This document shows positions 1 through 29,081 of a stretch of DNA of 29,081 nucleotides, in pieces. Within the stretch, counting starts at the first letter, position 1. The number at the start of each line of letters is the position of its first letter. The stretch covers positions 186,001-215,081 of the forward strand of contig MU005984.1 in NCBI GenBank assembly GCA_010093745.1, read 5' to 3'. A program made the translations under genes and the position numbers. The notes below the pieces were generated by a model that was not told the DNA's origin, ran no database searches, and worked only from the letters and a program-made list of their open reading frames with translations. The DNA comes from Piedraia hortae CBS 480.64 (lineage: Eukaryota).

Positions 1-617
1 AACCCGTCCAGAGTTGTCAGTCGCCATCCGGCTTCCTTGGCCGTCAGCGCCTCATCCTCTTCGGCAATGTGGGCCTGCGGAGCGAAGCGACGGATGTTTA
101 GATGGATAGTCTTGAGTTGGGACGACAGCTGCGGCTCCAGGTCTGGGTGGAAGTATTTGTGGAAAACCTCGCCAACGAGCCACCGCCACAAAATGGCCTT
201 ACCGACCGCTATCATCTCCTGCTTAGCTGTGGCGACTGCATCTTTGTTGACTGAACGCTCCAGCCAGTGCGGCACGCTTGTCCATGACTTGCGCATGTCG
301 AATGCCAGCTGGCCAACGAGGCCATCGAGCCGCATGAAGCGCGCTGTGTACTCTCCGTCATCGAGAGATGTGCGAGACTGCGAAAGCCGCTGGCTTGCCA
401 CGAAGTTCTGCAGCTGCTTCACCTGCGACTCTTTGTCGAAGTAGCTTCTCTTGACCTTGGCGTATTTCTCTTGTAGCTCCTTATACTTCTTCTGTTGCAG
501 GGCTAAATCGTCAAGGTCTGTTGGCGGCGCCGGCGTCTGCTGCTGCTGTTGTAGATGCTGCTGAGATTGCTGGTGCTGGTGCTGGTGGTGCTGCTGTTGA
601 AGTTGAAGTTGTTGTTG

Positions 618-656
<39 letters not shown>

Positions 657-974
657 CGTCAGCTGCACCTGCGGCTGCGACTGCTGTTTTTCGTTCGCTT
701 TCGCTACGGGAGCGCTGTGCATGCTATGACGGTTGTTACCCTGTGACATGCTGCTCGTCATACCCAGCGAGGGCTCTTCAGCAGCCTGGTACGAGTAAGA
801 ACGTGAGGCAAGCGCCGGGCGGGGGTTTTCGGCTGCAGCGTAGCGGGGCAGTGCAGTGGCCAGTGGATCGCGGGGCAGATCAACCGCCTGTCGTTCGTGT
901 ACTTGGTTCTCGGCCAAAGATCGCTCACGAGGACGCTGTACCCAGCGTTCCCGGCCATTGGCTGTCTCGCCCAT
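1..974 (-). CDS. Conserved fungal hypothetical protein with polyQ tract and coiled coil; 3' end runs off the window
   Basis: Hand-translated minus-strand frame, open from ATG 974 (next in-frame ATG 761) to position 1 and absent from the ORF track because it has no stop in the window. Reads MGETANG...Q15...KKYKELQEKYAKVKRSYFDKESQVKQLQNFVASQRLSQSRTSLDDGEYTARFMRLDGLVGQLAFDMRKSW...YFHPDLEPQLS. I recognise this as a conserved Pezizomycotina family, often loosely labelled 'SAM-methyltransferase-like', but see no MTase motif here. Start codon uncertain. Confidence 0.8.
609..653 (-). repeat. Coding trinucleotide repeat (CAG)9(CAA)6 = Q15, within a longer Q/H-rich segment (about 538-690)
   Basis: The plus strand shows (TTG)6(CTG)9, in frame with the minus-strand CDS. 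Confidence 0.95.
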
Positions 975-2337
975 GCTTTGGCCACGGCTGGTGAACTCGT
1001 CATGCAACTGCAGCGGAAGTTACCGAGGCTTCGCCACACTATCCACGAGACTGTGTGCAGTGCGCCCACCGTCCTACTTGTCAGGACGTGCTCCGGAAAA
1101 GTAGCAAACAGCTGCACATGACCATAGTGGCTATCTCAAGCACCATAATAGTGAGCGTTCATCCGTGAACATCGCTTTCGTGGATGTACGATCGAATGAA
1201 AGTTCACCTGCATAATGACGTCATGCAGCCCTCCGGTATCGTACACTCCGATAACCATCATGAAGACGATGATGCAGTGTCAGAAAGCTCTGCAGTGAGG
1301 GCCAAGGGATCACGAGGGACCTATTTGTTAATGAATAGATAGTCTTGTACAAGCGTCGCCTTAACCATCCTAACCGAACATGGACAAAGATCGTACTCCC
1401 ATCATATCCAAGTCCGCCCAATCGTTCCAATGCTCTTTGGAAGGACGATTCAATTCTGAACACAACAGTCATGCCGGCAGATGCTCAGCAGTGGCAAGAA
1501 CACGACATCCCCGTCTTCCATTTCTACCTATGGCCTGAGCGGGTGCTTAGACTTCCACAATCAAATGTCTCTGTGCTACCATTATCACTTTCATCTTTCT
1601 GGAAGAGGTACACCTGTACCACCAAACTTGAACTTTGAAAGACAATCTGCTCTCAGTTTTGTAGAGCCCCTTCTTCCCATGTTGCTCAGCTGCAGCTTGA
1701 CTGCAGAACCAATCTAACATTTGAAGCTTGAACGAGTATTGGCACCAGGCCGCACGACGACCATAATCTCATGCAAATCGGATCTCTTGTACGAGAACAC
1801 CAGCCTTGAGAAAACATTCGGGTTTCTCCGAAGGCTTGTTGTCTCTACTAACGTTCCTCAAAATTGCAAGATTGTTCACGTGAGCGGGCTGAGTCCTATT
1901 TGTATGTTTCCCTAAGGCGTATGAGCAGATGTTCTATGCCCTCACCAGGTCACCGCCGACATCGCCAATACAACAAAGTTTTGGGGCCATGATGGGAATA
2001 CGATCCCGCGTGGCTGGTCTGTATTTTCTCGAACACGGTCGTGACGTCGCATCATTACCCTCACTCACCACCACTTATATTCGAGAACTCGATTCACCTT
2101 TCTCCCTTACATGACTGCTTTTAGCATTCGGCCCACACGTTGCATCAAGCCATGCAACTGCAAAACATTATGCCGGTATAAACACGAGCACATCCCTGCC
2201 AGCCTACCGCAATACATTTTGCAATTATTCCGTCCCGATATCTGCCCTGCATCTCTCCCAAAGGGTCTCCATGGGGGTCCCACGTGTGACTACGCAAGGC
2301 CGAACATGCTTGCCCCTTTGACCCGCCTCGGACCTGC

Positions 2338-2356
2338 ATATAAATGTATATATAAG
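2338..2356 (+). promoter_or_regulatory. TATA box region upstream of the small secreted protein gene
   Basis: TATAAATGTATATATAAG lies about 65-85 nt upstream of ATG 2422. Confidence 0.6.
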
Positions 2357-2421
2357 CTTGGATGCTCGCGAATTCATCCATTCCCAACACTATCAACTCC
2401 TGCACTCTCAATTTGATCAAC

Positions 2422-2990
2422 ATGTCCAAGCCAATCATGCTCATATCTTTCTTGGCCACGCTGGTCAGTTCAGCCAGGAACTTTGCCGGAACACCTCTGG
2501 AACTCACCAATATTGCCATATTGGATGATGGGAATACGACTCTCTCCTTTGACGTCTATAACCCCGATCCACTTGCCAATACAAGGGCAACCTGTGGTGC
2601 GATATGGGAGACTTCATCCAATGCCTACCCTACCGTCAGCTATGTATGCCTATCGTTCAACATTAGCAAGAAATTGCACAACTGACAGCAAGGCAGAAAG
2701 CATGCGCAAACTCCACCTTTGGTTGGCAGATGAAAGAGTTTCATTCCTTAAACACTTTTTCGCTAAACATCTTGCACACTTTCCATGATCCTTCGTATGT
2801 CTGCTCTTCAATCTCTTGAGGTATACACTAATAATTCATCAGGGTTGGCCAACCTCCATATGATGTTGTGACCGTGTTCGCAGAGGGAGATATCGCGTCG
2901 ACAACCGTTCCCTGCGACGCAAATGGGCATTCGTGCAAGCAAGCCGATGCGACAGTGATCAAAGCAACCGTCACCGCTGCCTCCTCTTGA
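2422..2990 (+). CDS. Small secreted protein, 155 aa, 4 Cys (possible Alt a 1/AA1-like fold); join(2422..2643,2697..2794,2843..2990)
   Basis: Signal-peptide-like N-terminus MSKPIMLISFLATLVSS. Introns 2644-2696 (GTATGC..CTGAC..CAG) and 2795-2842 (GTATGT..CTAAT..CAG) give a continuous frame ...PTVSY/KACANSTFGWQMK...HTFHDPS/VGQPPYDVVTVFAEG...VTAASS*. The fold assignment is inference. Confidence 0.8.
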
Positions 2991-3193
2991 GAAATATGAT
3001 CACAGACTTGTTGATTACCTGACCTACGAGGTCTGATGTGGCAATATTAGGATAATTTGTAGAAACCATATAACTTGGTGCCATCTTCGTTGGATTCTTG
3101 GAAAGGTAGTTAACAGCGCTGGAAATGCATAGCTAATAACCGTCCCACGTCGACGCCACGCTCCAGACATGAACAACGCCTTGCCTTACCATG

Positions 3194-4780
3194 CTACTGA
3201 GCCCATTGTAGGACTTCCAAAGCCAACAAAACTAAGACCAATGTGGACGGGAGAATTGCTACGACGTAGCTCGCCGTCAGCAGGCGACTCATGACCCCCA
3301 TGAATACGCCATTGACCTGGCAGATTTGAGCCAGCTGCAGCGCGCTCGGAGCTCCAGTGAGTAAGAAGCAGACTATGATGAAGATCGGATCATCCAGGAT
3401 GCTGATTGGGACAAATTTGGCGACTAGTGCAAGTAAAGGTGCCATTAGAATGGTGGGCAACACCATCCGAGCGAGCAGTGATGCCCAAAGTAGGCGCTGC
3501 TCCTCGGCCTTTTCCTCGGCTGAGATTGCCAGCTGTTCTTTTGGCAGCGTTGAACGAGCCAGATTGGCTCCCAAGACAACCAAAATCAACGGCACAGCAA
3601 CGCCGCCAGTTTGCGTCACGGCTCGAGTGAAACTGTTGTTGACTAAAGTTCCGGGAGTGAAAAAAAGCCGCTGGAGAGCGGGAATGGAAGCTACGAAGAG
3701 GGCCGCAATCATGGCCCAGAGCGGGGGGTTCAGCTGACGCCAGACACCCTTCCAAAAGGCTGCATTGTGGTATTGGAATTTCCGAAGCGGAGCCTGGAGG
3801 GAGGGAGGCAATCGACGGAATTGGTTTTTCCAAAAGGTGGTCATCGTGTTGGCGACGGGATGGAAAAGGCGCCGCACAGCCGTCTTCGGGGTGACACGGG
3901 AGGGGTGAGGCACATTAGAGGAGTAATTGGGAAAGGTGGTGATGTGGCCAGTACTGCGCGCGCGGTCTAAAGTCGGGTGCTGCGGACTGGTGAGCGGTTG
4001 TTCATCAGCGTCTGAACTGACTCTAGGCGTGATAGGGCTGTGGGCACCAGATGAAAATGCCGAGTCGGGGTAAGACTTTACCAAGCCGTCCTCAAGATCG
4101 TCAGGTTCATCCCGATACTCTTCGATTGCAGCTTCTACCTCGTCTATGGCGGCGGTCTCATAGGCTGCGGCTGGCTTCAGCAGAACACTGAAGCCCCAGG
4201 TCCAGCGTAGTAATTGCCCCAACTGCTGAAAGATGAGCAAATACAGAATGCCACGGGCAGCAACCTCGTCGTCGTCGTCACCAGGGATCTTGTCCCAGTG
4301 CAGGCCGGATATGGTTTTGCTCAAGCTCATTACTAGGGAGATGGGAAGACTGTTACTGTTGCCGAAAACGCCCATGGCGAGTATAAAATTTCTTTGACGT
4401 TTCTTCTCAGCTCCACCGAAGCCAAACACGCGGACCATGGCCAGCGCACATACCCAGCTGATAAACGTCTGGGCAATGAAGATAAGCGGGATGATGATAA
4501 GATCGCCCAGTTTCTCGGCCGTCAACTGACTGGCTAGCTTGGTGAAGATGAGGCAAGGCGTGAACACCATCATGTTGAGCTCGGCCACGAACTTTTGGCT
4601 GGAGGCATCGAACATACCGTTGCTGGCGACTACGAAGCCTGGCAGGGCAACGAAGACGACCTCGAGCACAGCCTCGCAGACCAAGCCAGCGAGATGGAGG
4701 AAGTTGGGATGCTGCGCCATTGTATACAGTGGTGGTGAGGATGGAAGAGGCTCCGCCAGGCGGAAAGCTTGGAGGGCCAT
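3194..4780 (-). CDS. Auxin efflux carrier (AEC / Mem_trans) family membrane transporter, intronless
   Basis: 528-aa ORF with two hydrophobic halves around a polar loop. Family motifs FTPCLIFTKL, FGNSNSLP, GGVAVPLILVVLGANL and APSALQLAQI. ATG 4720 is an alternative start. Confidence 0.9.
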   Translation of the reverse strand: MALQAFRLAEPLPSSPPLYTMAQHPNFLHLAGLVCEAVLEVVFVALPGFVVASNGMFDASSQKFVAELNMMVFTPCLIFTKLASQLTAEKLGDLIIIPLIFIAQTFISWVCALAMVRVFGFGGAEKKRQRNFILAMGVFGNSNSLPISLVMSLSKTISGLHWDKIPGDDDDEVAARGILYLLIFQQLGQLLRWTWGFSVLLKPAAAYETAAIDEVEAAIEEYRDEPDDLEDGLVKSYPDSAFSSGAHSPITPRVSSDADEQPLTSPQHPTLDRARSTGHITTFPNYSSNVPHPSRVTPKTAVRRLFHPVANTMTTFWKNQFRRLPPSLQAPLRKFQYHNAAFWKGVWRQLNPPLWAMIAALFVASIPALQRLFFTPGTLVNNSFTRAVTQTGGVAVPLILVVLGANLARSTLPKEQLAISAEEKAEEQRLLWASLLARMVLPTILMAPLLALVAKFVPISILDDPIFIIVCFLLTGAPSALQLAQICQVNGVFMGVMSRLLTASYVVAILPSTLVLVLLALEVLQWAQ

Positions 4781-5069
4781 GTCGCGAACGACGTCGTGGT
4801 GTAAGGGTGTCTGGGGCGGCGGTAAACGGGGCGGGTCCAGTAGTCTGGTGGGGCGCTAGCGCTGACGTGACGCATGTCCCAAGCGCCGCCCAATTGACGC
4901 TATTGTTAGGCCTCTCGCATTACTGATTACTGACTCAGCAGCCAATCGATTGACAGTCGCAGCCCGCCACAGTTGTCATGGCGCGATCCCGCCTGGTGGG
5001 TGTGCACGTGACCACTCCCTGGCACTCCGTCTGCCACGTCAGTCCCGAACCAGCGACCGCCGCGCCGCG
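4781..5069. promoter_or_regulatory. 289-bp divergent promoter between the AEC gene and PBS2, with bZIP-type and CCAAT motifs
   Basis: TGACGTGACG 4863-4872, CCAAT 4890-4894 and 4942-4946, TGACTCA 4931-4937. Function is inferred from motif identity only. Confidence 0.45.
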
Positions 5070-6938
5070 ATGACCGCGCCTGAGGAATCTCCGCCACACC
5101 TCCCGACCCTAGAGACGTCCACCGGAACCCTAGATCCCGACCGACAACCGCACCCTGGGACGAACGAGGCCCCAGCGCCGGCTGGCAAAGCTCCCGCCGA
5201 CGCCGCCCTGCGGATGACAGCTTCGTCACAGCCGTTGGGGAACGTCAATGCCGCTCGCCGCCCTGCTCCGCTCGCCGCCAGCTCCAGCCGCGGCTCCATG
5301 AATCCTGATATTGCTGCTAAGATGAAGGCCTTTTCACTCTCACGCCAGAACACGCCGGCCCCTAACCGGGGTTCATCGCCACGCTCCGGTGCTATGAGTC
5401 CGGGAGCGCCGCCTGGCTTCTCACCCAATTTGCGCTTGCCGCTGCAGCTCCAGCGTCCAACGATACCGTTGTCTACGTCATCGCCCGCAGTGCCGAGGAA
5501 GCCATCGCTCGCGGAAAAGCGCGGGATTAAGCTCGGCCATGGCCTCTCGGATGCTGCTCCTCCATCGGCCCCTGCGGCTGCCGCTGCTCCAGGGAAAAGG
5601 CCGAAGCCGAAGATGACGTTGTCGCAAATGGGCGCTTCCAACGGGGTTGCGGCTGCGCCCAAAGAGGAGACACAGCTCGACAAGTACTCTCAATTCATCG
5701 ACACCAAAAACGGCGCTCTCACTTTCAAGGGTCGAGCGACTGTGACTCCGCACGGCATCGAGTTTGAAGATGGGCGGCAGTTCCACATCAGCCTAGATGA
5801 GGTTGATACACTCGACGAGCTGGGCAAAGGCAACTACGGCACCGTTTTCAAGGTGCGACACGCACGCCCCAAGTTTCGCAGACAGGGACAGGGGCTAGCA
5901 GGAAACAAGTCGTTGCGGCGGAGCGATGAGGGAGATAGCGAGCCAGTGGTTCCACCGGGCGGGCATGGTACGACAGGCATTGTCATGGCCATGAAAGAAA
6001 TGCGATTAGAGCTCGACGATGCCAAGTTCCAGTCCATCATTATGGAACTGGACGTACTCCATCGTACCACTTCTCCTCATATTATTGATTTTTACGGTGC
6101 CTTTTTCCAAGAGGGCGCCGTGTACATTTGCATGGAGTTCATGGATGGCGGCTCCATGGATAAGATTTACGGCGGCGGTGTGCCGGAGAGCATACTGCAG
6201 AAGATGACGTTGGCAACGACCCTAGGGCTGAAGAGCCTCAAGGAGGAGCACAACATTATTCATCGCGACGTCAAGCCCACAAACATCCTGGTCAACACGC
6301 GCGGTCAGTTCAAGATTTGTGACTTTGGCGTCAGCGGGAACCTGGTGGCCAGCATCGCGCGCACTAACATCGGATGCCAGTCTTACATGGCTCCGGAGCG
6401 CATATCTAGCGGCGGTACTGCATCTGCAGGCGCGGGTGCCGGTGCTGGTGCGGGCGCAACGTACTCGGTGCAGTCGGACATCTGGTCACTTGGGCTGACA
6501 GTGATTGAGTGTGCCATGGGACGCTATCCCTATCCGCCCGAGACGTACGACAATATATTCTCGCAGTTATCGGCCATTGTCGATGGAGAAACGCCTGATC
6601 TTCCCGCAGACCGCTTTTCAGAAGCTGCATGTGACTTCGTGGCCGGGTGTTTGAACAAGATTCCTAAGCTGCGACCAACATACCCCATGCTGCTGCAGCA
6701 CGCTTGGCTGGCGCCACTGAACAAGCCGGCGACCATCTCGGAAGAGGACGAAGACGGCGGCGATCAGCCGATCACGGTCACGGGCGGCCCGCGCAGCCCA
6801 GGGGGGTTCGTGGATCGCGAGGTGGGGGAGTGGGTGTTGCAAGCGTTGGAGCAACGGCGTGCGGGTAGACTGGGATCGAGCGCAAAGCCGGCGCTGCACG
6901 CGGCGCCACTAGTTGCGGTGCCGAATGCAGCCGCCTAG
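5070..6938 (+). CDS. PBS2: MAP kinase kinase of the HOG pathway (Pbs2/Wis1 orthologue), intronless
   Basis: STE7-family kinase motifs LGKGNYGTV, MAMKEMRLELDDAKF, HRDVKPTN, DFGVSGNLVASIARTNIGCQSYMAPERI and a C-terminal PALHA. The first in-frame ATG is 5070; the ORF track begins at an upstream TTG. Confidence 0.95.
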   Translation: MTAPEESPPHLPTLETSTGTLDPDRQPHPGTNEAPAPAGKAPADAALRMTASSQPLGNVNAARRPAPLAASSSRGSMNPDIAAKMKAFSLSRQNTPAPNRGSSPRSGAMSPGAPPGFSPNLRLPLQLQRPTIPLSTSSPAVPRKPSLAEKRGIKLGHGLSDAAPPSAPAAAAAPGKRPKPKMTLSQMGASNGVAAAPKEETQLDKYSQFIDTKNGALTFKGRATVTPHGIEFEDGRQFHISLDEVDTLDELGKGNYGTVFKVRHARPKFRRQGQGLAGNKSLRRSDEGDSEPVVPPGGHGTTGIVMAMKEMRLELDDAKFQSIIMELDVLHRTTSPHIIDFYGAFFQEGAVYICMEFMDGGSMDKIYGGGVPESILQKMTLATTLGLKSLKEEHNIIHRDVKPTNILVNTRGQFKICDFGVSGNLVASIARTNIGCQSYMAPERISSGGTASAGAGAGAGAGATYSVQSDIWSLGLTVIECAMGRYPYPPETYDNIFSQLSAIVDGETPDLPADRFSEAACDFVAGCLNKIPKLRPTYPMLLQHAWLAPLNKPATISEEDEDGGDQPITVTGGPRSPGGFVDREVGEWVLQALEQRRAGRLGSSAKPALHAAPLVAVPNAAA

Positions 6939-9395
6939 CGCTTTTTATTTATATACAACATCGGCGACGTAAATTCCTCTTTCGGTCGTACACCGTCGAT
7001 TGATACGGTTGCCATAATCCGTTGGACCTAAAATAGGCCTCGGTCTGACAGGGATCCCACAAAGAAGCGCCAAATTTTAGCCCGACCACTCAGCCAGACA
7101 ACACCCTGACCAGACAAAGTCGCAGATTCACAAACATGATGGGTACGGCTACTCTGGCAGCGTCGTAAATCCCTTCACGAAAGCTTCCAATCTCTCCGCC
7201 ACGCGGCCTCTTCCTTCCAAGGACACAGCTTAAGTCAATACCTATCTGAGGCAATAGTGCCCCCGCGACGCCTTCGCAAAGCTCTTGATGTTCTCACGCG
7301 GTAAAAGAGTGCGGCGATCAAGTTGGTGACATTGACCCCCTGCACAGATACCCTAGGGTTGTCCAACGATGTGATGCCATTGTAGATGGGAACTGAATTG
7401 TTACAGCTAATACCACACATGCCGAGGCGTCTGTGTTGAGCTTAGGGACGTCTTGCCCAATATTGGCGTTCTCGGCGCGGAAAGATAGATGCGGTGGATG
7501 AGGATGTGTGCATTCATAATCACCGGTTAAGGCACTGGCCGAGCCACAATTTCCTCGATGTCCCACTTGTTAGCTCTGTTTCACTCCATCTCCAGCCGGC
7601 CCTTGCTTCCCGGCAACGCATGGAATCATTTACACTGTGCACCATGGCGAATTCGCTTTCCTGAGGCTCAATGCCATTTGACACTTGTCCTCAATATTGA
7701 CTCTGTCGCCGCAAACTCCATGTCATTGTCGCTAATGTCGCACTCGCCAAGGCGGCGCCGTGACGATTGTTAACCCCCGTCAAGAATTCTAGACCGAGTA
7801 AAGTACTACCTCTAGGCGAGGTTCGCCCCAGTACCTTTTCCAGTCGACTTGGTTTCTGTGGTCTGGCAAATCAAACATCGTTTTAGAGCCCAACATTTGC
7901 AAGGCGTATTTCATAGTGCGCAGATCCCTCTTCCGTAGGCCCCTTCGACCTCTTTTCATGACTCCGAGGGGCACAAGCTCCACACGAATTCCATCATACT
8001 CAGAGTCTAGGAACATACTGGCGCCGAGCGCTGTAATCGGGCTGTAAAGCCGACTTGTGTAAACTGGGAGGCGATGTTTTATCAGGAACAGCGCGTCGAT
8101 ACTTCGGTGACTTTGTTTTGGCATCTACATGCACATTCATGTGGGTAGGAGTTGCGATTGTTTTTGATAGATCCGCACGCAGCTGCTCGCTTTTATTCTC
8201 ATACTCGGGGAATTTATTTTTTTCGTGCAACGGCACGACGTCAGCGGGGTAATACACGCCCATAACTAGAATGCCACATGATTGTGGGTCATCGGCTGTC
8301 TACATGTTCTAGAAGAGTTTGTTCCGTAGAATACTGGACACAACAAAGGCACTTGGGTGGTATCAGTGTATCTCGAGATGCTATGAGATTCTATACAGCT
8401 GACGAGCTATGAATTCACGGCACTCGGAACTCTGTAGCTATTCCCATAAATTTGAGGGAAGCGAGAAAATGTACCTGCGCATAGTGATGTAGATGTTTAT
8501 GGAGATGTAACTTGTTCATGCTGGAAGGTGGCTAAAAGCGGCAAAGAAAAGCTGATCGGGAGAGAATCGCTTGACGAAAGTGAAAGGTGTGGCATGTGAT
8601 TGGTGTCGGGTGTAGTGGTAGAAATTAAAGAAGGCTCCAAATCAGTGGCTTTAAACTAATTAAGTCGTGGCAACCCCGGTGGCCAGTCATCGTGCGTCAA
8701 CCCTTGTCCGCCACGTGGATTCGGCTCTCGAAATAGAAACAAGCTCGCTAGGCCCGATGCGGCTGTCCGACCTCGGCTTGTCCCTCCGGGCGGTCCTTTC
8801 CAGCTCTGAGACCTGCATGTTCTCGCTTGTCCTCTTAATTGACCGGTCGTACCACGCAGCCGTCAATCTTTCTCATGCAAGCCCGCACGGTGCAGCTTCA
8901 GCTAGCGTTATGCTTACTTGGGTTAGCTGTGCGGCTTGCTGGTAGTCTGAGCTGATTGGTGACTTCAGCTCTTTCCACCTAGCATACAGCCCCCTCCTAT
9001 GGAGCGGAGGCGTCGAGTGGCGCCGACAGCTCCTATTCACTAAACCCCCCACTACTTCCATCTCACTTCCGCTGCAGGGAAAGCCGCGCCGCCGTACTGG
9101 GCCTGAAGCCCCAGGAGCCCGGCGTCACCTGCACCCCGGTCCCTTGTTCGTTTCCACGAGGCTGACAGTGGTCTATTTCCAGCTCCGTCTAAGAGAAGTC
9201 TCACTCTGGTATGATTATTATTATTATTATTTCTCCTTTTTACCCACGCTCTTTCCCTCACTTTTCCTACCATTGCTTGGTTTAATCTCTACAACTGCGC
9301 CCTGACCGACTGCTGTTCTGAAACTTCACTGCTGTCATCATCTTTGCCACTGCTATTCTTGTTTTCCATTTGTTCACTGTTCCTCATTTTTTTCT

Positions 9396-10997
9396 ATGGC
9401 CGGTTCAGGTTCGGGTCCTACCCGTCGAAGCCACACAAAAAGCCGAAAAGGGTGCAGAACTTGCAAACGTCGACACATTCGTTGCGATGAAACTTTTCCA
9501 CAATGGTATTGATGCGGAACTCCTTGTCGTTGATTTCAACTAATCAAATAGTCGAAACTGTACAAAGCATCGCGTCCAGTGTGACTACAGCCAATCAATA
9601 ATATCTGATGGTGAAGGCACGCAATCTCCAGATCCCCCAGTGACGCTCACTCCCGGCGCTGAATCTCATGTCGACCAATGGCAGCAGACCGGCAAATTTC
9701 CCTACCCAGACTTACAGATGCATCCTTCTCCGCCCGCTCACCAGTACAGTTGCACTGAGTTGCACCTCATCCACCACCTTTCGGTGATTACCCACCAGCT
9801 CCATCGCAATGGCACCAGTCACCTTGCTCTTTGGACCCAAAGAATGCCGCATCTTCTCAGCATAGCTTCGGTTCACCCGATTGTCATGAATGCACTGCTT
9901 GCCTTTTCGGCAAGTCACCTTGCATGGGTGCACAACTCGGAAGAAACCCGCCGTCTCTCCCTGAATTACGGCAGCATCGCCCTCAACCGCCTTCACGAAG
10001 CTATCTGTTCTTTTTCTCAAGCCGACCCTGAGGTTGTCCTCGCAACTTCTATGCTACTTCTATGGCAAGCCACTGACTGGTATGCACCCAAATCGCCATA
10101 ATGACAGTCCAAGTGCTAATTCTTTGCAGGCGGAGCTGGTCATCACTAAGATCTGGTATCCAATCCATCCTCTGTGCTATGCAATCAACAAATAGTAGCT
10201 CACCCCTCGCCCAGCTCCTCACCGAAGAAGAAGCTCGTGCGGTGGCTTTCAATACCAACAAGCACACGACAACCGCACCCCCTGACCGTATCGCCATCCT
10301 GCAAGACCTTATAATGGCCACTAGCAGGCTCCATTCGTCTCTTCCCGGGAATGACATGGAAGCCGCTTGGATTCACCATTTGTGTGGCTATGTTGAGCAA
10401 CTACGAAATTTGGAGGCACCACGGACGGCTGAACAGCAATTTAACCTTCTATATCGACTCCGGAAATGGCTATTTTGGGTACCGGTGCTTCTCCTCCAGG
10501 CCGAGGCCCCTCAGAAGCCAACTCTGGCAGTTATTGCGCACTTTTATGCGGCCGCCATCGCTTTGGAACCCTTGTTTCCCAGCTTGGGATCATCATTCTG
10601 TGCATCCATGACCCTTTCGCCATTAGAAGCCATCATCAACTTGGTGGATGCTCCGGATTTAAAGAACCAAAGCGACATCTCAGGCACTGACATGACCGCA
10701 ATCATGCAATACCCCCGACAGATGGCCGCTCAATTCCGCAGTCAAACAGTGCAACCTGTGCTTCCGTTGGATCACACTTCCTATGGTTATACAAATGGTG
10801 TTGGCAATCTTAGTCCGGCTTTCAGCCCGGCCGCACCTCAATATGGGACCTCCTCTTCTTACCTTGACTTACCTTGCGGACAAAGTTCCTTTACGCTCAG
10901 CATGCAAGGATGGGGATCCCAACCGTCACCCGCCTTTCCACCCCCGACTTTTGCAATGGACGACTACAGTACTTTTACTGCTTCGGCTTGGACCTGA
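9396..10997 (+). CDS. Zn(II)2Cys6 transcription factor (Upc2-like DNA-binding domain plus fungal TF domain), 501 aa; join(9396..9505,9552..10079,10130..10997)
   Basis: Spliced N-terminus MAGSGSGPTRRSHTKSRKGCRTCKRRHIRCDETFPQC/RNCTKHRVQCDY contains all six Cys. Introns 9506-9551 (GTATTG..CTAAT..TAG) and 10080-10129 (GTATGC..CTAAT..CAG) join the 9640 and 10101 ORFs in frame. Confidence 0.93.
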
Positions 10998-11526
10998 TAT
11001 TGAGCTGCTTTTCACATTAGCGCTTGGATGAGAGGATAGGCTGCTCTGGAGTTTTTTTTTTCCTTTACAAGGTTTTCATGTTATGAAGTCGCAAAGGAAC
11101 TTGTAAGATTGGATGTATGATACATTTGAGCAATGCTGTCCGTTACATGAAATGCATAGCGTGCGGTGCTAACGAAAAGCAAGAGAGCGTCCTATAATTT
11201 TGTTCCCGCCAGTCATTTGAGAGAAACTCGCAACTTATGTGGTCGGAACATGCTTCTGAGTGTGTCCCAGAGTTCTGGATTTCTTCCATCAATGATAATG
11301 ATTGCTATGGTCCAGTTTTCTAGGGGGATATATAGTTTCCCAGCCAAGCAGCTATGCCATACAGTACGTGCAAGGTTCGGGCCGGTCCTAAAGCAAACAC
11401 AGTCCTATTAACCGGTGGCGTCCAAACAAGTGGGGAAGGTGGGGGTGAGGCACATGTTATGACGTTGCGGACTCACGACAAAATCCAACCGCCCCCACGT
11501 TTCCTTTTCTTTGCATAGAAGCAGTT

Positions 11527-12555
11527 ATGGCTGACCAAAAGATCACGGAAAAAGTCAGGCAGACTGCCAAGGAGGAAGCCGTGCATGTTCGCCAACTCGC
11601 AGAGCAGGGCGCCAAGTCAGGTGCTTACTTGTACCCGTTGCGCGTACGTGAATACTGCAACTCTGAAAACCGTTCTGACTCATTTCTAGGGTATCGTGTA
11701 TCTGCTCTCGCATGAGGACCTTCGCAGACCTCTAATTTCTCGCCTTGCATCGACTTTTACGTTGGGTATGGGAGTAACGACGTTTATGTTTCTCTTCACA
11801 TATGTGCCGCAAGTTGCAGCATTGGTGTTCACCAGTGGGCCACTGGCCGCATTGACTACTATCCTGCTGGTTTTGAGCGAGAGCAGCACACTCACGACGG
11901 TGTTGTCCCGCGCCCTGTTAATAGATGAAAGCTTGATTGACACGTTCGATGGGACGCTCGTAAGCAAGGGCGAGACAACGCTTGTCGCCAAAGAGCGTAA
12001 AGTCGCTTCAGGGCGAACGGCAGATTCCATTGCGAGGCTGGGGAAACTGGTTAAGAAGCCCTTCCAAAGATTCAGGCAAGCCTCTCTATTCATAATATAC
12101 ACCGCCACTAACTACTTCTAGTGAGTTGGGTTTACATTTTGCATTGACACGCTAACAATAAAGAACCTGAAGCCATTGTCCGGTACCTCATGTACTTGCC
12201 ATTGAATTTCATCCCCATCATAGGCACAGCGACTTTCATCCTTCTGCAAGGCAAGAAATACGGCCCACAAACCCATAATCGCTATTTTCAGCTCAAGGGA
12301 ATGAGTCGTTCGCAGCGCGAGCAATATATCCAAGAGAACCAAGGCGCTTACACCAGGTTTGTTCCACTCAATTTGACAACCAACTTTCCTAACAGTTGCA
12401 GCTTTGGCGTCGTCGCCACTCTCCTCGAGATGGTCCCTATTGCGGGCATCTTCTTCGTGTTTACCAACACCTGTGGTGCTGCACTTTGGGCAGCTGATTT
12501 GGAAAAGAGGGGTGGAACGGCGCCTCGACTCCGGGAAAACATCAGGGATTCGTAA
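11527..12555 (+). CDS. EI24-domain / Rrt8-Lds-like membrane protein, 282 aa; join(11527..11643,11690..12074,12164..12356,12402..12555)
   Basis: Motifs GAYLYPLRGIVY, LPLNFIPIIG, H-x-RYFQLKG and Y-T-SFG..LLEMVP..FFVFTNTCGAALWAADLE. Introns 11644-11689 and 12357-12401 are canonical; 12075-12163 requires nested splicing (see next feature). Confidence 0.88.
12075..12163 (+). other. Candidate [D1,2] spliceosomal twin intron (stwintron): inner GC-AG intron 12076-12121 splits the GTGAGT donor of a 43-nt outer intron
   Basis: TTC A|G[GCAAGC...ACTAAC TACTTCTAG]TGAGTT...GCTAAC AATAAAG|AA CCT GAA. There are two branch sites and two acceptors. Only two-step excision gives the in-frame product KKPFQRFKPEAIVRYLMYLP. 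Confidence 0.8.
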
Positions 12556-12892
12556 AAGGTGTTAGGGTCTATGCGAGAGCTTCCCGTTTCAAAGTGCTCA
12601 CAATACTGTAGACTTTCCAAAAGTGAAAAGATTTTTACAAAACAGTCTACGAGGTGTCGGGTAATGGAAAGGTCGCATAAGTGCCTAAACGGAGCAAAGT
12701 CTCACTAGACCTTGTCAACTTTTAGGCCATCTTGTTGGGCTATGCAGACTGGTGGTTTGGTACTGTCGTAACAGTCGGGCAAAAATGCTGCAAAGAGTCT
12801 ATACTCGAGACGAATGCTGAGAGGGACTTTGAAGGTCGGAAACTATGCTTTCATTCTGTGGGTGATACTCTACCCATATCATTCTTCGAATA

Positions 12893-14480
12893 CTAACAAA
12901 CTCCATGCGTCTTGCCATGCTTGCCCTTGAGGGAGTGCGTCTCGTTCGCAAAATGCGTATTGACGATACTTCCCGCCCTTTGCTTGCGAATAGCATTATC
13001 CAGCTCCATTGTTTCTTTGTGGACTTCCAGTTTTCTCTCGTCCATACGCTTCAATTCATCAAATGCCATGCGGATATCTTGCACCAAGGCATCGCAGCGT
13101 GAGCGAGAGAAGTCTTCCCTTACTACCACCCGCATCATCTTCAAGTGATTTGCATGCGGTGCCAAAGTATAGGCGGGTACGATCCAGCCACGACGACGCA
13201 AGTGGTGGGACAAGTCGAATTCGTCAAACTTGTGTCCGCCTTTAGGATCGAGGCGGAAGGCTACCAATGGCAAGCCGTTCCCGCGAGTGCTGGACATGAG
13301 GATGAATCCCAGTTTTTCGACTGTGGCGGCCAGATAATCGGCAGTGCGAGTAAGGTTCATCATGATGCTCCTGTACCCCTTTTTACCCAGCCGACACAAC
13401 ACATAGTACTGCGCGATGATTTGCGAAGCGCCGCGCGAAAAGTTGAGGGTGAACGATGCTTGGTCCGCACCGAGGTAATTGATGTTGAAGATGAGTTCTA
13501 GTCGGTTAGCAGAGCAACTGACCTAATTGAGGGAATTTTCTACCTTTGGGAAGAAACTCGGGGTCACGCCATACAACCCAGCCTACTCCCGGATAGCACA
13601 AGCCATATTTATGGCCTGAAACATTGATCGATACGACTTTGGGTAACCGAAAATCCCAAACCAGGTCGGGCTTCACAAAAGGCGCAACAAAACCTCCAGA
13701 TGCTGCATCAACGTGAATGGGGCAGTCAATTCCACGCTTCACCAGTAAATCATTCAAAGCCTTGACATTTTCATACTCTCCCGTGTAGGTCGTGCCGAGA
13801 ATGGCACAGATACCAATGGTGTTTTCGTCGATCAGCTTGACTGCCTCTTCTGGGTCGATGACATAACGCGACTCAGTGCAATAAACATACTTCTCCTCGA
13901 CATCAAAGTACCTGGCTGCTTTCTCCCAACAAACCTGGACAGCTGAGTTCATGATGATGTTCGGCTGAGAAAAGTCTTTACCAGCAGCTTTACGCAGCAT
14001 CTGCCAACGCTTCTTCATGGCGAGCGTCGCCAGCATAATGGCTTCCGAGGATCCCACAGTACTAGTGCCCATGGCATTCACAGTTTCATCATGCGTCGGT
14101 GCGTTGAAAAGTCGTGCAATCATGTTGACACAGCGGTTCTGGATATCAGCCGAAACAGGGTATTCCTCGTAATCAATGAAGTTCTTGGGGAAAGCTTCGA
14201 TCATAAGCTTCTCCGCCTCATCCTCCATGTACGTCGTGACAAACGACGCGAGGTTCAAGGTCGGCGTTCCATCCAGAGACAGATCATCTTTGATCATGCG
14301 GTACGCTACATGAGCCGGCATCTCATCCTCTGGCATCTCATGCCTGGGGAGATCTGCCAAGGCAAACCGCGAACCGTACACAGTCGACGTAAACTCATCC
14401 GGGGTTTGATCTAGGTCGGTTGCCTTTCCCAGCCCATCCCCATTGGTTTGTTTATCACTTGTAACGACGCCAAGAACCAT
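12893..14480 (-). CDS. GAD1: Glutamate decarboxylase (PLP-dependent), 513 aa; complement(join(12893..13497,13544..14480))
   Basis: Motifs [32 protein letters not shown] and the PLP lysine in [12 protein letters not shown] 46-nt intron at 13498-13543 (GTAGAA..GCTAAC..TAG) joins [15 protein letters not shown]. Confidence 0.95.
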
Positions 14481-14868
14481 TTTGGACTGTATGAAAGACT
14501 GCTTGTCAGTAGCTATCGAGAAAAGGAGGGGCTACACCTCGGCCCGGCCCTCCCCGGCTCTGGGCAGGGTTCTGGCGGGGTAGGTTACATCTGACAAATC
14601 AGATGCCACCAAGCCCTCATACGTAGCAGTTCGTCACTGACATTGGGCTGATATGCTGCCACCTTTTTCCGAGCATGCTGCATAGTTTCGTGGATCCGCT
14701 ACGAGTTTGATAATGATATGTTAACGGTTGCCGTGTTCCGGCAAATAAGTACATCACATAGATGGACACAAGGCCCATCTACCACGATTCTAGGCACAAT
14801 GAAAGCACCCTTATATAAAAATATACCAGGCACATGCTGACTATCTCCAATTATCAAGAGGCGTTGCC

Positions 14869-15766
14869 ATGGGAAACGAGAATTGGTCTGCTGGTTCGGA
14901 AAATTTTACCACATTCCGTGCTCGACTTATTATATCACTATTTGACCCCCAAGCAATTTTACACTTTGATTCTGATGGATTCCCATACTTGGAACTTCCC
15001 AGAATGATTGGTAATTACATGGCTAGAATTCCGGGAATCGGAGCAATTCGATCCCATGTCGATGCAACACATGAGACAATTGTCCAATCGTTCAGTCTGA
15101 CATTGTTTGCCCTCATCTCTACAAGTTGACACGTTGCGCTGAGAATGACCATTAATCGCGCACGATAGCTGTATGCGGAAACTCCAACTACAGACCTGAA
15201 GATTATTGGGACTGACTGTGTGCCTCGCTGGTGAATGTCAATCTAGAGATGGGGAGTATTCTGCAACGATTTACTTCTTAAGATGCATCGTGCAATTTTG
15301 TCTTGAGTGACGCATCATGCCCCATCATAGATATACAGTGTGATATATAGCTTGGAAAAGCTCTGCAATGCCAACTGGTTCTGCGTACATGCATTGCAAA
15401 TCCTGCAAAAAGATTATCCTAATTTAGTTATGAAACAACAGGTTGAGAACAGGACAATGCAGCTGTGAAGGTTTGAACAAATTGGCGGCGGTAGGGAAAT
15501 ATAATGCAGAGATCCACCTCACGTTCAGAGACTTTAAGGTCAGCATTGAATTAAACATGGTGCCTACGAAGGGAGAGGACCATTCACTACTACCGTGTCG
15601 TGCACAGTGCTTTTGGAGCCAGCTGTACAAGTCGGAAGACATCATATCCTGTCGAAAGTGGAAATTACAAAGACTTCCGTTGCCTGGGCATACTGAGAAA
15701 AAGGATCCTGCCCCCTCATTACGACTAGCAACCTCAGCCATAGAGGGAAAAAACATCCCTCGTTGA
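14869..15766 (+). pseudogene. Possible decayed gene with an F-box-like N-terminal motif
   Basis: FPYLELPRMIGNYM resembles the fungal F-box-like 'FPFLxLPxExRxxIY' motif. It is followed by stop-interrupted, protein-like fragments (15443-15766), and I could build no clean splice model. Confidence 0.25.
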
Positions 15767-16284
15767 TGTTACTGGGGAACTCGGGATAACACATCTTCCA
15801 GCCCTTTAATGTGCGCCTTTCATTGGATGGTCGTCAATCCTGTAAAAGCAGAACGTAATTTCACAGATTGGACCTATATAGAGATCGCCGTGCTTGTAGC
15901 ATCATCTCTCCAAAAGACTGTCCAAAACCATCAGGTATTCATAGTCTTAATTGCGTTCCGAAGCGCCTGTGAAGTGTAGCACGAAGGAAAAAGGAGCACT
16001 GCATGCCTTGTTTGTATGAAGAATGCTGAAACTGAGAACAATCTAGTTGGACCCCAAGTGATATTGTGACTCTTCTCTGCCAAGTTCGACTGAGTATAAA
16101 GGGAAGGCATGGATTAATGTAAAGAGCTGAACTAAGCCGCTATTGTGCCGCAACGTCTCCGTTATTTTAGCACAGTAATCTTCCGTGAAGTTTACATGGA
16201 CAATCCTACTCAACTTGATTATTTGTGATGGATCAAACAAAACATTTACTCGTAGCTATTGTCTGCAGCATCGTGTGCAATATG

Positions 16285-17151
16285 TCACCCTATCCGTTTA
16301 TTACATTCTGCTGCTTCGACTTGGCTGGCCCAAGAACTTATACGCTCGGAATTAGAAGACAGCCCCTCGATTTTGGGGCGACTAGTTTTTGAGTCGAGGA
16401 AACGATGGGACCTTTGCTCCCACATGCATGAAGAAGGCTGGAACTTTTGATGAGGCCTACCATCTTTGTCTGTATCTTCTTCGCTTTTGTTCGCGTCCCA
16501 CTCACGTGATTCTGTGGCCTTAAGTTTTCGTATCCTGTTCCTTTCACGCTCTCCCATTAACCATTGGCGGTTTTGCCTTTCCGCAATCTCACTTTGACCA
16601 GAAAGCTCGGTTGTCAGTGCCTCTCGCTGAACAAACGAGGATACATCTGCTTCTGCTCGAGCATGTGCTGCGCTCAACTTTGCGTTTTTAATCTGGATCT
16701 GTGCCATTTTCAAGGCAAGTTCTTCTTCGGTCAGTTTGGGCTTCTTAAAGCCGTACGTCCTTTGATGACCGTTTTTATCGAGTGGGTCAAGATCGTTCCG
16801 TGACAAACTGGATCTTCGGTCTTCTACAATGACAGAATGATCTATTGGTGTAAAATCGTCGTAGAACAAGTTGAATTCGGAGTTGTATCGCTCGGTCTGG
16901 TCCTCACCAGCTTGATCGTCGGATATGCCCACGATTTTGTAAGGGGTAGCGTAGTCGTGCGTTTCTTCAACATGGCTATCATTTCGAGCAACTGCTACGG
17001 GAGGTTCAGTGGGCTGTGTGGGTGTGAAGTTTGGCGCCGCCCCTGAAAGAGACGAAACCGCATTTGGGGCAGATGTAGGGGTGGAGTTGGAGCAAAGGTC
17101 GTTATCCGTCTGTGTGGAGTGGGGCGGAGGTCCCGCCTTGTTGGCATTCAT
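16285..17151 (-). CDS. Conserved fungal hypothetical protein with charged coiled-coil region, 288 aa
   Basis: Uninterrupted ATG-started ORF. The segment KLTEEELALKMAQIQIKNAKLSAAHARAEAD...ERERNRIRKLKATESREWD and the terminal SWASQVE resemble a conserved ascomycete family (from recollection, not searched). Confidence 0.7.
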   Translation of the reverse strand: MNANKAGPPPHSTQTDNDLCSNSTPTSAPNAVSSLSGAAPNFTPTQPTEPPVAVARNDSHVEETHDYATPYKIVGISDDQAGEDQTERYNSEFNLFYDDFTPIDHSVIVEDRRSSLSRNDLDPLDKNGHQRTYGFKKPKLTEEELALKMAQIQIKNAKLSAAHARAEADVSSFVQREALTTELSGQSEIAERQNRQWLMGERERNRIRKLKATESREWDANKSEEDTDKDGRPHQKFQPSSCMWEQRSHRFLDSKTSRPKIEGLSSNSERISSWASQVEAAECNKRIG

Positions 17152-17331
17152 TGGCTCTGTCTAGTTTAAACCGAGCTTAGGTTGCTCACAGACTGGTGCA
17201 CCGCAACTGCACATAACACCTGTGCTTCATGCTGAGGAGACTGCTGCCGATGACGTCATCTGCCATTATCTTACTGCCAGTGCCATTGACACTCGGGTAT
17301 CTATACATACTAAGCACACAACGCAAACCCG

Positions 17332-18243
17332 CTATCGCTTGACCCATTGAGGCATTTTACGAGCTTTCCGTTTGCCAGGTTTTTTCCTTTCTACGGTCTT
17401 GTAGTTTCGGGTAATGCATCCCGCTGCAAAAGTCAGCAGACTCCCATATGTTCAAACCCACGTACCTCTTCGGAGAACTGGCTTCAAATCGGGCTCGTGT
17501 ATGAGCAAAGACTTGGCAATAGCCAGGGTAATAGCCTCGGCTTGGCCCGTTGTGCCTCCTCCACGGACTACGATGCAGGTGTTGTATTTGTCCAGCCGCA
17601 TTGATGCTTTGAGAGGCCACAGTGCCGATTCTCGATCATGTAGCCGGGGAAAATAGTCTACGATACTCCGATCGTTGATCAGCACCTCACCGTAACCTTC
17701 TACCAAGTATGCAATGGCTGTAGAGCTTTTACGCCGGCCGTTTGCCCGAGAAACACCATACGCATCAACTGTTCTCGGCCTGGCCAAACTCAAATTCGGT
17801 TGCACTGCGCGCTTGTAGCTCTCCAAGGTCTGCTGCACCTCTTCCGGCATGAGTGAGGGATGGATGCTATTTAGTCGCTTAAGTAGCTCAAGCAACATGT
17901 TGTATGGCTTCTCTCGCACCGGCTCCGCCAGCTCCGTCCTGTACTGCTCCAGCGTCTTCCAAGTAACGCGAGGGCCTTGGTCCGAGGGTAAAACTGGCAG
18001 CGTCTGGTACTTTCGCAGGAGCTTTTCCAGCGACAAAAGGTCATCGGTGTATTTTGGGATGGACGTAAAGTAGGATGGCGATGCCGGCACGACCCGAACT
18101 TTAGACGTCGAGACGGCATTGGGGTTGACGGGTGGAGCGGCGCGAAAATCTTGACTGGCCACCGGAGCAGCGTAGGCACGGTTGCGATTGAGAATAAAGC
18201 TACTCCTTTGGCTACACTTTGCCAGGGCTCGATACTTGTTCAT
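17332..18243 (-). CDS. MRPS9: Mitochondrial ribosomal protein uS9m, 289 aa; complement(join(17332..17423,17466..18243))
   Basis: S9 motifs GRRKSSTA and [13 protein letters not shown]. After a 42-nt intron (17424-17465) the frame gives [30 protein letters not shown]. The N-terminus is basic and presequence-like. Confidence 0.95.
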
Positions 18244-18375
18244 TGTAAGGAGGTGTTGTGGTGGGCGCGACCCACAGGGGCCAAGCGGCTCGGCTCACTT
18301 GCCTCGAAGATCCAAAACACGCTAAACAAAACCTGCCCCCACCCACACAAATCTTTCTGCACTCCAACACTCAAC

Positions 18376-19902
18376 ATGGCTCCCTTCGGCAAGCTGTACT
18401 CGTATATTGTGTGTCTGCAGTCGTAGTTGGTTATTTGAACGTCGCTGATTGACTTCAGGACAACCCGCGTACCACAGCGATTCTTGCCGTGGCCAAGGCG
18501 GACGGGCTTGAGCTGGAATTGGTGGACACGCAGCCTTCCAAGGGCCTGAGCGAGAACTACCGCAAGCTCAACAAATTGGGAAAAGTCCCCACCTTTGAAG
18601 GAGCCGACGGGTATGTCCTGAGCGAATGCATGGCCATTGCCATCTACGGTAAGACTGACCCCTTCCCCTGCCTCGGTGATGAGATGTGTTATTCAGTTAT
18701 CCCTGTCTGAAAGGTCAGTGTTGAGAACGTATTCACACTCTGAGAGGATCTTGCTATGCTTATGAGCTATTGCCGAGCATGACTTACCGGTGCAGTGACC
18801 TCTCAAAACGAGAAGACCAGTCTTCTGGGCACAACCAAGCAGGACTATGCTTCGGTGCTTCGCTGGATGTCCTTTGCCAATATGGATGTGCTCTTGAGCC
18901 TGGGTGGCGCATTTCGCCCTCTTATCGGCCGCGATCCGTACAACAAGAAGAGTGTGGACGACAGTCTTAAGGCGGCTATGGCAGCCATGAAGGTTCTGGA
19001 AGACCACTTACTGATCAATACATACCTTGTGGGTGAGCGCCTGACCCTGGCCGATCTCTTTGTCACTAGTATCGTATCCCGCGGCTTCCAGTACTTCTTT
19101 GACAAGGAATGGCGTGCTCAGCACCCTTCGGTAACGCGGTGGTATGAGACCATTCGCAACCAGAGCATATACTCGGACGTGGCCGGTGAAGCAACGTTCA
19201 TCGACAAGGCTATTTCGAATCAGCCTCCGAAAAAGGACGATAAAGGCAAGCAAGACAAGAAAGATGACAAGGGTAAGCAGGACGCCAAGGAAAACAAGGG
19301 AAAACAGGACAAGAAGGTTGCAGCGGCAGCCGCGGCCAACGAAGAGGAGGACAAACCGGCTCCCAAGCCGAAACACGTCCTGGAATCGCTTCCCAAGCCG
19401 ACATTTGTGCTTGACGATTGGAAGAGAAAGTACTCCAACGAAGAGACGCGAGAGGCTGCCCTTCCTTGGTAAGTGTTATCATCACCTCGGCCAATAGACT
19501 GACCCCGATCTCAGGTTCTGGGAGAACTGCAAGTTTGACGAGTATTCCATCTGGCAGGTGGATTACAAGTACAACGATGAGCTCACCATGACGTTCATGA
19601 CGTCAAACTTGATCGGCGGCTTTTTTACTCGGCTGGAAGCCTCCCGCAAGTACATCTTCGGAGCGTGCTCAGTTTACGGAGTGACCAACGACTCCGTCGT
19701 CAAAGGTGCATTCGTTGTGCGTGGCCAGGATGCCCAATCCGCCTTTGATGTAGCGCCGGACTACGAGAGTTACGAGTTCACGAAACTAGATCCCACTAAG
19801 GAGTCTGACCGCGAGTTTGTCAATGAAATGTGGGCCTGGGACAAGCCTCTTGAAGTGAAGGGCAAAAAATACGAGTGGGCTGATGGAAAGGTGTTCAAGT
19901 AG
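18376..19902 (+). CDS. TEF4: Translation elongation factor eEF1B-gamma, 427 aa; join(18376..18408,18459..18648,18796..19468,19515..19902)
   Basis: GST-like N-domain (KVPTFEGADGYVLSECMAIAIY, YLVGERLTLADL), Lys-rich linker and EF1G domain (LDDWKRKYSN, FMTSNLIGGFFTRLE, DGKVFK*). Three GT-AG introns of 50, 147 and 46 nt. Confidence 0.95.
18671..18747 (+). ncRNA. snR38: Intronic box C/D snoRNA, snR38-like (guides 2'-O-methylation of the LSU rRNA G equivalent to yeast Gm2815)
   Basis: Terminal stem CCTC/GAGG, box C GTGATGA 18676-18682, guide CAGTTATCCCTGT 18694-18706 complementary to the conserved LSU rRNA sequence ACAGGGAUAACUG, box D' CTGA 18707-18710 and box D CTGA 18740-18743. Yeast snR38 is hosted in the TEF4 intron. 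Confidence 0.9.
19230..19310 (+). repeat. Three tandem 27-nt coding repeats (KKDDKGKQD, KKDDKGKQD, AKENKGKQD) in the eEF1B-gamma linker
   Basis: Directly visible; copies 1 and 2 differ only at synonymous positions. Confidence 0.9.
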
Positions 19903-20165
19903 AGTGGTAGCGTTCATGATTCCCTGAAACGTGATGATCTGGCATAATCACCCGCGTACAACCACTTGCGGTATGGGGTCATTGATGAATCCACGTTTGG
20001 AAGGTCTAGAAGCATTTTAAACGTCATACGACTGCCACAACTCCGCAACACCAGACGCAGCCTCCGATACCCTGACCGGCTTGAAAAGAGCCAGTGTTCG
20101 CTCACCCAATGTGCTTTACTTCAAAAACCAATGGCAGATCAAAGAAGGGCAACTAGACAATATTC

Positions 20166-21941
20166 CTAGAAAAAGTGCGTGTGCGGCTTGCTCATCTCGT
20201 GAACCTCCATTTCCTGCATCTGTTAGCAAGAGAGTAGGGACGATGGCAGAGGACTCACCATCTTGAAGGTGTTCAACTCCTCTTTAATCTGCTGCGCCAA
20301 GGTCGGCGTCAGCCTATTGCACGTAGCGATCTCGCCACGTCGATCATATTCAGACGACGACCAAACATCATGAAATTGGATCCGTGGACTAAACGAGATC
20401 GATCGTCCACTCCCGCACGGCGTACCGGGCATGCTGCGCATCGACACTGTGGCCTGGAGTCTGGCGCTGAAGTAATCACCGTTGAAGCTCACGCTGCGTC
20501 GCTGCATGCCAGTTGGTGTCCCCGGCACGCTAAGCCCGGGACTTTCAGCATCGGCTGGCTGGATCACTGGCGAGCCAGCTGGCGACGACGTCGTAGAACG
20601 CTTGAGGATGCCCTTGCGCACTGCCGTCAGCACTTCAAGGCGATCTCTATCACCTCCCACAATGCTGCGTCGCACGTGCGGCTCTTCGTTGCTGCTTCTC
20701 TCCAGCGAGTTACTCTCCAGACGCGGAAAGCCCGTCACGCCTCCAGTCCGGTCGGCCACATCGGCGTTTACGTTGACTTGTGCTCGCTCAGCCTCCACCG
20801 TAACTCTCGATACCTGAGCTGCGCTGGGCTGTACCGCACCGAGCTGAGCCGGCCCATCGGCTGCCGGCACGCCAATTACGCTCTTGGGACGAAACAAACC
20901 CTTGATGCTACGAGCGCTCTTCTTCGCGCCGCGGCCCATCTTGCGTAACATCATCGACGCCGAAGATGCTGTCGACGAGATTGACAAGTTGTCCATTGAC
21001 CCAGCAAAACCCCCTTGGCCCGAGTAGATGCCAGCTCCTATTCCAGCGGCTTCTTGACGTCGTGCAATTTCCTGCTGTTCGGCATCCAGTTCATCGTCGG
21101 CCTCCCCAGTAATAGTAGATGGGGCCTCGTTGGCCTGACGGAGTTGGGCGTTGCCGCTGAGAGAAAATGCGCGACGCAGTCGAGACTTGACCCCGCGACC
21201 ATGTGCCGGCTCGGCGGTGCTTGTTGGCTGTCTGCCAGCCGCGACGGACGCATATGTCCGGGCCGGTAGCGACGTTGGCTGCGCATTATCGGGCTGAACA
21301 GCTGCTCTGGAGAGCGGTGACGAGGCCAAACGACGATTGGGATCTGAATATCCACGGGGAGGAACGGCTATGCCGGCCTCATGAGCAGAAACGGGTGCCG
21401 TGTCGTCAGTAGCTAAAGATGCTCTGGACGAGCTTGTCGGCGTTCCTCTACGGTACCTCTTGGTGGAGTCATGCTCTTTCCGCCGCTCAAGGGCAGTGTC
21501 AGCGCTGCTTGGTCTTGCAACTACAGGATCGGTAAGGGGCGGTGGCATGGACGCATTAGGGGTGGGACTAGAGGAGTCTGCACGTTTGGGCGGCGGCCGT
21601 CGATATCGGTCAGGTGAAGCTTTTGGCTGCTGAACGTCGAAGGGAGCAAATGAAAGATCAGGTAATTGCGGAGAGAGGTTAATAAGTGTCTCTGGACGAG
21701 AGACCGTCGCCGATTCGTCCTTTGCAGACGGCACGGGCGAGCCTTCGGTGAAGGATGTAGACTTGCGGGTTTCTTGGCGGAGTTGGGGAGTGCTTTGGAA
21801 AGCATACGGTTTGACTGGGGGCTGACTGTTGGACGCTCCCCGTGACGGCTGCGAGTATTGCGATAACGTGTCGGCCGATGACGGTCGCACCATCGTCATT
21901 GGGCCAGAAGACTGTACGGTAGCGGTAAGCACGTCGGCCAT
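20166..21941 (-). CDS. BNI4: Bni4-like bud-neck/septin scaffold and PP1-targeting protein, 576 aa; complement(join(20166..20213,20259..21941))
   Basis: Low-complexity S/P-rich body. C-terminus RSISFSPRIQFHDVWSSSEYDRRG...CNRLTPTLAQQIKEELNTFKM/EMEVHEMSKPHTHFF* follows a 45-nt intron at 20214-20258 (GTGAGT..GCTAAC..CAG). RKGILK and RxxF-type PP1 motifs are present. Confidence 0.85.
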
Positions 21942-23179
21942 GGGGCGTCAACTGTCAACTGTCAATGTCGGTCCGTACGTGGGCAGCGAAGCACGAACAT
22001 GTGTGTAGCAACGGCTGACTGGCCGTCGAGCCGCGCGCAGGGTAAAGTCAAGCCGACATGCGGCGAAGGGGTATGATAGCGGCGCGGGGGTCGGGGGTGG
22101 AAGTTGTTGTAGTGGTGGTTCCTGGCGGAGGGCAGGGGGTGGCCTCGGCGAGGGGGAGATTACAGGGAGAATATGTTGGGTCACGATGCGGTGATGGGAA
22201 TGAAAGAAAAGCGCAGAGCTCGTTCCTGGCCTTACCCAAGCACGACAACTGCCGTTGTGGAAGCGTGATCAACGAGTTCAGGCCAAACGCAATCTTCAAT
22301 TCCCTTTTGCCCGTGTGCGCGGAAGGGGTTGTAACGCTACGCCGCAACCGGCTAGCCAGCCTGCTGCAAAACCCTTTTAAGGGAATCACGTGCCGAGCTG
22401 TCCAGTCGAAGCAGATCATATCGAAGATGGGCCAATAAAATGTCAATCAATCTGCCGAATTGACAATCAATCCCCACCAAATGCTCTTCAACGTTTCACA
22501 CTCGCCCCCGGGAGATCTCCCCCGGCCCGGACCCGTGGCAACATATGCCCCTCCGCCACTGAGGCGCTCACCACTCACTCCCAGTCAGAGACCCAGGATG
22601 CAACACGCATAACAGTATGCAAGCTCTAAATATCTTTGTTCACAAACACCACAATCCCGACCATGCACGTCGTTTTTTAGGCGACTGCCACACTCTCTGC
22701 ATGCATTCGTTGCTGTATCTGGTTAACTTTAAGTAGCCTCTTTGTTGTAGCTAGCCACCGGAGATTTGTGCAATAAGTAGTCTGCTGGGAATGCAAGCGA
22801 TAATCAGAAACGAAACAGTCAAACATCAGCTATTGCTGAACCGACTCTGAACGAACATCCCAGCCAGGCATTGTGATCGGGCTCTGGTGGCAGGGAAATG
22901 TGAATAGCTTCCACTGATATTCTCCACGTACCGTGTGGCAGCCACGCAAAGCTCATCTAAGCCTGGAGAAGTTAATCAATATGTACACAGAGGATGGGAG
23001 CGACGAAGCTGTCATAATCGACGCCACATACGGGTTGATAAGTACAATCACGAATACGAAGTGTGATTGGCTCGGGGGTGCCGCCCCAATACCGCGCGGA
23101 TCGTTTCCGTGCAAAGCTCCCGGCCCCTTGAGAGAAAACAACAACATCCCTCAATAGAATCTTTTCCATCTCCAGCATC

Positions 23180-24175
23180 ATGGCATCTGGCACCGCCACC
23201 CCACCACCTACATCCACCGGCAGCACTAAGATTGATGCGCTGAAGCAGACAGTGCAGGCCGCAGCGAATCCTCAGCAGCTGTCGGGATTTGCTCTCTACT
23301 CCCGTTTTGCCTTTGCGGGAGCTGTGTGCTGTTCTGTGACGCACGGCTGCTTGACGCCTGTCGATGTCGTCAAGACGCGCATCCAATTGGACCCGGCCAC
23401 GTACAACCGCGGCCTTGTAGGCGGGTTTCGTCAAGTGATACAGAAGGAGGGCGCTGGAGCTCTGCTTACCGGGGCTGGACCGACGTTCGCCGGCTACTTT
23501 TTGCAGGGTGCGTTCAAATTTGGTGGATACGAGTTCTTCAAGCAACAATCAATCTCACTACTTGGCTATGAAACTGCGTCCCAGAACCGCACTGCTGTCT
23601 ACCTTGCCTCGTCGGCCTTGGCCGAGTTCTTCGCCGACATCGCCCTCTGCCCTCTCGAAGCCACACGCATCCGACTCGTGTCCGACCCTGGCTTCGCCAA
23701 CGGTCTGATGAGCGGCTTCGGCAAAATTGCAAGTCAGGAAGGCATCGGCGGTTTTTACTCGGGCTTCGGACCTATTCTCTTCAAGCAGGTGCCGTACACA
23801 ATGGCCAAGTTTGTCGTCTACGAGAAAGTGGCCGAGATGGTGTACAACAACTGGGTCGACAAGTCAAAGGCGTCGCCCGGCACCAACACTGCCATCAACC
23901 TCGGCTCTGGCCTTGTTGCTGGCTTTGCCGCTGCCATTGTGTCGCAACCCGCCGACACGATGCTCTCTAAGATCAATAAGACAAAGGGTTTACCGGGCGA
24001 GAGCACCACCAGTCGCCTGATCAAGATTGCCAAGGAGCTTGGTCTGCGCGGATCTTTTGGCGGCATTGGCGCGCGTTTGTTCATGGTAGGCACTCTGACG
24101 GCGGGCCAGTTTGCCATTTACGGCGATATCAAACGGGCCATAGGCGCCGTTGGCGGAGTGGAGATCGCAAAATAG
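23180..24175 (+). CDS. MIR1: Mitochondrial phosphate carrier, intronless
   Basis: Three PxD/ExxK/R carrier signatures ([24 protein letters not shown]) and PiC-specific motifs [21 protein letters not shown] and [16 protein letters not shown] box on the minus strand (TGATTGGCT, 23064-23072) lies upstream. Confidence 0.95.
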
Positions 24176-24279
24176 AGAGTGTGTACACTAACTATTCTTG
24201 CCTGTGGGCTACCTCGGCATCTTATGATCCGAGGCCATCTTGTAGAATAGCGAGTCCGTTTTTCCTCTGTTCCACTAAA

Positions 24280-25227
24280 ATGTCGGCTCAAGCAGACGTA
24301 GAGCTGAGAAACTTTGACCGCATATTCCGTCTCGACGGGAAGGTGGCTGTGGTCACGGGTGGCAGCCGTGGACTGGGTCTGCATGCCGCGTCGGGGTACG
24401 CCAAACCCTGAGAGGAGAGGACGAAATGTCACCGGGACTGATTCTAACGCTGACAGGCTACTTCAATCCGGCTGTTCACTCGTTTTCATCACGTCGCGGA
24501 AAAAGACGGCGTGTGAAGAGGCGTGTGCAGCCCTCAATGCCCTGGGCACGTCGGGCAAGGCCATATCGGTCCCCGCCGACTTGGCCATGCCCAGCGAGAT
24601 CGATCGGCTGGTGGCTGCCGTCAGCAAACACACAGCCCACGTCGACATTCTCCTGGCAAACGCAGGTGCGACCTGGGGATCGCCCTTCGACAAGCACCCG
24701 GAAAGCGCATTTGCCAAGGTCATGGATCTAAACGTAAAGAGCGTTTTCTTATCCGTGCAAAGGTAAACTACCCCTTCTCCCATGCTGTTTACATGCATCT
24801 GACGAATAGGTTCGCTCCTCTTCTACGCAAACGCGCAACCTTGGAGGATCCGTCTCGCGTGGTCATCACAGCATCTGTTGCCGGCATCGGCGTCGGTGCC
24901 ATTGGCGAGCACGCAACTTTTGGCTACTCGGCTAGCAAAGCTGCTGCTCTGTCGCTGGCACGAAACCTTTCTGCCGAACTGGGCCCTCAGCATATCCTAA
25001 CCACAGCCATTGCACCGGGATTTTTTCCAACCAAAATGGCCAATGGTCTACTGGAAATGTCTGGCGGAGCACAGCGACTGGCCGAGGCGACGCCCAATGG
25101 CCGTCTAGGCACTGCCGACGATTTTGCCGCCACTGTTGTCTACCTTTGCAGCCGCGCTGGCGGCCACGTGAATGGCTCCTACATTGTACTTGATGGCGGG
25201 AATCTGTACGCCAACTCCAGACTATGA
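24280..25227 (+). CDS. Short-chain dehydrogenase/reductase (RhlG-like) with C-terminal PTS1 -SRL, 279 aa; join(24280..24395,24457..24762,24810..25227)
   Basis: Rossmann motif TGGSRGLG, ANAG, catalytic Ser in TASVAG, YSASK and IAPGFFPT. Introns 24396-24456 and 24763-24809. Confidence 0.92.
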
Positions 25228-25297
25228 CGTGCCGTTCTGACGGACAATGTATGATCTTCACTACAATTTGGTCCTGCTTGGCATCTGTTCGAAAGTA

Positions 25298-26779
25298 TCA
25301 ACGGGACGATAAGTGTATGGAGTTCTGCATGAACCGACTTTTCTCTCTAAACCATTGCCCTTTCCACATAAACACCACTGGAGCCGCCCCGAGTAGCAGA
25401 GCCAGAAGAGCCAACAGTGTACTGGCCCAGTGATAACCCAATCGCGTGTAAAGGCTCTGTGACGCTAGAGGGAGGAAAGCAGCAAAGATGTTCTCACCAC
25501 ATGCTACCGCGCTGACAGCAGATGCCGCGTAACCTGACGCAGCATAGGCATCGGTAACGTAGTCCGTTACCGCCGTGACCACCACCTGTATACCGAACCC
25601 GACCAAGGTCAAACCGACTGCCGGTGCCACCCATATTATGTTGGGGCTGCTCGTCCATGCGTATACTAGCATTCCACCCACAATGCCACCAAAAGAAGCC
25701 CACACACTGTGGTACAACCTGGCTTCGAGTACTGGTTGGCCTGGGGTCTCCATGTTGCTCCGTGCGGATCTGAGGTAAATACGCACACTAGACAGAGACA
25801 AACACCATCCCAATAGCTCACCAATCACTACCGCTGCTTGCACGTAGCCAGTCCCATATGTCCATCCGTAGAGCCCGCCAAAGACTTGTGTGACGGATTG
25901 AGTAAACAAAAAGACCGTGCCAAAACTAAACGCCGACCAAAGCGTGCTCGCAAAGAGCACTGGCTCCGTCATCAGTAGATATATCGGCCGCTTTATTGAA
26001 CGTAGCAACCGCGTTCTAGCAGACAGTTCATTTGCAGTTACCGCGTAGATTCTTTCCCCCGTTTCTTTGCGAATTTGCTTCGCTCGCTCCTCTAAGATGA
26101 CACTTGCTCTTGTTTCCCTGATCAGAAAGTAGAAAAAGGGGAAACAGGCTCCGTAGATGATCAGCTGTATGATAAATATCCAGCGCCAATTGCGTGTATG
26201 CTGCATAACACCAGTAAACAGAGGCGGGCCAATGGTAGTTCCTCCCAGGTACATTAAAATGTAGAGTCCGACTGGAAAGCTGCGAGCGCGGTCATCCTCC
26301 CAAAGATCTGGGATAACGCTAGCAATGATGTTGGCCAACAAACTCACACATCCACCGCTCAAGAATCTTGTCACTAATAACGTGGTAAAATTTTTAGCCA
26401 CAGCTTGCGGAATTACCATTAGAAAAAACAAGCAGTAAGTTGCAAGGAAACCAATACAGATGCCCGTATCTTCTATCATTGGAAGCCCAATGATGATGAA
26501 AGCAGCACCGCCCAGGCTCCAACTTGTTACGGGCCAGAAGCTATGGGAAAAATACGCTGAATCATGGATGTGGAATTCCTTGTTAATCTCCGTGGCCGCT
26601 ACCGTTACAGACGTGCCATTGAGCGACACGATAAAAGTTGAGAAGAGTGCAGCTCCAGCAACAGTCCATTTTCGTGCGCTGCTCCAGTTATACGGGTTCC
26701 CAAGGTCGCCTTCTCCATCCCAATCCAAAACCTTGACTCTCTCCTCCACGCCGTCGAGAGAAGTTACCATGATTTCCAT
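25298..26779 (-). CDS. MFS drug:H+ antiporter (DHA1-type) transporter, intronless; start uncertain (ATG 26830, 26779 or 26770)
   Basis: DWDGEGDLGNPYNWSSARKW motif, about 12 hydrophobic segments, WRWIF, RET, EP and EARL motifs, and YVTDAY..YAASA. Confidence 0.9.
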   Translation of the reverse strand: MEIMVTSLDGVEERVKVLDWDGEGDLGNPYNWSSARKWTVAGAALFSTFIVSLNGTSVTVAATEINKEFHIHDSAYFSHSFWPVTSWSLGGAAFIIIGLPMIEDTGICIGFLATYCLFFLMVIPQAVAKNFTTLLVTRFLSGGCVSLLANIIASVIPDLWEDDRARSFPVGLYILMYLGGTTIGPPLFTGVMQHTRNWRWIFIIQLIIYGACFPFFYFLIRETRASVILEERAKQIRKETGERIYAVTANELSARTRLLRSIKRPIYLLMTEPVLFASTLWSAFSFGTVFLFTQSVTQVFGGLYGWTYGTGYVQAAVVIGELLGWCLSLSSVRIYLRSARSNMETPGQPVLEARLYHSVWASFGGIVGGMLVYAWTSSPNIIWVAPAVGLTLVGFGIQVVVTAVTDYVTDAYAASGYAASAVSAVACGENIFAAFLPLASQSLYTRLGYHWASTLLALLALLLGAAPVVFMWKGQWFREKSRFMQNSIHLSSR

Positions 26780-27121
26780 GCAAAGTCGTGTGGTAATTGA
26801 ACAATCTAAAAAGCTCTGACAAGAGGACATGAGACTACGATAGCGAGGCAATGACCTGCCGAGTCAATGACTTTTCGTCACAGCGTTACTCAATGTCCCG
26901 GTTGGTCTTGACGTTGAAGAGACAGTTGAATCACTGACAGTGATGGCTCAGTGGCGCAAGAGATCAAGACGTGATGAGACAGTATATGGGTCGAGATGAT
27001 GGAGATGTTGTGTGGATGATGGCGTGGTGAGAAGGAGAGGATGGAGAAATAAGAAAGGAGATAAGAGGGAAATGATGAATATTGCTCTCCACTCGTCTTA
27101 TGTACCTTCCCGATAAGAATT

Positions 27122-27718
27122 ATGTCGTCATATCACAACCGGCTTAAGACCGCCGCACGGAATCCTTTCCGCTCTGCGCCATCATCATCTCAGCATGCGC
27201 CTATGGGAACAAACATGCGCACACGCGGTAGCCTGACTAAGGACGAGGAGTTGAATGAGGCGGCATGGATAGCTGTGCGTGGCGCAACTGTTGGAGCACT
27301 GAAGGTATAGATGTTACGGTCAAGGCACAATAGAGCCAAAAATGACTCGTCGAATTTAGTGGGGTGCATTGTGTGCTGGCGTTGCAGTTATTGCTCAAGC
27401 TGCAAGTCCCGTCTATCGAGGCCTTACAGTGCAGTTCAAGACGTAAGTACTTGTACACGATGCGAAGCCGCAGAGATCGAAGAATATCCGAAGGGGCATT
27501 CATGTTGAACTGACCATGTTGACAGCTTTCTTCAGCTTAGTGGTATGGTGGTCGGCGGCTCTATCAGTGCTGAACGTAATCTGCATTGGCACGCTGTCAA
27601 CCAGCGTCGCAAGAAGCAAGCAGCTGTCGAGTCTGAAGCCTTGTTAAGATACCACGACGATTATATCAATAAGGCCGCTGATGTCCGCTTGCAAAGCCAG
27701 AAAAACTCGAAGTCTTGA
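27122..27718 (+). CDS. Small conserved fungal two-TM membrane protein, up to 152 aa; join(27122..27304,27360..27442,27526..27718)
   Basis: Spliced product ...EELNEAAWIAVRGATVGALK/WGALCAGVAVIAQAASPVYRGLTVQFKT/FLQLSGMVVGGSISAE...; GT-AG introns of 55 and 83 nt. The motif SPVYRGLTxQFK-FLQxSG is familiar from a conserved uncharacterised ascomycete family. Start uncertain. Confidence 0.8.
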
Positions 27719-29081
27719 CACATCATCTTGTGCCATGTCTAATCGGCATGCACGGGATGTCTTACTATCTTCCACGACAGAACTGTATAAATATAATTAT
27801 TTGGCCTGCCTAAGTATTCCGCCGGAATTCAATGTCATATTCCTAGCACAATAACCCAATCAACCACTGGGTAGTTTATCTAAAAATAGGATCCAAATTT
27901 CCAGTAGTTGATTGAGGCCTTTGGTGAGTGGTTGATTGACCGATCTCGGCGGATCGAAACGAAACTTTGGGAGGTGATAGAGGGCGACGAGACGAGCAGG
28001 AGGCACCACTTTTTATCGAAATTGGTCAAGAAGTTGACTGGTTTTTGGGGGAAGGCGAGTTGGGTGGCAAAAGCAAACAACCACTTAACAAAATCGCTCA
28101 AAATCACAGAGTGGGTCTTTCTGGTGTGCAGGAACACGTTCTAGAGATTTAGAAGCGGTAGGCCAAATAGTCGTGGCGATACAGGGGTGGGTTATGGCTC
28201 ACGACCTACGTCATGCGGAAGGGCCCGGTCCGTCGACGGCCCGAGACTAGTGGCCCCACTCTGCAGCACACACTCAGGTGGCACTGGCTTTTCTTTTCTC
28301 TTCTTCATGCATTGTTCTCCGTCTACATAGGGCCTACGCAGTCCTCTCGTCCATAGCCCATTGCTTTTAGCCTCTCACCCTTGTCTGTCATCGATCCCTC
28401 GACCCCGACCCCTCGTCTCGAGCCTCGTGACGTGACTGGGGTTTGGGTGGTGTAAGTGATTTTTTTTGAAACAAAGTTGTGTAAGAGACAGCTTTTATAG
28501 GGTAATGTGAGGCACAAAAATCGACATGGAAAGTGTCAAGCTTGTGGGATTGGAATTAGCATTAGAGTTGGCGACGGGTTTTGGACAATAAACCGAGAAC
28601 GCTATCTACGAGAAAACTAAGCAAAACACATCATCTGTGGAGTCTCTCGGGACGCAGAGAACAATAGAAGAAGTCTCAAGACCATAGGTTGAAGCCTCAC
28701 CTCGTTGTCAGGGATAACGTAGGGTGGTGTAGTGTCACGACCAATGCTAACAGGGTCCGTGCTCTCTGTAGTAGAGGAAGTGCGCCTAGCAGAATGAGCA
28801 AACATCGGCGGGCCTCCGATGTTTGAAAAAAATGTTTGGTCTAAAAAGACGTCAAAATGATCGTAGAGTGCTCTAGAGTGCATGGAAAGGTGTTTTGGGA
28901 GATTCTGGAGGGGGTCGAAAAAATCCGCCTGCGATGTTTGCTTTCAGTTCGCCTAGGATGTTTGGTTTTTGCTGGACTTGTGGAGGCGAAATTTGAACAG
29001 GGTAATGAGATGGTCCCGATGCAGGTTAGGAAAAAAGTTGAGATGATTCTAGTGGTTGGATGGCGATATAGGCAGGCAGTG

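Follow-up and report, generated by a model that had tools for sequence, protein, structure and literature searches.

A probable [D1,2] stwintron with a GC-AG inner intron in an RRT8/EI24-family gene of Piedraia hortae

An 89-nt intervening sequence of Piedraia hortae CBS 480.64 (positions 12075..12163, + strand, of the window, i.e. the whole 29,081-nt stretch of DNA that was analysed) is best read, with a probability of about 0.8, as a [D1,2] stwintron located in an RRT8/EI24-family gene, where it was most likely gained in a lineage-specific manner. In mature RNA, nucleotide 12074 is joined to nucleotide 12164, all 89 nt are gone and the reading frame is restored. The arrangement of splicing signals within the element suggests that this removal would take two steps, with an inner intron leaving first.

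Stwintrons of the [D1,2] type are defined by two canonical reactions, the inner one first, with a G that ends the exon in the first reaction and begins the intron in the second (PMC12403724). They start with 5'-GGU '(occasionally, 5'-GGC)' and are catalogued as 5'-GGY-AG-3' (PMC9024468). A GGY..AG match whose bounding exons are correctly fused in RNA data counts as verified, and the splicing intermediate is held to be the stronger proof (PMC12403724, PMC9024468).

The host gene of this fungus (Dothideomycetes, order Capnodiales, family Piedraiaceae) occupies positions 11527..12555 of the + strand, from the ATG at 11527 to the TAA at 12553-12555. Candidate exons were joined by coordinates in a script and their translations compared, and a single open model emerged, consisting of exon 1 (11527-11643), exon 2 (11690..12074, ending in ..AGA TTC A), exon 3 (12164..12356, starting with AA CCT GAA) and exon 4 (12402..12555, stop codon included), which together encode 282 aa including ..KKPFQRFKPEAIVRYL... 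Intron 1 (11644..11689, 46 nt, GT..AG, with GTACGT, CTGAC and TAG) lies in phase 0 after R39, and intron 3 (12357..12401, 45 nt, GT..AG, with GTTTGT, CTAAC and CAG) lies in phase 2. A protein search with exon 2 retrieved a 100% identical protein from the same strain, K470DRAFT_258205 (P0001, 282 aa), and this deposited sequence equals the spliced translation of the four-exon model letter for letter, QRFKPEAIVRY included. The correct junction is thus already present in the public gene model, contrary to the initial annotation, which had anticipated that standard annotators would probably mis-model the locus.

The full-length protein matches PF07264 (EI24/CysZ) with 40.3 bits (cutoff 32) over residues 36-250, a segment that spans the junction at residue 168. 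Taken as single exons, exon 2 matches none of the Pfam families, and the C-terminal part reaches EI24 at E = 9.5e-5, under the cutoff. Many orthologues are called 'Outer spore wall protein RRT8' in their source annotations. From the Pfam score and the colinearity with these named orthologues, the gene is assigned to the RRT8/EI24 family, in agreement with its first assignment as EI24/Rrt8-like; set against yeast Rrt8 and the EI24-CysZ family (PF07264), the P. hortae protein stands above the gathering score, the names being those of the source annotations.

Evidence at the RNA level comes from assembled Logan contigs of a public run (X1) in which 60% of the words sampled from the locus occur and whose 'RNA?' label is a guess. 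The comparison of these contigs with positions 11300-12800 of the window yielded a single 1090-nt contig with a word depth of 836, which aligned in four pieces, among them exons 2, 3 and 4, with 0 differing letters. Its first joint (11643>11690) skips 46 nt bounded by GT..AG. The second (12074>12164) skips the 89 nt, bounded by GG..AG, with no letters fitting both sides, which is the apparent GG-AG intron that had been predicted for a spliced alignment and yields the predicted mature sequence RFKPEAIVRYL, also found in the deposited protein. The third (12353>12399) skips 45 nt, bounded by GT..AG if the cut is read three places rightward (12357-12401). As the contig lacks exactly the three introns of the gene, it derives from spliced RNA. 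It is the one X1 contig on this stretch and represents the mature form; no contig carries the intermediate, the dead-end form or the missplice that keeps one G, a silence without weight since contigs are assemblies that drop rare forms. X1 is possibly the data behind the public annotation, so that these two sources are not independent of each other, but both are independent of the inference made by the initial annotation. A template-switching artefact of cDNA synthesis was considered and rejected: the joint has no shared letters, it is the sole form at a depth of 836, and the resulting frame is colinear with 38 of 38 orthologues.

The X1 contig extends 65 nt past position 12800, so that the 3' UTR of the RRT8-like gene (12556 to about 12865, + strand) measures some 310 nt or more and ends no farther than about 30 nt from the stop codon (12893-12895) of a convergent neighbour on the - strand (12893-14531). 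This neighbour is a PLP-dependent decarboxylase (PF00282, glutamate-decarboxylase-like) whose two ORFs lie in different frames, with a putative 46-nt GT..AG intron (13543..13498, - strand; GTAGAA, GCTAAC, TAG) connecting them. The transcripts of the two genes may overlap at their 3' ends. Directly upstream of the RRT8-like gene, a 306-aa open frame (10077-10997, + strand) has no Pfam match at E <= 0.001.

The 89-nt element runs from GGC to AAG in phase 1, within codon K168, and all the coordinates and motifs of the [D1,2] anatomy proposed for it, including a GC-AG inner intron, were recovered in the sequence. G12075 is followed by a putative inner intron of 46 nt (12076..12121, GC..AG) with the donor GCAAGC (12076-12081), the branch element ACTAAC (12107-12112, branch A at 12111) and the acceptor TAG (12119-12121); this unit thus begins at the second nucleotide of the element, carries a DYURAY branch element and an HAG acceptor, and is longer than the floor of about 42 nt. 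The remainder of the outer intron (12122..12163) starts with TGAGT (12122-12126), continues to the branch element GCTAAC (12151-12156, branch A at 12155) and ends with the acceptor AAG (12161-12163), which is the acceptor used in the X1 contig. Removing the inner unit brings G12075 next to TGAGT, and this creates a canonical GTGAGT donor (G|URWGY), which together with the branch element and acceptor downstream delimits an outer intron of 43 nt. Starting with GGC, ending with AG and showing exact exon fusion in mature RNA, the element conforms to the [D1,2] definition on each of these points.

The size of the element is consistent with this composition. Indeed, it had been described as about twice as long as local introns, and the other two introns of the gene (46 and 45 nt) and the inferred intron of the neighbouring gene (46 nt) bear this out: with units of 46 and 43 nt, the 89 nt correspond to two introns of local size placed end to end and sharing one G. 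The inner donor departs twice from GURWGY (C at +2 and C at +6), and its context, CAG|GCAAGC, agrees with the consensus CAG|GUAAGU at 7 of 9 positions by our own count. Since 12076-12120 contains no GT, the lengths can be accounted for only with the GC at 12076 as donor.

We thus propose the following course of events. In a first step, the U2-type spliceosome would take out 12076-12121, using the GC donor in its strong context together with ACTAAC and TAG; G12075 would act here as the last base of the exon. In a second step, the same G12075, now the first base of an intron, would form GTGAGT with TGAGT, and the 43-nt outer intron would leave through GCTAAC and AAG, ending in the fusion of A12074 to A12164 that is seen in the X1 contig. 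This fusion restores the codon AAA (K168) and the conserved segment ..KPFQRF-K-PEAIVRY...

The one-step canonical alternatives fail, as had been argued from the letters, since all of them stop early on translation, and the frame is kept only when 12075-12163 is removed, giving ..QRFKPEAIVRYL.. (which contains RFKPEAIVRYL). Removal of 12076-12163 as a single intron yields RFRT followed by a stop. If the whole stretch is retained, translation stops after ..NYF, as it does on removal of 12121-12163, which would use the GTGAGT formed in the pre-mRNA by the G of the inner acceptor and TGAGT (12121..12126) with the acceptor at 12163 and runs into ..TTC TAA. Use of another inner acceptor, at 12125, was rejected on inspection, since the donor that it would create, G|TTGGGT, is poor. 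The [A2,3] route is blocked, as first stated, because base 12164 is an A.

Among the other explanations, excision of the 89 nt in one step, from a GG 5' splice site, fares best, although we consider it unlikely. What is observed at the RNA level is the mature GG..AG junction alone, which is compatible with one step as well as with two. To our knowledge, however, GG is not among the recognised 5' splice sites of U2-type introns. Moreover, this explanation leaves unexplained the complete second set of signals found inside the element at the right spacings, and it is for this reason that we rate it low. We searched the window on both strands with a regular expression that follows the published [D1,2] search model in a widened form, accepting GT or GC at the inner donor and spacings as short as those of this element: the only matches were 12075-12163 and a trivial variant starting at 12036 with the same downstream part. 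In 200 dinucleotide shuffles of the window, matching starts occurred at a mean of 0.205 per 58 kb, with at least one in 14.5% of the shuffles. When the 89-nt interior itself was shuffled with the terminal GG and AG fixed, none of 200,000 shuffles fitted the model, which indicates that the inner signals (remainder of the donor, branch elements, acceptor) are not to be expected in a plain GG..AG intron with this base composition. In addition, hundreds of GGY..AG elements with the same layout have been shown to pass through the intermediate (PMC9024468, PMC12403724).

The two-step reading places the P. hortae element close to the [D1,2] stwintrons described in Pezizomycotina by Flipphi, Fekete, Karaffa and co-workers, with which it shares the layout 5'-G|GY..HAG|URAGU..HAG-3', phase 1, seamless insertion and a composition of two minimal U2 introns. 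One example is the 99-nt [D1,2] stwintron of the A. nidulans gene lipS, in which the external intron, 46 nt long, has the structure G|UGAGU-25 nt-GCUGAC-6 nt-AAG (PMC5639578); the outer intron of P. hortae, G|TGAGT-24 nt-GCTAAC-4 nt-AAG, is built in nearly the same way. Unlike lipS, the P. hortae element has a GC rather than a GT inner donor, and it is 10 nt shorter. It is also shorter than the stwintrons of Hypoxylon sp. CO27-5, which measure 114-313 nt; the same article gives 42 nt as the floor for a U2 intron (PMC9024468). Given that the external intron of lipS is very close to the outer unit of P. hortae, a length of 89 nt, though small, still falls within the class. As for the GC inner donor, which the initial annotation had called non-canonical, 5'-GGC starts are already in print, so that it represents a noted variant and not a new one; their frequency is conveyed in the main text by the sole word 'occasionally', and the matches to GGC or to a GC donor in the supplement of the same article are primers, alignment fragments and exon flanks rather than a list of GC-start stwintrons (PMC9024468).

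The Xylariales provide a second point of comparison. Hypoxylaceae stwintrons are inserted seamlessly, with a predilection for phase 1 (PMC9024468), and sequence-similar stwintrons occupy new, species-specific positions (PMC12403724). The P. hortae element resembles these sister stwintrons of Hypoxylaceae and Xylariaceae in being seamless and in lying at a new position without orthologue match. It differs from the Xylariales sister stwintrons, which are repeated, internally symmetrical and carry near-terminal inverted repeats (NTIRE-10), in having no inverted repeats and in folding no better than its shuffles. Some [D1,2] stwintrons can alternatively be spliced as [A2,3], a process that uses the internal G|URAGU and needs a G after the last AG (PMC5639578, PMC9024468). 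With its GG start and internal G|URAGU, the P. hortae element looks like the [D1,2]/[A2,3] stwintrons of the Helminthosporium solani alternative oxidase and of a multidrug efflux pump gene but, unlike them, it is followed by an A at 12164, so that a route starting with the 3' unit runs into a dead end.

Another stepwise process is the recursive (ratchet-point) splicing of long introns in animals, where a 5' splice site is formed anew by the first ligation. The splicing proposed for P. hortae shares the stepwise removal and the regenerated 5' splice site with it, but here the donor takes its G from the last 'exon' base (an offset of 1 nt), the units are about 45 nt long instead of kilobases, and the splice sites would be paired by intron definition.

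The orthologues indicate where the element stands in the history of the gene. In an alignment of 38 orthologous proteins, there is no gap at the junction and the mean column identity is 68%; F167 and P169 hardly vary, whereas position 168 is T in most sequences and K in some. Metagenome contigs scanned with this 38-protein alignment gave 80 orthologous loci, and an intron at K168 was found in 0 of the 80, residues 156-180 being encoded by one unbroken stretch of 72 nt (75 nt in L010). Of these loci, 44 have intron-sized insertions elsewhere, mostly at or adjoining aa 39 and aa 231-233, where introns 1 and 3 of P. hortae lie; the other 36 resemble cDNA or copies without introns.

As no sampled orthologue has an intron here, the stwintron is most likely a lineage-specific gain. 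The time of this gain is loosely bounded, since the 44 intron-bearing loci partly repeat one another, several being the same sequence recovered from different metagenomes, and reach at most 63% identity in their best segment, and the sampled loci do not include close relatives (Piedraiaceae, Teratosphaeriaceae). Sporadic insertions were also seen near aa 50, 127/133, 198 and 215/225 in the metagenome loci; eight loci (L021, L054, L056, L058, L059, L060, L078 and L079) have such extra intron-sized insertions, near these positions or near aa 68. Being at lineage-specific positions, they show that intron positions turn over in this gene family.

The insertion of the stwintron was seamless, with no residues gained or lost. 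An origin by tandem duplication was rejected, the likeness of the inner and outer units being at the level of shuffles (z = 1.0). Neither unit resembles intron 1 or intron 3 (|z| <= 1.3), a search of the 29-kb window for similar copies of the element gave nothing but chance matches no longer than 14 nt, and no inverted repeats were detected in 12040-12200. A 9-nt direct repeat with one mismatch (12055-12063 and 12169-12177, 114 nt apart) flanks the stwintron; it does not fit the 89-nt element and was thus taken as a chance occurrence. A more speculative scenario, which we regard as unlikely when taken as a whole, would have the whole element gained in one event on the Piedraia lineage, at a site until then free of introns and by a propagation route with no need for terminal inverted repeats, as a minimal [D1,2] 'introner' of a genome-reduced member of the Capnodiales that might have sister copies in other parts of the genome, and whose GC donor would make splicing order-dependent and send part of the transcripts to NMD.

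A regulatory role had indeed been suggested at the outset, with a GC inner donor competing with the GTGAGT at 12121; in a fuller form of this idea, the weak donor would compete with the distal acceptor as well, and a tunable share of the transcripts would be directed to NMD. Both mis-splicing routes do lead to early stops, and Xylariales reads include transcripts in which the inner donor was spliced to the distal acceptor, with one G kept and the frame shifted (PMC12403724); the P. hortae equivalent would read RFRT and then stop. However, the 'ready-made' GTGAGT is no special competitor, as any G|GY..AG|URAGU layout has it (PMC5639578); being present in every [D1,2] stwintron, it is no sign of regulatory design. 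The position of the stwintron is moreover conserved in no sampled orthologue, which counts against a conserved regulatory role, and we judge such a switch quite improbable.

An assembly error inside the intron appears very improbable. Either a true T at 12077 (making the inner donor GT) or a true T at 12076 (making a single 89-nt GT..AG intron) could be imagined, as the interior of the intron is read from the assembly alone, the X1 contig being without it. The exon flanks, on the other hand, agree with the contig in all four pieces. An error at 12076 (G>T) would produce the poor donor GTCAAG and leave the perfect internal signal set still unexplained. The likeliest error, GC for GT at 12077 (C>T), would alter the GC detail alone and let the stwintron reading stand, and GC-start [D1,2] elements are in any case documented (PMC9024468). 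Lastly, structure-guided or non-spliceosomal excision was dropped, the element folding no better than its shuffles (MFE -11.4 kcal/mol versus a shuffle mean of -11.35; z = -0.02).

The P. hortae element is thus most probably a [D1,2] stwintron, a known though uncommon arrangement, in a species of the Capnodiales and a gene (RRT8/EI24) for which we found no stwintron report in the open literature. It leaves the knowledge of the splicing mechanism unchanged, and it offers a transcript-supported case in which an apparent GG..AG 'non-canonical intron' of a fungal annotation is better understood as a twin intron, one nested in the other. Of the new findings, the most useful is its gain at a site without introns in the sampled orthologues, within a lineage from which no stwintron report was found. 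As this gain was seamless and took place without the inverted repeats that are thought to aid propagation in Xylariales, it provides a small data point on the origin of new and twin introns.
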